NCBI GenBank assembly: GCA_963666485.2
Contig: CAXXUO010000001.1
Span: 1,248,001 to 1,312,000, forward strand
Length of the DNA: 64,000 nt
Origin: Syntrophorhabdaceae bacterium
GTDB lineage: Bacteria > Desulfobacterota > Syntrophorhabdia > Syntrophorhabdales > Syntrophorhabdaceae
Direction: 5' to 3'
Shown: piece after piece, positions 1 to 64,000 of the stretch
How positions within the stretch are numbered: the stretch's first letter is position 1
Layout of the letters: every line of letters starts with the position of its first letter
Notes under the pieces: generated by a model
What the model was told of the DNA's origin: nothing
The model's database searches: none
What the model saw: the letters and a program-made list of their open reading frames with translations, nothing else
Translations under genes and position numbers: made by a program

Positions 1-648
1 CCCGGGACGTTTCTTCAGGAGTACCCTGGCCGTGTCGGGCCTCACGCTTGTCCGGGGAAGCTCATCAAGGTTGAACCCGACGGCGACGCTCTCCTCGTTG
101 CGCAGCAGGTCGCCATTCACCGGAAGGGTCTCGATGGTTGTCGCTTTTTCGAGATATCTGCGCGGTCCTTCGGCAAGCACATACTGCGGGCTCACCTGGG
201 CGATATCGTACCTGCCCCGCCATTTCCTGTCGAGTTTAACGAGGACCTTGAGATTCTTTTCGAGGACCCTGTCGACACTGATCCTTAATGTGCCCGGCCG
301 CACGTCGACGATCTCGATGCCCTTGGGGGCATTTATGTTTGCCTTGGAAAGATTGAAGACGGCCTCGCCCTCCTTCGTCCCGCCCATATTGATGACCGCG
401 GTGATGTCACGGTCCTTTAAGTCCTTCAAGAGCGATACGCGGCCGCTGACCGTCACGAAGACCCGCTCCGGGTCCATCTTTGTTACCATCATATTTTTGG
501 GCAGATGCGATACCGTGACCGGGATCGTCAGGTCCTTCTTCGGTTCGCCTATCTGGAAGACGACATACCAGAGCATGACGGCGAGAGCAAGAGAGAGAAG
601 CTTCAGCTTCCAGTCCTTGATCACATAGCGCTCCATAATGTTCTTCAC
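1..648 (-). CDS. cdaR: CdaR/YbbR-like regulator of diadenylate cyclase (partial; 3' end runs off window)
   Basis: Not in ORF track. My translation from GTG at 648: MKNIMERYVIKDWKLKLLSLALAVMLWYVV..., the typical YbbR N-terminal TM motif, open to the edge, directly after cdaA. Confidence 0.8.
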   Translation of the reverse strand, partial: MKNIMERYVIKDWKLKLLSLALAVMLWYVVFQIGEPKKDLTIPVTVSHLPKNMMVTKMDPERVFVTVSGRVSLLKDLKDRDITAVINMGGTKEGEAVFNLSKANINAPKGIEIVDVRPGTLRISVDRVLEKNLKVLVKLDRKWRGRYDIAQVSPQYVLAEGPRRYLEKATTIETLPVNGDLLRNEESVAVGFNLDELPRTSVRPDTARVLLKKRPG

Positions 649-668
649 CGCGGCATCCCCTTCGTTCC

Positions 669-1409
669 TTAACTCAATACATCTTTCAGCACTTTTTTCA
701 GCTCGTCGGTGCTTATATTCGAATGCAGCTGGCCGTGTTGGGCGTACGAAATTATCCCGCGTTCCTCCGAAACGACGATCGAGACGGCGTCCGTGACCTC
801 GGTAATGCCGATAGCTGCCCGATGGCGCGTCCCGAGGTTCTTGTCGATCTCATCCGCCGTTGTAAGAGGGAGCACACAGCCGGCCGAAACGATCCTTCCT
901 TCCCGGATTATCAGCGCGCCGTCATGAAGCGGTGAGGCGAACTGGAAGATACTGACGACGAGCTCGGCATTCACCTCGGCGTCGAAACGTACGCCGGCCT
1001 CCATGAATTCCTCGAGTCCCACCTCGCGCTCAATGACAATGAGGGCGCCCATGGTGCGCTTTTTCATGACGAGGCATGCATTGGCAAGCTCGTCGAGGAA
1101 CATGGTCTCTTTAACATAGCTGATCTTGCGAAAGAACGGGCTTCTTCCGAGTGCGAGCAAGAGACGTCTCAAGTCGTCCTGGAAGATGACTATGACAACG
1201 AAAACGATGGACCCTATGAAGCTGTTGAATATCCAGCTCAAGGTGAAGAGCTCAAACCGCTTCGCAAGGGCAAACACGAACATGACGATAACGAGGCCGA
1301 GCAAAAGCTGGATCGCGCGCGTTCCCTTGATGAGGACGAAGACCCGGTATATGATGAAGGCAACGATGATAATATCGACTACGTCTTGCCAGCGTATCTC
1401 GGGTATCAT
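669..1409 (-). CDS. cdaA: diadenylate cyclase CdaA (DacA)
   Basis: 3 N-terminal TM helices; DAC motifs PLHDGA and GTRHRAA, VSEERG. Confidence 0.95.
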   Translation of the reverse strand: MIPEIRWQDVVDIIIVAFIIYRVFVLIKGTRAIQLLLGLVIVMFVFALAKRFELFTLSWIFNSFIGSIVFVVIVIFQDDLRRLLLALGRSPFFRKISYVKETMFLDELANACLVMKKRTMGALIVIEREVGLEEFMEAGVRFDAEVNAELVVSIFQFASPLHDGALIIREGRIVSAGCVLPLTTADEIDKNLGTRHRAAIGITEVTDAVSIVVSEERGIISYAQHGQLHSNISTDELKKVLKDVLS

Positions 1410-2221
1410 GCGTCCATGACCGCCTTGACCATTGTGAGGACCTTACGTGCCCGGCCTACATCGTGGACCCGAAAAATATCGGCGCCGTTCATGAAGGCGA
1501 CGGCGAGGGTTGCGAGGGTGCCCTCAACCCTTTCCTCGAGGGGAGAATCGGTTACTTTTCCTATAAAACTTTTCATCGATGTCCCGATAAGCAACGGTTT
1601 CCCCAGCTCTTTAAAAAGGTTCAGCATCTTGAGGATCCTGAGATTATCTTCAACGCGCTTTCCAAAGCCGATGCCGGGATCGACGATGATCTTCCTTTCG
1701 TCCACCCCTGCCTTTACAGCATGGATCGATTGCCGCCGTAAAAATGCCATGATCTCGGCAACAACGTTGTCATAAACAGGGTTCTCCTGCATATTCTTCG
1801 GTGTTCCCCTGATATGCATGATAACCGCGTATGCACCGTGCTCGGCTACGACGTGCGCCATCCTGTCGTCGTATGTCAGGCCGCTTATGTCATTTATGAT
1901 GTCAGCCCCTGCCCTCAGGGCTTCATGCGCGACAGATGCCTTATAGGTATCGACGGAGATCGGTATGTCCGATATATCGCGGACCTTTTCTATAACGGGG
2001 ATGACCCGCGAGAGCTCTTCCTCTTCATCCACCGGGTCCGCCAGCGGCCGTGTCGATTCGCCGCCGATATCGATGATGTCCGCGCCGTCTTCGATCATGC
2101 GCTGCGCATGAGCTGCGGCGTCGCGAAGGGTCACATGCCGGCCCCCGTCCGAGAATGAATCGGGGGTGACATTGAGGATCCCCATTATAATGGGGCTATT
2201 ACACGGGAAGTCCCGGGGCAT
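1406..2221 (-). CDS. folP: dihydropteroate synthase
   Basis: [37 protein letters not shown]; start trimmed to ATG 2221. Confidence 0.95.
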
Positions 2222-4019
2222 CTGCAACCCTGATGATGGAATCGACCTCCTGGCCGTCAAGCACTTCCTTTTCCAGAAGGGCGTTCGCAAGGGCGTGGAG
2301 CGATTCAATGTGCTTGGAGACGAGGTTCTTCGCCCGGGTGTAGCACCTGTCAACGAGGTCCTTGAGCTCCTCATCGATGCCCTGCGCAGTCTGTTCGCTG
2401 AAATCGCGGTTGCGGGCGATCTCCCTCCCGAGGAAGATATGCTCTTCGTTCTTCCCGTAATTGAGGGGGCCGAGCTTATCGCTCATTCCCCACTCGCAGA
2501 CCATTTTCCGGGCGATCTTCGTTGCCCTCTCTATATCGTTGCCTGAGCCGGTCGTAAGCTGTCCGATGACGAGCTCTTCCGCGACGCGCCCGCCGAGGAG
2601 TATCGAAATGCTGTTCAAGAGATAGTCCCGGGAATACGTGTGGCGTTCATCTATGGGCAACTGCTGGGTCAAGCCGAGCGCTCTGCCCCTCGGGATGATC
2701 GTGACCTTGTGGATCGGGTCGGTGCCGGGGATCATCTTGGCGACGAGGGCATGCCCCGCTTCGTGATAGGCAGTGAGGCGCCGCTCCTCGTAGGGGATGA
2801 TCATGCTGCGCCGCTCGACCCCCATCAGGACCTTGTCCTTGGCGTGTTCGAAGTCGTCCATCTCGACCGCCTTCTTGTCCCGCCGCGCTGCGATGAGGGC
2901 CGCCTCATTGACGAGGTTCGCAAGGTCGGCCCCGGAGAAGCCCGGTGTGCCGCGCGCTATGATCGAGAGCTCGACATTTTCTGCTATAAGGGTTTTACGG
3001 GTATGCACCTTCAGTATCTCTTCCCGTCCCTTGACGTCAGGGATCGACACGACGATCTGCCGGTCAAAGCGTCCCGGTCTCAGAAGCGCAGGATCGAGAA
3101 CATCGGGCCTGTTCGTTGCCGACATGACGATAACGCCTTCGTTCGATTCAAAACCGTCCATCTCGACGAGCAACTGGTTCAGGGTCTGCTCCCGTTCGTC
3201 ATGGCCGCCGCCCAGGCCCGCGCCGCGATGCCTGCCGACCGCGTCGATCTCATCGATGAAAATGATGCACGGGGCATTCTTCTTCGCCTGGGTGAAAAGA
3301 TCGCGCACGCGTGATGCACCGACGCCGACGAACATCTCGACAAAGTCGGACCCGCTTATGGTAAAGAACGGGACGTTGGCCTCTCCGGCTATGGCCCGCG
3401 CGAGAAGCGTCTTGCCCGTGCCCGGAGGCCCCACGAGAAGGACCCCCTTGGGGATGCGCCCGCCGAGTTTCGTGAATTTCTTGGGGTCGACCAGAAAGTC
3501 TATGATCTCCTGGAGTTCTTCCTTTGCCTCATCGATCCCGGCGACATCCTGGAAGGTGACCTTGTTTTCCCGGCCGGTAAACAGGCGCGCCTTGCTCTTT
3601 CCGAAGGCCATGGCCTTCCCGCCTCCCGACTGCATCTGGCGCATGAAGAAGATCCAGACGCCGATGAGTAGAAGCATGGGAAACCACGATATAAAAATAT
3701 TTTGCCAGATCCCGGACTCCTCGTCCGGCTTGGCGGAGATCCTGACGCCTTTTTCCCGGAGGCGTTTGACGAGGTCGGGGTCCTCCGGCGCGAACGTCTT
3801 GAACTCCTTGCCGTCCTTGTATGTTCCGGTGATGTTCCTTCCCTGCATCATGACGGATGCCACTTTATCCGCCGCAACCGCTTCCGAAAATTCGCTGAAC
3901 GGTACATTTTCATGGTTTTTCTTGGGCTTGTTATAGATCTGGAAGACAAAAAGCCCGAGAAGGATAATGACGAGAACTGCTACGATACTTTTGTTTGTTG
4001 GTCCCTGTGTTCTTGACAT
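2199..4019 (-). CDS. ftsH: ATP-dependent zinc metalloprotease FtsH
   Basis: 2 TM, Walker [24 protein letters not shown] zinc motif. Confidence 0.98.
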
Positions 4020-4151
4020 AGGTCACTAGTTTATCATACAAACGGCATATTTATCAATATTGTCACATTATTGCAGACCTTTTTCTTGCAATTCAGGGAT
4101 TGGTGTGTAATAAGAATGCGAAAGTAAAAAAGAATAGGTGATGGGCAACAG

Positions 4152-4994
4152 GTGATGGGTGAGGAAAAGAAAAATGTTCTGGGGCTGATCGCGTCACCGC
4201 GGACGCTGGGTAATTCCGAGACGTTCACCAAGGAGATCTCCCGTCATATACCCGGTGAGCACGCGCTAAAGCTCCTCAGGCTGACGTCGCTCGACATACG
4301 GCCATGCCGGGCGTGCTATGGGTGCGTTATGGGAAACCCCTGCCCCGAAGAGGATGACATGCAGTTCCTCCTCGATAACCTCGCTGCAGCCGATGCGGTC
4401 ATTCTTGCGTCCCCCGTCTACTATCTCGGGGCCAATGCGAGCATAAAGAGCATATGCGACCGGGGCTTTCTCTTTTTCAGCATACTCGAGCAGACATACA
4501 ACAAGCCGATAATCCTCCTCAATTTCTTCGGCATCCCCGAACGTGTCGGGATGGCCCCTCAGATGCTCGAGACATTCGCGATGTTCCTCGGCATGTCGGT
4601 CAAGGCGAGCCTCCTCGTGGAAGCCGCCCTTCCCGGCGAGGCCCTCATGAATGAAAAGAACCTGGCCCTCGCTGAACGGTTGGGAAAGATACTGTTTACC
4701 TCAGAGTCTATAAGGCCGGAAAGATGCTGTCCCTTCTGCGGCAGCCAGATCATGCGCATTGCCGAAAAAGATTTTATCTGTACCGTTTGCCACGGTGTTA
4801 TCGGTATAGGCCCGGATGGAAAGGTAGTTCCGTTAGAGGAGAGCGAAATAATAGGCCCTCCCGAGCACATGCTCCTTCACCGCGAATGGCTGCGCGGGAT
4901 GAAGAAAAAATTCCAGGACAACAAGAAGAAGATCATCCAGACCATTGCAGGCTACAAGAACGAAGGCGAGTGGATAAAACCGCCGGGGAAGTAG
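4152..4994 (+). CDS. iron-sulfur flavoprotein / NADPH-dependent FMN reductase family with C-terminal zinc ribbon
   Basis: ASPRTLGNS FMN loop, CRACYGC..C cluster motif, SPVY; C-terminal CPFC...CTVC. Confidence 0.8.
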   Translation: MMGEEKKNVLGLIASPRTLGNSETFTKEISRHIPGEHALKLLRLTSLDIRPCRACYGCVMGNPCPEEDDMQFLLDNLAAADAVILASPVYYLGANASIKSICDRGFLFFSILEQTYNKPIILLNFFGIPERVGMAPQMLETFAMFLGMSVKASLLVEAALPGEALMNEKNLALAERLGKILFTSESIRPERCCPFCGSQIMRIAEKDFICTVCHGVIGIGPDGKVVPLEESEIIGPPEHMLLHREWLRGMKKKFQDNKKKIIQTIAGYKNEGEWIKPPGK

Positions 4995-5054
4995 CCGGGA
5001 GATTTATCGTCCTTATAATTCCCCCGCTATTCCACGTACCAAATGTCTCCTCAA

Positions 5055-5287
5055 CGTCATTCCCGCGGAAGCGGGAATCCAGCGTCTTTACAATTATTTA
5101 GGCAATTCGAATGTAATAGGCAACGGGCAGGCCTTGACGTTTATTCATCCGGGTACGTTGATATGGGTAAAGTTTAAAAAAACCAAAGACACTGGATTCC
5201 CGCTTCCGCGGGAATGACGGGAGGTGGCGGATTCGCGCTTCCGCGGGAATGACGGGAGGTGGCGGATTCCGCTTCGCGGGAATGACG
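5055..5287. repeat. CGTC-type REP palindrome module 1: one inverse unit plus 3 tandem units at 35-bp period
   Basis: CGTCATTCCCGCGGAAGCGGGAATCC (5055-5080) is the exact reverse complement of 5194-5219; more units at 5229 and 5264 joined by GGAGGTGGC. Confidence 0.85.
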
Positions 5288-5371
5288 GGGCTAATAATCA
5301 TGGCTAGTCAAGTTCCACTCCATCATTTGCGGCATAACAGTATCGAGGCATTACGGCAGGAACCGCAGCAT

Positions 5372-5591
5372 CGTCATCCCGGTGCTTGACACCGGGATCC
5401 AAGGTTTTAAAAAACCAAAGACACTGGATTCCGGCTTTCGCCGGAATGACGGGAGGTGGTGGATTCCGGCTTCCGCGCGAATGACGGGAGGTGGCGGATT
5501 CGCGCTTCCGCGGGAATGACGGGAGGTGGCGGATCCCCGCTTGCGCCGGAATGACGGCAGGTGGTGGATTCCGGGTTCCGCGGGAATGACT
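5372..5591. repeat. CGTC-type REP palindrome module 2: one inverse unit plus 5 tandem units at 35-bp period
   Basis: CGTCATCCCGGTGCTTGACACCGGGATCC at 5372; units GGATTCCnGC..GnGGAATGAC at 5426, 5461, 5496, 5531, 5566; same AAAAAACCAAAGACACT leader as module 1. Confidence 0.85.
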
Positions 5592-5626
5592 GTGATGGAG
5601 AATGGTTTATATGGAAGGCAATGAAA

Positions 5627-6127
5627 TTATAATTTGCCGATCCCCTTGACTGCTTTGCGAATCTTCTTGGGGAGTTTACGGGGATTGCCCTTTTTAGGGC
5701 GGGCAGTGTCGGGATAATCTTCCTCTTCATCGGGTTCGTGGGCGGGGGACGATAACATTTCAGCAAACGCTATCGGCGTCAGGAAGGTCACGCCGTTCGC
5801 TTTGGCAGCGTCGATGATGGCGCGGTCCGAGCTCACGACGACGATACCGGCCGGTCTTTTGCGGACCCATCCGATAATGACATCATCTGCCGTTTCGCCT
5901 TCTTTCGAATACACAACGTCAATACCGCGGAAATTCTCGGAATGCCGATCCGGGGAATAACTCCCGTATGCGTCGAAGACAACGGTTATCCGGCCCCGCC
6001 GCGTTTTCTTATACCGTGCACATTTTTCGAGGAAATCCCGCTGGAGGAGGTCCATAGAAGCCCCCTTCTGGACCGCCGAGCCGTTTACGCGGTGAATGTA
6101 GTTATATCCGTCGATGATGATGTGCAT
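5627..6127 (-). CDS. NYN-domain ribonuclease (YacP/Rae1-like)
   Basis: IIDGYN, VVFDA, ETADDVI, VVSSD motifs. Confidence 0.85.
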   Translation of the reverse strand: MHIIIDGYNYIHRVNGSAVQKGASMDLLQRDFLEKCARYKKTRRGRITVVFDAYGSYSPDRHSENFRGIDVVYSKEGETADDVIIGWVRKRPAGIVVVSSDRAIIDAAKANGVTFLTPIAFAEMLSSPAHEPDEEEDYPDTARPKKGNPRKLPKKIRKAVKGIGKL

Positions 6128-6134
6128 AAATACT

Positions 6135-6250
6135 CGGCGTACGGCGTACGGCTTACGGCGTACGGAAAAAGATAAAGAGCAAAAAACATCCCAGTTCTAG
6201 CCGGCCAGCGATCGTAGCAGGCTTTTCCGTCAGCCGTACGCCGTCAGCCG
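6135..6250. repeat. inverted heptamer-array element (CGGCGTA)
   Basis: Left arm cggcgta-cggcgta-cggctta-cggcgta-cggaaaa (6135-6169); right arm ttttccg-tcagccg-tacgccg-tcagccg (6223-6250), overlapping the nusB stop. Confidence 0.85.
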
Positions 6251-6660
6251 TTCTTTTCTTTATAATGATCCTTCATTATCCGGTCCAGCACGCCGTTTAT
6301 GAATTCGCGAGAGTCTTCACTCCCGTACTTTTTCCCCATTTCTATGGCTTCATCGATGGCGACCTTGGGGGGGACGTCGCCGGAGAATATCATCTCGAAT
6401 ATCCCTATCCTCAGGACGTTCTTATCCACGTAGGCGATACGGTCTATCCGCCAGTGCTCGCAGGCCTGCCGTATGAATTCGTCAATTTTTTCCTGATGGT
6501 CGCCTATCCCGGAAAGGAGGTACCGGGCATATTCGACGATATCTTCCTGGTACGGGAACAGCGAGCAGTACTTGGTGAGGGCACGCCCGGAATCTTCCCC
6601 GGCGGTTTCCACCTGATAAAGCATCCTCAGGGCTAACTCTCTCGCTTTCCTTCTGCGCAC
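6244..6660 (-). CDS. nusB: transcription antitermination factor NusB
   Basis: [24 protein letters not shown]; follows ribH. Confidence 0.95.
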
Positions 6661-7121
6661 AAGTTGTTTTCCTTGATCAGATTGGCCATTTCAATGGCAG
6701 ACATGGCCGCATCATATCCCTTGTTGCCGGCCTTGGTGCCTGCCCTTTCGATGGCCTGTTCGATGCTGTCGCTCGTTATGATCCCGAAAGCTATGGGTTT
6801 CTCCAGTTCAAGGGACGACTGGGCGATACCCTTCGTCACTTCGGATGCGACGTAATGAAAATGGGGGGTTGCACCCTTGATGACCGCACCGAGGCATATC
6901 ACGGCATCGATGTCTTTCTTTCTCGCCACGAGTTTCGCGGCAAGAGGGATCTCGAAAGACCCGGGGACCCGGTATATGTCGACCTTGTTTTCGTCGGCAC
7001 CATGCCGTTTCAGGGCGTCGAGCGCGCCTTCCACAAGCCGGTCGGTGATGAAGCTGTTGAACCTGCTTACGACGATTGCAAACCTGAAGCCTTTCGCGTT
7101 GAGCTTGCCCTCTCGTACCAT
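6633..7121 (-). CDS. ribH: 6,7-dimethyl-8-ribityllumazine synthase
   Basis: [23 protein letters not shown]. Confidence 0.97.
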
Positions 7122-7130
7122 GTCCACCCC

Positions 7131-8336
7131 TTATATGTTATTTAGAATATGACCAAGTTTCTTCTGCTTGGCCGTCAGGTACGCTATATTGTCCTTCGTC
7201 GGCGTCATTTCGATCGGTACGCGCTCCACCACCGTGATGCCGTACCCTTCGAGACCCTTTATCTTCTTCGGGTTGTTCGTCATGAGGCGCATCTTGTGTA
7301 TGCCGAGGTCCTTGAGGATCTGGGCACCAATACCGTAATCGCGGAGGTCCGGCTGAAATCCGAGCGCTATGTTCGCCTCCACCGTATCATGGCCGCAGTC
7401 CTGGAGGTTGTAGGCCTTGAGCTTGTTGGCGAGCCCTATGCCGCGCCCTTCCTGGCGCATGTACACGAAAACGCCTTTTTTCTCATGTTCGATCATCCTC
7501 ATGGCCTTCTGAAGCTGCTCCCCGCAATCGCACCGCATAGAGCCTAAAACATCGCCGGTAAAACACTCGGAATGTACCCGCACGAGCACCGTATCATCCG
7601 GCCCTATGTCGCCTTTCACGAGCGCGAGGTGTGTCTTTTTATCGATGTCGTTTTCGTAGGCGATCAGCGTGAACTCACCGCCGAAGCGCGTCGGTATCCG
7701 TGTCTCGGCTACCCGCCGGACGAGTTTTTCCTTCTGCGTTTTGTACTTGATGAGGTCGGCAATGCTGACGATCTTCATGCCGTGCTTTTCGGCGAACACC
7801 TCGAGGTCCGGCAGGCGCGCCATCGTCCCGTCCTCGTTCATGACCTCGCATATGACGCCGGACGGCCTGAGCCCCGCGAGCCGGGCGAGGTCGACGGATG
7901 CCTCGGTATGGCCGACCCGGACGAGAACGCCGCCTTCGCGGGCCGCGAGCGGGAAGATGTGCCCCGGGCGCGTTATGTCGTCGGCCGTGGAATTCGGGTC
8001 GGCGGCGACCTGCACGGTCCTCGCCCTGTCGAACGCGGAAATGCCGGTCGTTATCCCTTCCTTCGCCTCGATCGAAACGGTGAACGCGGTGTTGTACGGT
8101 GACGTGTTGTCCTGGACCATAAGGGGGAGGTCGAGCTGCCTGACCCGGTCCTCGGTGAGCGACAGGCATATGAGGCCGCATGCATAACGGGCCATGAATG
8201 TGATCGCCTCCGGCGTCACCTTTTCAGACGCGATCATGACATCGCCTTCGTTTTCCCTGTCCTCATCATCGACTATGATGATCATCTTGCCTTCGCGCAC
8301 ATCCTGAAGGACCTCTTCGATGCTCGAGATTGCCAT
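7131..8336 (-). CDS. ribBA: bifunctional DHBP synthase / GTP cyclohydrolase II
   Basis: DDEDRENEGD; RVHSECFTGD..RCDCG; QEGRGIGL. Confidence 0.97.
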   Translation of the reverse strand: MAISSIEEVLQDVREGKMIIIVDDEDRENEGDVMIASEKVTPEAITFMARYACGLICLSLTEDRVRQLDLPLMVQDNTSPYNTAFTVSIEAKEGITTGISAFDRARTVQVAADPNSTADDITRPGHIFPLAAREGGVLVRVGHTEASVDLARLAGLRPSGVICEVMNEDGTMARLPDLEVFAEKHGMKIVSIADLIKYKTQKEKLVRRVAETRIPTRFGGEFTLIAYENDIDKKTHLALVKGDIGPDDTVLVRVHSECFTGDVLGSMRCDCGEQLQKAMRMIEHEKKGVFVYMRQEGRGIGLANKLKAYNLQDCGHDTVEANIALGFQPDLRDYGIGAQILKDLGIHKMRLMTNNPKKIKGLEGYGITVVERVPIEMTPTKDNIAYLTAKQKKLGHILNNI

Positions 8337-8338
8337 CA

Positions 8339-8986
8339 CTACTCTCCTTTTATGAATCCATGGCGGGCAAGAAAATCGACGTCGAGCTTCTTGCCTTCCC
8401 TTTTTTTCAGAAAACTATCCACGTATTTTCCTATAATGTCCGTCTCAATATTTATTTTATCCCGCTGGTTCTTTTCAAGAAGTGTCGTTCGCGAAGCGGT
8501 GTACGGAATAATATTGATCGTGAATTTATTATCACTTTGATCATTGACTGTCAAGCTTATTCCATCTATGGCGACCGACCCTTTCTTCACGATCTGCCTC
8601 GCCAAATCCGAGGAAATCTCGACAGTTATACGAACCGAGTCACCCTCGCTGCGCACGTCGGAGATCGTCCCGGTCCCGTCGACATGGCCTGTCACGATGT
8701 GGCCTCCAAACCGTCCGTCGGCGGACATTGCGCGCTCGAGGTTGACCTTCTGTCCCGCAGCTTTATCCTTGAGGGTCGTGAGCCGAAGAGTTTCGAGGGA
8801 GGCATCCGCGCCGAATGTCCCGTTGCCGATCTTTGTCGCTGTCAGGCAGACGCCGTCGACACAGACGCTGTCACCCTCCCGGACGCTGCCGGTCTCGAAA
8901 GCCGTCCGGATGACGAAGACCCAGCTGCCGCTCTTCTTTTCAATGGCCGCTATGGTCCCTATATCTTCAATGATTCCTGTGAACAT
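8339..8986 (-). CDS. ribE: riboflavin synthase
   Basis: N-terminal MFTGII, GGHIVTGHVD, duplicated lumazine-binding domains. Confidence 0.97.
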   Translation of the reverse strand: MFTGIIEDIGTIAAIEKKSGSWVFVIRTAFETGSVREGDSVCVDGVCLTATKIGNGTFGADASLETLRLTTLKDKAAGQKVNLERAMSADGRFGGHIVTGHVDGTGTISDVRSEGDSVRITVEISSDLARQIVKKGSVAIDGISLTVNDQSDNKFTINIIPYTASRTTLLEKNQRDKINIETDIIGKYVDSFLKKREGKKLDVDFLARHGFIKGE

Positions 8987-10070
8987 AACCTTCGATGTAG
9001 ATGTTGTCTTTGAGCCTTTTCAAGGTCGCGATGTCGATCCTGTAGGCGTCTTTCAGAAAGTCGATCCCCTTCCCGCCGACGAGGTTGAGTGCCGATTTGC
9101 CTCCTATCAGGATCGTCCCGTAAAAAAGCACGACTTTGTCGACGAGGCCTTCCCGGAGGAGCGTGCTGTTCACCTCGCCCCCGCCTTCCACGAGAACGCT
9201 CATGATGTCGCGCTTGTAGAGTTCCTGGCAGATATGCGTTACCGATACCCTGCCGTAATCGTCCTTCGGCACCCTGATGACATCCGCGCCCATGGCCTTG
9301 AGCCTCGTTTCCTTGTCCGTCCGCGAATCCTCGTTCGTGAAGATCCATGTCCGGTACTTCTCGGATGTCTTGACGACGTCGCACGCAAGGGGGATCCTGA
9401 GCTTCGAGTCAAGGATGATCCGGGTCGGTATCTTGCGCGGATTCTTGAGCCTGGGCACAAGCAGCGGGTTGTCCGATATAACGGTGTTGATGCCGACCAG
9501 TATGCCATCGTTGACAACCCGCAGAATGTTGGCCTGGCGCCTCGATTCTTCGTTCGATATCCAGCGTGAATCGCATGTCTTTGTCGCTATCTTGCCGTCG
9601 AGGCTTACTGCGGCCTTCATCGTTATATACGGTCTTTTCCTTTCCATCGACCCGATGAAGGCCTCATTCAGGCGCCGCGCCTCGCTCTCGAGCAGGCCGA
9701 CCTTGACGTCGATACCGGCCTTGCGGAGCATCTCCACGCCTTTGCCGTTGACGAGCGGGTTCGGGTCGAGCATCGCCACGTAGACGCGCCTGATCCCCGC
9801 CGCTATCACCTGGTCGGCACACGGGGGCGTTCTGCCGTAATGAACGCAGGGCTCGAGATTGATGTAGAGTGTAGACGCTGCGGCCTTCTGCCCGGCATCC
9901 TCAAGCGCATTGACCTCTGCATGGGCAGATCCGGCCCTCTTGTGATAGCCTTTACCGACGACGGTACCATCCTTCACCAGGACGGCACCTACCATCGGGT
10001 TTGGCGATGCCGTGCCGATGCCCTTGCGGGCGAGGGAGAGGGCCATGCGCATGTATTGTTCGTCTTTCAC
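8967..10070 (-). CDS. ribD: riboflavin deaminase/reductase
   Basis: PNPMVG, HAE, LEPC..TPPC, SLDGKIAT, VEGG. Confidence 0.97.
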   Translation of the reverse strand: MKDEQYMRMALSLARKGIGTASPNPMVGAVLVKDGTVVGKGYHKRAGSAHAEVNALEDAGQKAAASTLYINLEPCVHYGRTPPCADQVIAAGIRRVYVAMLDPNPLVNGKGVEMLRKAGIDVKVGLLESEARRLNEAFIGSMERKRPYITMKAAVSLDGKIATKTCDSRWISNEESRRQANILRVVNDGILVGINTVISDNPLLVPRLKNPRKIPTRIILDSKLRIPLACDVVKTSEKYRTWIFTNEDSRTDKETRLKAMGADVIRVPKDDYGRVSVTHICQELYKRDIMSVLVEGGGEVNSTLLREGLVDKVVLFYGTILIGGKSALNLVGGKGIDFLKDAYRIDIATLKRLKDNIYIEGYVHRNH

Positions 10071-10077
10071 GATAGGG

Positions 10078-10542
10078 TCACGATTCGTTCTTTTTTGTAA
10101 GGAGCTCTTTGAGCTCCGTCATGAACTCATTTATATCACGGAACTGCCTGTAAACGGAAGCGAAGCGGACATACGCGATATCGTCGAGGTTCTTGAGCTC
10201 GTCCATGACCATCTCGCCTATTTCCGCGGCAATCATTTCCCGCTCGCCTTTTTCAAGGAGGTTGTACTCGATCCTTGACACGATCTTTTCCAGGGCTGTT
10301 ACGCTGATCGGTCTTTTCTCGCACGCTTTTTTAAGTCCGCCAAGAATTTTCTCCCGGTCGAAGATCTCCCGCCTGCCATCCTTTTTTACAACAAGGGGCA
10401 ACCCCTCTTCGAGCCGTTCCGCCGTCGTGAAACGCTTTCCGCACTTGAGGCACTCCCGCCGCCGGCGTATCGTATCCATCTCCTTGCTCATGCGGGAATC
10501 AAGGACCTTGCTTTCAGGATGCTGGCAGAAGGGGCATTTCAT
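10078..10542 (-). CDS. nrdR: transcriptional repressor NrdR
   Basis: MKCPFC, RRRREC..C, ATP cone, YVRFASVY. Confidence 0.98.
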
Positions 10543-10551
10543 AAAAGTACC

Positions 10552-10709
10552 CGGCGAACGGCGTACGGCGTACGGCTAACGGCTAAAGGCGAACGGCTAA
10601 AGGCTAAAGGCAAACGGCTAAAGGCTAAAGGCAAAGGGCGAACGGTAAGGATGGAACAAGAAAGAGTCACGAGGGGTGTGTTTTGGTTTTTAATGTTCAC
10701 TGTCCACCG
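10552..10709. repeat. asymmetric inverted heptamer-array element (14 x [C/A]GGCnAA-type units plus short degenerate partner arm)
   Basis: 14 consecutive 7-mers at 10552-10649; partner arm tttaatg-ttcactg-tccaccg (10689-10709) overlaps the deaminase 3' end. Confidence 0.8.
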
Positions 10710-11167
10710 TGCGGTATTCGATCGAGTTTCGTTAATTTAATTTTGGATTCCCCTATCATGTCGAGGGACAGGTCGTCCGGGTAGCCTTCTTCGTAATATA
10801 TCTCGCCGATCCCGGCGTTGATGAGCATCTTGATGCATATGGAGCAGGGCAGGTGAGTACAGTATAATTCTGCCCCGTTTATGGAGACGCCGTGGTATGC
10901 GGCCTGGATGATGGCGTTCTGTTCCGCGTGGAGGCCGCGACACAGTTCATGGCGCTCACCCGAGGCGACGTTCATCTTTTCCCTGAGGCATGTCACTTCG
11001 GCGCAGTGCCTGAGGCCCGACGGTGCCCCGTTGTACCCGCTCGCGAGGATCCTCTTGTTCTTGACGATGACGGCCCCGACGTTGCGGCGCAGGCAGGTCG
11101 ACCTCATGGAAACGATGCGTGCTATCTCCATGAAATAGGGACCCCAGTCAGGGCGGACATTGCTCAT
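10697..11167 (-). CDS. dCMP deaminase family (ComEB-like)
   Basis: STCLRR, GYNG, HAEQNA, PCSIC. Confidence 0.93.
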
Positions 11168-12411
11168 ATATCGTATATTCGTTTATAAAAAGGAAAGGCT
11201 GCGCAGAACTCCCGTACTTTTAGCCGCGTTTTTTCCATGAATGATGGGTTGTCGAGATGCCGCAAGACCTGGTCGATCATCTCGCAGATCATCTCCATTT
11301 CTTTTTCTTTCATACCGCGGGTCGTGACGGCCGGCGTCCCGATCCTTATGCCGCTCGCGATGTTCGGGCTGCGCGTATCAAAGGGTATAAGGTTCTTGTT
11401 GACCATGATGCCGCTCAACTCGAGTGCGACCTGGGCGTCGTTCCCTGTCACGTTCTTGGGGGTCAGGTCGACGAGGAACAGGTGGTTGTCCGTTCCGCCC
11501 GATACGATCCTGAATCCGAGCTCGGCCATGCATTTCGCCATGTGCTGGGCATTCCTGATGATCTGGCGCTGGTATTCCTTGAAATCATCGGTCATGGCCT
11601 GTTGAAGTGCAACGGCCTTTGCCGCGATGACATGCATAAGCGGCCCGCCCTGGATGCCCGGGAAGACTGCGGAATCTATCTTCTTGGCAAAGTCGGCGTC
11701 GCACATGACAAGCCCGCCGCGCGGGCCTCTCAACGTCTTGTGGGTTGTTGTCGTCGTAAAATGGGCGTGCCCGATCGGGCTCGGGTGGAGGCCCGCAGCA
11801 ATAAGGCCTGCAATGTGGGCAATATCGGCCATAAAATATGCGCCGACCTCGTCTGCGATCTCCCGGAATTTCTGGAAATCGATCACCTTGGAATAAGCGC
11901 TTGCACCCGCTATGATCAGTTTTGGTTTTTCCTTGTGGGCGATGCTCCGGATCTCGTCATAATCGAGCATTTCGTCCTTCGCGGATACCGGGTACGAAAC
12001 GGCACGGTACTGTTTACCGGAGAAACTTGGCCGCGCTCCGTGCGTCAGGTGCCCGCCGTGTGCGATGTCCATACCGAGGACGGTATCGCCGGGTTGAAGG
12101 ACGGCGTAAAAGACCGCCATGTTTGCGGATGATCCGGAATGGGGCTGCACATTGGCATGGTCGGCCCCGAAAAGTTTCTTTGCCCGCTCTATGGCAATAC
12201 TTTCGATCTCGTCGAGAAAGGCGCACCCGCTGTAATACCGCTTGGATGGATATCCTTCGGCATACTTGTTCGTGAGGACGCAGCCCTGTGTGGCGAGGAC
12301 ATCCTCATCGACATAGTTTTCCGAGGCTATCAGTATCAGGCTGTATTCCTCACGGTCCAGCTCACGCCTCATCAGCTCGAATATTTTCGTATCTTTCCCG
12401 TCGAGTTTCAT
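11164..12411 (-). CDS. glyA: serine hydroxymethyltransferase
   Basis: [28 protein letters not shown]. Confidence 0.98.
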
Positions 12412-12414
12412 ATC

Positions 12415-12864
12415 TTATCCATTATTATTTTTTTCAAAGGCATCAATCTTGGCTATCCTGCCGCTGTGCCTTCCGCCTTCGAATTCCGCGGAGAGCCAGG
12501 ACCTTACGATCTCTTCGGCGAGACCTTTTCCCGTTACCCGCTCGCCGAGGACGAGCACGTTCGCGTCGAGGTGCTTGCGGCTCTGGACGGCCGTATAGGT
12601 ATCGAACGCAAGGGCGGCACGGACGCCTTTTACCTTGTTCGCAACAACGCTCATCCCCATGCCGGTGCCGCAGACGAGTATCCCGCGGTCGGCCTGCCCC
12701 GCCGCGACAGCTTGAGCGACCTTGAAACCGTAATCAGGATAGTCGACGGACTCGGGGGAATGCGTCCCGTGATCCGTGACCTCATAATCTCCCCCGGCAA
12801 GGAGCTTTTTTATGTATTCTTTCAATTCCAGGCCCGCATGATCGGACCCGATGGCTATCTTCAC
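12415..12864 (-). CDS. rpiB: ribose-5-phosphate isomerase B
   Basis: GSDHAG, DYPD, CGTG, FEGGRH. Confidence 0.96.
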
Positions 12865-14102
12865 CCGCTGAACCTCTTCATGGCCAGGACACAGTTTGTC
12901 CCGCCGAATCCAAAAGAATCGGAAAGAGCGACATCGATCACGTGGTTCCGGGCCTGGTTCGGGACATAGTCCAGGTCGCAGTCAGGATCGGGTGTCTCAT
13001 AGTTGATCGTCGGCGGGCAGACCTGGTCCCTGATCGCAAGCGTCGTGAAGATCGCCTCGATTGCACCGGCCGCGCCGAGCAGGTGGCCCGTCATGGACTT
13101 CGTGGAACTGACGGGAAGCTTGTACGCCCTGTCACCGAAGACTTTCTTGACCGCGAGGGTCTCCGTCTGATCGTTGAGGTCTGTGGACGTGCCGTGCGCG
13201 TTGATGTAGTTTACGGAGTCGGGGTTTAAGCCCGCATCTCTGAGCGCCATGTTGATGCAGCGGATAAAACCGTCGCCGTCAGGGCAGGGTGCTGTTATAT
13301 GATATGCATCCCCGTTGTACCCGTAGCCGACCAGTTCGGCGTATATCTTCGCCCCGCGCGCTTTCGCACGCTCGAGCTCCTCGAGAATGACTATACCGGC
13401 CCCCTCGGCGACAACGAACCCGTCCCGGTCCTTATCGAAGGGGCGCGAAGCCCTCTGGGGCTCGTCATTTCTCGTGGAAAGCGCCTTCATAGCGTTAAAC
13501 CCGCCGACTGTCAGCGGTGTGATATTGGCCTCGCATCCGCCGGCAACCATTATGTCTGCATCACCGTACTGTATGATGCGCATGGCGTCCCCTATGGAAT
13601 GCGCTCCTGTGGCACATGCCGTAACGATCGAAAGGTTGGGGCCTTTCATACCGTGGTTTATTGCGATATGGCCGGGCGCCTCATTGGCGATCAGCATCGG
13701 GATAAAGAACGGAGATATCCGCCCCGGTCCCCTTTCGAGGTACACGCTGTGGTATTTTTCGAGCGTCGGAAGGCCGCCAAGGCCGGTCCCGACGACAACA
13801 CCGGCGCGCTCCGCATCCTCTTTCGCCATGTCGAGGCCGGAGTCGTTCATCGCTATCTTCGTCGCGGCGAGTGCGTACTGGATGAAAAGATCCATCCTCT
13901 TGATCTCTTTGACCGAGATAAATTCATCGGCCTTGAAATCCTTTACCTCGCCGGCTATCTTCGTTTCATGTTGTGTCGTGTCAAATCTGGTCAGCGGTGC
14001 GATCCCCGATTCCCCGTTGAGGATCCGTTTCCAGACATTATCAATGCCTACGCCCAGGGGCGTTACAAGACCGACACCGGTAATGACAACCCTTCTTTTC
14101 AA
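12861..14102 (-). CDS. fabF: beta-ketoacyl-ACP synthase II
   Basis: [27 protein letters not shown]. Confidence 0.97.
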
Positions 14103-14120
14103 ACCGGCACCTCTTTAAAG

Positions 14121-14363
14121 TTATTTGCCTGCCAGACGGTCTTCTATGTATTTTATCGCATCTCCGACCGTTTCCATCTTCTCGGCGTCTTCGTCCGGGA
14201 TCTCAATGCTGTACTCGTCTTCGAGTGCCATGATAAGCTCAACGATATCGAGAGAATCTGCGCCGAGGTCATCGATGAACTTTGCTTCCGGAACGACTTC
14301 TGATTCGCTTACCCCGAGCTGATCCACAATCATCTTTTTTACTTTTTCGGTTACTGACGACAT
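14121..14363 (-). CDS. acpP: acyl carrier protein
   Basis: DLGADSLD motif; ATG 14363 preceded by AGGAGG. Confidence 0.97.
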
Positions 14364-14447
14364 TAAGCCACCTCCTGTTTTATTGAAACTTCCTGAACTT
14401 CCCCCCGGCACTTCTTTTTCTGGTTTTCGCCGGGATGTAATAAATGA

Positions 14448-15173
14448 CTACATATACATTCCGCCATTTACGTTTATTACTTCGCCCGTAATATAGCTGC
14501 TCAAGTCCGAAAGCAGGAAATACACCACCTTCGCGACATCCTCAGGCTCACCAAGGCGCTTTAAGGGGATCACCTCGTGTATGGTCTGCTTCATCTTCTC
14601 GTCCAGGATATCCGTCATTTTTGTACGGATGAACCCGGGCGCGACAACGTTGACCCTGATCGACCGCTCTGCATATTCGCGTGCGACGCTTTTCGTAAAC
14701 CCGATGATCCCTGCCTTGCTCGCGGCGTAGTTTGCCTGCCCGGGATTACCCATAACGCCCGCGACCGAAGAGATATTGACTATCGCCCCGCCGGTCCTCA
14801 GCATGTGTTTGACGACCGCCCGGGTACAGTTGAAGACGCTCTTGAGATTGACGCTCATTATCCGGTCCCAGTCCTCTTCCTTCATCCGGACGAGGAGCTT
14901 ATCTATCGTGATGCCCGCGTTGTTCACGAGATTGTCGATCTTTCCCATGTCCTTCGCGGTCTGGTCAATCGCTGCTGCCACCGCCTGGAAATCGGATACG
15001 TCCACATGATAAAAAGAACACCGCCTCCCCTTGCCCTGAATCGCGGCAACAGTTTCGGATCCGTCAATTATATCAAAGATAACTATATCGCTTCCTTTGT
15101 CGGCGAGCATCTCGGCGATCGACCTGCCGATCCCCTGGGCTGCGCCGGTCACGATGGTAACTTTTCCGTTCAT
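14448..15173 (-). CDS. fabG: 3-oxoacyl-ACP reductase
   Basis: TGAAQGIG, NNAGIT, YAASK, NGGMYM. Confidence 0.96.
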   Translation of the reverse strand: MNGKVTIVTGAAQGIGRSIAEMLADKGSDIVIFDIIDGSETVAAIQGKGRRCSFYHVDVSDFQAVAAAIDQTAKDMGKIDNLVNNAGITIDKLLVRMKEEDWDRIMSVNLKSVFNCTRAVVKHMLRTGGAIVNISSVAGVMGNPGQANYAASKAGIIGFTKSVAREYAERSIRVNVVAPGFIRTKMTDILDEKMKQTIHEVIPLKRLGEPEDVAKVVYFLLSDLSSYITGEVINVNGGMYM

Positions 15174-16108
15174 GCAAGGATCCCCTTCGCGGATTCAATA
15201 TCGTCGAATTTTTCCACGCTTATGCATGCGATACCCGGGACGATCCTCTTGACGAGATTGGAAAGCACCTTCTGGGGGCCGACCTCAAGGATGGCCTCGA
15301 TGCCCTCGTCGGCCATTTTCTTGACCGAACGCTCCCACTGAACAGGGGAGAACATCTGGCGGTACAGCTTGTCGTCGACATCCGCCTTCTCTTTGCCCGG
15401 CGTCGCATCGACATTGAACACGACCGGAACGGCAAGATCGCCATGGCTTAAGCCGGCGAGCTCGGTTTTCAGCCGGTCCGCCGCCGCCTTCATGAGAGGC
15501 GAATGGAACGGGCCGGAAACGTTGAGGAAGACGGCCTTCTTGTAACCGGTTCCTTTGAGTTTTTCGACCGCCTCTTTCAAGGCTTCGGCGTCTCCCGAGA
15601 GAACGACCTGTTCCGCTGAATTGAGGTTTGCCGGGACCGCGACGTAATCATCGTGAGATATCTCCGCAAGGACAGGCTCTATCTTCGCCATGTCGGCGCC
15701 GATCAGGGCCACCATCCCGCCTTTTCCCTTCGGGCAGGCCTCTTCCATGAGCAGGCCCCTCTTTCTCGTGATCGCGATAGCCTCTTCAAATGTGAAGAAC
15801 CCGCTTGCCGTAAGCGCGGTATATTCGCCGAGGCTGTGGCCGGCAACGAGAGCGGGTACAAGCCCGGTCTCTTTCTTTAAAACCTGGTAGACGGCATAAC
15901 TTACGAGAAGAAGGGACGGCTGGGTATTGTACGTCTGCCTGAGCTCGTCATCGGGCCCGTTAAAGCACAGGTTTGTGATAGAAGAGCCCAGGACCCGGTC
16001 GGCCGCCGCGAACAGGTCGCGGACGTAGTCGAACCTGTCGTAGAGGTCCTTTCCCATGCCGATATACTGGGACCCCTGTCCCGGAAATACTATTCCTGTT
16101 TTTTTCAT
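15170..16108 (-). CDS. fabD: malonyl-CoA:ACP transacylase
   Basis: FPGQGSQ, GHSLGE, SGPFHS. Confidence 0.97.
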   Translation of the reverse strand: MKKTGIVFPGQGSQYIGMGKDLYDRFDYVRDLFAAADRVLGSSITNLCFNGPDDELRQTYNTQPSLLLVSYAVYQVLKKETGLVPALVAGHSLGEYTALTASGFFTFEEAIAITRKRGLLMEEACPKGKGGMVALIGADMAKIEPVLAEISHDDYVAVPANLNSAEQVVLSGDAEALKEAVEKLKGTGYKKAVFLNVSGPFHSPLMKAAADRLKTELAGLSHGDLAVPVVFNVDATPGKEKADVDDKLYRQMFSPVQWERSVKKMADEGIEAILEVGPQKVLSNLVKRIVPGIACISVEKFDDIESAKGILA

Positions 16109-16164
16109 GCATCCTCACTCGCCGGTTTCAATAAACATTTTCCTCGCGAGATCAGCATCTCACG

Positions 16165-17328
16165 TTATGATCTTTTCTTCTGGGCCGATTGCTTGATAAG
16201 CTCGAGCCCGATAATGTTCCTCTGGATCTGGTTCGTCCCCTCGTATATCTGGAGGATCTTCGCGTCGCGCATCATCTTCTCGACGGGGTACTCTTTCATG
16301 TACCCGTAGCCGCCGAAGACCTGTATCGCGTCGACGACGACCTTCATGGCCACGTCACTGGGAAAGACCTTGCTCATGGCAGATACCTTCGAGAAATCCT
16401 TGGGATTGCTGTCGATATACCTCGCCACTGCATATACGAATGCCCGTGCCGCCTCGACCTGGATCGCCATGTCGGCCAGCATATGCTGTATTGCCTGAAA
16501 AGAAATTATTTTCTTTTCGAACTGCTCTCTTTCACGCGCATACTGTACGGCTGCCTCGAGTGCGGCGTGGGCCACCCCGACCGCCTGCGCACCGATACCC
16601 GGGCGCGTCCTGTCGAACGTCCTCATGGTCAGGATAAAGCCCAGACCTTCTCTACCTATAACATTTTCCTTCGGAACTTTGCAATCCTGAAATACCAGCT
16701 CACGAGTGGCTGATGCCCTGATCCCGAGCTTGTTCTCCTTCTTGCCGAAAGTGAAGCCATCCATGCCTTTTTCAAGGATAAATGCGGTCGCGCCGCGGCC
16801 GCCTTTGCTGCGGTCCGTCATCGCGATCACGGTGTAGATCTCGGCCTCGCCGCCGTTCGTTATCCATTGTTTTGTACCGTTGAGAATATAATAGTCCCCG
16901 TCCTTTTTCGCCTCGGTCCGGATGCCCTGCGCGTCGGAGCCGGCATTTGCCTCGGTGATGCCGAACGCGGCCAGCTTTTCACCGCTCGCTATCAGGGGCA
17001 GGTATTTCTTTTTCAGTTCCTCGGACGCACCAAGGAGAATAGGGTACGCGCCGAGAAGGCTGGCGGCATAGCTCACGGATACGCCGAGGCACGCCTTGCT
17101 GAGCTCCTCGACAACGATGCAGTTCTCAAACGTCCCGCCTCCCGTTCCCCCGTACTCCTCGGGAATGCTGACGCCGAAAAGCCCGGCCTGGGCGCAGTGC
17201 TTCATTATCTCCCAGGGGAACTGCTGGCTCTCGTCGAGCTCGGCCCTGATGGGCAAGATCTTTTCCTCGGCTATCTTGCGCGACAGTTTCTGGATGTTTT
17301 TTTGATCTTCAGATAAAAAATAATCCAT
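16165..17328 (-). CDS. acyl-CoA dehydrogenase (butyryl-CoA dehydrogenase-like)
   Basis: TEANAGSD, NGTKQWITN, KLGIRAS, GGYGY, IYEGTNQIQ. Confidence 0.95.
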   Translation of the reverse strand: MDYFLSEDQKNIQKLSRKIAEEKILPIRAELDESQQFPWEIMKHCAQAGLFGVSIPEEYGGTGGGTFENCIVVEELSKACLGVSVSYAASLLGAYPILLGASEELKKKYLPLIASGEKLAAFGITEANAGSDAQGIRTEAKKDGDYYILNGTKQWITNGGEAEIYTVIAMTDRSKGGRGATAFILEKGMDGFTFGKKENKLGIRASATRELVFQDCKVPKENVIGREGLGFILTMRTFDRTRPGIGAQAVGVAHAALEAAVQYAREREQFEKKIISFQAIQHMLADMAIQVEAARAFVYAVARYIDSNPKDFSKVSAMSKVFPSDVAMKVVVDAIQVFGGYGYMKEYPVEKMMRDAKILQIYEGTNQIQRNIIGLELIKQSAQKKRS

Positions 17329-17331
17329 ATA

Positions 17332-18342
17332 TTATCTCTCCTTGACTTTCTGCATCATCTGGTGGTCCTGCATCGTCTCGTTTATCGATTCCCTGAGGCC
17401 TTTCTCCACGAATTTCTTCGCGAGGAGGATCGCGTTGCGCATGGCCTTTGCATTTGATTTCCCATGGCAAATGATCGAAACCCCGTCAACGCCGAGAAGC
17501 GGTGCCCCGCCGGTCTCAGAGTAATCCGCCTTCTTCTGGAATTCCTTGAAAATGTCTTTCAGGAGGACATACCCGATCTTTGCCTTCAGGCTTTTTTCGA
17601 TACCGTTCCTGAAGAACTCAAAGATCAGGTCCGCCACACCTTCGCTAATCTTCAGTGCGATGTTCCCGACAAAACCATCGCTCACCACGATGTCGGTCCT
17701 GCCGTTGTACATGTCAGTCCCTTCGACATAGCCGAGATAATTGAGACCGAACTCTTTTATCAGGGCATGCGCGTCGCGCGTCAGCTCGTTGCCTTTTGTT
17801 TCCTCTTCGCCGTTGGATAATATCCCGATCCGGGGAGAATCTATCCCCAGGACGGAAGAGGCAAATGCGTTCCCCATCAGGGCGAACTGGGCGAGATGGG
17901 TGGGTTTGCAGTCGACGGTGCCCCCGGCGTCGAGAAGTATGGAAACCCCGTCCCCGATGCGGGGATGGATCGTGGCAATGGCCGGCCTGTCAACCCCCGG
18001 GGTCCGGCCCAGCGTAAAAATGGCGAACGCCATGGCCGCACCGGAATTTCCCGCTGATACCACTGCGTCGACCTCACCCGCCTTGTGCAGCTCGAAGGCG
18101 CGGTTCATCGATGAATCGCGTTTCTTCCGCAGTGCATTGGACGGGGATTCGTTCATTTCCACGCAGACGGGTGTGTGGACCATATCGAGGTTGACCGTGT
18201 CCGTCAGGTGGGGCTTCATTTTTTCGACATCGCCGACAAGAACTATCGATGCGAGGCCATCGCGGGAAACTGATTGTGCACCTTTAACGATCTCAAGGGG
18301 GGCAAAATCGCCGCCCATTCCGTCAACGGCAATCCGTATCAT
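17332..18342 (-). CDS. plsX: phosphate acyltransferase
   Basis: AVDGMGGDFAP, SAGNSGA, DGFVGN, GGAPLLG. Confidence 0.97.
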   Translation of the reverse strand: MIRIAVDGMGGDFAPLEIVKGAQSVSRDGLASIVLVGDVEKMKPHLTDTVNLDMVHTPVCVEMNESPSNALRKKRDSSMNRAFELHKAGEVDAVVSAGNSGAAMAFAIFTLGRTPGVDRPAIATIHPRIGDGVSILLDAGGTVDCKPTHLAQFALMGNAFASSVLGIDSPRIGILSNGEEETKGNELTRDAHALIKEFGLNYLGYVEGTDMYNGRTDIVVSDGFVGNIALKISEGVADLIFEFFRNGIEKSLKAKIGYVLLKDIFKEFQKKADYSETGGAPLLGVDGVSIICHGKSNAKAMRNAILLAKKFVEKGLRESINETMQDHQMMQKVKER

Positions 18343-18348
18343 CCCTTA

Positions 18349-18531
18349 TCAGGCTTCCTCGGTCGCTATATACTGTTTTCCTTTGTACATTCCGCATTTC
18401 GGGCAGACCGCGTGCGGAAGCTTCGGCTCTTTGCAATTCGGGCAGGCAACGACTGCAACGGGGGACGCCGTATAATGCGTACGTCTCTTGTCCCGTCGTG
18501 CCTTCGCAGTTTTTCTTTTTGGTACGGCCAT
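18349..18531 (-). CDS. rpmF: 50S ribosomal protein L32
   Basis: MAVPKRK, CPNC..H..C..CG.Y. Confidence 0.97.
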   Translation of the reverse strand: MAVPKRKTAKARRDKRRTHYTASPVAVVACPNCKEPKLPHAVCPKCGMYKGKQYIATEEA

Positions 18532-18544
18532 CTCTGACTCCTTA

Positions 18545-19060
18545 TTAATTTAAGAAAGATTTCAACTTTTCCCCGAGAAGGCTCAAGGGCGCCTCGGGAC
18601 AATCGCATTTTTCACTATTCCTGTTCTTTCCACACTGGGGGCATATGCCTTTACATGCCTCGCTGCACAGCGGCCGCACGGGCATGTCGAGCATCACCTC
18701 TTCATAGATGAACGGGTCGATGTCTATCTCATCCCCTTCATAATAATAGATATCGAGGTCTTCGCCATGGAGCTCGAGCTCGGGCGAATCAGGAAGCGCG
18801 GTGCCGGGCACGAGCTTGATGGACATCGTGAGATCGAGCTCGACGTCGAATTCCTCGAGACACCGCCCGCATTCCAGTGAAGCGGCGACATGCACGGGAC
18901 CGTCTATCGCCACGGTATCGTCGAACTTCGACACCGTGAGCTCATAGCTCACCGGCTGCAGCAGTTTGAGGTCCGTGTCGCCCAGCTGCTTGAATCGCGT
19001 AATATCCATCTCCCCCTTCAGGACCTGTGTGTCTTCAATTTCCGAAAGTCGTAGTAACAA
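18545..19060 (-). CDS. yceD: YceD/DUF177 family protein
   Basis: CGRCL and LCSEACKGICPQCG motifs; upstream of rpmF. Confidence 0.92.
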   Translation of the reverse strand: MLLRLSEIEDTQVLKGEMDITRFKQLGDTDLKLLQPVSYELTVSKFDDTVAIDGPVHVAASLECGRCLEEFDVELDLTMSIKLVPGTALPDSPELELHGEDLDIYYYEGDEIDIDPFIYEEVMLDMPVRPLCSEACKGICPQCGKNRNSEKCDCPEAPLSLLGEKLKSFLN

Positions 19061-19085
19061 AGCTGCCTTCTTTTTAAAGATAGAT

Positions 19086-19115
19086 AATATAAAGAGTTTA
19101 CCGTTTTATTGTCAA
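19086..19115 (-). promoter_or_regulatory. putative sigma70 promoter of the yceD...nusB operon
   Basis: Minus-strand TTGACA-N18-TATATT just upstream of yceD. Confidence 0.55.
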
Positions 19116-19149
19116 GTAAATTAACCTGTTGTAAATGTTGCTCTTTTTA

Positions 19150-19311
19150 GCGTAAGGAGTGAGGAGTAAGGAGTAAGGAGTAAAAACCTTGCCCGGGTCT
19201 TCAAATTTTTCTTCCCCACATATCCGCGAGCCGGTTTGGCCAGACCGAGTGTCTGAATTTTCATTGTGCGTCGCTTTTAACTCCTTACTCCTTACTCCTT
19301 ACTCCGTACTA
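19150..19311. repeat. inverted heptamer-array element (GAGTAAG)
   Basis: Left gcgtaag-gagtgag-gagtaag-gagtaag-gagtaaaaa; right ttttaactc-(cttactc)x3-cgtacta, containing the DUF167 stop codon. Confidence 0.85.
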
Positions 19312-19561
19312 TATCTTTTAGAAAGGCATCAAATTCCTTCTCGTCTATAGGTATTTCCACCACCTTCCGCCTGTCTTTTTCACCCCGAACGATCTTTATC
19401 GCTGATTTTCTGACCTTCAGGAGCTCGGACAGGTACCGTACCAGTTCGTCATTGGCCCTGCCTTCGAGGGGCTGTGATGTAAGGCGCACGGTAATACCGG
19501 GACCGTCCCGGGTGATCGCGCGTTTTCGGGCGTTGGGTATCACTTTGATCTCGACCTTCAT
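19292..19561 (-). CDS. DUF167 (YggU) family protein
   Basis: VIPNA, PLEGRAN, GEKDRRK; adjacent to YggT. Confidence 0.88.
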   Translation of the reverse strand: MKVEIKVIPNARKRAITRDGPGITVRLTSQPLEGRANDELVRYLSELLKVRKSAIKIVRGEKDRRKVVEIPIDEKEFDAFLKDIVRSKE

Positions 19562-19568
19562 GGCCTTA

Positions 19569-19865
19569 TCAGATCCGCAAGGCGAGCTGGAGTAAAAGCC
19601 GTGTGATCAATTCCTGGATGAATATAACGGCGATCATGAGGAGGAAGGGTGCGAAATCGACCATGCCGAGCCGGGTGGGCAGCATGCGCCGGATGCGGTT
19701 CGTGACAGGGTCGACAAGCCGGTAAACCAGCCTGATCACCGGATTATACGGATTGGGCCGTATCCACGAGAAAAGGGCCCGTGCGAATATGACCCAGAAG
19801 TATACCGTGAAGGCCACGTTCAGTATCTTGGCAAGATAGACGAGAAATATTCCCGCTCCGGACAT
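19569..19865 (-). CDS. YggT family membrane protein
   Basis: SWIRPNPYNP, LVDP, MVDFAP. Confidence 0.92.
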   Translation of the reverse strand: MSGAGIFLVYLAKILNVAFTVYFWVIFARALFSWIRPNPYNPVIRLVYRLVDPVTNRIRRMLPTRLGMVDFAPFLLMIAVIFIQELITRLLLQLALRI

Positions 19866-19910
19866 TGCAAACCTCGTAATAGAAGAACGATCGTGATTAT
19901 AAAACGTACA

Positions 19911-21194
19911 TCAAAAGACCCGAAAAGACAACCGGCCGATAACGACCCCTTTTTCGACCCGTTCAATGTGGACCGGAGTGGGCCTGTTCTCCATCGCCCT
20001 GTCATACGGGATGTGAACGGGGATATAGTTTTCGGTATAGCCCCGCATGTACCGGCCGTGATAACGCTTACCCTCGGGTATGATCACCGCTTCGCTCCCG
20101 ACAAACCGCCGGTGAAACCCTTCCCGTTTCGCGGCGTCGATCAGTTTGAGCTCTTTTACCCTGGCCTTTTTTTCCTCCTCCCTGACCACTCCCTCCATTG
20201 ATGCGGCACGGGTGCCCGGCCGGGGAGAAAAGGGGAATACGTGGAGATAATAGATGCCGGCGGAATCGAGAAAATCTTTCGTTTCCTCGAAACACCGGGC
20301 ATCTTCTCCCGGAAAACCGGCTATAACATCAAGCCCGATGCCCGCGTCCGGTATCCTGCCAAGGAGCTTATCGAGGAGGGCGCGGATGTCGCGTGAGCGA
20401 TAGGGCCTCCCCATCGCTTCAAGGATCCTGTCGCTTCCGCTCTGAAGCGGGACATGGAAGCTCTTCGCCATTTTGGGGGATCCTGCGGCGGCCTCGATGA
20501 AATCATCCGTGAACATGAGCGGATCAACGGAACTCAGCCGTATGCGCCGGGGGGAAGGAAGATCGTCGAGCGCCCGGACCAGGTCCGTGAACCCGTACCC
20601 GTGTGCGCTGTCGTGCCAGGCGGAGATCTCGATGCCGGTGAGCACTACTTCCTCTATCCCGATCGCGCTCAGCCTTTCCATGACCTTTCGTATCTCGTCA
20701 AAGGGCCGCGAGCGGGGCATGCCGCGCGCGAAAGGTACGATGCAGTAGCTGCAGTACCTGTCGCACCCGTCCTGGATCTTGAGAAAAAAACGCGTCTTGC
20801 CCTGGGGTGCCGGGTCCCGGGGCATGTCTTCCATGTGAAGGTCGTCCCGTGGAGAGACGAACAGCCCGCTTAAGTTCATATACTCGGCGATCGAGAATTT
20901 TTCGGCCTGCCCGAGGATGAGGTCGGCACCGAAATTGTCATCGGGATAAACCTGCGCGTGGCAGCCTGTCAGTATGATCCGGGCCGTCGGGTTCTCCCTT
21001 TTCAGCCGGTTGATGAAACGGCGTATATCGCGGACGGCGCCCCGGGTCACCGTGCATCCGTTCACGATGATATGCGAAGCCTCGTTGTGCGGCGCCGGCT
21101 TGAAGCCCTCCTCCTCGAGATTGGCCCCCATGACGGAGGCGTCCCACTGGTTGGCCTTGCAGCCCGTGGTGTAAATAAAAAAACCGGGTGTCAT
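19911..21194 (-). CDS. mtaB: tRNA t6A37 methylthiotransferase (radical SAM)
   Basis: GCKANQ, NGCTVT, KIQDGCDRYCSYC, HVFPFSPRPGT, TRAM-like C terminus; ATGA overlap with nifS. Confidence 0.9.
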   Translation of the reverse strand: MTPGFFIYTTGCKANQWDASVMGANLEEEGFKPAPHNEASHIIVNGCTVTRGAVRDIRRFINRLKRENPTARIILTGCHAQVYPDDNFGADLILGQAEKFSIAEYMNLSGLFVSPRDDLHMEDMPRDPAPQGKTRFFLKIQDGCDRYCSYCIVPFARGMPRSRPFDEIRKVMERLSAIGIEEVVLTGIEISAWHDSAHGYGFTDLVRALDDLPSPRRIRLSSVDPLMFTDDFIEAAAGSPKMAKSFHVPLQSGSDRILEAMGRPYRSRDIRALLDKLLGRIPDAGIGLDVIAGFPGEDARCFEETKDFLDSAGIYYLHVFPFSPRPGTRAASMEGVVREEEKKARVKELKLIDAAKREGFHRRFVGSEAVIIPEGKRYHGRYMRGYTENYIPVHIPYDRAMENRPTPVHIERVEKGVVIGRLSFRVF

Positions 21195-22348
21195 GCGCGG
21201 TAAAGAGGGGACATCTCGCGCAGCCTGGCGACGATGTTTGGCAGGACCTCGAGGACGTAGTCGATATCTTCGCCGGTGTTTCCCCATCCGAGACTGAAGC
21301 GAAGGGCGCTCTGGCAGACTGCACCGGGGATGCCCATGGCGAGGAGCACGTGGGAGGGTTCGTCTGAACCGGAGGAACAGGCCGATCCGGATGAAACGGC
21401 GATACCTTTCCTGTCGAGTGAGAAGAGCAGCGACTCGGACTCGACAAATTCGAAGCTGAGGTTCAATGTATTGGGGACGCGCTCGGTCGGATGGCCGTTC
21501 AGCCGGACGTGATCTATGCGCTCGAGTATCCCGTCGAGAAGACGTTTTCGCAGCGTTTCCAGCTTCAGGGGGTATTCCTCGGCATGGGAACCGGCAATCT
21601 CGCAGGCCTTGCCGAAAGCGACTATCCCGATCACGTTCTCGGTGCCCGCCCTTCTGCCGGCTTCCTGGTGCCCGCCATGGATGAGATTGTTGAGCCGGGT
21701 CCCTTCGCGGACATACAGGGCGCCCACCCCCTTGGGGGCGTAGACCTTGTGGCCGGAGAAGCTCGCGAGGTCAATACCGAGGCCGGCCACGTCGACCGGG
21801 ATCTTCCCGAGCGCCTGCACCATGTCCGAGTGGACAGGCACGCCTTTTTCATGGGCCGCCTCGACGATATCCCTGATCGGCATCACGGTGCCCGTCTCGT
21901 TGTTGGCATACATGATGGTGACAAGGAGCGTGTCCTTCCGGATGGCGTCCCGGACGTCGTCGGGGTCCACGAGCCCGAAGCCGTCTACAGGGATATAGGT
22001 GACGGAAAACCCCTGTGTTTCGAGGTACCGGCACACGTTGAGGACAGCGGGATGCTCGACCGTCGATGTGATGATATGCCCCTTCGTATCAGAGGCATAT
22101 GCTATCCCCTTGATCGCGTGGTTGTTCGCTTCGGAGCCGCAGCTTGTTATCACGACCTCATCGCCTGCCGCCCCGATCATGCGGGCGATACCGGCGCGTG
22201 CGGCGTCGTAGGAGGCCTTGACGTCCCTTCCAGCAAAATGCGTGCTGGACGGGTTGCCGTAGAGGCCGTTCAGGAAGGGCTTTATTGCCTCGGCCACCTC
22301 GGGGTGGATGGGTGTCGTGGCGTTATTGTCGAGGTATATACGGCGCAT
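21191..22348 (-). CDS. nifS: cysteine desulfurase (NifS/IscS)
   Basis: YLDNNATT, ANNETG, SGHK, SSGSACSS. Confidence 0.95.
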   Translation of the reverse strand: MRRIYLDNNATTPIHPEVAEAIKPFLNGLYGNPSSTHFAGRDVKASYDAARAGIARMIGAAGDEVVITSCGSEANNHAIKGIAYASDTKGHIITSTVEHPAVLNVCRYLETQGFSVTYIPVDGFGLVDPDDVRDAIRKDTLLVTIMYANNETGTVMPIRDIVEAAHEKGVPVHSDMVQALGKIPVDVAGLGIDLASFSGHKVYAPKGVGALYVREGTRLNNLIHGGHQEAGRRAGTENVIGIVAFGKACEIAGSHAEEYPLKLETLRKRLLDGILERIDHVRLNGHPTERVPNTLNLSFEFVESESLLFSLDRKGIAVSSGSACSSGSDEPSHVLLAMGIPGAVCQSALRFSLGWGNTGEDIDYVLEVLPNIVARLREMSPLYRA

Positions 22349-22357
22349 CGGGGTTTC

Positions 22358-22768
22358 TTACTCGAAGGAGACGCTCATCGCCTTTACGGGACAGACCTTC
22401 ACGCACAGTTCGCAGGCAACGCAGCGTTTATAATCAAATTCGATAGCCATCGACCGCCTGTCCTTGACGTAGAGGGCCTCCGGCGCGCAGACGCTCGTGC
22501 AGACCCCGCAATGGACGCATTTATCCTCATCCCGGTTGATATCGCGCTCCATCGGCTCTGTGTCGATGTTGAGGCTTTTCAGGTATTTCATGCCCTTCTT
22601 GAAGTTTGCTTCCGTACCCTCGAGCTCCATGACCATGAGGGATTCCGCTTTCGGCGAGATGTTCGCTCTTAAGATGTTGAAGACGAGGTTATAGTCTTTT
22701 AAGAGCCTGTAGACGATCGGCTTGTCGATCGTGTCTTTCTTAAACCGGAGAATGATCCTCTTTTTCAT
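22358..22768 (-). CDS. NIL domain + 2[4Fe-4S] ferredoxin (NIL-Fer)
   Basis: FNIL motif; CVHCGVCTSVC and CVACELCVKVCP; start trimmed to ATG 22768. Confidence 0.9.
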   Translation of the reverse strand: MKKRIILRFKKDTIDKPIVYRLLKDYNLVFNILRANISPKAESLMVMELEGTEANFKKGMKYLKSLNIDTEPMERDINRDEDKCVHCGVCTSVCAPEALYVKDRRSMAIEFDYKRCVACELCVKVCPVKAMSVSFE

Positions 22769-22815
22769 TTGTTCCTCGCTCTTTTCGTGAGCAAAACATG
22801 CGGACCTGAAGGGCT

Positions 22816-23553
22816 TTACGTCTCGACAATATCGAGCTCGCCCCACGCCCCAAGCTGATCGCCCAGAATAATCAACACTGCCGTGATGCCCGGAAATTTC
22901 TGACCTTCTTCTATGGCCCTGGCAATATCGTCCTTCTTTTTTACAATATTACCGAGGTAAGTTGCAAGTCCGTCCGCGAAGAGGGCCGATTGCCCGAGGA
23001 TGCAGACCGCGTCGGCCTTTCCGAAGCTCAGCGAATGGCCCACGGTGGCCGATGACGTGCAGACGCCCCGTGATTCGGCCGAGGGGGGTATCCTGATGCC
23101 GATATGTCCGCTGAACGGCGACCGGCCCGCGTGGATCTGGATGACCCTTTCGACCGACGTCCTCAAGGAGATATCGCCGCCGTTCTCGATGATGAAATCC
23201 TGCGTGAGGCCCGAGATGTCCCGTCCTATATATTCAGAGATCGCACCTGCCACCGTTGCCATCGGGCCGACCCCCACCGCGGCGGAGGCCCGGATCATCT
23301 CCCGCGCGACAGGCGGGGCCACCGGGTCATCGCCTATCGGTACCAGGCTGTCCTGAAATAACGGGTTGGTCCTGATATATTCTTCAAGCTGATACCTGTA
23401 CGCCAGGACACGGTCCTTTATGACATCGGCAAGATCATGGCCGGTGCAGCAGAAAAGGTCCGTTTCCTTGTATTTCACCTCGTAGCATACAAGTTCCGCG
23501 GGGCGCGAGATATTCCGGTAAAATCTTTCTCCAAAACCTGTCGGTCTTTTCAT
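22816..23553 (-). CDS. UPF0280 / ApbE-like protein (COG2122)
   Basis: VGPMATVAGA, IENGGDI, GVCTSSATVGHSLSFGKADA; start trimmed to ATG 23553. Confidence 0.88.
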   Translation of the reverse strand: MKRPTGFGERFYRNISRPAELVCYEVKYKETDLFCCTGHDLADVIKDRVLAYRYQLEEYIRTNPLFQDSLVPIGDDPVAPPVAREMIRASAAVGVGPMATVAGAISEYIGRDISGLTQDFIIENGGDISLRTSVERVIQIHAGRSPFSGHIGIRIPPSAESRGVCTSSATVGHSLSFGKADAVCILGQSALFADGLATYLGNIVKKKDDIARAIEEGQKFPGITAVLIILGDQLGAWGELDIVET

Positions 23554-23604
23554 GATCGATACGTATGGCTTTCCGGGGTGTAATACCGGGGAAGCCGACG
23601 GAAT

Positions 23605-23649
23605 ATTATAGTATCTTGGATTGATTATAGGAAATCTTTTCGCTATAAT
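23605..23649. promoter_or_regulatory. overlapping divergent sigma70-like promoters
   Basis: Plus: TTGATT(23621)-N17-TATAAT(23644). Minus: TTCCTA-N17-TATAAT (23633-23605). Confidence 0.55.
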
Positions 23650-23655
23650 GTCGAA

Positions 23656-24537
23656 ATGCAGATCATGTCGGCCAAGGAGTTGTCGAAGTACCTCAGGATA
23701 AACGAGAAAATGATCTACCGTCTCGTGCAGGAATCGAGGCTGCCCGCGGTCAGGATCGGCGGTAAGATATCTTTCGCCAAAGAACTCATCGACGACTGGA
23801 TCCTGGAGAATACCCAGCGCGAGAAGCTGATCTTTATCGCGGGGAGCGACGACCCGCTCCTTAAGAAGATCATAGACCTCTTCAATGCCTCCCAGAAGGG
23901 CACCACCATCTTTTACGCATCGGTGGGGAGCATGCGGGGACTGGAACTGCTCAGGGACCACGTGGCATCCGCCGCGTGCGTCCACATTTACGATGTTGAA
24001 CAGAAGGCGTATACGCTGTCGTATATCAGGCGCTACCTGGAAAGCGAGAACTATGCGGTCATCAACCTGTTCTTCCGCGAGCAGGGGATCTACGTGCCGA
24101 GGGGCAACCCTGCCGGGATAACGTCGATCTCCGACCTTGCGTCGGGCAACATCCGTTTCATCAACAGGAGAAAAGGGACGGGCACGCGGCTGCTCTTTGA
24201 TTTCCTTCTTATGGAAGCAGGCATAGACCCCTCCCGGATAAACGGGTACGAGCGCGAGGCGGAATCACACTTAGGGGCCGGCACCGCTGTCGTCAGGGGG
24301 GGCGCCGATGCCTCCGTGGGCATCCGGTACATTGCGCACATGCTCAATCTCGATTTCGTACCTCTCTTCAAGGAAAGGTTCGATCTTGTCGTACCGTATG
24401 AGAGGTTCGGCAATGCCCAGACCAAGGCCTTTTTGGATTTCCTGAACGAGCCTCTTTTCATGCACTCCATGAAGGACCACGAAGGCTATGACATGTCGCA
24501 GATGGGCAGCGTCCTGACGAAAGACGTCTCCCGTTGA
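23656..24537 (+). CDS. excisionase-type HTH + PBP-like domain transcriptional regulator
   Basis: N-terminal HTH_17-like domain; GSDDP, VGSMRGL, REQG, FINRRKGTGTR, ERFDL. Confidence 0.85.
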   Translation: MQIMSAKELSKYLRINEKMIYRLVQESRLPAVRIGGKISFAKELIDDWILENTQREKLIFIAGSDDPLLKKIIDLFNASQKGTTIFYASVGSMRGLELLRDHVASAACVHIYDVEQKAYTLSYIRRYLESENYAVINLFFREQGIYVPRGNPAGITSISDLASGNIRFINRRKGTGTRLLFDFLLMEAGIDPSRINGYEREAESHLGAGTAVVRGGADASVGIRYIAHMLNLDFVPLFKERFDLVVPYERFGNAQTKAFLDFLNEPLFMHSMKDHEGYDMSQMGSVLTKDVSR

Positions 24538-24583
24538 GGCGGCCGCTTAAGAATACATCGATTCGGTAAGAAGAACTTCCCGC

Positions 24584-25426
24584 GTGAAAAGATCACTTTC
24601 AGAAAAAGACAGGCAGGCAACTGAGAAACGCGTCGATATCGAGATCGACCCGGGCGCCTGCGAGCTCCTTCCCGAGGACATATACACCGTTCATTCCCCG
24701 ACGGGCCTGTGGATCATCGAAGAAAATACCCGGACCATCATGCGTGCGTACCCCGAACACGTGGAAACATATATCGACGCGGTGCGTGCAAGCGGCATCA
24801 GGACCGGGAAGATAACCGTTACAGAAGAGCCGCGGCGCGACTACGCGGACATGGCCCGCAAATATTTCCGCCCCATATCGATAGAGGATATCGTTATCCG
24901 GGCGCCGTGGAATGCGAAGCGTGCGGGCGTTTCCTATATTACGATCGAGCCGGGCATGGCATTCGGGACCGGACGCCATGAGTCGACGCGCCTCATGATG
25001 AGAATGATCAGGGACGTCGATCTTGCGGGCATGCGGGTCCTCGATCTCGGGTGCGGCTCCGGCCTTCTGTCCCTGTACGCCCGTCTCAAGGGCGCGAAAT
25101 ATGTCTACGCGGTGGACAATGACATCGACGCCGTTCTTTCGGCACAGAAGAATGTCCGGCTCAACGACATGTCCGGCATCGAGCTTGTCTGCGCCGACCT
25201 CAAGGATGTGCACGGAAGGTATGATGTCGTGCTCGCCAATCTCGACATCCGGACATTCGCCCTGCATTCGACGCATATCAAGGCGCTGTGGAAAAAGAAC
25301 GGCACCCTTATCATATCCGGGATCATCGGCCGTGAGAAAAAGGAGGCCTTGAGCCTTTTCCTTCCCTGCCAGCCGGTCACAGAGGTGAAAAAGAATTCCT
25401 GGAGAGGCTATATCTTCAGGCGATAA
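24584..25426 (+). CDS. prmA: ribosomal protein L11 methyltransferase
   Basis: IEPGMAFGTGRHEST, LDLGCGSG. Confidence 0.88.
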   Translation: MKRSLSEKDRQATEKRVDIEIDPGACELLPEDIYTVHSPTGLWIIEENTRTIMRAYPEHVETYIDAVRASGIRTGKITVTEEPRRDYADMARKYFRPISIEDIVIRAPWNAKRAGVSYITIEPGMAFGTGRHESTRLMMRMIRDVDLAGMRVLDLGCGSGLLSLYARLKGAKYVYAVDNDIDAVLSAQKNVRLNDMSGIELVCADLKDVHGRYDVVLANLDIRTFALHSTHIKALWKKNGTLIISGIIGREKKEALSLFLPCQPVTEVKKNSWRGYIFRR

Positions 25427-25437
25427 TCGGGGGCACT

Positions 25438-26040
25438 ATGAACGTAGGTTTTCTTGCATCCCATGGCGGAAGCAACATGCAGGCGATAATCGACGCGGCT
25501 AAAAAGGGGACACTGCATGCCCGGCCCGTTGTCGTGATCAGCAATAATGCGGATTCGACAGCGCTTGAAAGGGCACGGACGGAGGGCATCCCGGGATTTT
25601 ACCTGAGCGGGAACGTATACCCCGATCCCGATATGCTCGACCAGGCAATCCTCAAGGTCCTCATCGCGCATCAGGTCGATATCGTTGCGCTTGCCGGCTA
25701 TATGAAGAAGCTGGGGCCCAAAACGCTTTCGCATTTTAAAGGGAGGGTGCTCAACATTCATCCGGCCCTTCTGCCGAAGCACGGAGGAAAAGGGATGTAC
25801 GGCATTCACGTTCATGAGTCCGTCATAGCCGCCCGCGAAACAGAATCGGGCGTGACGATCCACCTTGTGACCGATGAATACGACCGTGGGCCCATCATCG
25901 CGCAGGTGCGCGTGCCGGTCGAACCCGGCGACACCCCCGAGGTCCTCGCCGCCCGCGTTCTCATTGAAGAGCACAAACTCTACCCCGCCACCCTCGAACG
26001 CATCGTGACCGGGGAAATTAATCTCGATAATTACAGGTAA
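25438..26040 (+). CDS. purN: phosphoribosylglycinamide formyltransferase
   Basis: GGSNMQA, LAGYM, NIHPALLP, YDRGPII. Confidence 0.95.
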   Translation: MNVGFLASHGGSNMQAIIDAAKKGTLHARPVVVISNNADSTALERARTEGIPGFYLSGNVYPDPDMLDQAILKVLIAHQVDIVALAGYMKKLGPKTLSHFKGRVLNIHPALLPKHGGKGMYGIHVHESVIAARETESGVTIHLVTDEYDRGPIIAQVRVPVEPGDTPEVLAARVLIEEHKLYPATLERIVTGEINLDNYR

Positions 26041-26082
26041 TAGAATAGATTCGGGATAAACCTTCAACGTCATTCGGGTGAA

Positions 26083-26323
26083 GAGACTGTGTCGCAATCA
26101 TTTTCCCCTGCCCGATGCGAGCAAAGATACCAGAATCTACCAGCCCCGTCATTCCGGCGAAGGCCGGAATCCAGTGTCTCTGTTGTTATTGTAATTTAAT
26201 AGTATTATTGACATGTAACAGAACTATTTTGAATTATCCATGGTCTTGATTGATCATAAAAACAAGAAAAGACCCTGGATCCCGGCCTTCGCCGGGATGA
26301 CGACGTAGTTGTGACAAAGTCTC
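26083..26323. mobile_element. MITE-like element with 15-bp terminal inverted repeats inserted in a REP hairpin
   Basis: GAGACTGTGTCGCAA / TTGTGACAAAGTCTC (13/15); GAA on both sides; contains an inverted REP pair (26147-26179, 26270-26302). Confidence 0.65.
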
Positions 26324-26386
26324 GAAAGCCGGAATGACGGAAAAGAAGAAACGGGGTCCTGTCAAAAAAGTTGTGAGATGCATCTC

Positions 26387-27295
26387 CTAATCGAACATTG
26401 CTTCGGCGAAGTCTTTGGCGCTGAAGGGGATGAGGTCGTCTATCTTTTCACCGACCCCGATGTAGCGCACCGGTATTTTCAGAAGGTGCGCGATGGGCAG
26501 GATGAAGCCGCCCTTGGCGGTCCCGTCAAGTTTTGTGATGATGATGCCGGAGATGCCGACGGCGTCGTTGAACGCCTTCGCCTGGGCGATCGCGTTCTGG
26601 CCGTTCGTGGCGTCGACGACGAGAAGGATCTCATGAGGGGCGCTTTCGACCTCCTTTGAAATGACGCGATGGATCTTTTTCATCTCTTCCATGAGGTTCG
26701 ACTTGGTATGAAGCCTGCCGGCGGTATCGAGGATGACGATGTCGGTCCCGCGCGATTTCGCGGCCTTGACGGCATCAAAGGCCACCGCTGCGGGGTCGGA
26801 CCCATCGGCATGCTTCACCATTTCGACGTTGAGGCGCTTTGCCCACACGTCGAGCTGTTCTATTGCCGCGGCGCGGAAGGTATCACATGCGCCGAGGAGC
26901 ACCTTCTTTTTATCGGCAAGGTATATGCTGGCTAGTTTTGCTATAGTTGTCGTCTTGCCGACCCCGTTGACGCCGAGCGTGAGGATAACGAATGGCTTTT
27001 TGCCGTTCACAGCCATGGGGGCTTCGATCGGGGCAAGCAGCTTCTCGACTTCTTCCTTCATGGATGACCTGATGTCCTCCATGGTCTTGATGTACCCGCG
27101 CCTCCATTTGTCTTTCAGTGCATCGACAAGAAGCTCGGTCGTGGGGAGCCCGGCGTCGGCAAGTATCAATGCCTCCTCTATCTCGTCGAAGGCATCTTCT
27201 TCTATGGGCTTTCCCTGGACCATCCATTCGATCTTTGTCTTGATCTGGTCCCGGGTCTTTGTGAGCCCGCTCTTTATTTTTTCAAAAAAACCCAT
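26387..27295 (-). CDS. ftsY: signal recognition particle receptor (no long acidic domain)
   Basis: GVNGVGKTTT, DTFRAAA, DTAGR, TKLDGTAKGG. Confidence 0.97.
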   Translation of the reverse strand: MGFFEKIKSGLTKTRDQIKTKIEWMVQGKPIEEDAFDEIEEALILADAGLPTTELLVDALKDKWRRGYIKTMEDIRSSMKEEVEKLLAPIEAPMAVNGKKPFVILTLGVNGVGKTTTIAKLASIYLADKKKVLLGACDTFRAAAIEQLDVWAKRLNVEMVKHADGSDPAAVAFDAVKAAKSRGTDIVILDTAGRLHTKSNLMEEMKKIHRVISKEVESAPHEILLVVDATNGQNAIAQAKAFNDAVGISGIIITKLDGTAKGGFILPIAHLLKIPVRYIGVGEKIDDLIPFSAKDFAEAMFD

Positions 27296-27328
27296 ACAGT
27301 ATCCACCATTAAAAGAAAAAAGGGTCCG

Positions 27329-27889
27329 TTAACGATTTTCCTTTGAATCCCGGGCATAGAACCCGACGTTGTTATAGATGTAAAGCTCCATCTCTTTCTC
27401 GTACCATTGGACCTCTTCTTCGATGAGGGCCTCGAGACGGGCCTTGTCGATGATGCCGGACCGTCCCATCGCTTTTACTTCGTTTATAGACGTAAGAGGA
27501 TAGTCATACTCGTATCGTTTGATGTAATCGTCGAGGGCCTTCATTCCAGCCGCTTTGTCTATACTGAGGAGAATGAGGGCCTTGTATCCGTACATGCGCA
27601 GGTACGACAATCTGTCGAGAGGGCATTTTTCTGCCTGTTCGATCATTGTCCGTGCATTTTCAAGTTGCCCTTTCTTATATGCCGTCGCCGCCAGGTAGGT
27701 AAATACGGCCGCATCGCCCTGGACCTTTGCCGCCTCCTCAAAAGATTTCCGGGCTTCTTCGTATTTACCTGCGTTGAACAGGTCCTTGCCCGCGAGGAGG
27801 TTTCGTGAATATACAGCATAGGTAGTACACGAAAGCAGAAGAAATGAAACTGCGATCAGTCCGAATCCGGAACGTACGGTTTTCCGCAT
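27329..27889 (-). CDS. TPR-like lipoprotein
   Basis: Signal peptide ending LLLSC; helical TPR-like repeats. Confidence 0.7.
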   Translation of the reverse strand: MRKTVRSGFGLIAVSFLLLSCTTYAVYSRNLLAGKDLFNAGKYEEARKSFEEAAKVQGDAAVFTYLAATAYKKGQLENARTMIEQAEKCPLDRLSYLRMYGYKALILLSIDKAAGMKALDDYIKRYEYDYPLTSINEVKAMGRSGIIDKARLEALIEEEVQWYEKEMELYIYNNVGFYARDSKENR

Positions 27890-28128
27890 ACTTTGCAAAC
27901 ACCTTTCTCGTCTATTACGCCGATGCACGACCCGTCGCTGCACAGGACCCGCCGGGAGAAATCGTCATTGTCCTCTTCCCCGGCAGGCTCTGTATCGGAT
28001 ACCTCGGCAACGGCAAGCCCGGCACCGCACAGATAGCAATAGTGCCCCAACCGCAGCACTTCCTCTTTGCATTGCGGGCAGGCGACCGATCCGATCTCTT
28101 TTGAGCACGCCTCGCACAGCGTCGTCAT
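27856..28128 (-). CDS. multi zinc-ribbon small protein
   Basis: CEAC, CPQC, CYLC, CSDGSC, CKVC; overlaps both neighbours. Confidence 0.75.
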   Translation of the reverse strand: MTTLCEACSKEIGSVACPQCKEEVLRLGHYCYLCGAGLAVAEVSDTEPAGEEDNDDFSRRVLCSDGSCIGVIDEKGVCKVCGKPYVPDSD

Positions 28129-28442
28129 TTGTCCGCCTTGATCACTTTGGTCACTATCCCCTGCTCGAATTCCAGGTAGACCGTGCCTTTGTTGTCAGGC
28201 ATGAGCTTCCAGGCCGGACGGTATGTCCAGAGGATCTTGTTGTCGGGCATCAGGCTGACGACTGATGGTTCGCCCAGCTTCTTGCGGACCTGGTCCTCGT
28301 TCATGGATATAAGGGAATTTTCCACCACCGGCTGGGGTTTTCCGGTCATGTTCTTGATGGATGAACACGAGATCAGGATAAAACAGGACAGAAGTATTAC
28401 GCAGATTCCTGAAAATGAAGGACTTTTAAAACTTTTCCACAT
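28125..28442 (-). CDS. small lipoprotein with SmpA/OmlA (BamE)-like motif
   Basis: Lipobox LISC; MNEDQVRKKLGEP..WTY; start uncertain (28442 or 28505). Confidence 0.65.
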   Translation of the reverse strand: MWKSFKSPSFSGICVILLSCFILISCSSIKNMTGKPQPVVENSLISMNEDQVRKKLGEPSVVSLMPDNKILWTYRPAWKLMPDNKGTVYLEFEQGIVTKVIKADK

Positions 28443-28498
28443 TTTTTGTGGAAAACCTGTTGACAAATTGTATAAAGACTCTTGTAACTTGTTGATAT
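28433..28498. promoter_or_regulatory. DnaA-box cluster
   Basis: TTTTCCACA (28433), TGTGGAAAA (28447); degenerate TGTTGACAA (28458), TGTATAAAG (28469), TGTTGATAT (28490). Confidence 0.45.
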
Positions 28499-28629
28499 TA
28501 CGCATGAATTCCCCCCGCTGTCTACGGAACGTGCACTTAAATTCTTTCAATATTTTCAAAGGTTTCCATTTCTATGTACAATCTCATGTTCCTGGGTTCG
28601 CGATACCTTATCACGGATACTTCAAATTA

Positions 28630-29613
28630 TCAACGGTTGCCCGACGGGGGCTGCGAGGGCCTCTTTGAGGCTTTTTTCAGTCTCTCCATGACGGCGCGGC
28701 CGATGCCTTTTTCCGGTACTTTTTCGGCATAGATCACATTGATATCATTCGAATCGAGTTCGATGAGGAACGAGAAGAAATTGGACGCGGCCTCCCTGAG
28801 ATCGCCGGTCCGTGACAGGACCCTCACGTGTTTGACCGGCAGTGCACGGTCGGGTTCGGTGAATGCCAGGTATGAAGAATTCTGGTCCCTGATATCGTGA
28901 GGGCCATTCACGAGGCGCAGGGGTTTCAGGGGAGAATAATGATAGGGCAGTTCGCCGGGGGCTTCACATGCGGCTGATTGCCTTTCCTGTTCGATGACCC
29001 GGACATGCTCCGAGAGCTCTTCAACCGTGACGGCGCCGTGGCGGTGAACGACTACCCCGTCGTCGTGGAACGACACGATCGTCGATTCGATCCCGTGCCG
29101 CGCATTGCCGCCGTCGAGAACGAGCGGTACGTGTTCGGCGAATGATCGCGCGACATGGTGGACGCGTGTTGGGCTCATGTACCCGAACTGGTTCGCACTC
29201 GGTGCCGCGACAGGTTTCTTGAGCGCCGCGATGAGATCGTGCGCTACCGGGTGGGATGGGACCCTGATCCCCACGGTGGGCAGCCCCGCCGTTACGATGT
29301 CGGGAATGACAGGCCGTTTCCGGAAGATCATCGTGAGCGGACCGGGCCAGAAGGCCGCCATGAGCCTTTCGGCTTCGGGAGGTATTTTCTCGACATAGCG
29401 GTCGAGCCCCTCGGCCCCGGCAAGATGGACAATGAGCGGGTCGAAGTGGGGCCGGCGTTTCACCTCGAATATTTTTGCAACGGCCATCGGATCGAATGCC
29501 ACTGCACCCAGTCCATATACGGTTTCGGTGGGAAAGGCCACGATCTCGCCCCTCTCAAGAAGCGAGACGGCTTCGGCGATGGACGCCTTATCTCTTCCGT
29601 CGAGGATCTTCAT
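28630..29613 (-). CDS. sua5: L-threonylcarbamoyladenylate synthase (Sua5)
   Basis: FPTETVYGL, KRRP..DPLIVH, WPGPLT, APSAN; C-terminal SUA5 domain. Confidence 0.95.
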   Translation of the reverse strand: MKILDGRDKASIAEAVSLLERGEIVAFPTETVYGLGAVAFDPMAVAKIFEVKRRPHFDPLIVHLAGAEGLDRYVEKIPPEAERLMAAFWPGPLTMIFRKRPVIPDIVTAGLPTVGIRVPSHPVAHDLIAALKKPVAAPSANQFGYMSPTRVHHVARSFAEHVPLVLDGGNARHGIESTIVSFHDDGVVVHRHGAVTVEELSEHVRVIEQERQSAACEAPGELPYHYSPLKPLRLVNGPHDIRDQNSSYLAFTEPDRALPVKHVRVLSRTGDLREAASNFFSFLIELDSNDINVIYAEKVPEKGIGRAVMERLKKASKRPSQPPSGNR

Positions 29614-29678
29614 TTCTTCCCTGCGTGAGCGTTGCATCGTGGGGCGATTGCTGCGGTCATAACTGCGTCAGGCGGGTG

Positions 29679-29879
29679 CTACTTAGGTTCGATGGGTTTC
29701 TTCGGTTTTTCGTTCTGGTCAGACGTGACGTCAATAGAATCGGGTTCATTTATGGATTTTTTGAAGCCCTTTATGCCTTTCCCTATTGCCCCGCCTATCT
29801 CCGATATTCTGCCCGCTCCGAAAATGAGCACAACAATGATGAGTATTATAATAAGTTCCGGCATTCCTAGTCCGAACAT
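29679..29879 (-). CDS. tatA: twin-arginine translocase subunit TatA
   Basis: [24 protein letters not shown] helix GKGIKGFKK. Confidence 0.95.
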
Positions 29880-29994
29880 ATGTCCTCCTTGCTTAAGCTA
29901 CTCAAATTATAATAGGAAACCTGATGAATGTATAGAGTTTTGTCTTTTTTCTGCTGGATATCCGGCCCCTTTTCTGATAGTATTCATGCTTGGC

Positions 29995-30067
29995 GGTCCC
30001 ATCGTCTAGCGGCCCAGGACGTCGGCCTCTCACGCCGAAAACACGAGTTCGATTCTCGTTGGGACCA
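29995..30067 (+). tRNA. tRNA-Glu(CTC), CCA not encoded
   Basis: Acceptor GGTCCCA/TGGGACC, anticodon arm TCGGC-CTCTCAC-GCCGA, T-loop TTCGATT. Confidence 0.95.
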
Positions 30068-30081
30068 AAAATAAAAACCTC

Positions 30082-30190
30082 GTTCAAAGTTCAATGTTCA
30101 ATGTTCAACGCTAAAAAAAGCCGAATAAAAAATTGGGGGGGGTTCTGTTTCTGGTTTTTTCTTTGAACCTTGAACCTTGAACCTTGAACC
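30082..30190. repeat. inverted heptamer-array element (GTTCAAn)
   Basis: Left gttcaaa-gttcaat-gttcaat-gttcaac; right tttgaac-(cttgaac)x3; between convergent tRNA-Glu and rdgB. Confidence 0.85.
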
Positions 30191-30192
30191 AT

Positions 30193-30777
30193 TTATAACG
30201 TTTCGACAAACGTCTTGAGCAGGGCCATGGCGCGGCCTCTGTGACTAAACCGGTTCTTTTCTTCCGTGCTTATCTCTGCGAGGTATTTTCCGAGTTCGGG
30301 GGAATAAAAAACGGGATCGTAGCCGAAGCCGTGGGAGCCGTGTTTTTCGAGACCGATGAGCCCTTTGAGTTCGCCGTAAAAGACATAGCACCGGTCCTTC
30401 CCGGGGAAGTAAAGGGCGACGTAGGCCTTGAACTTTGCCTGCCTTTTTTCCCGGGGAACGCCTTCGAGTTCCTTCAGGAGCCTCTCTATCCGTTCATCGT
30501 CATTCTTCCCGTACCGGGAGGAGTAGATGCCGGGCCTGCCGTTTAAGGCCGCTACTTCGAGGCCCGAATCGTCGGCGAGGGCGGGCATGCCGAAATGTTC
30601 GCCGACCTTGCGGGCCTTTTTCATGGCATTCTCGGCATAATAGGGACTGTCTTCAGCAACGTCCAGGGTATCCGGAAAATCGGCGAGGGAATATACCTGC
30701 CTGAAATGGCCGGCGAGAAGGGGTTTCAGCTCCGCAAATTTCCCCCTGTTCGTTGTCGCTATAATGAGGTCCTTCAT
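30193..30777 (-). CDS. rdgB: non-canonical purine NTP pyrophosphatase
   Basis: [25 protein letters not shown]. Confidence 0.96.
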
Positions 30778-31502
30778 GCGGGGAAGAGGGGGCCGAGCGT
30801 CGCCTTCTGCTGCCGTGTTATCTCAAGAATGCCTTTTAACGCATACTGGTACATGACGTCGAACTGCTCCTTGGTGAACGGTTTGCGCTCCGCTGTGCCC
30901 TGGACCTCGATAAGTTGCCCCTTCCCGGTCATGATGAAGTTCATATCAACCTCTGCCTTCGAGTCCTCTTCGTAGGACAGATCGAGGGCGATCTGGCCAT
31001 TCACGATCCCGACGCTGATCGCGGCCACGCTGTCCCGCAGGGGTATCTTTTCGATGATGCCGCGCTTCTTCATGCCCCACAGGGCTTCGACAAGGGCCAC
31101 GTATCCGCCCGTAATGCTTGCCGTGCGTGTGCCCCCATCGGCCTGGATCACGTCGCAGTCGACCCAGATGGTCCTCTCTCCGATAACGTCGAGATTAACT
31201 ATTGCGCGCAGGGCCCTGCCTATCAGTCGCTGGATCTCGTGGGTCCGCCCGCCTATGCGTCCCGAGACGGATTCCCGCATGGACCGGTTGTGGGTCGCCC
31301 GGGGGAGCATAGAGTATTCGGCCGTGAGCCAGCCTTTCCCACTGTTTTTCAAGAATGGCGGAACTTTTTCTTCGACGCTCACGCCGCAGATGACCTTTGT
31401 GGCGCCCATTTCGACAAGGACCGAGCCTTCGGGGTACCGCAGAAAGCTCTTTTCAATCTTCAGTTGACGGATCTCGTCGCTCGGTCTTGCGTTCTCTCTC
31501 AT
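30774..31502 (-). CDS. rph: ribonuclease PH
   Basis: [25 protein letters not shown]. Confidence 0.97.
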
Positions 31503-32052
31503 CTTTACCCTCTTTCTTCGTAAAATTCACCATTCCATCATATAGTCTGTCAAAGGATTCCTCGGGCCTCTCCCGGGGCACATCGAGCCTGACAAAGACA
31601 GCCGGCAGGTCCATGCCCAGGAACATGAAAAGCGGCATGGCCTTTACCTTCCTCTGGAAACGAGCGGCTATCGATGAGCCGAGTTCCCGGGAAGCCAAAA
31701 CATGCGTGCCGGGCACTTCATCGGCGTTTAAAACATATCCTTTGGCCTTTTTTTCATCCGTAACGGCAACAAACGCATCGGAGCGGTCCGATTCGACGAT
31801 CTCGAGAACGAGCATGAAGCGCGCCTTTTCCTTGTTGATCCTGTTTGCCGTTTCGACCTGTTTTTCTATTGTTCTTTGCTGATCGTAGGCAGCGACGCTG
31901 AGACCTTTGCCTGAGAAATATTTTTTTGCGCTGGCCCACATGGTGTCATCGGTCCCGCCGGCGCGGACAAGGACGATGCGTTCAGCCGCGAAGGCGGGCA
32001 ATGCGAGGGCAAGAAGAAGAATGATTCCTGCAATGGGCGGGATTTTGTGCAA
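31453..32052 (-). CDS. secreted Amidase_3-like protein, apparently catalytically degenerate
   Basis: Signal peptide; [14 protein letters not shown] and PLFMF..DLPAVFV echo amidase motifs but lack the His/Glu ligands. Confidence 0.55.
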
Positions 32053-32059
32053 GGGAAGG

Positions 32060-32989
32060 TTAACCTTTTCTTTCCAGGATATACCGTTCCAGGCTTACCG
32101 CCGCCACCGCACCGTCCCCCACCGCGGTCGAGATCTGTCGAAGGGTCTTCTTTCGGACATCCCCCGCAGCGTAAAGGCCCGGCGTTCGGGTAGCGCACCT
32201 GTCGTCGGTTATGATGTAGCCTGTAGGGTCGCGGTCCACGAGATCTGCCAGGAAGGCCGTGTTCGGCTGATAGCCGACATAGAAGAACACGCCGTTCACG
32301 GCGATCGTCCTGCGTCCGCCGGTCACGGTGTCCTCGACCACAAGCCCTTCCACCTCCCGCGTCCCGGTGACCTCCACGGGGCGGGCGTTCCAGACAAATT
32401 CCATCCGGGGATTACCAAATGCCCTTTCCTGCAGTATTTTCTGGGCGCGCAGCGAATCGCGGCGATGGATGACGTAGACCTTCTTTACGATATTTGCCAG
32501 CGAAAGCGCTTCTTCGATGGCAGAGTCACCTCCGCCGATCACAGCCACATCGAGGCCCCTGAAGAACATTCCGTCACACGTGGCGCAGTAGGATATGCCG
32601 CGGCCTGTAAGTTCGCTTTCACCGGGGATCCCGAGTTTTATCGGTTCCGAACCGCTCGCGATAATAAGCCCTTCGGCTGTCATCTCACCGTCATCCAGGC
32701 TCACGATAAACCTGTTGTCGGTCTTTTTTATGTCCTTTACTTCGCCGAATTCCCGTATGGGAAGGCCGAATGACCTTGCCTGCGCCGCGAACCTGTCCAT
32801 CAGTTCCCTGCCCGCGATGCCCTCCGGAAAACCCGGGTAATTCTCGATGCGCTCCGTATTCAGGGGCGCCCCGCCGGGAAGCATTTTTTCGCACAGAAGC
32901 GTTGAAATGCCCGCGCGCATGAGGTACAACCCGGCAGTAAGTCCCGCGGGACCTCCGCCCACGATAAGAGCATCATAATGTTCGGCCAA
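32060..32989 (-). CDS. trxB: thioredoxin reductase
   Basis: GGGPAG, SYCATCDG, GGGDSA, AAGDV. Confidence 0.97.
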   Translation of the reverse strand: MAEHYDALIVGGGPAGLTAGLYLMRAGISTLLCEKMLPGGAPLNTERIENYPGFPEGIAGRELMDRFAAQARSFGLPIREFGEVKDIKKTDNRFIVSLDDGEMTAEGLIIASGSEPIKLGIPGESELTGRGISYCATCDGMFFRGLDVAVIGGGDSAIEEALSLANIVKKVYVIHRRDSLRAQKILQERAFGNPRMEFVWNARPVEVTGTREVEGLVVEDTVTGGRRTIAVNGVFFYVGYQPNTAFLADLVDRDPTGYIITDDRCATRTPGLYAAGDVRKKTLRQISTAVGDGAVAAVSLERYILERKG

Positions 32990-33072
32990 TCAAAACTCCT
33001 GATAAAACAAAGGTTTTCTTAAACCGGGCCAAATCCCAATGTTTCTCATTGTAAGGAATCCACGGTCAATAT

Positions 33073-33852
33073 TCAATGCAATTTTCGCCTTTCGGTGCAT
33101 TCGACAGTGCAATTCCGGCACATGAGGGCGGCGTTATGCGTTTCAAAGAACCTGCGCGGATGCCGCCGGTAAAGATATTCCCACTGGAAGACAACGATGA
33201 TGGACACCGCCAGTATCGACCAGGTCCAGAAAGACGGGATGAAGACGAGCGGCGAGAACGCCATGATGTAACCCCAGTTGTTTATCCGGCACGTGCTGCA
33301 GCACTTTCCTTTTGCAAGCAATTTAAAAGGGCAGACAACGCTCACGCAGAACTGGTCCATGAAGACGAAGAACAGGACCGTTATGTAGATCCACGTGTCG
33401 TTGAACATGCCGACAGTGCGCCACAGGAGCATGTCGGCGAGGAGGAGAAGCCAGTAAAAAGCGGATTTCAGCGCGCCCCGGTCTGCCATTGCCTTCAGGC
33501 GGCGCAGTTGTTCTTCGCGTACGGGCGTGATGCGGTCCGCTTCGATATAGAACCTTCCAAAGATCTTTCGCGATGATATCTTCTTGTTGTACCGGGGTAT
33601 CATGCGTTTGATGAGTATAAAGACGGCAAGCGCCCACAGGAGATGGTAGACCCGGACGGGCCCTGCCGGCGGGAATGTAAAAAAAGCAGCAAGGGCATCG
33701 GGACGGAATATGCCGATGAGCCCGACGAAGACCACGACGCCTGCCTTTATGGAGAATTCTTTCTTCTCCGGCATCCCGGTGTTTCGCGCACGTGTGCCCG
33801 CGGCAGCGCCGGGGTCGAACTGTACGGTCTCTGATCGCGCCGATTGCTTCAT
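33073..33852 (-). CDS. hypothetical multi-pass membrane protein with Cys clusters
   Basis: About 6 TM segments; CVSVVCP, CCSTC, CRNCTVEC; ATGA overlap with upstream gene. Confidence 0.7.
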   Translation of the reverse strand: MKQSARSETVQFDPGAAAGTRARNTGMPEKKEFSIKAGVVVFVGLIGIFRPDALAAFFTFPPAGPVRVYHLLWALAVFILIKRMIPRYNKKISSRKIFGRFYIEADRITPVREEQLRRLKAMADRGALKSAFYWLLLLADMLLWRTVGMFNDTWIYITVLFFVFMDQFCVSVVCPFKLLAKGKCCSTCRINNWGYIMAFSPLVFIPSFWTWSILAVSIIVVFQWEYLYRRHPRRFFETHNAALMCRNCTVECTERRKLH

Positions 33853-35006
33853 TTTCCCGGCCTGGCCTCTTTCAGAAAGGCGGCGTTCCCGTCGCCAAGG
33901 ATAAGCGTATACGGCCCTTCACCCGCGTGGTACATGTATCGTACCTGAATATAATACGTGCCGGCCGGCAGGTCTTTCTCGATATAAAAATCCTTCCCGG
34001 CGTCCTGGCCGCTGCGGGCCAACATATTCCCGCGGGAATCCCACAGGTCCGCAACGATATCGAGGTTCCCGCGCGAAGCGACCCTCATTTTACCGCCGGG
34101 AAAGTCGAAACGGAATGTATCATAGTCGTTCCTGTCGATATATGCCTCGATGGTCGCATTATAGGGGACGAGCGCCGCGTCCGCCGATGTCCGGCCCGCT
34201 TCTTTGATAGTGCCTGACTTCGGCGGGACCGTCGCCGGCCGGTCCGGTTTCGGGGTTTGGGGGGTACCGGGTGATGGACCGGGGATCACCGCGGAGCCCT
34301 GCGGCTTTTGAGGGGTTGTTCCCGGCTGAGCGGGTGTCGCGGTGCTGACCGTTGCCGGCTGGGTTTCTCCCGGAATGTTGGTCAAAAGGAAAGGGTAAGG
34401 TTTGATACTTCCGCTCACCCTTTTGCCGGATTTCTTAACTTCATCGTCGGAATCCGGCGGTGTCTTCAGCATGATCCGGGTCGACGCACCCGGCTTGCTG
34501 AAAACGAAGGTCACATAGAGATTGTTGTGTTCACTTTGCGCTGCTATCGTGAGGTTGTACCGTATGAGGTCGCACGAGACGTTCTCATTCCGGAGTATCG
34601 GCCAGGGCTGTTGCCCCCGTGTAACGAAGGTCCGGGTGAAGCCCTCCGACCGGCCGTAGGACGCAGTATAATTCGTGAGCGGCGTATCCCCGTCAAGGTA
34701 TACCCAGATCTTGGTCCCGTCTGACGGTGCGGGGTGGCAATCATACAGCGTATATTCTTGCCCCGGCGTCACTATGAAACGTCCAACCCTGACATAATCA
34801 GGCACCTTCTGACTTTCATAGGAACAGCGCGACAACAGCTTTTTCGGGGCGGTCGTCCGGTTGAGCGGGGCATCAGGCGCTTTTATGGTCACCATGGTAT
34901 TGAGAGGCAGGACCTCGGCGGTCATCTGGCCGCGGACGGAAGAGGGCAGGCACGCGAGAGTTGTTAAGAACGCTAGAAGCGCAGTCAGTAATATGATCTT
35001 TTTCAT
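33849..35006 (-). CDS. secreted protein with Pro/Thr linker and C-terminal PPC-like domain
   Basis: MKKIILL signal peptide; DYDTFRF...LPAGTYYIQV...GPYTL. Confidence 0.75.
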   Translation of the reverse strand: MKKIILLTALLAFLTTLACLPSSVRGQMTAEVLPLNTMVTIKAPDAPLNRTTAPKKLLSRCSYESQKVPDYVRVGRFIVTPGQEYTLYDCHPAPSDGTKIWVYLDGDTPLTNYTASYGRSEGFTRTFVTRGQQPWPILRNENVSCDLIRYNLTIAAQSEHNNLYVTFVFSKPGASTRIMLKTPPDSDDEVKKSGKRVSGSIKPYPFLLTNIPGETQPATVSTATPAQPGTTPQKPQGSAVIPGPSPGTPQTPKPDRPATVPPKSGTIKEAGRTSADAALVPYNATIEAYIDRNDYDTFRFDFPGGKMRVASRGNLDIVADLWDSRGNMLARSGQDAGKDFYIEKDLPAGTYYIQVRYMYHAGEGPYTLILGDGNAAFLKEARPGK

Positions 35007-35106
35007 AGGCACCCTCGATTCTAAAATGCGTTGTGAACGTTTAAAGGTCATTCTGCGGCAAGGATACCTAAAGGCTGCCCTGTATGTCAAGGCATGTATG
35101 GAGAAA

Positions 35107-35182
35107 TGGAGCGGGCAACGGGGCTCGAACCCGCGGCATCAAGCTTGGGAAGCTTGCACTCTACCAGCTGAGTTATGCCCGC
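35107..35182 (-). tRNA. tRNA-Gly(CCC)
   Basis: GCGGGCA...TGCCCGCTCCA; anticodon arm CAAGC-TTCCCAA-GCTTG; CCA encoded. Confidence 0.96.
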
Positions 35183-35206
35183 CTGACAACATTGTAAATG
35201 AAACGG

Positions 35207-35283
35207 AGGCGATAGGCAAGAGGCAATGGGCAAGGAAATTTTTCAGTGCTGCCCCATCGCCCATCGCCCATCGCCTATAGCCC
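35207..35283. repeat. inverted heptamer-array element (AGGCGAT/CCCATCG)
   Basis: Left aggcgat-aggcaag-aggcaat-gggcaag; right (cccatcg)x3-cctatag; spacer about 18 nt. Confidence 0.75.
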
Positions 35284-35290
35284 GTCTTTT

Positions 35291-36841
35291 TCAGCTTTTT
35301 CTATTGTACCCGAACCTCTCTTCGAACACCGGGGCAACGAGGTTATCGATCGGGGCGTAGTCATCCCTGATCACGATCGCATCCTTCCTGTTGATAAACT
35401 CATCCATCAGCTGATCCGGAACGACGGCCGAGGTCGCACGCTTGCCAAGGCTTTCCTTCAGGAATGCCTGAAACCCCGCGATGTCGAAATTGCCATTCCC
35501 GGCAATAACGATAAACGTGCTTATCTGGACATTCCTGAAATTCGGGGTCACGGAGATCAGGTACACGTTCTTCTGCCCGAAAACTTCACGCAGTGTTTTT
35601 ATGTATGACGGGAGGAAAAGTCCCCTCTGAAAATTATCGATAATGTTCGACATGAGGATCGCGTCAGGGTTCATTCTATCCTTGATCTGCTGGAGAAATT
35701 CCTTTGTCGTGAGATGATAGGGGATCGAAATGTCGTTGTAGGCATCGGTAAAGACGAGATCATATTTTTCCGTGCAGTTCATGACGAACCACCTGCCGTC
35801 CGTATTGTAAGTGACGATCCTCGTATTCTTCGGAAGACCGAGGTGGTCGTACACAACTTTTGTCACGTGAGGGTCGATCTCAACGACATCTATTTTTGAT
35901 TTCGGATACATTACCTCCATGTAACGGGGAAAGGTGTAGCCCCCGCCCCCGATCGTGAGGCTCTTGAACGGCGTATCCGGGTCGAACTTCCATTTGAGCA
36001 CGTCGGCATAGATCCGCTCGTACTCGTACTCTATGTGCGTCGGGTCCTTGAGGTTCACATAAGAATGGATGAGATTGTCGAGGACCATCGCGTCGAGTTC
36101 TGTTTCCTTGTCGGAGCTCATGGTCTTGGAGAGCTTTATCGTGTAATAATCGCTTTCCTTATAGTAATAGGTTTTGCCGCTCAGGGGAACGTTGTAAAGA
36201 TATGTCTGGATGAAGAAAAGGCATACGGCGGCGACAACGATAAAGATCGCCATGCTCGCCTTCTTCCGGAAAAGGGAGCCGGACAGGAGCGCCGCCGCTA
36301 TCAGGATTATTCCCATCACGAGAACGATCGTCCGCGTTCCCATCCAGGAGATCAGGAAGAACCCGGTCACGAACGTACCGATAATAGCGCCCAGGGTTGA
36401 AAGGGCGTAGATCTTGCCTATCGTGTTGCCGGCATTCTCGACATTCTTTAGCGTCAGCCGGACGACGACCGGGGAGATCGTCCCGATAACACAGCCCGGC
36501 ACAAAGAAAATTATCGAAGTAATGATGAAGATGCGTGCCATCAGTGAGACGGGGAACCGGTACGCCGCAACGGCATGGGTGAGGGGAATGATGGTGAGGG
36601 CCGTCACCCCCGACAGAAGCAGAAGCCAGCCGAGCGTCTTTCGCGTTGGGAACCGGTCAACGAGCTGGCCGCCTATGAAGGCGCCGACGCTGATGCCCGC
36701 CAGGATAACGCCTATGATGCTTGTCCACGTATAGATCGAAACCCCGACAAAAGGCGCCAGGATGCGTCCCGCCACCATTTCAATGACAAGGCTGCAGAAG
36801 CTCGCGGTGAAGGTGATGATGTAGGCCTCGAGAAGAGTCAT
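35291..36841 (-). CDS. fused MFS-like membrane domain / spermidine synthase-like methyltransferase
   Basis: EMVAGRILAPFVGVSIYTW, STLGAIIG; IGGGGY, VEIDP, TDAY, DDYAP. Confidence 0.88.
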   Translation of the reverse strand: MTLLEAYIITFTASFCSLVIEMVAGRILAPFVGVSIYTWTSIIGVILAGISVGAFIGGQLVDRFPTRKTLGWLLLLSGVTALTIIPLTHAVAAYRFPVSLMARIFIITSIIFFVPGCVIGTISPVVVRLTLKNVENAGNTIGKIYALSTLGAIIGTFVTGFFLISWMGTRTIVLVMGIILIAAALLSGSLFRKKASMAIFIVVAAVCLFFIQTYLYNVPLSGKTYYYKESDYYTIKLSKTMSSDKETELDAMVLDNLIHSYVNLKDPTHIEYEYERIYADVLKWKFDPDTPFKSLTIGGGGYTFPRYMEVMYPKSKIDVVEIDPHVTKVVYDHLGLPKNTRIVTYNTDGRWFVMNCTEKYDLVFTDAYNDISIPYHLTTKEFLQQIKDRMNPDAILMSNIIDNFQRGLFLPSYIKTLREVFGQKNVYLISVTPNFRNVQISTFIVIAGNGNFDIAGFQAFLKESLGKRATSAVVPDQLMDEFINRKDAIVIRDDYAPIDNLVAPVFEERFGYNRKS

Positions 36842-37051
36842 GTGCCCGTCCTCCCTGAATACGATTGGATTTCATTTTGTACCAGCTGCCGATAAAGATT
36901 AGGCCCGGAACATAATACTAAATAGTATCCCCCTTGTTTTGTCAAAGAAATTAAGCATACGAGATACCGCCGCATCGGCAGTATCGCCCGGTATGACGGC
37001 AATGAAGGAAAAATTGTACAACAGCCGATTTTATACTATATTATTCTCGAT

Positions 37052-37732
37052 ATGAAGGTACTTGTCGTCGAAGATGAGATCAAGGTCTCTAATTTTATCA
37101 TGCGGGGCCTCGAAGAGGAAGGATACACCGTCGACGTCGCCGAGGATGGTAAAAAAGGCCTCGAACTCATCAAAACACAAGAGTACGACATCGTGCTTCT
37201 CGATCTCATGATCCCCGAGATAGACGGGCTCGAGGTCCTGAAAAGGATGCGGCAGGAAGGGATCGAGACGCCCGTTCTGATCATCACCGCCAAGAGCACG
37301 AAGGAAGACGTCATAAAAGGGCTCGATACCGGCAGCGACGATTACCTCACGAAGCCCTTCTCTTTCGACGAGCTCCTCGCCCGGATCCGTGCGCTCCTGC
37401 GCAGGAGCCGCAAGGCAGTCCAGCTTACTCTCGAGTACCGGGAAATGGTCCTCAACCCGTACAACAGGAGACTGTCGGTCGGGGACAACGAGACAGAGCT
37501 TACCGAGAAAGAGTTTCTCATCATGGAATACATGATGCGCAATTGCGAAAGGCCTCTCACGCGAAAAGAGATGGCCGAGTATGCATGGCAAAGTCAGGAT
37601 GATTCTTCGAACATCGTCGACGTCTACGTTAACTTTTTGCGAAAGAAGATCGAGCTGCTGACGGACAGGAAATTCATACACACGGTCCGCGGAGTGGGTT
37701 ACGTCCTCAAAGAAGATAATGAAAAGCTTTAA
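37052..37732 (+). CDS. OmpR-family response regulator (CusR/CzcR-like)
   Basis: VVEDE, LLDLMIP, DDYLTKPF, TVRGVGY. Confidence 0.95.
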   Translation: MKVLVVEDEIKVSNFIMRGLEEEGYTVDVAEDGKKGLELIKTQEYDIVLLDLMIPEIDGLEVLKRMRQEGIETPVLIITAKSTKEDVIKGLDTGSDDYLTKPFSFDELLARIRALLRRSRKAVQLTLEYREMVLNPYNRRLSVGDNETELTEKEFLIMEYMMRNCERPLTRKEMAEYAWQSQDDSSNIVDVYVNFLRKKIELLTDRKFIHTVRGVGYVLKEDNEKL

Positions 37733-39122
37733 TCTTCCTATTAAATGGAAATTAACCCTCTGGTACGGCGGCATCCTCGCATTGATCCTGGTTGCCTTTT
37801 GCGGTTTCGTCTACACATACTTCCAGAACAGCCTTCAGAAAAGCATCGATACCAAGATAAAATCCATCGCCGAGGTGCTTTCCTCGTCCATGACCGAGAC
37901 CCACAGCCAGAGCCTCTTCGGCAATTTTGAGCGCTATCTCGAAAATACCCTCGGCAAGAAGCCAAAGGGAAAGTTCATCCAGATCATCGACGCGTCCGGC
38001 AAGATCGGGGCAAGGCTCAACGACCTCGAGGCGGAAGCGGTGCCCGTGAGCTTTACCACCCTCGAGAGGGCGTTAAGGGGAGAGATCGTCTACGAGACGA
38101 TAGAGACGGCGCGCCCGCGGTTGCGCATGATCACCATGCCGATCCTCGAGAACAAGAAGGTGACCAGCATCGTCCAGGTCGGTTCGTCCCTCGAGGAGTT
38201 CGAGGACACGATGAAGCGCCTCCTTATAATAATGATAGTCAGCATATTTACTGCCACGGGCGGAACGATAATCGTCGGGTACTTTATGGCGAAGAAGACC
38301 ATGAAGCCCGTTGACCAGATACGCAGGACGGCCGTGAAGATATCGTCGAGCAACCTCGACGAAAGGATCGAGCTGAAAGGCCGCAAGGACGAACTGGGCC
38401 GTCTCGCCGAAACATTCAACGCAATGATCGCGCGCCTCAAGGATTCTTTCCAGAGGATCAACCAGTTCAGTATCGACGTCTCGCACGAACTGAAAACCCC
38501 GCTCACGATATTGAAGGGGGAGACGGAACTGGCCCTGAGAAAAGAAAGGACAAACGAGGAATACAGGAAATCCCTGGAGAGCAACCTCGAAGAGATCGAC
38601 AGGATGAGCCACATTATCGATGACCTGCTCCTGCTCTCGAAGGCGGAGACGAAGGACATACGCTTGAACCTCGACAAGGTCGACCTCAGGGACCTGCTCG
38701 CGGATGTGTGCCTCAATATGAAGATCTTCGGCGAGAACAAAGGGGTGGAAATAATAGTGAGGGACCTGGAGGATATCCGGATAATCGGGGACGAGCTCAA
38801 GCTTCGCAGAATGATCACGAATGTCGTGGAGAACGGCATAAAATACGGGCATACCGGCGGGTTCGTGGCCGTGTCCTCGTATAAGCAGAATGGCTATGCC
38901 TGCATAAACGTAAAAGACGACGGGCCGGGCATATCGTCCGGGGACATCAAATTCATCTTCGACAGGTTTTACCGTGCGGACCGGTCGCGCAAGCGCGAGA
39001 GCGGCAGCGGCCTTGGGCTCTCCATAAGCAAGTGGATAGCAGAGGCCCATAACGGGTCCATCGAGGTCGAGTCGAAGCCCGCGGCGGGAAGTCTTTTCAT
39101 CATAAAATTACCCATGTCTTGA
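37719..39122 (+). CDS. HAMP sensor histidine kinase (CusS-like)
   Basis: 2 TM, HAMP, SHELKTPL, IFDRFYR, GSGLGL. Confidence 0.95.
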   Translation: MKSFNLPIKWKLTLWYGGILALILVAFCGFVYTYFQNSLQKSIDTKIKSIAEVLSSSMTETHSQSLFGNFERYLENTLGKKPKGKFIQIIDASGKIGARLNDLEAEAVPVSFTTLERALRGEIVYETIETARPRLRMITMPILENKKVTSIVQVGSSLEEFEDTMKRLLIIMIVSIFTATGGTIIVGYFMAKKTMKPVDQIRRTAVKISSSNLDERIELKGRKDELGRLAETFNAMIARLKDSFQRINQFSIDVSHELKTPLTILKGETELALRKERTNEEYRKSLESNLEEIDRMSHIIDDLLLLSKAETKDIRLNLDKVDLRDLLADVCLNMKIFGENKGVEIIVRDLEDIRIIGDELKLRRMITNVVENGIKYGHTGGFVAVSSYKQNGYACINVKDDGPGISSGDIKFIFDRFYRADRSRKRESGSGLGLSISKWIAEAHNGSIEVESKPAAGSLFIIKLPMS

Positions 39123-39135
39123 TGGAGGTTCTTGT

Positions 39136-40599
39136 ATGAAGAACAAACGACTTGTTGTGACCGTTTGTATTCTGATCATTGCGGCCATTAGTTTCGCATA
39201 TGTCAGGGCGCAGGTAGCTACTGACAAACGGCCGGCACCGGAAGTCGCCCAGAACATACGGGGCGCGGCGGCGATGGGCAACGGGCTGCCGTCTTTTGCA
39301 GGTCTTGTCAACCAGGCGAAGCCTTCAATAGTCAATATCAGCACGACGGCTGTCATAAAGGGCCCGGGGGGCCAGGGGCCTTTCGTGGGCCCGAACAACC
39401 CGTTCAAGGACTTTTTTGGCGACGATTTCTTCGACAAGTTTTTCAACAACGGGCCGCGCCGGGAATACAAGCAGCGGAGCCTTGGTTCCGGCTTTATCAT
39501 CGATAAGGAAGGCTATATACTGACGAACAATCACGTTGTCGAGAAGGCATCGACGATCAAGGTAAAACTGTCTGACGAAAAAGAGTATGACGCAAAGATC
39601 ATCGGCCGCGACCCCAAGACGGATATAGCCCTGATAAAGATCGATGTCCGGCAGTCCCTGCCGGTCGCCGTGCTCGGCGACTCTGAAAACCTGCAGGTGG
39701 GGGATTGGGTCGTTGCGATAGGCAACCCGTTCGGCCTTGAGCATACGGTCACGGCCGGGATCGTGAGCGCAAAAGGCAGGATCATCGGTGCGGGGCCTTA
39801 TGACGAGTTCATCCAGACGGACGCCTCGATCAATCCCGGCAACAGCGGAGGACCTCTTTTAAACCTCAAGGGCGAGGTGGTCGGCATAAACACGGCTATC
39901 GTTTCAGGCGGCCAGGGCATCGGTTTCGCCATCCCCATCAACGTTGCACGGGACATGCTCGCGCAGCTCAAGAGCAAGGGCAAGGTAGCGCGCGGCTGGC
40001 TCGGGATAGTCATCCAGAAGATAACCCCCGAGATCGCGAAAAGCTTCGGTATAACACAGTCGGAAGGTGCGCTGGTTGCGGATGTCATGGAAAACAGCCC
40101 TGCGGAAAAGGCCGGCATCAGGAGGGGCGACCTGATCATCTCGTATAACGGGAAGAAGGTCAAAGACAACGACACCCTGCCCCGGCTTGTCGCGGCGACC
40201 GAGATAGGCAAGAAGGCGAAGATCGTCCTTATCAGGGACAAAAAACAGATGGAAGTCGACGTGGTCGTGGGTGAGCTCCAGGATGAAGCGCTCAAGGTGA
40301 AGAAGACAGAGGTAGAAAAAGACATCGGGCTCGTTGTTCAGGATATCACGCCGGAGGTGGCCAAGCACCTGAACCTGAAAAAGGATGTGCGCGGTGTCAT
40401 TGTGACCGATGTTTTGCCCGGTTCCCCCGCCCAGGATGCGGACATCCGCTCGGGAGACGTTATCAGGGAGATCGGCAGGAGGCCGGTACGCAGCGTCGCC
40501 GAATTCAAGAACGCCTTGAAAAATTCCAATATCAAGGAAGGCATCGTGATTCTTATCCAGAGGGATAACACGACCTTCTACGCCGTTATCCGCCAGTAA
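39136..40599 (+). CDS. degP: DegP/DegQ (HtrA) serine protease
   Basis: TNNHV, DIAL, GNSGG; two PDZ domains. Confidence 0.93.
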   Translation: MKNKRLVVTVCILIIAAISFAYVRAQVATDKRPAPEVAQNIRGAAAMGNGLPSFAGLVNQAKPSIVNISTTAVIKGPGGQGPFVGPNNPFKDFFGDDFFDKFFNNGPRREYKQRSLGSGFIIDKEGYILTNNHVVEKASTIKVKLSDEKEYDAKIIGRDPKTDIALIKIDVRQSLPVAVLGDSENLQVGDWVVAIGNPFGLEHTVTAGIVSAKGRIIGAGPYDEFIQTDASINPGNSGGPLLNLKGEVVGINTAIVSGGQGIGFAIPINVARDMLAQLKSKGKVARGWLGIVIQKITPEIAKSFGITQSEGALVADVMENSPAEKAGIRRGDLIISYNGKKVKDNDTLPRLVAATEIGKKAKIVLIRDKKQMEVDVVVGELQDEALKVKKTEVEKDIGLVVQDITPEVAKHLNLKKDVRGVIVTDVLPGSPAQDADIRSGDVIREIGRRPVRSVAEFKNALKNSNIKEGIVILIQRDNTTFYAVIRQ

Positions 40600-40613
40600 A
40601 CGAACTTCTTTCA

Positions 40614-40659
40614 GGGGTCCTGCACCGCATTACGTACGGCGCAGGACCCCCATATTTAT
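40614..40659 (+). terminator. hairpin after degP
   Basis: GGGGTCCTGC...GCAGGACCCC followed by an AT-rich tail. Confidence 0.5.
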
Positions 40660-40778
40660 TAACAATTCTGAAAACTTACCACGCAAAACTTAAGAGCATG
40701 ACGGAACTTATGCGACCCAAGCATCCGTTAATGTAATTTTTTCTTTGCAAAAAAAATTTTATTATGTATTATTGAGTC

Positions 40779-41981
40779 ATGCCCCAATATCAATGGGAAG
40801 GGAAGACAGTTTCAGGCGAAACGCAGAAGGGCAGCACGAAGGCCGCATCGGTAGACCAGTTGCGCGCTCTCTTGAGACGAGACGGGATCATCCTTGGAAA
40901 TGCTGTTGAAAGCAAGGAAAAAGAATTCAAGTTCAATCCCAAAAAGAAGATAAAGAACCTTGAGATCCTGCTCTTCACCCGCCAGCTTTCAACCATGATC
41001 ACATCGGGGCTCCCGCTCGTGCAGTCCCTCGATATCCTGGGAAATCAGATCGAAGACCAGCACTTCAAGGGCATGGTAAAAGATATCAAGGAAAAAATCG
41101 AAGGCGGCTCCCGCTTTGCGGATGCATTGAGGGATTATCCGCAATGCTTCGACGAACTGTTCATCAACCTCGTCGTCGCCGGCGAAGAAGGCGGCCTTCT
41201 CGACAACGTCCTCCAGAGGCTTGCCATTTATATTGAAAAATCGGAAAAGCTGAAGAAGAAGGTAAAAAGCGCAATGATCTATCCGGTCGCGATCATTGTC
41301 GTTGCCCTCGTCGTCGTGATCGTCCTGCTTCTTTTCGTCATACCCGTTTTCGAAAAGATGTTTAAGGAAATGGGTGCCGAACTGCCCACTCCCACGGTGG
41401 TCGTCATCAAGATGAGCCAGTTCATGCAAACGTACTGGTATATCATCATCGGTTCTATCGTCGGCCTGGTCGTCGCCTTTAAGTATTATTACAAGACAGA
41501 GAACGGCCACCGCAGCATGGACCGTCTCATGCTGAAGCTTCCCCTGTTCGGGGTCCTCACCATCAAGGCATCCGTTGCCCGCGTAACAAGAACGCTGGCG
41601 ACACTCCTCATGAGCGGCGTCGCCATCCTCGAAAGCATGCTGATCGTTGCCAAGGTCGCCGGCAACAAGATCGTCGAAGAGGCGCTCATGGTTGCGCGTG
41701 CACGGATCAGTGAAGGCCGGACCATGGCGGAGCCCCTCGAACAGGCCGGTATCTTTCCCCCGATGGTCGTCCAGATGGTCCAGGTCGGAGAGTCTACCGG
41801 CGCCCTCGACAGCATGCTCAACAAGATCGCCGATTTTTACGAGGAAGATGTTGACAACCTGGTGACAAACCTCACCGCCATGATGGAGCCCATGATCATG
41901 GTCTTCCTCGGCGTCGTCCTCGGCGGCCTCATCATCGCAATGTACCTCCCGATCTTCAAACTCGGCCAAGCTGTCGGATAA
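40779..41981 (+). CDS. pilC: type IV pilus platform protein PilC (GspF family)
   Basis: FTRQLSTMI.SG, AGEEGG, SAMIYP, GESTGALD, AMYLPIF. Confidence 0.93.
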   Translation: MPQYQWEGKTVSGETQKGSTKAASVDQLRALLRRDGIILGNAVESKEKEFKFNPKKKIKNLEILLFTRQLSTMITSGLPLVQSLDILGNQIEDQHFKGMVKDIKEKIEGGSRFADALRDYPQCFDELFINLVVAGEEGGLLDNVLQRLAIYIEKSEKLKKKVKSAMIYPVAIIVVALVVVIVLLLFVIPVFEKMFKEMGAELPTPTVVVIKMSQFMQTYWYIIIGSIVGLVVAFKYYYKTENGHRSMDRLMLKLPLFGVLTIKASVARVTRTLATLLMSGVAILESMLIVAKVAGNKIVEEALMVARARISEGRTMAEPLEQAGIFPPMVVQMVQVGESTGALDSMLNKIADFYEEDVDNLVTNLTAMMEPMIMVFLGVVLGGLIIAMYLPIFKLGQAVG

Positions 41982-41985
41982 AGCA

Positions 41986-42295
41986 AAAAGACCTCTCTCG
42001 CCCGCTTCGCTCGAGCTCACAGAGGTCACAGAGAACTGCGAAGGGGAAAGACTTTGCCGGCTGGTCGCGGAGCCGACCACGACCAGCCGGCACTTTCGTC
42101 GGCTTCGCCGAAGAAAAGAAAAAAAACAATACAAGGAATATTAACAGTCCAAGTGATCCTCCTGCCGAAGGCAGGATCGAAGATGCCGCGGGAGGCTGGT
42201 CGGCTCCGGGCTCCCGCGGCCTCCGCCTTTCTCCGCGAACTCCGTGAACTTTAGAGAGGAGCTTTAGCGACGAACGGGCGAGAGAATGTTCTTTT
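41986..42295. other. dyad-symmetric structured intergenic element (MITE-like or ncRNA)
   Basis: Terminal IR TCTCTCGCCCG/CGGGCGAGAGA; inverted 9-mer repeats; two hairpins with complementary 12-nt loops. Confidence 0.7.
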
Positions 42296-43277
42296 ATCCT
42301 TCGAACCTGGCGACCATGCCGAGGTCGCGTATCATTTCGAGGTCGGCTGCCGTGTCTCGTCCGAGGGTTGTGAGGTAGTTGCCGGTCAGCAATGAATTGC
42401 ATCCGGCGACCATGGCGAGGGGGAGGAGCTGCCGCAGGTTTTTTTCCTTGCCCCCGCAAAGTTTAATGTCCTTGTCGGGGAGAATGAAGCGGTACAGTGC
42501 CACGGTCAGGAGAATTTCAATCGGTGTGAGGGAGGGTTCTTTTTCAAGCGGGGTGCCGGGGATGGCGTTCAGGATGTTGATGGGAACGGAATCGACATTG
42601 AGCTCCCGCAAGGTCATTGCCATCTCGATACGGTGCTCCATTTTTTCTCCGAGCCCTATTATTCCGCCGGAGCATACGGTGAGCCCGGCTTCCCGGGCTA
42701 TCCGCACTGTGTCGGTATCTTCCTTGTATTCATGGGTCGAGCAGATGTTGTCGAAAAAGCTGCGGGACGTCTCCAGGTTGTGATGGTACCGGTAGAGACC
42801 TGCCGATTTGAGGTTGCGGGCCGTTGTCTCATCGAGCATCCCGAGGGAGCCGCAGGGTTTTATTCCCATTTCATTCAGGAGTTCTATCGCACGGTAAATG
42901 GTCTTCCACTCGTCATCCGTTTCGATCCGCGTGCCGCTCGTGACGATGCTGAACATGTGCACACCGCTGTCAAGGGCCGCGCGGCCCCTTTCAGCGATCT
43001 CCTGCGCGGACACGAGAGGGTATACGGGCGCATCGGTGTGATAGTGGGCCGACTGTGCGCAAAAACGGCAGTTTTCGGGACACACTCCCGATTTTGCGTT
43101 GATGATGCCGCAGAGGTTCACGGAGTTTCCCTTGAAATGTTCCCGTATCTTCGACGCCCTGGCCAGAAGTCCGAAAACATCTTTCCGTCCTTCCGTGTAC
43201 AGGTCGATTGCGTCCTTTACCGTGATCGATCGCGAAGCGATCGCCTGGTCGGCAAGCGTGTCAAAAAGAGATGCCAT
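42294..43277 (-). CDS. bioB: biotin synthase
   Basis: KSGVCPENCRFCAQS, YHHNLET, SVPIN, GNYLTT. Confidence 0.96.
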   Translation of the reverse strand: MASLFDTLADQAIASRSITVKDAIDLYTEGRKDVFGLLARASKIREHFKGNSVNLCGIINAKSGVCPENCRFCAQSAHYHTDAPVYPLVSAQEIAERGRAALDSGVHMFSIVTSGTRIETDDEWKTIYRAIELLNEMGIKPCGSLGMLDETTARNLKSAGLYRYHHNLETSRSFFDNICSTHEYKEDTDTVRIAREAGLTVCSGGIIGLGEKMEHRIEMAMTLRELNVDSVPINILNAIPGTPLEKEPSLTPIEILLTVALYRFILPDKDIKLCGGKEKNLRQLLPLAMVAGCNSLLTGNYLTTLGRDTAADLEMIRDLGMVARFEG

Positions 43278-43328
43278 AATACCATTCCTCCAACGTAGAA
43301 TAAGCAGATGTAATGTAAGGCCGGAAGT

Positions 43329-43357
43329 AGTTAACCAGTCTGGATTTTAGATTAACA
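43329..43357 (-). promoter_or_regulatory. candidate BirA operator upstream of bioB
   Basis: Minus strand TGTTAAT-N15-GTTAACT versus BirA consensus TGTtAAC-N14-16-GTTaACA. Confidence 0.55.
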
Positions 43358-44659
43358 CGATGGGGTATTTTTTTCCAGTTCCATCTCGTCTTTCCACGCC
43401 CGGATATCCCCAAGGCATCGCTCGACAGAAATTTCCTTCGTCTTCTTGGAATAGCCTTCGAAAAGGCCGAAGTTGATATTCATCGGCTGGAAATTCTTGT
43501 TTTCGGTGGTCAGGTACCTGATAAGGGCGCCCGAACTCGTGGTGGGGGGAGGAGGACGAAAGTCCCGGCCGTGCGCGAAAAGAAAAGCCGAGATCCCCGC
43601 CACAAGCCCCATCAGTGTCGATTCCATGTACCCTTCGACACCGGTGATCTGGCCGGCGAGAAATATTCTTTTATCTTCCTTGAGCTGAAGTCTTTCGTTG
43701 AGGCACAGCGGCGCATTGACGTAAGTGTTCCTGTGGATGCTCCCGTACCTCAGGAAAACGGCATTTTTCAGGGCCGGTACCATCCTGAAGACGCGGTCCT
43801 GTTCGGGGTATTTCATCCTGGTCTGGAAGCCGACGAGATTGAGCATATTTCCCGATGCGTTCTCTTTCCTGAGCTGTACGACGGCGTACGGGCGCCTGCC
43901 GTCGCGCGGATCGACGAGTCCCACCGGTTTCATAGGCCCGAATGCAAGGGTTTTCTTCCCCCTTTCGGCGAGGACCTCCACGGGGAGGCACCCCTCGAAA
44001 TAGGCGGTATTCTCGAAGTCCTTGAGGTGCATCCTTTCCGCGTGAACGAGGGCCTCGTGAAACCTGTCATATTCATCGTACGAGAGCGGGCAATTGAGGT
44101 AATCCCCCGTCTCATCCTTGCTCCAGCGGGACGCGTAAAAGGAGTGTTCCCGGTCTACGCTTTCCGCGTCGACGATCGGCGAGATAGCATCATAGAAAAA
44201 AAGATTTCCGGAATGGGTCAACTCTTTGATTGCTTCGGCGAGAGGGCCGCTCGTGAGCGGTCCCGATGCGATGATAACAACACCATCGGGGATGCGTGTC
44301 ACTTCCCGACGAACGATGCGGATCCGCGGGTTATTTTCTGTTCTCTGTGTCAGTTCGGCGGCAAACCGTTCCCGGTCCACGACAAGGGCCTTACCCCCGG
44401 GTATCGCCGTCTTCCCGGCCGCCTCCATTACGACCGAACCGAGAATGCGCAGCTCCTCCTTGAGGAGCCCGTGGGCGTTCGCGAGGTCCATTGACTTCAG
44501 GGAATTGCTGCAGACGAGCTCGCCGAAAAGCCCGCTCCTGTGTGCGGGCGTCGTGACGGCGGGCCGCATCTCGTAGAGGACCGCATCGGCCCCCAACCGG
44601 GTGACTTGATGGGCTGCCTCAACCCCGGCAAGCCCGCCCCCGATTACCGCGATTTCCAT
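43352..44659 (-). CDS. trmFO: folate-dependent tRNA m5U54 methyltransferase
   Basis: GGGLAG, ELVCSNS, FGPMKPVGL, HRNTY, GVEGY, QPMNINFG. Confidence 0.96.
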   Translation of the reverse strand: MEIAVIGGGLAGVEAAHQVTRLGADAVLYEMRPAVTTPAHRSGLFGELVCSNSLKSMDLANAHGLLKEELRILGSVVMEAAGKTAIPGGKALVVDRERFAAELTQRTENNPRIRIVRREVTRIPDGVVIIASGPLTSGPLAEAIKELTHSGNLFFYDAISPIVDAESVDREHSFYASRWSKDETGDYLNCPLSYDEYDRFHEALVHAERMHLKDFENTAYFEGCLPVEVLAERGKKTLAFGPMKPVGLVDPRDGRRPYAVVQLRKENASGNMLNLVGFQTRMKYPEQDRVFRMVPALKNAVFLRYGSIHRNTYVNAPLCLNERLQLKEDKRIFLAGQITGVEGYMESTLMGLVAGISAFLFAHGRDFRPPPPTTSSGALIRYLTTENKNFQPMNINFGLFEGYSKKTKEISVERCLGDIRAWKDEMELEKNTPSC

Positions 44660-46875
44660 CCGCAGTCCTTACGAAGGCAGTACAGGTTCTTCCGGAACGA
44701 GAAAAGGGTGGGTGCGCCGCATGTGGGGCATTCCCCCTCCGCCGGCTCCTTGTTTGTTGCGAATGAACATTTGGGATATTCCGAACAGCTGATGAACTTC
44801 TTCTTCTTTTTCGACGTTTTCTCGACGAGCTTGCCCGTGCATCCCTCCATCGGGCACGCGAATCCCAGTGAAAAGGCCTGGGTATGCTTGCATTCCGGGT
44901 AATTGCTGCAGGCGAGGAACCGCCCGAACCGGCCTTTCTTCTCGATGAGCTTCCCGCCGCACGCCGGGCAGACGCCATGTGAAACGCTTTCGATGATCGT
45001 TATTCTTCCGTCAGGCTCAGTCCTGGCATTTTTCTTGTTCTTGCATTCCGGCTTGCCTGAGCACACGAGGTATTCACCGCTCTTGCCCCATCTCAGGAGC
45101 ATTGTCTTGCCGCACGTGTCGCAGATGATATCGGTCTCTTTCTCCTCTTTCTTGAGGCTCTTCATCCGCTGCTGCGCGCTTTGGAGCTCTCCCTCGAAAG
45201 ACGAATTGAATTTCTCGAGCGATCGTACCCAGTCCTTTTTGCCATCCTCTATCTCGTCGAGCCTCACTTCCATCTTTGCCGTGAAACCGACGTCGAGGAC
45301 GGTCGGGAAGAATTCGGAAAGAAGCCTGTTCACCGTTCTGCCGAGCAGCGTGGGCACGAGCCGGCCTTTTTCCCTGGTCACGTAATCGCGTTCCTGCACC
45401 GTGCTGACGATCGTGGCGTATGTCGACGGCCTTCCGATACCCTTGCTTTCCAGCGTCCTGATAAGCGACGCCTCGGAATAACGGGGCGGGGGGTTCGTGA
45501 ATCGCTGCTCCATCAGGGTGTCTTTGTGGGTAAGTGCCTGCCCTTTCCTGACATCGGGAAGGGTTGCCACCGCTTCCTCGTCCTCACCGATCTCTTCGTA
45601 TATCTTCGTGAACCCGTCGAATAGCACGGTATTGCCCCTCGCGACAAAGATGTAGTCGCCCACCGCCACGTCAACTGTCTTTGTTTCGATTTTTTTCTGG
45701 GTCATCTGCGACGACACGAAACGCTTCCAGATGAGGTCGTACAGGGCGAAGAGCTCTTTGTCGAGATAGCGCTTCACCTTATCGGGTGTATAGAAAACGG
45801 AGGTCGGGCGAATCGCTTCGTGTGCATCCTGTGCGGATTTTCTGTTCCTGAAAAAGTTCGGTTTTTCCGGAAGGTAGTTCTCGGGGTAGCCATTCTTTAT
45901 ATATTGCCGGGCCTCGCCGACCGCCTCCATGGACACGCGGACAGAGTCGGTCCTCATATAGGTGATGAGGCCTACGGAGCCATCATCGCCGATATCGACG
46001 CCCTCATAGAGCCTCTGTGCGAGCATCATCGTGCGCTTCGGCGACATGCGCAGCATCCTCGATGCTTCCTGCTGAAGCCGGCTCGTGATGAATGCGGGCT
46101 GCGGGGAGATGCTCTTTTCCTTGTGTTCTATTTTGGCGACCGTGAATTCCTTGCCGGTTATGTATCTTTTTACTTCCTCGGCTTCGGCCTGCGATGTTAT
46201 TTTCAGTTTTTCACCAGTCTTGCGGCCGCTGTTTTCACCGGCCCTGCGGTCGAGCGTCGCTCTGAATGTCTCGCCGGACGGCAGTTCCAGGAGGGCGTCC
46301 ACGACCCAGTATTCTTCTTTTACGAAATTCTCGATCTCTGTTTCCCGGTCGCATACGAGGCGAAGTGCGACCGATTGTACCCGCCCCGCCGACAATCCGT
46401 AGCTTACCCTCTCCCACAGGAGGGGGCTTATCTTGTACCCGACGAGACGGTCGAGAATGCGCCGCGCTTTTTGCGCGTTGTATTTCGCTATGTCCAGTTT
46501 CAGGGGCGTCTTCATTGCGTCGAGGACGCCCTTCTTTGTTATCTCGTGGAAGAGGACCCGCTCGATCCGGTCCTGTTTGCCGATAACCTCGGCCACGTGA
46601 AAGGCGATCGCCTCTCCTTCGCGGTCGGGGTCCGACCCTATCAGGATCCTTTCCGCATCCTTGCCCGCCTTCTTTATTTCATCGACGACCTTCGATTTTC
46701 CCTTCAGGATATGAAAGTGGGGCTTGAACCCTTCGTCCACGTCCACACCCAGCTTGCTTTTCGGAAGGTCCTTGATATGGCCGTATGTCGCCTTTATAAC
46801 GAAATCTTTCCCCAGGTACTTTGAAAGGGTCTTCATTTTCGTCGGGGACTCGACCACAAGCAACGATTTTCCCAT
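44644..46875 (-). CDS. topA: DNA topoisomerase I
   Basis: VESPTK, DPDREGE, SAGRVQS, ITYMRTD, C-terminal zinc ribbons. Confidence 0.97.
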   Translation of the reverse strand: MGKSLLVVESPTKMKTLSKYLGKDFVIKATYGHIKDLPKSKLGVDVDEGFKPHFHILKGKSKVVDEIKKAGKDAERILIGSDPDREGEAIAFHVAEVIGKQDRIERVLFHEITKKGVLDAMKTPLKLDIAKYNAQKARRILDRLVGYKISPLLWERVSYGLSAGRVQSVALRLVCDRETEIENFVKEEYWVVDALLELPSGETFRATLDRRAGENSGRKTGEKLKITSQAEAEEVKRYITGKEFTVAKIEHKEKSISPQPAFITSRLQQEASRMLRMSPKRTMMLAQRLYEGVDIGDDGSVGLITYMRTDSVRVSMEAVGEARQYIKNGYPENYLPEKPNFFRNRKSAQDAHEAIRPTSVFYTPDKVKRYLDKELFALYDLIWKRFVSSQMTQKKIETKTVDVAVGDYIFVARGNTVLFDGFTKIYEEIGEDEEAVATLPDVRKGQALTHKDTLMEQRFTNPPPRYSEASLIRTLESKGIGRPSTYATIVSTVQERDYVTREKGRLVPTLLGRTVNRLLSEFFPTVLDVGFTAKMEVRLDEIEDGKKDWVRSLEKFNSSFEGELQSAQQRMKSLKKEEKETDIICDTCGKTMLLRWGKSGEYLVCSGKPECKNKKNARTEPDGRITIIESVSHGVCPACGGKLIEKKGRFGRFLACSNYPECKHTQAFSLGFACPMEGCTGKLVEKTSKKKKKFISCSEYPKCSFATNKEPAEGECPTCGAPTLFSFRKNLYCLRKDCGWKSR

Positions 46876-46922
46876 GAACTCTCCTCTTTTATCTCAAATC
46901 CCGGCAATGCCGGGATATGTTT

Positions 46923-47975
46923 CTATCGGCGCACGAAGAAGCCGCCCGGCGCTTCCGCTACGATATCCCTCATCACGAGGCGCGTCAGTACTGCCATAAC
47001 ATCCTTCGTATCCATACCGCTTCTTTCTATTACCTCATCTGCATGTATCTTTTCAAATCCTATCAGAGAATATACTTTGTTTTCGCCGCTGTCCAGTTCA
47101 ACCGGTTTTTGCGCAACCGGCCTGACATGCGGAAAACATGCGGCGAGGACGTCCTCGACGGAGTCGACAAGGCGGGCCCCGTCCTTGATAAGCCTGTTGG
47201 AGCCGGTATGCTCGGTCTTGAGCACGCTTCCGGGCATTGCCATCACTTCCCTGCCGTATTCAAGGGCAAGCCGGGCGGTGATGAGAGAGCCGCTCCGTGC
47301 CGTCGCCTCCACAACGAGGACCCCGCGGGACATACCCGCTATGATGCGGTTGCGCTCGGGAAAATGATGCGGCAGCGGTGGTTCACCGGGTGCGTACTCG
47401 GTGATTATAAGACCTTCCCGCCCGATCTTTTCGAAGAGGTCCCTGTTCTCGGCCGGGTAGCAGGTGTCTATCCCGCACCCGAGGACGGCAACGGTCTTTC
47501 CGTCCCCCTCAAGCGCCCGGGAGTGCGCCGCCGCATCGATGCCTCGCGCAAGGCCGCTGACAACGGTGATGCCGGCGGACGACAACGTGTCGCCTATCTT
47601 TCCGGAAATAGCCATACCTTCGGCCGATGCCCTGCGGGAGCCGACTATGGCGATAGCATCCTGCCCGGGCTTGAAGGCCCCCCTGGCATACAGCACTATC
47701 GGGGCATCCGGGATGTGTTTCAAAAGCGGCGGATAATCGTCATCCTTCAGCGTGATCACGCGGGCGCCGATCCTGTCGAGGTCCTCGAGGTCCCCGTCAA
47801 TGCCCTTCCAGTCGCCAAACCGGGCGGATATCCCGGCAGGCGCGGGTCTTCCTTCGCCGCGGCCCGGATCGAAGATACCGGTAATATCGTCGTATGCGTC
47901 GCAGATCAGTCGTTTTGCGAGGCGGTTTAAGCCCTTGACCCTTGAAAGGGCCATGAATGCACGTATCTCATCCAT
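46923..47975 (-). CDS. dprA: DNA processing protein DprA
   Basis: AIVGSR, VSGLARGID, FPERNRIIAG, SGSLITA. Confidence 0.95.
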   Translation of the reverse strand: MDEIRAFMALSRVKGLNRLAKRLICDAYDDITGIFDPGRGEGRPAPAGISARFGDWKGIDGDLEDLDRIGARVITLKDDDYPPLLKHIPDAPIVLYARGAFKPGQDAIAIVGSRRASAEGMAISGKIGDTLSSAGITVVSGLARGIDAAAHSRALEGDGKTVAVLGCGIDTCYPAENRDLFEKIGREGLIITEYAPGEPPLPHHFPERNRIIAGMSRGVLVVEATARSGSLITARLALEYGREVMAMPGSVLKTEHTGSNRLIKDGARLVDSVEDVLAACFPHVRPVAQKPVELDSGENKVYSLIGFEKIHADEVIERSGMDTKDVMAVLTRLVMRDIVAEAPGGFFVRR

Positions 47976-48039
47976 GTGATCGTACTTATTTTCTCCATCC
48001 GGGTGACCTTGCCGGGTGCCACGGGTTCGGGTATACGTA

Positions 48040-48669
48040 TCAGCCCGGGTCTTTCTTTAAAAGCTCGTCATAATAGAAGGTGAACAAATCGTACACCTCG
48101 TGCGCCGTGAGAGCCCGCGAAAGACTGTCCCGCCACCAGCGGTCGCTTTTGAAATAACTGACTTTGAGGGGCTTTATCATGTACAGGGTCCCGCCCGTGT
48201 CCCGGGAATATATCAGGTGATATCTCCGGGCAGCGTATTCCGGGACGATGACAATGACCTTCTTAAGGCCCGCAGCCTTAAGCTTTTTCTTGAGTTCGGA
48301 TGGCCGCGCCGCACCGCGGTTGCCCGGGTCCACCGTTTTGATGATGCTCTCTTTCACTCCCCGGGCCTGTGCCATCTGATGTAAGATGGCCCCGATGTCC
48401 TTTCCGAGGAGCTTGTCGTTTTCGACGAATATGGCCGCCCCATTCCCGGCAAAGTATTCACGGAATGCATCGCCGTAGAGTTCCCCGTTCTTGTCCTCAT
48501 GGAATCGCGGGACGAAGATCGCGTCAGCGGCCACGATCGCGTCATCGTACCGCAGGAATTTCGCAACGAATTTGAGGCTGACAGGGTGGAATCCGAGGCC
48601 CACTGCGACCATTATGACAACAAGGATAGCGACGAGGCATCCGCAGCCGGCCTTCCCTTTATCGTTCAT
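48040..48669 (-). CDS. membrane-anchored protein, degenerate YdcF/DUF218-like
   Basis: N-terminal TM; ADAIFV, VIVIVPEYAARR, WW..E pattern. Confidence 0.55.
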   Translation of the reverse strand: MNDKGKAGCGCLVAILVVIMVAVGLGFHPVSLKFVAKFLRYDDAIVAADAIFVPRFHEDKNGELYGDAFREYFAGNGAAIFVENDKLLGKDIGAILHQMAQARGVKESIIKTVDPGNRGAARPSELKKKLKAAGLKKVIVIVPEYAARRYHLIYSRDTGGTLYMIKPLKVSYFKSDRWWRDSLSRALTAHEVYDLFTFYYDELLKKDPG

Positions 48670-48720
48670 ATCGTTCTTGCCTTTCTATAGTAGCAGGGCC
48701 GGTCAGCGATCATCCAATGT

Positions 48721-49458
48721 TCACGGCCGGGCCGATTCGTAGAGTATGACCGAAAGGACCACGAGCGGCGTCGTCTCGGCGCGGAGAATATTCTCCCCGA
48801 GCGTGCATGCGGTGAAGCCGTTTTCCTTGAGAAACGTGATCTCTTCTTCCTCGATGCCGCCCTCGGGCCCTATGACCACGCATGTCACATCCCCCGTTTT
48901 CGTGCCGAACACATCCTTCAGTGTCGTATCCCTCTCTTTTTCGTAAAGGACGACGCGTCTCGCCGCATCCCCGATAAGGTCGGCAATGCCGCGCAGAGGG
49001 GTCGGATCGGCGATCTCGGGGATAGTGAACCTCCCCGACTGGCGTGAGGCCTCGATCGAGATCCGCTTCCACCTGTCGATCTTCTCTCCCCCGTTCTCGC
49101 TGAACTTTATAAGGGTCCTTCTGAATATCACGGGAACTATCTTTTCAGCACCGAGCTCGGTTGCCTTTTCGATAAGCCAGTCCATCCTCGGTCCCTTGAT
49201 CGGGCTCACACAGAGGATGACCCGGGACCGCTTTTCCTGCGGATTATGCACGACGTCAAGGATCTGGAGGAAAAGCTCCTTGCCCTTTATGCTCTGGATG
49301 GTCGATCGATAGAGGTATCCCTTTCCGTCTATGATATCGATCCTGTCGCCCGGACCTTTTCTGAGCACCCCGGTAACATATTTGTGCACGGGGCCCGTGA
49401 CGAGGACCATCCCGTTCTTTATTTTCAATTTATCGACAAAAACGCGTCGTATTTCCAT
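48721..49458 (-). CDS. rsmE: 16S rRNA m3U1498 methyltransferase
   Basis: KATELG, EASRQSGR, IGPEGG, LGENILRAETT. Confidence 0.95.
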   Translation of the reverse strand: MEIRRVFVDKLKIKNGMVLVTGPVHKYVTGVLRKGPGDRIDIIDGKGYLYRSTIQSIKGKELFLQILDVVHNPQEKRSRVILCVSPIKGPRMDWLIEKATELGAEKIVPVIFRRTLIKFSENGGEKIDRWKRISIEASRQSGRFTIPEIADPTPLRGIADLIGDAARRVVLYEKERDTTLKDVFGTKTGDVTCVVIGPEGGIEEEEITFLKENGFTACTLGENILRAETTPLVVLSVILYESARP

Positions 49459-49479
49459 CCGGTTTCAGCGCTCTTCTTT

Positions 49480-50433
49480 TTAGTTTATTTTGAAGAATTT
49501 CGCCTCGTACAGGCGATGGTATTCACTCCAGCGGTCATCGGCCATATTGTCGCGCATGTGTTCCTTGACGCCCATCACTTTCGAATCGAGGTTGTCGAGG
49601 TGATGAACGATAAGGGCCTCGGGGAACATGGGCTTTTTGGGCGAGCCCCATTCTTCAAGCCCGTGATGGCTTATAATAATATGCGTGAGGATATCGGTCA
49701 ATTCCTGCGGGAACCCGTCGACGCGCCCGATCAGGTCTTCGAGGAGCATCACGCCGAGCGTTATATGACCGAGAAGGCGGCCGCGGTCGGTAAATCTGAA
49801 GCCCCGTGTTATTTCGAGTTCCTGTGTCTTTCCTATGTCATGAAAGATCGACCCGGCCGTGATGATATCACGGTCACCCCCGATGAGCGGTGCGATGGCC
49901 ATGCCCATCTTCGCACACGCGAGGCAATGTTCGAGAAGTCCCCCTACGTAGACATGATGCACCCCGGTCGACGCCGGATAGGTCAGGAATTTAGCCTTCA
50001 GTTGCACGTCGTTATTAAAGACGTCGAAAAGTTTTTTCAGGTGTTCGTTCCGGATGCCCGAAACGATCTCATCGTATTCTTTTTCCAGGACGGTCCTCGG
50101 CTTGTCGCCGCAGGGGTAGAAGTGCTCCATCTCGCACACGGCGAATTCGTTATCGAGCCTTTTGATATAAGTGATGTGAAGCTGTATCTTCCCCTGGTAT
50201 TCTTCCGTCTTGGATTGAACCGAGACTATGTCGCCCTTCTCAAAAAGGCGTTCGAAGTCACTGACATTCTTCCAAACCCGGCCTTCGATGGACCCGGTGG
50301 AGTCTTTGAGACCTATCATCATGTACCGCGAGCCGTTCCTGGCCGTGTATGTGCCCTTTTTTGTAACGATAAAAAGGTCATTCACCTCGTCCCCACCGCG
50401 GGTTATGTCCTGCACAAACCTTGTTTTACTCAC
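49480..50433 (-). CDS. yhaM: 3'-5' exoribonuclease YhaM/Cbf1 (OB + HD)
   Basis: HHVYVGGLLEH, HDIGK, GRLLGHI, SHHG. Confidence 0.88.
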   Translation of the reverse strand: MSKTRFVQDITRGGDEVNDLFIVTKKGTYTARNGSRYMMIGLKDSTGSIEGRVWKNVSDFERLFEKGDIVSVQSKTEEYQGKIQLHITYIKRLDNEFAVCEMEHFYPCGDKPRTVLEKEYDEIVSGIRNEHLKKLFDVFNNDVQLKAKFLTYPASTGVHHVYVGGLLEHCLACAKMGMAIAPLIGGDRDIITAGSIFHDIGKTQELEITRGFRFTDRGRLLGHITLGVMLLEDLIGRVDGFPQELTDILTHIIISHHGLEEWGSPKKPMFPEALIVHHLDNLDSKVMGVKEHMRDNMADDRWSEYHRLYEAKFFKIN

Positions 50434-51398
50434 GATCTCCCCCCGAAGTGATCGAAACCTGTCCTGCCCGGCATATCGATTTCTTTCCCTTTGCTAAAGA
50501 TCCGGACCCCTTTGCCGTTTGCGACCCGGCCAATGACCGTTATACCCTCGTTCTTCCCCGACAACGCGGAAACCACGGGCAGTTTTTCCTCCGGGAACGT
50601 AAAAAGAAGCTGGTAATCCTCGCCGCCCGTGAGGGCGAGATGTTCGAGGTTGTTCCGGAGCAGATAACGGGGCATCGGGACCCTGTCGAGGTCTATCCGC
50701 GCCTGCTTTTTACTTTCAGCCATCATCCTTGCGAGGTCCATGAGAAGTCCGTCGCTTATATCCATCATCGCATCAGTTATATCATTTTTGACAAGGTCCT
50801 TCCACACGGGGTACGGAGGCCTCGGGCTCAAGAAACGGTCGACACACGCCTTATTGCCTTTCCCGCCGGCCTTGCCCTGCAGTATGGCAAGGCCCATCGC
50901 GGACTGCCCGAGACTGCCGGTCACGGCGATGAGATCGCCCGGGCGGGATTTGTCCCTGCCAAAATATTTCCCGCCGGCAAGCCTTCCCACGACCGATATA
51001 TCGATAAAAAGATCCGACCGCGTGGCCACTGTGTCGCCGCCGAGAAGCGTCATGCCGAACTCGCCCGCCGCCCGCGCCATTCCCCGGTAAAGACGGGACA
51101 TGTCTTTTGACGATACTCCCGGGGAAATGCCCGTTGTCACAAGATAAAACTCCGGCCGGGCGCCCATGGCGAGAACGTCCGATATGTTCGAATACAGCGC
51201 CTTCTTGCCGACAAAGTAGGGGTCCATGAACGAAAATTCAAAATGGATATGTTCAACCATCGCATCCTGTACAAAGACATATTGACCCTTATCGAAGTCG
51301 ACAACAGCCCCGTCGTCGCCAATCCCCCTCACAACCCTATTACTTTTCCGCCCGAATTTCCGGACCACCGACAAAAATTTATTTTCCGATATCTCCAT
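50430..51398 (-). CDS. thiL: thiamine-monophosphate kinase
   Basis: GIGDDGA, NISDVLAMG, GGDT, DISDGL, GGEDY. Confidence 0.95.
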   Translation of the reverse strand: MEISENKFLSVVRKFGRKSNRVVRGIGDDGAVVDFDKGQYVFVQDAMVEHIHFEFSFMDPYFVGKKALYSNISDVLAMGARPEFYLVTTGISPGVSSKDMSRLYRGMARAAGEFGMTLLGGDTVATRSDLFIDISVVGRLAGGKYFGRDKSRPGDLIAVTGSLGQSAMGLAILQGKAGGKGNKACVDRFLSPRPPYPVWKDLVKNDITDAMMDISDGLLMDLARMMAESKKQARIDLDRVPMPRYLLRNNLEHLALTGGEDYQLLFTFPEEKLPVVSALSGKNEGITVIGRVANGKGVRIFSKGKEIDMPGRTGFDHFGGRS

Positions 51399-51441
51399 AG
51401 TTAGGACAGAAATATTAACTTATGGGAACAAACAAGGCAAT

Positions 51442-51554
51442 AGTTCGGGTTCAAGGTTCAAAGTTCAAGGTTATGCAGGCTAAGAATTTTTCATATTCTC
51501 CGGATGAGTTTGTCGTGTTTGTAACCTTGAACCTTGAACCTTGAACCTTGAACT
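51442..51554. repeat. inverted heptamer-array element (GGTTCAA)
   Basis: Left ggttcaa-ggttcaa-agttcaa-ggtta; right taacc-(ttgaacc)x3-ttgaact ending 1 nt from the rarA stop. Confidence 0.85.
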
Positions 51555-51555
51555 A

Positions 51556-52860
51556 TTATTTATGGTACGGCCGTACCTTTTCCATGAACGCCTTGAGCTT
51601 GCGCTCGATGCCCCTGTCCGTGGGATGGTAGTACTGTTTGCCCCGGAGTTCTTCAGGAAGGTACGCCTGCTTCACGATGGCGTCGGGATAATCGTGGGGG
51701 TAGAGGTAGCCTTCGCCGTAGCCGAGTTCGTCCATGAGCTTTGTCGGTGCGTTGCGGATGTGCATCGGGACGGGATATTCGGGCAGGTCCCTTACGTCGC
51801 GGGCGGCGGCGCCGTATGCCGTGTACACGGCGTTGCTTTTCTCGCATAACGCGAGATAAACGGCCGCCTGGGCAAGGGCGAGGTAACCTTCGGGGGGACC
51901 GATGAATTTGAACGCCTCCGTGGCACTGATCGTCAGCGTGAGCGCCTGGGGGTCGGCATTGCCCACATCCTCCGAGGCGAAGCGGACAAGGCGCCGCATG
52001 ATGTAAAGGGGGTCCTCGCCGCCTTCTATCATGCGGGCGAGCCAGTAGAGCGACGCGTCGGGGTCCGAGCCGCGGATGCTCTTATGCAGGGCGCTTATAA
52101 GGTCGTAATGCATCTCGCCGGTCTTGTCATACCGGGCGGTCTTTCTCTGGTATGCCTCCTGGACCGTTTCGTGGTTGATGGCCCGCCCACCCGCCGGGGC
52201 ATCTTTGGCCATTTTCAAGCAGACTTCGAGCAGGTTCAGGGCGCGCCGCGCATCGCCGTCGGCAAGGTACGCGATCTCCTCGATCGTGTCCCGGTCAATG
52301 GATATTTTCGCGGCCTTAAGTTCTTCATCCTCACTGAGGGCCCGATCGAGTATCCGGGCAATATCCGGCGCTTCGAGGGGCTTCAGCGTCAGTACCCGCA
52401 TGCGGGACAAAAGGGGTGAGATGATCTCAAAAGAGGGGTTTTCGGTCGTCGCACCGATCAGGATTATCGTGCCGTCCTCGACGTGTGGCAGGAACGTGTC
52501 CTGCTGGAGCTTGTTGAAGCGGTGGAATTCGTCCACGAAAAGTATGATCCGCTGATTGCGCGCCTTCTGAACGACCTCCTTGACCTCTTTCACGCCGATC
52601 GATACCGCGGAAAGCGACACGTAGGGAAGTTTCATGATGCGCCCGATGAGCCAGCCGATCGTTGTCTTTCCTACCCCGCTCGGCCCCCAGAAAATGAGCG
52701 ACGGTATGTCGCCCCGCTCTATCAGGGTGCGCAGCATCTTGCCTTTTCCCAGGAGGTGTTCCTGGCCTACGACATCGTCGAGCGATCGCGGCCGTACCCT
52801 GTCAGCGAGCGGTTTTTCTTTCTTTCCCTTCAGTATCGTGTCGTCTGAAAATAACTCCAT
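51556..52860 (-). CDS. rarA: replication-associated recombination protein A
   Basis: PLADRVRP, GPSGVGKT, GATTENPSF, HKSIRGSD, SEDVGNADP. Confidence 0.96.
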   Translation of the reverse strand: MELFSDDTILKGKKEKPLADRVRPRSLDDVVGQEHLLGKGKMLRTLIERGDIPSLIFWGPSGVGKTTIGWLIGRIMKLPYVSLSAVSIGVKEVKEVVQKARNQRIILFVDEFHRFNKLQQDTFLPHVEDGTIILIGATTENPSFEIISPLLSRMRVLTLKPLEAPDIARILDRALSEDEELKAAKISIDRDTIEEIAYLADGDARRALNLLEVCLKMAKDAPAGGRAINHETVQEAYQRKTARYDKTGEMHYDLISALHKSIRGSDPDASLYWLARMIEGGEDPLYIMRRLVRFASEDVGNADPQALTLTISATEAFKFIGPPEGYLALAQAAVYLALCEKSNAVYTAYGAAARDVRDLPEYPVPMHIRNAPTKLMDELGYGEGYLYPHDYPDAIVKQAYLPEELRGKQYYHPTDRGIERKLKAFMEKVRPYHK

Positions 52861-52930
52861 GCCGATCTCTCGATGGTGACTTTAAACACGGGCAAATATC
52901 TGGCAAGGCATAAAATAACGAGGTGTTTTA

Positions 52931-53143
52931 TTAACCGGGAATCTTTGCTTTCGCCTCCGTTAAAAGGCGTATCAGTTCGTCGAGATTCTCCGGGGTAAGG
53001 GAAACACCTTTCTTTGTCGGGACCATTTCCCCTTCATCATTCTCAAAAAAATTCCGTACGTCTATGTATGTCTTTCCCTTGAATTCTTTGACGGTAACAA
53101 TGATCTTGTCCGTTCCTGTTTTTTGTATTTCTCCAATTATCAT
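52931..53143 (-). CDS. PC4/YdbC-family ssDNA-binding protein
   Basis: EFKGKTYIDVR...PTKKGVSL. Confidence 0.88.
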   Translation of the reverse strand: MIIGEIQKTGTDKIIVTVKEFKGKTYIDVRNFFENDEGEMVPTKKGVSLTPENLDELIRLLTEAKAKIPG

Positions 53144-53347
53144 TATGGCCCCCTCGGATGAGAACTTTTAGGTAAATATAGCATGATAAACAGGAAAAGT
53201 GTAAAGGCATCCTCCGCCGGATACACATAAGGACCGCCTTCAGCTTGCAATTTGGCGCACGTGTATCCTAGAATTATTCAAGGGGTTGTTTTTCATATCC
53301 TTAAGCGGTATTGAAAAACTTGTGAGGGGGCTAAAACATGTCAGGCA

Positions 53348-54595
53348 ATGCGGTCGGAAGCAAGGGTTCTTTCCATTGGGCATTGGGTCATTCTTGCCGT
53401 ATGTTTCGTTAACCTTTTCATAAATTATGCAATACGCCTGGGGTATGGCACCATCCTGCCCGAGATGATACGCACGATGGGTATTACCCGCAAGGATGGC
53501 GGGCAGATCTTCAAACGCCTATTTTTATGCGTACATCGTATTCTCGCCCTTTGTCGGGTACCTCACGGACCGGCTCGGCGCACGGGTGGTGATACCCGCT
53601 TTCGGTCTTGTCCTCGGCGTTGGCACTATCTTCATGGGAAGCGCTGAGTCGTTCTGGGGGGCCGCCATCCCGTTCCTTTTCGTGGGGATCGGTGCGGCGG
53701 CAATGTGGACACCCATCATTACGCTCGTCCAGCGCTGGTTTGACCTGCACAGGCGGGGGATGGCACTCGGCATCCTCTCGGCAGGGTTCGGCCTCGGTTT
53801 TGCCGCGACGGGCAAGCTCTACCCCCGTCATCGTCTCCCACTGGAGCTGGCGCTATACCTGGTATATCTTCGGCGCAGCCGCACTGTGCATGAATCCTGA
53901 TCAACATTATTCTTCTGCGGTCGAGGCCCGAGGATACGGGACGCCAACCCTGGGGCACAAAGGCGGATGAACCGGTTGCGGCAGCAGCTCCGGCGAAACA
54001 GCAGTCATGTTACGGCGAGATCCTGTCGGCAAGAAGGTTCTGGATGATCGCTGCCTCGTATTTTTGCATCGGCGCCACCCTGTATATGGTCACGACCTTC
54101 ATGGTCGACTATGCACGGTATGAGCTGGGCTTTCCTTACGACCGGGCGTCTTTCCTCGCCACGATGCACGGGATAGGGCAGGTCATAGGCGTATTAACCC
54201 TGCCCCTTCTCTCCGATTATCTCGGCCGGAAAAAGACGATATCCATTTCGAACCTCTGTATAGCCGCAATGATCGTCTGGATAATTCTCGCGAAGGGCAA
54301 CGTGGGCCTTCTCTACACGGGCATCCTGCTCTTCGGGATATTTTACGGGTCGACATTCCCCTTATACGGCGCCTGCGGCGGTGATTATTTCAGGAAGGAG
54401 ATAATCGGGACCGTCATCGGTGCGTTCACCCCGTTCTATGCCTTCGGAGCCATCACCGCCCACTGGTTCGGCGGATACGTCCGCGACGTGACCGGCTCAT
54501 TCCTGGTCCCCTTCATGGTAGCCGTCGTCCTTGGCGTCATCGCCTCGGGACTCATGATGATGGTGAAGAAGGAGCCGGATGCGGAGATAGCGTAA
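53348..54595 (+). pseudogene. MFS transporter with three +1 frameshifts (pseudogene or assembly errors)
   Basis: MFS motif GYLTDRLGAR; extra bases near 53513 (AAA), 53823 (CCCCC) and 53893 (AA); removing them gives a continuous ~414-aa frame. Confidence 0.8.
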
Positions 54596-54599
54596 ATAA

Positions 54600-54739
54600 C
54601 GTTCTACGTTCCGCGTTCTACGTTCCGCGTTAGAGACGCATATGTGCTATCAGCGACATCATTCCGGCAGCAATTTCAGAGATTCTGAGCCTGTGTGTTT
54701 TGTTTTTAACGTAGAACGTAGAATGCGGAACGTAGAACG
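54600..54739. repeat. inverted heptamer-array element (CGTTCTA/CGTTCCG)
   Basis: Left cgttcta-cgttccg-cgttcta-cgttccg-cgtta; right taacg-tagaacg-tagaatg-cggaacg-tagaacg. Confidence 0.88.
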
Positions 54740-54741
54740 AA

Positions 54742-56040
54742 TCACCGTCCTATCAGTATCCCCCCCTGTCCCGTATAAAAGATCCCCGCCAGTGCGCCGG
54801 TCATGAAGCAGGCGATGTTGGCGGCGAAGAGTGCCCAGAGGCCGATGACGGCGATGTCCTTCGTCCGCTCGGGTACGAGGGTCGATGTCCCGCCGACGAA
54901 TATCGCAAGGGACGGTATGTGCGCGAATCCGCACAGGGCATATGTGGCAATGAAGACGCTTCGCGGATCGGCTATTTTTCCCGCCTTAACGAGAAGGCTT
55001 AAGTCCTGATAGGACTTGACCTCGGTCATGATGATGCGCTCGCCCAGTATCCTTGCGATCTGGGGGGCATCCTCGAGCGGGACACCCATCGCGACCGTGA
55101 AGGGATAGAAGACATAGCCGAGGACAGTGTTGAGGGTAATGTCGACCGGCCTTCCGAAAGCGGACCCCATTATTTTCCCGAGATACGCGAGACCGTTGTC
55201 GAACAGGGCCACGAGGCCGATAAATGCGATGAGAAGCGCAGCGATACCGACGACCATCTTTACCCCGGTCATCGATCCGTTTATGATCGCCTCGATCGGG
55301 TTGCCGGCCTTTTCGTATTCAACCTTCACTATCTTCCCCCGGGTAAGGGGTGTGCCCGTCTCCGGGAAGATCATCTTTGACGCTATGATCGCGGCGGGCG
55401 CAAGAAGGATGGATGCGGAGATGAGATGGCCGGCTGCCGTGGGGAAGATCCCGGAAAGGATGATGACGTAGAAACCGAGGACGCTCGAAGCGATCGTCGC
55501 CATTCCGGTTGTCAGTACGACCATGAGCTCCGACCGCGTCATCTCTTTCAAATAAGGGCGGATCGTGAGGTTCGATTCGATGCCGAGGAATATCTGGGCG
55601 GACGCGCACAGCGACTCGGCCCCGCTTATCCCCATGACCTTGACGAATACCCGGGCAAACAGGGCGATAAGCCGCTCCATGATCCCGACATAGTACAAAA
55701 GCTCCATAAGCGCCGCAAAGAATATGATCGACGGCAGCGCCTGAAACGCGAGGATGAAACCGATAGAGCCGGGCTGTCCGGGAGAGAGTGCAAGCGGGCC
55801 GAAAAGAAAGCGGATACCTTCGAAAGCCCCTTCGATGATCTGCATCGTGACATCGTTGAGGACAAGGAAAAACTTCGACCCGAAGGGAACGAGAAAAACA
55901 AAGAGCGCGAACAGGACCTGCAGCGCGATCCCCCATATGATGACGCGAAGACTGATACCGCGTTTTGAATGGGAGAAGAGGATCAAAAATCCGATAAAAG
56001 CCAGTAATCCAACCGCAGAGATCCCGTTGTAAATTGTCAT
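54742..56040 (-). CDS. CNT-family nucleoside transporter (NupC-like)
   Basis: FQALPSIIFF, SGAES, GMATIA, TYALCGFAH; start taken at ATG 56040. Confidence 0.92.
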   Translation of the reverse strand: MTIYNGISAVGLLAFIGFLILFSHSKRGISLRVIIWGIALQVLFALFVFLVPFGSKFFLVLNDVTMQIIEGAFEGIRFLFGPLALSPGQPGSIGFILAFQALPSIIFFAALMELLYYVGIMERLIALFARVFVKVMGISGAESLCASAQIFLGIESNLTIRPYLKEMTRSELMVVLTTGMATIASSVLGFYVIILSGIFPTAAGHLISASILLAPAAIIASKMIFPETGTPLTRGKIVKVEYEKAGNPIEAIINGSMTGVKMVVGIAALLIAFIGLVALFDNGLAYLGKIMGSAFGRPVDITLNTVLGYVFYPFTVAMGVPLEDAPQIARILGERIIMTEVKSYQDLSLLVKAGKIADPRSVFIATYALCGFAHIPSLAIFVGGTSTLVPERTKDIAVIGLWALFAANIACFMTGALAGIFYTGQGGILIGR

Positions 56041-56058
56041 GCCATCAATCCCCAACTA

Positions 56059-56159
56059 AAGGTTCAAAGTTCAAGGTTCAAAGTTAAAAAACAAAAGCTT
56101 AAATTTTGCCCAACCCGGAATGAATACCCTATAGTTTCTAACCTTGAACTTTGAACCTT
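56059..56159. repeat. inverted heptamer-array element (AAGGTTC)
   Basis: Left aaggttc-aaagttc-aaggttc-aaagtta; right taacctt-gaacttt-gaacctt; between divergent genes. Confidence 0.82.
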
Positions 56160-56281
56160 GCTTTACAATACCAATTCCCGTTCCCGTTGACAAGAACGAA
56201 CGCCTGCTTGCACTTTACTTGGCGCGGCCACCTGTGATAAAAAATTGCCTGTATCATATTAATCTTTTTCTCGAGGAGACG

Positions 56282-57265
56282 ATGATAACGGGCATAGGGA
56301 GTTTCCCCTTCACAGGCATCGACGAAACGATCGACCTTATTTTTTCAACATGCAAGGAGATACCCTTCTGGCCGCAGTTGCCGAAGCGGTCCCAGCTCGA
56401 GAACATGTATGCGACATTTCTCGAAGGCGTGCCGTGCATTGTCAGCGACGAAGAAAAGAACACCATATATATGGACACGACGCGGACGGAGGGCATCGAG
56501 GAGTTTTACGAGAATGTGGCCGCGGAGAATGTAAAGGCGTTCGCCATATCCGAAAAATATGCACCGGGCTTTTACAGGTTCCTCGACAGGCTCAAAGAAG
56601 TGGAAGACGATGTCCGGTTCATCAAATGCCAGATAACCGGGCCTTTCAGCATGGGGCTCGGCCTCAAAGACGAGAACGACAAACCGGTCATTTATAACTT
56701 CGCCTTTTACGACATCATAAAGAAGGCGCTCAATATGAAGGCGAAATGGATGACCGGGGCGATACAGGAACGGTATCCCGGTACCGATATCATCATGTTC
56801 TGTGATGAACCGTACATGGTTTCGTTCGGTTCGGCATATATATCCATCCCGCGCGAGGATGTCATCGCGTCGCTCAACGAGGTCATCGACGGGGTCCCGG
56901 CGCGCTGCGGCATACATATCTGCGGGAATACGGACTGGTCCGTCCCTTTTCAGTCTGACATAGAAATCGTCAATTACGACGCCTTCTCGTACCTCGACAC
57001 CATTTTCTATTTCACCGAGGACCTGAAGGAATTCCTTGAGCGCGGCGGCTGGATCGCCCCCGGCGTCGTCCCCTCATCCCCCGACGTCATGAACGAGACA
57101 CCCGACTCCGTCCGGGACCGCGCCGCACTTTTCATCGAGAAGATCGCGGGCGTGACCGTCCCCGACACGGACAGCATCCTCTTCACAACAAGCTGCGGCC
57201 TCGGAAGCCTCAGCGAAGAAGAGGCAAGAAGGGCGATGGAGCTGCTCAAGCAGTTATCGTACTAA
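56282..57265 (+). CDS. single-domain (core) MetE-like methionine synthase, MesB-like
   Basis: GAGGAG RBS then MITGIGSFP; WPQLP, KCQITGPFS, DEP, HICG, YDA, SCGLG. Confidence 0.8.
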   Translation: MITGIGSFPFTGIDETIDLIFSTCKEIPFWPQLPKRSQLENMYATFLEGVPCIVSDEEKNTIYMDTTRTEGIEEFYENVAAENVKAFAISEKYAPGFYRFLDRLKEVEDDVRFIKCQITGPFSMGLGLKDENDKPVIYNFAFYDIIKKALNMKAKWMTGAIQERYPGTDIIMFCDEPYMVSFGSAYISIPREDVIASLNEVIDGVPARCGIHICGNTDWSVPFQSDIEIVNYDAFSYLDTIFYFTEDLKEFLERGGWIAPGVVPSSPDVMNETPDSVRDRAALFIEKIAGVTVPDTDSILFTTSCGLGSLSEEEARRAMELLKQLSY

Positions 57266-57269
57266 GAAT

Positions 57270-57478
57270 CGTTCTACGTTCCGCGTTCTACGTTCTACGT
57301 TAAAAAGCAGGCGATACCCCCGCCGTCATTCCGCCGGCTTTTGCGGCGGAATGACAGCGTCTTTAGGTTTTTTCAACAAATGAAAAACAAAGACACTGGA
57401 CCCCGGCAAGCCGGGGTGACGGTATGAATACAATGTACTTTTTTCTAACGTAGAACGTAGAACGTGGAACGTGGAACG
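57270..57478. repeat. inverted heptamer-array element (CGTTCTA) enclosing REP hairpins
   Basis: Arms 57270-57306 and 57446-57478; inside CGTCATTCCGCC..GGCGGAATGAC (57324) and AAAGACACTGGACCCCGGCAAGCCGGGGTGACG. Confidence 0.85.
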
Positions 57479-57482
57479 TCTT

Positions 57483-58271
57483 TTACTTCCCTTTAAACAC
57501 CGGTTTTCTTTTCTCCAGGAACGCCTTTGCCGCCTCGACATGGTCCTCCGTCTCGGAAAGCAGGGACAACTGGGACGATATATAATCGAGATGCGCGCGT
57601 AATGTACTTGTTGTTCCCTGGTACACCGCCCGTTTCATCATGCGTACGGCGAGAGGGGGCATGCCGGCTATGCGTGAGGCGAGCTTCATTGCCTCATCCA
57701 TCAATTTGTCGTGAGGGACGACACGGTTGACGATGCCGAGCGACAGGGCCTGACCGGCGTCGAGGACATCGGCGGTGAGGAAAAGCTCAAGGGCCTTTGC
57801 TATACCGACGAGCCGGGGCAGGAACCACGCACCGCCGTCACCCGGGCACAGGCCCATGAGGATGTATGATTCGCCGAGCTTTGCCCTGTCCGAGCATACG
57901 CGCATATCGCACATGATCGCCATGTCCATTCCCGCTCCCATGGCCGCGCCGTTTATTGCCGCAATGACGGGCTTGTCGAGGTCCTCGAGGGTGAGTATTA
58001 TGCGATGGACCCCTTCCCACAGGAAGCGCTTCATGTCCCAGGACCGCAGCTTGCCTTCCGCCATGTCCCGGATATCGCCCCCGGAACAGAACGTGTCCCC
58101 TGCCCCGGTCACCACGACGACGGTAACCCCGTCATCCTTCTTCGCCTCTTCGAGGTATTCGCGCCAGAGCCTGATCATGTCGGGACTGAACGCGTTGCGT
58201 GCATCGGGCCTGTTGATGGTGAGCCGGGCAATGTTCCCTTCCTTCGCATAGAGCATGTGGGGGGTCGTCAT
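57483..58271 (-). CDS. enoyl-CoA hydratase/isomerase (crotonase) family
   Basis: INRPDARNA, FCSGGD, KPVIAAING.AMGAG, EKRKPVFKG. Confidence 0.92.
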   Translation of the reverse strand: MTTPHMLYAKEGNIARLTINRPDARNAFSPDMIRLWREYLEEAKKDDGVTVVVVTGAGDTFCSGGDIRDMAEGKLRSWDMKRFLWEGVHRIILTLEDLDKPVIAAINGAAMGAGMDMAIMCDMRVCSDRAKLGESYILMGLCPGDGGAWFLPRLVGIAKALELFLTADVLDAGQALSLGIVNRVVPHDKLMDEAMKLASRIAGMPPLAVRMMKRAVYQGTTSTLRAHLDYISSQLSLLSETEDHVEAAKAFLEKRKPVFKGK

Positions 58272-58427
58272 GTTCGTAGGTCTCCTTCGTTGTGATGTGC
58301 CGTGAACCGCGTGTGCCTTCAACAGTAAATCATTTCCCTCACGTCAGGTCAAGCCGCCAAAAACCCTTTGCTTTCCGCGTTCTTCGTTGACTTTTGAGGC
58401 ATCTTAGGTCTATATATTAGGTCGAAA

Positions 58428-60470
58428 ATGAAGAAGCATCACACACGCCTTCCGAAGATTCGGAACATTGGTATCGCAGCCCATATCGATGCCGGCAAGA
58501 CGACGGTAACGGAACGGGTCCTGTATTATACGGGCCGGACCCACAAGATAGGCGAGGTGCATGAAGGCACGGCCGTGATGGACTACCTGCCGCAGGAGCA
58601 GGAGCGGGGCATCACGATCACCTCCGCCGTCACGACCCTTTACTGGGATGACCACGAGGTCCAGCTCATCGACACGCCGGGGCATGTCGACTTCACGATC
58701 GAGGTCGAAAGGTCCCTGAGGGTCCTCGACGGGATGGTCGCGATATTCTGCGGCGTCGGCGGCGTCGAGCCCCAGACGGAGACCGTGTGGCACCAGGCGG
58801 ACAAATACCACGTCCCCCGCATCGCCTTTATAAACAAGCTCGACCGTATCGGGTCCGATTTTTTCCGCGTCATCGACATGATCGTAGAGAAGTTCGGTGC
58901 TGACCCGATACCCCTGCAGATACCCCTCGGACGCGAAGACGGTTTTTATGGCGTCGTCGACCTTATCACGATGCAGGCCATTGCCTGGGAAGACGAGGAC
59001 CTCGGCGCGACGTACCGGACGATATCCATACCCGCCGAGTACAGGGAACAGGCATCCCTGTACAGGGAAAGGCTTTTTGACAAGCTGTCCCTCTTCGATG
59101 ACGAACTGATGGAACTCTATCTTGAAGGCCTGGAGATCGAGCCGTCGAGAATATACAGCGCTTTGCGGAAGGGCACGATCGCCCTCAAGTGCGTCCCCGT
59201 CCTGTGCGGTGCCGCATTGAGGAACAAAGGGATCCAGCCGCTCCTCGACGCCGTTGTGCGCTACCTGCCTTCCCCGCTCGATGTACCGGCGGTCACCGGC
59301 GAAAACCCTGTCACGCATGAACTGGAAGAACGCAAGGCGAGTGATGACGAAGATCTTGCCGCGCTTGCCTTCAAGATAGTGATGGAAGAGGGCAGGAAGC
59401 TTACATATATCAGGATATATTCCGGTTCGCTCAAAGTGGGCGGTGATGTCTATAACGTCAACCTCGGAAAGAAAGAGAAGATATCACGCATATATAAGAT
59501 GCATGCCAATCACAAGGACAGGATCGAAGAGGCGCGGGCAGGTGCCATCGTCGGCATCGTCGGCCTCAAGGAGACCTCGACCGGCCAGACGCTGACCGGG
59601 TCGAAACCGATACTGCTCGAGCCCATCGAGATCTACCAGCCGGTCATCTCCGTCGCCGTGGAGGCGGCCCGTAACGTAGACCAGGACAAACTGATCCTCG
59701 CCCTGCAAAGGATAACACAGGAAGACCCGACGTTCGTTATGAAGACGGACGAGGATGCTTACCAGACGATCGTTTCCGGCATGGGAGAGTTGCACCTCGA
59801 CGTGATCATGCACCGCATCAGGGAAGAATTCGGCGTAGAGGTCCATGTCGGGAAGCCGCAGGTCGTCTACAAGGAAAGCATCGAAAACGAAATATCCTGC
59901 GAGCATTCCTTCGAGAAGATGATCAACAATGTCTCCTGCAAGGGCTGGGTGTCCTTAAAGATCTCGCCCAACAAACGGGGCGAAGGCACTATGATCATCT
60001 CCCGGATAACGGAAGAGAACCCGGTTTTCCCCTTTGTGAACGCGGTGGAGGAAGGCGTCACGGAGGCATCAAGCATTGGCGTCCTCAAAGGGTACCCCTT
60101 AACGGACGTCCGCGTCGAAATTATCAACGCGACGTTCAACAACCCGGACTTTGCCCGTCTTACCCTCAAGATGGCGGCATACGACGCCTTTCGCGACGCA
60201 TGCCTGCAGGCGGGGCCGGTCCTGCTCGTTCCCATCATGTCGCTCACAGTCACGGTACCGAACGAATTCCTCGGGGACATCATAGCAGACCTCAATTCAC
60301 GCAGGTGCCAGATCGCAAATATAGCGACGAAGGACAAGTACACGATAGTCGAGGCACACGCCCCGCTCACGAACATGTTCGGGTATTCCACGGACATCCG
60401 CTCCCTGTCGCAGGGACGGGCATCGTTCACAATGTATTTTTCACACTATGACAGGATAGAAAATGGATAA
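58428..60470 (+). CDS. fusA: elongation factor G paralog (EF-G2-like)
   Basis: [34 protein letters not shown]; not next to rpsL/rpsG/tuf. Confidence 0.9.
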
Positions 60471-61428
60471 TCTCGGTGAGGTGCTCAAGGAACTGCGCGG
60501 GGCCGGAGGCTTCATATCCGGCGACCACATCGCCGGGAAACTCAGCGTATCGAGAACGGCCGTCTGGAAATACATGAACCAGCTCGAGCGCTACGGGTAT
60601 GATATCGATAAATCGAAAGGCAAGGGGTACCGGCTCGTCAATACGCCGGACAGGCTGTACGCGTGGGAGATCGACCGGTTCAGGACGTCAGCCGTCATCG
60701 GGTCAAAGATAATCCACAAGGATAATCTCGATTCCACGAACAGTTTCGCGTTCGCGCAGGCCATGGGCGGTGAACCCGAGGGCACCTGCGTGGTCGCGGA
60801 GTCCCAGAATAAAGGAAAAGGAAGGCTTGGCCGCAAATGGTCGTCGCCTGAAGGCAGGAACATCTACCTGTCCGTTATACTGCGGCCGTCCGTTCATCCC
60901 TCGGTCGTCTACCCCATAACGTTCCTGTCCTCCCTTGCGGTGTCGGACACGATAGCGCAACTGACGGGGTTGAAGCCCAGTCTCAAATGGCCGAACGATG
61001 TCCTGGTCGGCCCGAGGAAGATATCGGGAACGCTCATCGAGCTTTCTACAGAAGCCGACATGGTGCGTTTCGTTGTGATCGGGATCGGCCTTAACGTGAA
61101 TATGGAAATGAAAGACATGGACAAGGAGATCAGGGCAAAAGCGACATCTTTTCTCGTCGAAACCAAAAAAACGTTTGAAAGACCGCGTGTGTGTGGTATT
61201 CTTTTGTCCAATCTTGAACAATATTACGGGGTTTTCAAAAATGATGGCCCGCAGGCCATATGTGATATCTGGGAGCAAAAGGCGCAGATCAGGGGCAAAT
61301 ATCTCGAGATCAACCAGATGGGCGAGATGTATGCCGGACTGGCGCAGGGCATTGACCGCGATGGCGCCATTCTCCTCGATATAGACGGCACCACGAAAAA
61401 AATTCTTGCAGGAGATGTGAACTTCTAA
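60463..61428 (+). CDS. birA: bifunctional biotin ligase/repressor
   Basis: N-terminal [27 protein letters not shown]. Confidence 0.96.
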
Positions 61429-62210
61429 TGCTACTCGTCATTGATATCGGAAACACCAACATCGTATTTGGCGTCTATCATGAAGGCAAGCTCGTCAACC
61501 ACTGGCGTCTGTCGACCGCCATGACGAAGACGGTCGATGAATACGCCATTCTCCTCAACAGCCTTCTGTACATCGAAAAGATCAGGCTGAATGAGATACA
61601 CAGCGCAATATTATCATGCGTTGTCCCGCCGCTGCTCATTCCGTTCGAGATCGTGTGCAGGAAGTATATCGGCATCATGCCGATCGTTGTCGAGCCCGGC
61701 ATCAAGACCGGCATGCCCGTTCTCTACGAAAATGCCGTCGAGCTGGGCGCAGACCGTATCGTCAACGCGGTCGCCGGCTATGAAAAATACAAAAAGGCAC
61801 TCATCATCGTCGATTTCGGGACCGCTACGACGTTCGACTACATCACACCAAAAGGGGAGTATGCCGGCGGCTCCATCGCCCCGGGCATCCTCATCTCCCT
61901 CGATGCCCTCTTCGAGCGTGCGTCCAAGCTCCCGCGCGTCGAGCTCGTCCAGCCGAAGACCCTGATCAGCAAGAACACGGTCCAGGCGATGCAGGCAGGC
62001 ATCACCTACGGGTATGTCAGCCTTGTCGACGGGATCGTCAAGAGGATGAAGCAGGAGGTAAGGACCGATCCCCTCGTCATCGCGACGGGCGGACTGTCAA
62101 GCCTCATTTACAAGGGCTCGGAGACGATCGACGTCGTCGATGAGTTCCTGACGCTCGAGGGGCTCAAGATACTGTACGAAAAGAATAAGGACCATCATAA
62201 GTTTAAATAA
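61428..62210 (+). CDS. coaX: type III pantothenate kinase
   Basis: DIGNTN, GADR, DFGTATT, ATGG. Confidence 0.96.
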
Positions 62211-62245
62211 GTTCAAGGTTCAATGTTCAAGGTTCAACGTTAAAG
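62211..62245. repeat. single heptamer array (GTTCAAn x5), no partner arm
   Basis: gttcaag-gttcaat-gttcaag-gttcaac-gttaaag directly after the coaX stop. Confidence 0.8.
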
Positions 62246-62279
62246 AAGCTGAAAACCGGAAAGCGGCTTCAGCTTTTTT
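62246..62279 (+). terminator. putative rho-independent terminator
   Basis: AAGCTGAA...TTCAGCTT followed by a T run. Confidence 0.6.
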
Positions 62280-62331
62280 GACGAAAATGCACACTGGGCA
62301 TATATTGTCTTAGAAATATGCGAGGTGGAAG

Positions 62332-62943
62332 ATGAAAAAGAATGTTATCGCGGTCTTGTTTATATGTGCTATGGCCCTCCTGGGGTGTGCGGCATCGGTT
62401 GGGGTGGGAACCGGGTATTCATTTCTCGATACGATCCCGCCGGGCAGTGCGCCGGTGCCTGTGACGCAGGGGGAAAGGCCGGTTGTTGCCGTGGGTCCTG
62501 TCGGGGTCCCCGGGTACATTGTCCGGGCGAAAACGATAATGGAATCCACGATCAGCCTGGCCAATATTTCTTCGGCGGACGAAAGGGACGCTGTTCTCTA
62601 CAGGGAGATCCCGCGGGTCGTTACCGTAAATATCGGGAATCTCCTGGCACCGAAAGGGATTGCCGTCGTATCGACCGGCATGCGGTCGACCAAAGGGGAT
62701 TACAGGATCGCCGTCGATTTGAGCGCTTTTGATGTTACGCAGTTCAACACCCTTGAGACCAAGGGGCAATGGGCCCTGTATAAAGGCGCCGACGCAGCGC
62801 CGGTCACGGTCAGGAATATTTCTTTTTCGACGCCGATCGCAGGCAATGATACTGCCGCGGTCCGGTCGGCAATGAGCCGGGCCCTTGCGGATCTGGCCAC
62901 AATGATTGTCAGGGATTTTGAAGGGTCCCTCGGAACGAGGTAG
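62332..62943 (+). CDS. PqiC-like (ABC transport auxiliary) lipoprotein
   Basis: Lipobox LLGC; VAVGPVGVPGY; VRSAMSRALADLA. Confidence 0.7.
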   Translation: MKKNVIAVLFICAMALLGCAASVGVGTGYSFLDTIPPGSAPVPVTQGERPVVAVGPVGVPGYIVRAKTIMESTISLANISSADERDAVLYREIPRVVTVNIGNLLAPKGIAVVSTGMRSTKGDYRIAVDLSAFDVTQFNTLETKGQWALYKGADAAPVTVRNISFSTPIAGNDTAAVRSAMSRALADLATMIVRDFEGSLGTR

Positions 62944-62961
62944 TTCCCCGGGGAAATGTGA

Positions 62962-63072
62962 CTATTTCTCTGTTTTTTCTTCTACTTTGATCTTTTTCTT
63001 TTTAAGGCGTGTCTTGCCTGTCGAGCCGCGCCATATTTTTCCTCTTTTCGTCCGTTTGTCGCCTTTACCCAT
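62962..63072 (-). CDS. 30S ribosomal protein bTHX
   Basis: Not in ORF track. MGKGDKRTKRGKIWRGSTGKTRLKKKKIKVEEKTEK with AAGGAG RBS; matches the Thx signature GKGD..T.RGKI.RG..GK. Confidence 0.92.
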   Translation of the reverse strand: MGKGDKRTKRGKIWRGSTGKTRLKKKKIKVEEKTEK

Positions 63073-63233
63073 GCTTTTTGATCTCCTTTCCGGCGTTCTT
63101 TGCCGTTTAGACTGCCCGGCTAAAATTTCTTAGCGTAGGAGGCGGGGAAAAGTCAACCCTTTTTGCAGAAGACCCCCGTGTTGACGCCTTATAAGCCCGG
63201 GACGGGCGGAAAAAAAGTGCCTTTTATGATAAA

Positions 63234-63428
63234 ATGAGCCGTATGATCGTTCGGTTCATTTGTGCTAAATACCTCGCGGGAGAATGCAGGGATGACGAGG
63301 TGGAGACATGCGAGCACCGTCGGCCCCATCGCGCGTCCATCGTGTGCAACGACCCCCTGATCGTATGCGATGACGGGTCACCCACCCGGTGCATCCCCGT
63401 TCTCGATGCCGACAATATCGATGAGTGA
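63234..63428 (+). CDS. small Cys/His-rich hypothetical protein
   Basis: 64 aa with 6 Cys; fills an otherwise empty gap; no clear RBS. Confidence 0.45.
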   Translation: MSRMIVRFICAKYLAGECRDDEVETCEHRRPHRASIVCNDPLIVCDDGSPTRCIPVLDADNIDE

Positions 63429-63491
63429 TCCCTTAAAATAGTACAGCGCGCCGCGGGTTGTGTTATAGTAATTCTTCCCGGACCAACCGAT

Positions 63492-64000
63492 ATGGACCAG
63501 ACTGCAAGCCTGAAAAGAAATGCTCTCCTCGCCGCTGTCCTGAGTTCGTTCCTTGGGCCTTTTATCGCCTCGTCCATCACCGTCGCCCTGCCCGCCATAG
63601 GCTCCGACCTTTCCATGGATGCGATATCGCTTGGCTGGATCGCGACCGCGTATCTTCTTGCTGCCGCGGCATTCCTTGTCCCCGTGGGAAGGGCCTCCGA
63701 TATCTACGGCCGCAAGAGGACCTTCATCTGGGGGATGGTGCTGAGCATCATCTCTTCGGCCCTCGCCGCTTTTGCCACATCCGGCGCGTGGCTCATCGTC
63801 TGGCGGGTGGTCCAGGGCATAGGCAGTTCCATGATCTTCGGCACCGGCATAACCATCGTGACGTCCGTCTACCCCGTGAATGAGCGGGGCAGGGCCCTCG
63901 GGATAACCCTCACGTCCGTCTATATCGGCCTTTCCGCAGGCCCTTTCATCGGGGGCGTCCTGACATCGGCGTTCGGCTGGAGGAGCCTTTTCGTCGTCAA
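63492..64000 (+). CDS. MFS transporter, DHA2-like (partial)
   Basis: Not in ORF track. MDQTASLKR...VALPAIG...GRASDIYGRKR...ERGRALG; open to the window edge. Confidence 0.9.
   Translation, partial: MDQTASLKRNALLAAVLSSFLGPFIASSITVALPAIGSDLSMDAISLGWIATAYLLAAAAFLVPVGRASDIYGRKRTFIWGMVLSIISSALAAFATSGAWLIVWRVVQGIGSSMIFGTGITIVTSVYPVNERGRALGITLTSVYIGLSAGPFIGGVLTSAFGWRSLFVV

Follow-up and report, generated by a model that had tools for sequence, protein, structure and literature searches.

The window analysed here, a stretch of 64,000 nucleotides, contains a fatty-acid synthesis (fab) operon in which a gene of the acyl-CoA dehydrogenase (ACAD) family lies between plsX and fabD. Coordinates and profile matches confirmed the gene order yceD-rpmF-plsX-ACAD-fabD-fabG-acpP-fabF, with all genes on the minus strand (Table 1), in agreement with the order given by the initial annotation. 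The spacing of 3 nt between the plsX stop and the ACAD start reported there was also correct; the ATG is preceded by AAGGAG, the ACAD stop lies 56 nt from fabD, and fabG overlaps the fabD stop by 4 nt. No ETF (electron-transfer flavoprotein) gene was found within the operon of this genome. The gene string continues downstream with rpiB (16 of 20 loci of the order) and glyA (18 of 20). A predicted sigma-70-like promoter upstream of yceD is the probable start of the operon. Since the region contained six promoter-like sites compared with 4.5 ± 1.8 in shuffled sequences, only the strength and position of this site are notable. A terminator scan of the region gave 10 sites where 7.2 ± 2.7 were expected.

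Table 1. Features of the fab operon (positions in the window)
Feature	Position	Strand	Basis
Promoter, sigma-70-like, TTGACA-18-TATATT (predicted, upstream of yceD)	19086..19115	-	11/12 consensus matches
yceD (DUF177)	18545..19060	-	Pfam PF02620 above cut-off
rpmF, ribosomal protein L32	18349..18531	-	TIGR01031 above cut-off
plsX, phosphate acyltransferase	17332..18342	-	TIGR00182, 358 bits (cut-off 243)
ACAD-family flavoprotein, 387 aa, candidate enoyl-ACP reductase	16165..17328	-	Pfam ACAD N/M/C domains
fabD, malonyl-CoA:ACP transacylase	15170..16108	-	TIGR00128, 328 bits (cut-off 261)
fabG, 3-oxoacyl-ACP reductase	14448..15173	-	TIGR01830, 322 bits (cut-off 298)
acpP, acyl carrier protein	14121..14360	-	TIGR00517 above cut-off
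fabF, beta-ketoacyl-ACP synthase II	12861..14102	-	TIGR03150, 665 bits (cut-off 494)
rpiB and glyA, conserved continuation of gene string	11164..12864	-	NCBIfam

The ACAD protein matched PF02771, PF02770 and PF00441 above cut-off, corresponding to the N-terminal helical, middle beta and C-terminal helical domains, and its predicted model (pLDDT 91.7) showed a TM of 0.92–0.95 to ACAD structures. The YEG motif, described earlier as retained, is present as I-Y-E363-G, and Glu363 and Gly364 of this loop were invariant in 59 aligned sequences. Only ACAD-type families were matched, and no match was obtained to the SDR, NMO or FabV folds (FabI/FabL, FabK and FabV, respectively). None of the 22 matched NCBIfam equivalog models was passed, the best being AcrC with 429 bits against a cut-off of 640; the Bcd, cyclohexanecarboxyl-CoA and glutaryl-CoA dehydrogenase cut-offs were likewise not reached. 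As candidates for a basic ACP-docking patch at the substrate entrance, sequence alignment against 24 paralogs revealed clade-conserved basic residues (K23, R28, R173, K175, R178, K197, R/K236, R303 and K310). C. difficile Bcd also has basic residues at positions 173, 175, 178, 197 and 310, among them loop 173–178 and Lys197, so that these positions do not identify an ACP-specific surface.

The ACAD ortholog was found as one copy, at at least 80% identity, in 60 of the 61 genomes of the order. The arrangement plsX-ACAD-fabD-fabG occurred in all 50 order loci examined and is therefore not due to chance; etf genes were present in the operon in none of these 50 loci. Over 20 loci the mean identity of ACAD was 82%, compared with 78% for fabF, 68% for fabG, 65% for fabD and 62% for plsX. 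Outside the order, all 26 retrieved ACAD loci flank rpmF, plsX, fabH or fabD, and in other phyla 51 of 80 ACAD loci were fab-linked, and across many phyla the gene takes three or more places in the operon (before fabD, after fabH and after fabF). The anabolic role suggested in the initial annotation is supported by this linkage, whose lack of conservation in relatives had been named as grounds for rejecting it. A second, distant ACAD of 556 aa was observed in one genome (G174), in the order rpmF-ACAD-fabG.

A catabolic ACAD, acting at the crotonyl-/butyryl-CoA step of aromatic or fatty-acid degradation and sharing the operon merely for constitutive expression, would suit the named relatives, syntrophs in which several ACADs and ETFs occur. 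It would also agree with the 21 of 80 cross-phylum loci whose retrieved flank lacked both fab and etf genes, and with G133, where ACAD-ETF lies outside the fab operon. We regard this explanation as quite improbable, however, given that the gene is kept in fab operons at several positions in many phyla, that it was the only ACAD of the genome in four of five genomes tested (picked for low ACAD counts) and that it replaces FabK in position; the distant ACAD of G174 also speaks against it.

All matches of this genome to fabH, fabI and the FabK/NMO family fall outside the window and FabV was not found, consistent with the earlier statement that none of these genes lies within it. The accompanying view that ACAD occupies the fabH slot was wrong. 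A normal fabH is encoded elsewhere in this genome (C3:168537-169523, 385 bits against a cut-off of 292, with the Cys/His/Asn motifs present), and two relatives (G138 and G171) carry plsX-fabH-ACAD-fabD. Where both genes are present fabH often directly precedes ACAD. The five best FabK matches of the 91-genome phylum sample all come from ACAD-negative genomes and immediately precede fabD, following plsX, fabH or rpmF. The ACAD slot is thus the enoyl-reductase slot, equivalent to the FabK position. The alternative that ACAD enables FabH-independent initiation was prompted by the absence of fabH from the window and by the location of ACAD between plsX and fabD; it is largely refuted and barely credible, since fabH scored above cut-off in this genome and in 54 of the 61 genomes of the order, was in the same operon in 29 of 51 fab-linked cross-phylum loci and stands beside ACAD in G138 and G171.

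The enoyl-ACP reductase step completes each cycle of type II fatty-acid synthesis (FAS II). Among the 61 order genomes FabI was detected in 10, and FabK above cut-off and FabV in none; for FabV, a PF12241 search that had no positive control was repeated with NF010177, which matched in 2 of 50 genomes. These two genomes, from other phyla, were also the only ones of the 50 with FabI, and their ACAD-ETF was not fab-linked in the retrieved flank. No reductase candidate was found in nine of the 61 genomes, and rechecks with Pfam NMO and with SDR covered five genomes each; eight of the nine carry ACAD, and six are ACAD-bearers of at least 90% completeness. In the phylum sample FabI was present in 2 of 43 ACAD-positive versus 12 of 48 ACAD-negative genomes, the ACAD search having scored only 21 candidates in 14 of the latter. 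No reductase candidate was found in 17 of 43 versus 5 of 48 (12 of 22 versus 5 of 33 by family), counts of co-occurrence that include kin and are not independent.

The scarcity of known reductases has exceptions, among them this genome. Its FabI scored above cut-off and retains Y-x6-K, so that ACAD and FabI are both present, as in G023. An intact fabH together with an enoyl-ACP reductase had been named as evidence against the proposal; this applies to the present genome and not to the order, with FabI in 10 of 61. An NMO-family match was obtained in 52 of 61 order genomes. The protein of this genome scored 224 bits to FabX and 64 bits to FabK and is thus FabX-like; such proteins may act as reductases. 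Several ACAD-positive genomes encode FabK-like proteins of 300–383 bits outside the operon, and 4 of 80 cross-phylum operons hold ACAD-ETF with a FabK/FabX-like gene. A broken SDR in G042 was considered as FabI and rejected, being closer to FabG. Of the 48 ACAD-negative genomes, 31 had neither FabI nor a strong FabK, and in G122 and G124 the fab operon is accompanied by neither a reductase candidate nor an ACAD ortholog. The reductase inventory is therefore incomplete, and arguments from absence are weaker than they look.

Since ACAD is fixed in the fab operon where relatives keep FabK, it probably catalyses the final step in every round of fatty-acid elongation, by a route so far undescribed. 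A literature search, mostly at record level and covering journals outside subscription, returned no report of an ACAD as FAS II enoyl reductase. Gene position and gene-content pattern favour the ETF-linked enoyl reductase proposed in the initial annotation over the other readings; the FabI of this genome, the retained CoA-binding features and the lack of linkage between ACAD and the ETF pairs of this genome count against it. We considered whether ACAD could instead reduce short or branched enoyl-CoA (crotonyl-, tiglyl- or 3-methylcrotonyl-CoA) and in this way supply a normal FabH with primers, with elongation via FabI or an unrecognised reductase. Its closest solved relatives are CoA enzymes (45–49% identity), Asp239/Arg242 of the CoA entry helix are retained, and the frequent place directly after fabH would fit. 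This supply of primers appears unlikely, however: ACAD stayed with fabD-fabG-acpP-fabF after the departure of fabH (50 of 50 loci), it takes the position of FabK and lacks the one-residue helix-E insertion of C. difficile Bcd, and the 17 of 43 ACAD-positive genomes would be left without a reductase.

The genome encodes four ETF pairs (C4:12397-14225, C8:114867-116654, C6 from 79629 and C1 near 926000-927545), none linked to ACAD, and none contains a ferredoxin domain or the DGDTAQVG motif, which we take to be a marker of bifurcating-type ETF. Many distant relatives have linked etfB-etfA genes of the bifurcating type, with ACAD followed by etfB and then by a ferredoxin-fused etfA, and the ETF-less ACAD forms nest among the ETF-linked forms in the tree. 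The ETF nearest in sequence is encoded in a beta-oxidation operon. That this ETF (C4) is a displaced fab-linked ETF was not supported, its EtfB being sister to the fab-linked EtfBs and not nested within them. The ferredoxin-fused EtfA of G032, G034 and G039 was rejected as partner: in G032, the one checked, its gene is followed by that of a CCG-domain Fe-S oxidoreductase, and no such EtfA is present in G000 or G042. Joint relocation of fabH and ETF was not supported either, the two being near each other only in G032 among the loci viewed.

An oxidative role was also considered, in which ACAD would convert acyl-ACP to enoyl-ACP with ETF as electron acceptor. It would then act like the dehydrogenase half of FabX and serve either the anaerobic synthesis of unsaturated fatty acids or the recycling of acyl chains. 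ACADs usually work in the oxidative direction, the fold includes dehydrogenases that act on carrier proteins (the RedW, PigA and MbtN models; prolyl-ACP dehydrogenase 4IRN), and this genome and 4 of 80 operons contain FabX-like genes as well. Nevertheless we judge this role improbable: ACAD occurs without a FabX-like gene in all three f4 genomes and in others, the reductase gap would remain unfilled, and relatives have linked ETFs similar to CarDE, an ETF that works with a reductase according to the available part of PMC5861303.

The explanation that we favour as likely, from gene context and sequence comparison, is that ACAD is an ETF-fed enoyl-ACP reductase and the housekeeping reductase of FAS II in this lineage. 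Trans-2-enoyl-ACP would be reduced to acyl-ACP via the ACAD FAD and Glu363, in the reverse of the usual ACAD reaction, as known for Bcd, AcrC and CarC with CoA esters, and ETF would deliver the electrons; we infer the direction, ACP as carrier, ETF as donor and the choice of ETF. The ancestral module may have been ACAD-EtfB-ferredoxin/EtfA between fabH and fabD. One branch would have lost the linked etf genes, and in part of it fabH would then have moved away, so that ACAD appears to occupy the fabH slot. With the linked ETF lost, electrons in this lineage would have to come from an ETF encoded elsewhere, perhaps that of beta-oxidation. FabI, patchy in its distribution, may serve this genome as an accessory second reductase.

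In many strict anaerobes no enoyl-ACP reductase can be recognised (22 of 91 genomes of the phylum sample), and an ACAD-fold reductase, if confirmed, would fill most of this gap (17 of the 22). It would add a fold unrelated to FabI/FabL, FabK and FabV and couple membrane-lipid synthesis to ETF redox chemistry. The persistence of the enzyme here without its own ETF makes its electron source a sharp question and the lineage a simple one-gene test case. Tentatively, ACAD could be a new structural class of enoyl-ACP reductase that in these syntrophs has lost its NADH-driven bifurcating-type ETF and is fed by reduced beta-oxidation ETF. The crotonyl-/butyryl-CoA couple lies at about -10 mV, and syntrophs otherwise spend proton-motive force disposing of such high-potential electrons; in this case lipid synthesis would take them up at no cost and NADH would be spared.

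Among known systems, RedW, PigA, MbtN and prolyl-ACP dehydrogenase 4IRN illustrate, by model and entry names, that the ACAD fold takes ACP- or PCP-bound acyl groups, although these more distant proteins (81–257 bits, all below cut-off) belong to secondary metabolism and oxidise their substrates. Bcd-EtfAB (C. difficile 5OL2, A. fermentans 4L1F) shares with our protein the fold (TM 0.94), 49% identity, the catalytic YEG and the basic loop 173–178, and Bcd with EtfAB is an ETF-fed enoyl-thioester reductase in vivo (PMC5861303, available part). However, Bcd has a bifurcating ETF of its own and serves energy metabolism, with crotonyl-CoA as substrate, whereas ACAD lies in a fab operon without a linked ETF, lacks the helix-E insertion and has the entry helix FDRTRP in place of LDGGRI. 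The etfB and ferredoxin-fused etfA of ACAD's relatives correspond to CarDE of the caffeyl-CoA reductase CarCDE (6FAH), as far as described in that part of PMC5861303, and AcrC of the acryloyl-CoA reductase AcrC-EtfAB is its best NCBIfam model, with ACAD below the cut-off. Unlike in both systems, etf genes are absent from the operon of this lineage and the substrates of ACAD are probably bound to acyl carrier protein. FabK (enoyl-ACP reductase II) resembles ACAD in its position before fabD in relatives, as a flavoprotein and in the reaction that we propose. FabK is an FMN TIM barrel that uses NAD(P)H directly, according to the available part of PMC8626469, whereas ACAD, of unrelated fold, would be an FAD enzyme that needs ETF.

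The initial annotation had placed an acyl-CoA dehydrogenase-family gene (ACAD) within a fatty-acid synthesis (fab) operon, and both the gene order and the 3-nt gap between the plsX stop and the ACAD start confirmed this observation. An AAGGAG lies upstream of the ACAD, its end is separated from fabD by 56 nt, GC and GC3 are equal between it and the neighbouring genes, and a sequence scan detected a strong sigma-70-like site upstream of yceD. The form in the window operon is ETF-less, and no etf genes occur near it in G000, the genome of the window. The protein has ACAD domains and IYEG, a confidently predicted fold (pLDDT 91.7) and, as closest structures, those of Bcd- and MCAD-type (45-49% identity); it was above cut-off in none of the 22 matched NCBIfam models. 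Syntrophorhabdus and Syntrophorhabdaceae are among the titled relatives (83-94% identity), pointing to that group as the source of the window. Helix E has small residues at Ser84, Ala88 and Ala89, which by MCAD/VLCAD numbering could permit a deeper pocket. Comparison of 153 clade members with 24 paralogs showed conserved basic residues at 23, 28, 173, 175, 178, 197, 236, 303 and 310 and a mean net charge of +0.4 versus -4.7. Since Clostridium difficile Bcd is likewise basic at 173, 175, 178, 197 and 310, and LCAD, according to an excerpt of PMC11153573, binds the CoA phosphate by the residue just before strand 5 (Arg178/Gly179 of the ACAD, matched by secondary structure), the sequence does not tell ACP from CoA as the carrier.

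Coordinates of the operon, its ACAD and related features
Feature	Location	Strand	Basis
yceD-rpmF-plsX-ACAD-fabD-fabG-acpP-fabF-rpiB-glyA	window 11164-19060	minus	gene order
ACAD, 387 aa	window 16165-17328	minus	ACAD domains and IYEG
fabH, above cut-off, with Cys, His, Asn motifs	G000 C3:168537-169523		profile search
FabI, above cut-off, with YNMMGPVK	G000 C1:602451-603209		profile search
Displaced fabH region (L008)	G000 C3:166516-171308		
Second lipid cluster (L007)	G000 C1:179598-184888		
Twin ACAD copies	G000 C2:344708-345883; C3:310268-311437		
Distant ACAD, 556 aa	G174 C96 (L329:8064-9734)		

In the order Syntrophorhabdales (61 genomes, G000 included) the ACAD was single-copy at at least 80% identity in 60 genomes, with 55 genes full length and five cut or split; the only genome without a match is 84% complete. 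The linkage proved conserved in relatives, with plsX-ACAD-fabD-fabG intact in 30/30 and 20/20 loci, which cover 50 of the 55 full-length genes. Over the 20 distant loci, mean identity was 82% for the ACAD, 78% for fabF, 68% for fabG, 65% for fabD and 62% for plsX. FabH was above cut-off in 54/61 genomes and unlinked to the fab operon in all 11 contexts viewed, and FabI was found in 10/61. Profile searches of the 61 genomes gave no FabK above cut-off and no FabV, the model for the latter being functional (matches in 2/50 other genomes); NMO-family matches at E <= 1e-15 occurred in 52. Thus fabH is general, FabI accessory and the ACAD constant. The proposed 'fabH slot' did not hold: its appearance results from two rearrangements, and fabH lies elsewhere in G000 and in the contexts viewed. 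No candidate reductase was detected in nine of the 61 genomes; eight of the nine carry the ACAD, and six, among them the three members of family f4, have a completeness of 90% or more. On a Pfam recheck, five of them gave only weak and partial NMO matches, and a search for SDRs in five yielded no full-length protein more than 27% identical to FabI.

Taken alone, G000 (99% complete) speaks against the reading given in the initial annotation, as fabH and FabI are both present elsewhere, and the coexistence of FabI with the ACAD is a counter-case to a reductase role. The genome has fabZ and two further KAS III genes, both below cut-off, and no FabV was found by profile search. Only one of its NMO-family genes is strong, and this one resembles FabX (224 bits to the H. 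pylori protein) rather than FabK (64 bits); FabX is a dehydrogenase/isomerase according to an excerpt of PMC8626469. Seven other ACADs (33-45% identity to the window ACAD) and four ETF pairs all lie away from the fab operon. The fabH gene is divergent from what we take to be two membrane-protein genes and adjoins a presumed recombinase gene; similar neighbourhoods occur in four other fetched loci (L213, L219, L222, L229). Another ACAD is present in two nearly identical copies on different contigs (branch length 0.00), either a recent duplication or an assembly artefact. In the second lipid cluster, acpP2 (69% to AcpP) stands together with genes for a methyltransferase, a PilZ-domain protein of 715 aa, a KAS III that scores under its cut-off and a FabX-like flavoprotein; the cluster is possibly a c-di-GMP-linked accessory acyl-lipid pathway.

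Across the phylum (91 genomes; E <= 1e-125) an ACAD ortholog was found in 43, absence in 14 of the 48 negative genomes being judged among the 21 candidates scored. The gene flanks rpmF, plsX, fabH or fabD in 26/26 loci fetched outside the order, and 19/20 wider loci are fab operons (exception G133). The arrangement is plsX-fabH-ACAD-fabD in G138 and G171 and rpmF-fabH-ACAD-fabD in G137 and G170. The five best FabK matches (G129, G118, G153, G148, G111), all in ACAD-negative genomes, lie immediately upstream of fabD, and plsX-fabK-fabD in G118, G148 and G111 is the window layout with FabK replacing the ACAD; the other 25 fetched FabK-like loci had no fab neighbour within 1.5 kb. FabI was present in 2/43 ACAD-positive versus 12/48 ACAD-negative genomes, and no candidate reductase in 17/43 versus 5/48 (by family, 12/22 versus 5/33), with Fisher p of 0.001-0.04 for these contrasts, overstated because the genomes are kin. 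Neither FabI nor strong FabK occurred in 31/48 ACAD-negative genomes. Two genomes, G122 (C32, L332) and G124 (C128, L333), have fab operons, and no FabI, FabK/NMO, FabV or fab-type ACAD was found in them; their gene content suggests that they may possess a further, unrecognised reductase. G174, one of the five ACAD-negative, reductase-less genomes, has a distant ACAD in rpmF-ACAD-fabG-acpP-fabF, an operon missing plsX, fabH and fabD; G136 and G169 have close homologs of it, with no fab linkage within the fetched flank.

In a survey that reached other phyla, the best 80 of 573 confirmed loci of the genome collection comprised 51 with fab linkage (29 of these retaining fabH), 37 with etfB, 29 with both and 21 whose fetched flank showed neither. 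Among the titles are Nitrospirota, Margulisiibacteriota, Bacillota, Spirochaetia, Edwardsbacteria, Auribacterota and Ratteibacteria. In the 50 of 70 genomes from outside the order that were searched for reductases, both FabI and FabV occurred in one and the same pair of Spirochaetia, where the fetched flank shows no fab linkage of the ACAD-ETF; FabK was above cut-off in none, and NMO-like matches occurred in 36 (best 383 bits). The fab-linked gene was the sole ACAD in four of five genomes chosen for low ACAD counts. Four operons of the 80 loci (L070, L078, L094, L116; three titled Margulisiibacteriota, WOR-1 or Saganbacteria) combine ACAD-EtfB-ferredoxin/EtfA with a FabK/FabX-intermediate NMO-family gene between acpP and fabF, equally near to both and with a C-x2-C-x3-C motif. 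Verrucomicrobiota/Kiritimatiellia loci, including L106, L120 and L122, hold close ACAD relatives (64-68%) with no fab or etf in the fetched flank; six share an unannotated 352-aa gene downstream, and several of these genomes also gave no FabI, FabK or FabV matches.

A FastTree phylogeny was built on 160 ACADs, those left of 177 after removal of 17 near-identical rows; in it the ETF-less fab ACADs formed one group nested among ETF-linked forms. Support was 0.89 for this group together with its ETF-linked sister pair. It was 0.93 once the two rpmF-fabH-ACAD members are excluded but only 0.17 at the node that takes them in, and the subgroup lacking a linked fabH had 0.75. In this phylum, operons with the ACAD-ETF trio often miss fabD; ETF-less ones keep it (L293, L299, L300, L302-L307, L338-L340). 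Most ACAD-linked EtfBs carry GKQAIDGDTAQVG, and the linked EtfAs mostly have an N-terminal ferredoxin, a feature of CarE; Etf homology by itself is no proof of bifurcation (both from excerpts of PMC5861303). Neither GKQAIDGDTAQVG nor a ferredoxin domain was found in the G000 ETFs. The one nearest to the linked ETFs (41-52% identity) reads GKQSTDGNTGVVG, is present in 4/5 reductase-less genomes checked and is sister to the linked EtfBs. It is preceded by genes that we take to encode a thiolase-like and an enoyl-CoA-hydratase-like protein. As a candidate electron donor to the ACAD, reduced ETF from catabolism would come at low cost, since the crotonyl-/butyryl-CoA couple lies at -10 mV and butyryl-CoA oxidation costs syntrophs proton-motive force (excerpts of PMC5861303).

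On this comparative genomic evidence, the window gene is probably an ACAD-fold enoyl-ACP reductase. No description of an ACAD as the FAS II enoyl-ACP reductase was found in the literature searched. The proposed reaction resembles the chemistry of Bcd and CarC, and the pathway position is like that of FabK, although the ACAD is a member of none of the three.

Follow-up and report, generated by a model that had tools for sequence, protein, structure and literature searches.

Anatomy of the element

The window is a 64,000-nucleotide stretch of a Syntrophorhabdaceae genome, designated G000 here (other G numbers denote genomes of relatives and L numbers individual loci). Within it, two convergent genes, named pilC and bioB in the initial annotation and in agreement with our reading of their translations, flank an element that fills the gap between their ORFs: it begins 4 bp past the stop codon of the left ORF (41981, plus strand) and abuts or overlaps that of the right ORF (42294, minus strand). 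Arm-to-arm alignment and comparison with the 20 two-ended copies of G000 resolve it into two homologous arms, inverted around a 49-bp centre, with the following features:

40779..41981, plus strand: left neighbour, 400 aa, pilC
41986..42295, no strand: the whole gene-less element
41986..42015, plus strand: left terminus, with an A-tract/AAAAGAC, the 11-bp inverted repeat (41994-42004) and a tip mini-hairpin
42004-42010, minus strand: left tip mini-hairpin, GC-GAA-GC on this outward strand, from a comparison of tip variants
42016..42033, plus strand: two tandem 9-mers of the left arm, the same unit as in the Geobacter class 2 sites
42055..42092, minus strand: hairpin A, 13-bp stem, 12-mer at 42068-42079
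42099..42111, minus strand: inner mini-hairpin of the left arm, GAA triloop on this strand
42112..42160, no strand: A-rich centre, the site of the GxxExxY gene in the full form
42161..42175, plus strand: inner mini-hairpin of the right arm, GAA triloop on this strand
42185..42220, plus strand: hairpin B, 10-bp stem, complementary 12-mer at 42197-42208; the apex motif of hairpin A, inverted
42231..42248, minus strand: two tandem 9-mers of the right arm
42256..42295, minus strand: right terminus, with a longer exchangeable tip module (42256-42274), the 11-bp inverted repeat (42275-42285) and a T-tract
42294..43277, minus strand: right neighbour, 327 aa, bioB

Going inwards, each arm has an A-tract with AAAGAC, followed by an 11-bp core and by a small tip hairpin that is exchangeable. 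Next come the tandem 9-mers and a stem-loop whose apex is conserved, and the innermost part is a mini-hairpin. The terminal 11-bp inverted repeat is perfect, and the T-tract of the right terminus overlaps the stop codon of the minus-strand gene. All features that the initial annotation had listed (the extent of the element, its terminal repeat, 9-mers, hairpins and mini-hairpins) are present where it had placed them. Its description of the two loops as exact 12-nt complements holds for the window copy in a refined form: the 12-mers are complementary, but both close internally, leaving six unpaired bases each. Position 42195/42210 of hairpin B is a G.G mismatch here; in other copies the corresponding stem extends to 12 bp.

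The 310-base sequence gives a much more stable fold than its shuffled versions, whether taken as RNA (z-score -8.45) or as DNA (-7.09), and 0 of 100 shuffles are equally stable. A scan against Rfam, from which no family had been recognised earlier, likewise returned none at the gathering score, the six weak matches having E-values of 0.54-9.6 (the best at 20.3 bits against 79). Contigs from a public sequencing run, which probably represents the source sample rather than an independent one, join both flanks to the ends of the element without any difference.

A family of copies in the genus

The element is not a single copy: G000 contains 20 two-ended copies and a further three solo arms. Matches are found in all 19 other genomes of the genus and in three of 21 more distant genomes. 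From G000 and the loci of its relatives we assembled a sample of 158 distinct arms and 58 two-ended elements, leaving out duplicates and elements shorter than 230 bp. Both stem-loops are present in 36 of these 58 elements, and for 102 of the 158 arms the nearest arm belongs to the same genome. The 20 copies of G000 fall into four groups: those with the exact loop pair (seven), with an altered loop B (one), with hairpin B broken by a 46-nt insert (nine), and with hairpin B lost (three). In the 12 copies whose hairpin B is disrupted or deleted, hairpin A is unchanged.

At one locus of G000 (L021; C1:1409027-1411273) two full elements and a solo arm alternate with genes for a metallophosphoesterase, an ERCC4-domain protein, a GxxExxY protein and a DinB-like protein. 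An integron-like cassette array was considered for this region (C1:1409.0-1411.3 kb; 2.5 elements alternating with single genes) and rejected because most copies sit singly between host genes. Elsewhere in the same genome (C2:648161, C9:443266 and C9:493228-494824) solo arms or element pairs lie beside BrnT, RelB, AbiEi-type and other small genes.

Another structure recurs inside these elements: a bulged hairpin of 46 nt, which has a co-varying stem of its own, is present 12 times in G000 (C1:15599, C1:1161546, C2:648218, C9:22571 and eight more). Each time it lies within one of the elements, where it takes the place of the terminal tip or of a section of a hairpin stem. A scan of species genomes for it yielded 39 loci (L102-L140), among which several deltaproteobacterial ones carry it at the tip of a different repeat family and others look like chance coding matches.

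Hairpins maintained one by one

The initial annotation had read the differing stems and complementary loops as a sign of selection, possibly on a kissing-loop RNA, i.e. a transcript folded with loops A and B paired. The G000 copies taken by themselves lend this some appeal: the predicted folding of the window copy is strong, its two 12-mers could pair with -24.7 kcal/mol as free strands, and seven of the eight G000 copies with both hairpins intact retain exact complementarity. The wider sample speaks against it, with exactly complementary loops in only four of 28 two-hairpin elements of relatives, or 11 of 36 overall. The mean edit distance between partner loops is 2.44, against 2.20 +/- 0.24 for random re-pairing within genomes, and 84% of 5000 within-genome shuffles have a distance as low as that observed; compensatory change preserving loop-loop complementarity was therefore not found above random re-pairing in these 36 elements. 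The frequent destruction of hairpin B beside an unchanged hairpin A and the self-closure of each 12-mer to a 6-nt loop point in the same direction. The two loops are one apex motif repeated at inverted ends, and are complementary by symmetry because the arms are inverted homologues. We accordingly regard a kissing-loop RNA under selection for such pairing as very improbable, and caution that complementary loops in a symmetric element are no evidence of a kissing RNA.

The stems tell a different story from the loop pairs. Among 18 hand-picked arms, 11 of 12 stem pairs display two-sided (compensatory) change, a value reached in 0 of 500 shuffles. In a set of 110 arms, admitted only if they had at least nine of 11 stem pairs, 42 different stems occur and 1179 of 1210 positions are Watson-Crick; hairpin A itself has a variable yet paired stem and a conserved apex motif. 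Since the stems are maintained while the loops vary independently, we conclude that selection acts on the hairpins individually, each as a paired stem presenting a fixed apex.

Strand polarity of the arms

The hairpins also display a pronounced strand polarity. On the strand running out of the arm, the inner-hairpin loop is GNA in 66 of 100 arms and of the form G..A in 79, whereas the inward strand has neither form in any of the 100. Closure of the apex by a base pair is possible on the outward strand for 108 of 110 arms and on the inward one for 36 of 110. All these counts are taken over related copies rather than independent events. In the window copy, hairpins A and B both fold better on the outward strand, which for A is the minus strand. 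GCGNAGC and GCGNNAGC have been described as exceptionally stable DNA mini-hairpins with much weaker RNA counterparts (PMC13037366). The confinement of GNA loops to the outward strand of each arm points to single-stranded DNA, and we consider it likely that this is the folded form, with the arms acting as ssDNA through one strand each. The other possibility raised by the initial annotation, a hairpin-displayed site at each end of an ssDNA-type mobile element, gains support from the stem covariation, the strand-polarised GNA loops and the distribution of copies.

The GxxExxY nuclease gene and the full cassette

Matches to PF13366 occur at 16 places in 14 of the 20 genomes of the genus, and differ sharply in their relationship to the arms. 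In four genomes (G013, G004, G006 and G009) arms of this family face inward on both sides of a GxxExxY (PF13366) gene, at three unrelated sites, and the ORF runs through the inner mini-hairpin of the right arm (42161..42175 in the window copy) into the stem-loop of that arm. The single GxxExxY gene of G000 lies between two outward-facing arms; its inward arms are lost and it ends at a remnant of the inner hairpin. The remaining 11 of the 16 genes belong to a paralogue devoid of E-x-K and QxxxY, and none of these 11 has an adjacent arm. This paralogue (L071-L081, in 11 of the 20 genomes) has an N-terminal extension and D-x-M in place of E-x-K; these sequence features suggest that it is likely to be a domesticated, non-cutting form.

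The association extends beyond the genus. Among 16 related genes drawn from 96 genomes of the order (G000 left out; G013, G004, G006 and G009 included), 11 have inward matches to the arm profile on both sides and 13 have a nearby match, the other three presenting the terminal tip motif, by eye, together with another repeat unit. PF13366 is the only gene found between inward arms at the loci examined. Y1 transposases are not similarly placed: none of the 30 Y1-transposase loci examined, out of 42 listed, has an arm, and a search of G000 with PF01797 gave no match. The link between the 9-mer arms and GxxExxY genes, which the initial annotation had tentatively put forward, is thereby confirmed, and the cargo ORF that it had suggested looking for in other copies is the GxxExxY gene. 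The first part of the A-rich centre of the window copy (42112..42160) aligns with the leader of the G013 cassette. We hold it very probable that the window element is a gene-less, internally deleted derivative of the GxxExxY cassette. In other genera (L146, L148 and L151) the cassette is found within tandem arrays of gene-less elements joined end to end.

The cargo protein matches PF13366 with 139.9 bits (cut-off 22) and contains the GxxExxY and D...E-x-K motifs. The series E..D..ExK..QxxxY is the mark of RecB/Cas4-type nucleases. A structural model of the G013 protein (pLDDT 91) adopts a restriction-endonuclease-like fold; among solved structures the closest to it are enzymes of the lambda-exonuclease, Cas4 and Hjc types, which are weak matches throughout (best E 1.2e-3; best Z 8.1). 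Foldseek with this model gave no match at E <= 0.001, and a sequence search of solved structures with the nuclease returned one match at E 0.84 and nothing useful. We hence predict a PD-(D/E)XK nuclease, noting that the fold matches of the model are weak and do not specify a substrate.

Matches to the arm-end pattern number 45, 40, 32, 29 and 23 in the five genomes with an intact gene, 29 in G008, in which no intact gene was found, and 0-19 in the other 14 (0-1 for the reversed-pattern control). The five intact-gene genomes are therefore five of the six richest, in a comparison where the genomes belong to one genus, are not independent and are in several cases incomplete.

A motif, AAGTAATA, was seen by eye shortly upstream of all five intact GxxExxY genes and of 14 of 20 four-helix-bundle genes of the genus (L066-L070 and L227-L250), and occurs 43 times in G000; it is possibly a shared cassette promoter.

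Gene ends and their changing occupants

The elements are found preferentially at the ends of genes: of the 43 arm ends in G000, 24 are no more than 35 nt away from a stop codon that points into the element, as against 11% of random intergenic positions. There is no consistent direct repeat outside the 20 G000 copies, although their A/T-tract ends could hide a 2-bp target duplication.

The junction downstream of pilC has different occupants in the 20 genomes: members of this family in four, other repeat-armed elements in nine, gaps of less than 100 bp in four, a stub in one and other sequence in two. The G000 arms at this site have a similarity of 0.99/0.94 to paralogues in their own genome, versus 0.74/0.68 to copies at the same site elsewhere; all four same-family occupants resemble the other copies of their own genome more than each other, and that of G002 lies in the opposite orientation. 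Two further types of repeat-armed element are seen at this junction (L091, L093, L095, L096 and L099).

A comparable alternation is observed at a second junction, which follows a gene that we take to be aspartase-like. Six genomes share the stop codon on the left and the flank on the right, and what lies between these is a full cassette (two genomes, 96% alike and inherited), a gene-less copy (one), a 7-mer element (two) or an 8-mer element (one). The earlier suggestion that the element is a period-9 counterpart of heptamer elements is borne out: in sister species, elements of either kind are found at the same junctions. By eye, the arrays of 7- and 8-mers at both junctions match those framing four-helix-bundle genes of the genus.

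The four-helix-bundle (PF05635) genes of the genus (L227-L250) are framed by 7-, 8- or 9-mer arrays. As cargo of the present 9-mer arms they were rejected: the arms bracket them in 0 of 20 loci examined (out of 24 retrieved and 41 listed), with one weak downstream match.

Four other G000 sites were compared with the closest relative, in which three of them show terminal stubs and one shows nothing. Such stubs in nearest relatives imply that loss by deletion is also common, and is supported as much as gain. Terminal stubs of the element are likewise found at orthologous junctions in relatives (L207, L209, L210, L212, L217, L218 and L101), and G011 has a fully collapsed hairpin of about 30 bp made of both element ends.

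A proposed mechanism and its alternatives

The explanation that we favour overall, with a probability of roughly 0.6, is that the window element is a gene-less cassette copy, the arms of which are recognised and cut by the nuclease, with recombination overwriting the elements that reside at gene junctions. On this model, the GxxExxY protein would act in trans on the outward strand of an arm, recognising and cutting it when replication, transcription or the extrusion of a cruciform lets it fold; host repair copying from another element would then write that element into the gene junction, overwriting the resident hairpin element. Such cutting and overwriting would account for the fixed sites, the changing occupants, the homogeneity within genomes, the swapped tips and the absent duplication. 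On this view the cassette would spread in the form of single-stranded DNA and overwrite rival elements that sit at gene ends. For the chain as a whole, with the nuclease as the driver of spread, the odds appear to us slightly short of even: against it stand G008, with its 29 arm-end matches but no intact gene found, and the nuclease gene of G000 itself, which has lost its inward arms. The homogeneity within genomes could also arise from ordinary gene conversion.

A conventional MITE mobilised in trans by a transposase of the DDE or Y1 type, with the GxxExxY gene as passive captured cargo, would also have terminal inverted repeats, no coding capacity and many dispersed copies; that some G000 arms adjoin toxin-antitoxin and other small genes also speaks for it. 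It is at odds with the lack of a consistent target duplication at 20 copies, with the absence of arms from the 30 Y1 loci examined, with the recurrence of the same gene family between the arms across several genera, its ORF running into the arm, and with a copy number that tracks the intact gene; taken together, these observations make it decidedly unlikely. Slightly better, and still unlikely, is a reading in which the elements are maintained by the host at the 3′ ends of RNAs as two-way terminators or stabilisers, dispersed as well as homogenised by ordinary recombination, with the nuclease gene hitch-hiking. Their location at stop codons and between convergent genes agrees with such a role; on its way out each transcript would pass through the far arm in the outward form, which folds better, and then through a T-tract, and most relatives have something hairpin-like at the pilC junction. 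Yet less than 100 bp suffices at that junction in four genomes, a simple terminator scan found no site inside the element, and the loops are dominated by GNA triloops (66, versus 6 GNRA) rather than by GNRA/UNCG tetraloops; the tie to an intact nuclease would also be left unexplained.

Binding of a global regulator or nucleoid protein of the host, as published for the related Geobacter class 2 sites, would fit the tandem 9-mers in paired inverted sites (PMC2700814). The position at gene ends, the patchy presence at orthologous sites, the gene-bearing full form and the covariation of the hairpins all speak against such a function, which we judge very improbable as the explanation of the elements.

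Returning to the cut-and-overwrite model, a broader generalisation may be entertained, which we offer as a speculation that is doubtful as it stands. There might be one hitherto undescribed class of selfish DNA with interchangeable parts: cassettes with arms composed of DNA mini-hairpins and of arrays of 7-, 8- or 9-mers, in which a leader motif common to all precedes the gene of a GxxExxY nuclease of the Cas4/RecB-like type or else that of a four-helix-bundle protein. Its members would home to gene 3′ junctions and overwrite each other there, needing no transposase and leaving no target duplication. The cut-and-patch reaction responsible would also swap the hairpin tips and be parasitised by the 46-nt hairpin as a micro-element. 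GxxExxY proteins would then constitute a new family of hairpin-directed, site-specific single-strand nucleases.

With these arms PF13366, a widespread nuclease family, gains a candidate substrate for which both the strand and the hairpins are specified, and an explanation is offered for an intergenic repeat family whose relatives had been interpreted as regulator sites. Unrelated repeat families take turns at one and the same stop codon, which suggests spread by replacement, a mode different from transposition.

Relationship to known systems

The nuclease-cassette family is apparently undescribed: no published description of a GxxExxY cassette was found in the literature searched, which covers few subscription journals. 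Its 9-mer unit, on the other hand, is already in print as the class 2 'global regulator binding sites' of Geobacter metallireducens (Aklujkar et al., 2009; PMC2700814). In the portion of that paper available to us, these are paired, inverted tandem 9-mers of the CTCCGTG type at variable distance, with three tandem TCTCCGTS[Y] repeats, whereas the window arms have the same 9-mer core in two copies per arm; the printed form has a different terminus and neither the tip hairpin nor the apex stem-loop. That portion interprets them as regulator sites and does not mention a link to a nuclease. The survey of Steczkiewicz et al. (2012; PMC3424549) lists the family of the cargo protein, PDDEXK_3 (PF13366), with its function unknown and with multiple transfers; the entry mentions no flanking element.

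Like bacterial MITEs such as ERIC, Correia and Chunjie (Delihas, 2011; PMC3184786), the elements are non-coding, dispersed in many copies and capable of a long fold-back, with terminal inverted repeats and no ORF, and are very probably related to a gene-bearing parent by internal deletion. They differ in that no consistent target duplication is seen, the one gene found between inward arms does not encode a transposase, and families replace each other at fixed junctions.

Closer parallels are offered by two systems in which an enzyme gene is framed by hairpin repeats. REP/REPIN sequences with RAYT, and TIRtrons (Di Nocera et al., 2013; PMC3733652), also form inverted hairpin doublets after gene ends, with the gene of the cognate enzyme framed by the repeats. 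In contrast to these, the GTAG/CGTC tag is absent here, the arms are about 125 nt with AAAGAC-type termini instead of a 20-40-bp palindrome, and their HUH tyrosine transposase has no counterpart beside these arms at the 30 Y1 loci. The Ssn/SRM system (Chenal et al., 2025; PMC11893778) comprises a small single-domain nuclease gene flanked by hairpin repeats that are also found gene-less across the genome. We observe the same arrangement here, with hairpin repeats on either side of a predicted nuclease gene and further such repeats standing by themselves. For the Ssn nucleases, directional recognition of one DNA strand in their NTS/SRM hairpin repeats has been demonstrated, which is what the loop polarity of the present arms suggests. 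The differences lie in the enzyme, Ssn being a GIY-YIG nuclease and the cassette protein a predicted PD-(D/E)XK (PF13366) one with a restriction-endonuclease-like fold, and in the repeats, the SRMs being 20-50 nt long and these arms about 125 nt, with tandem 9-mers and three hairpins. By analogy, the cassette would work most like Ssn/SRM and REPIN/RAYT, while belonging to neither because its enzyme is neither GIY-YIG nor HUH.
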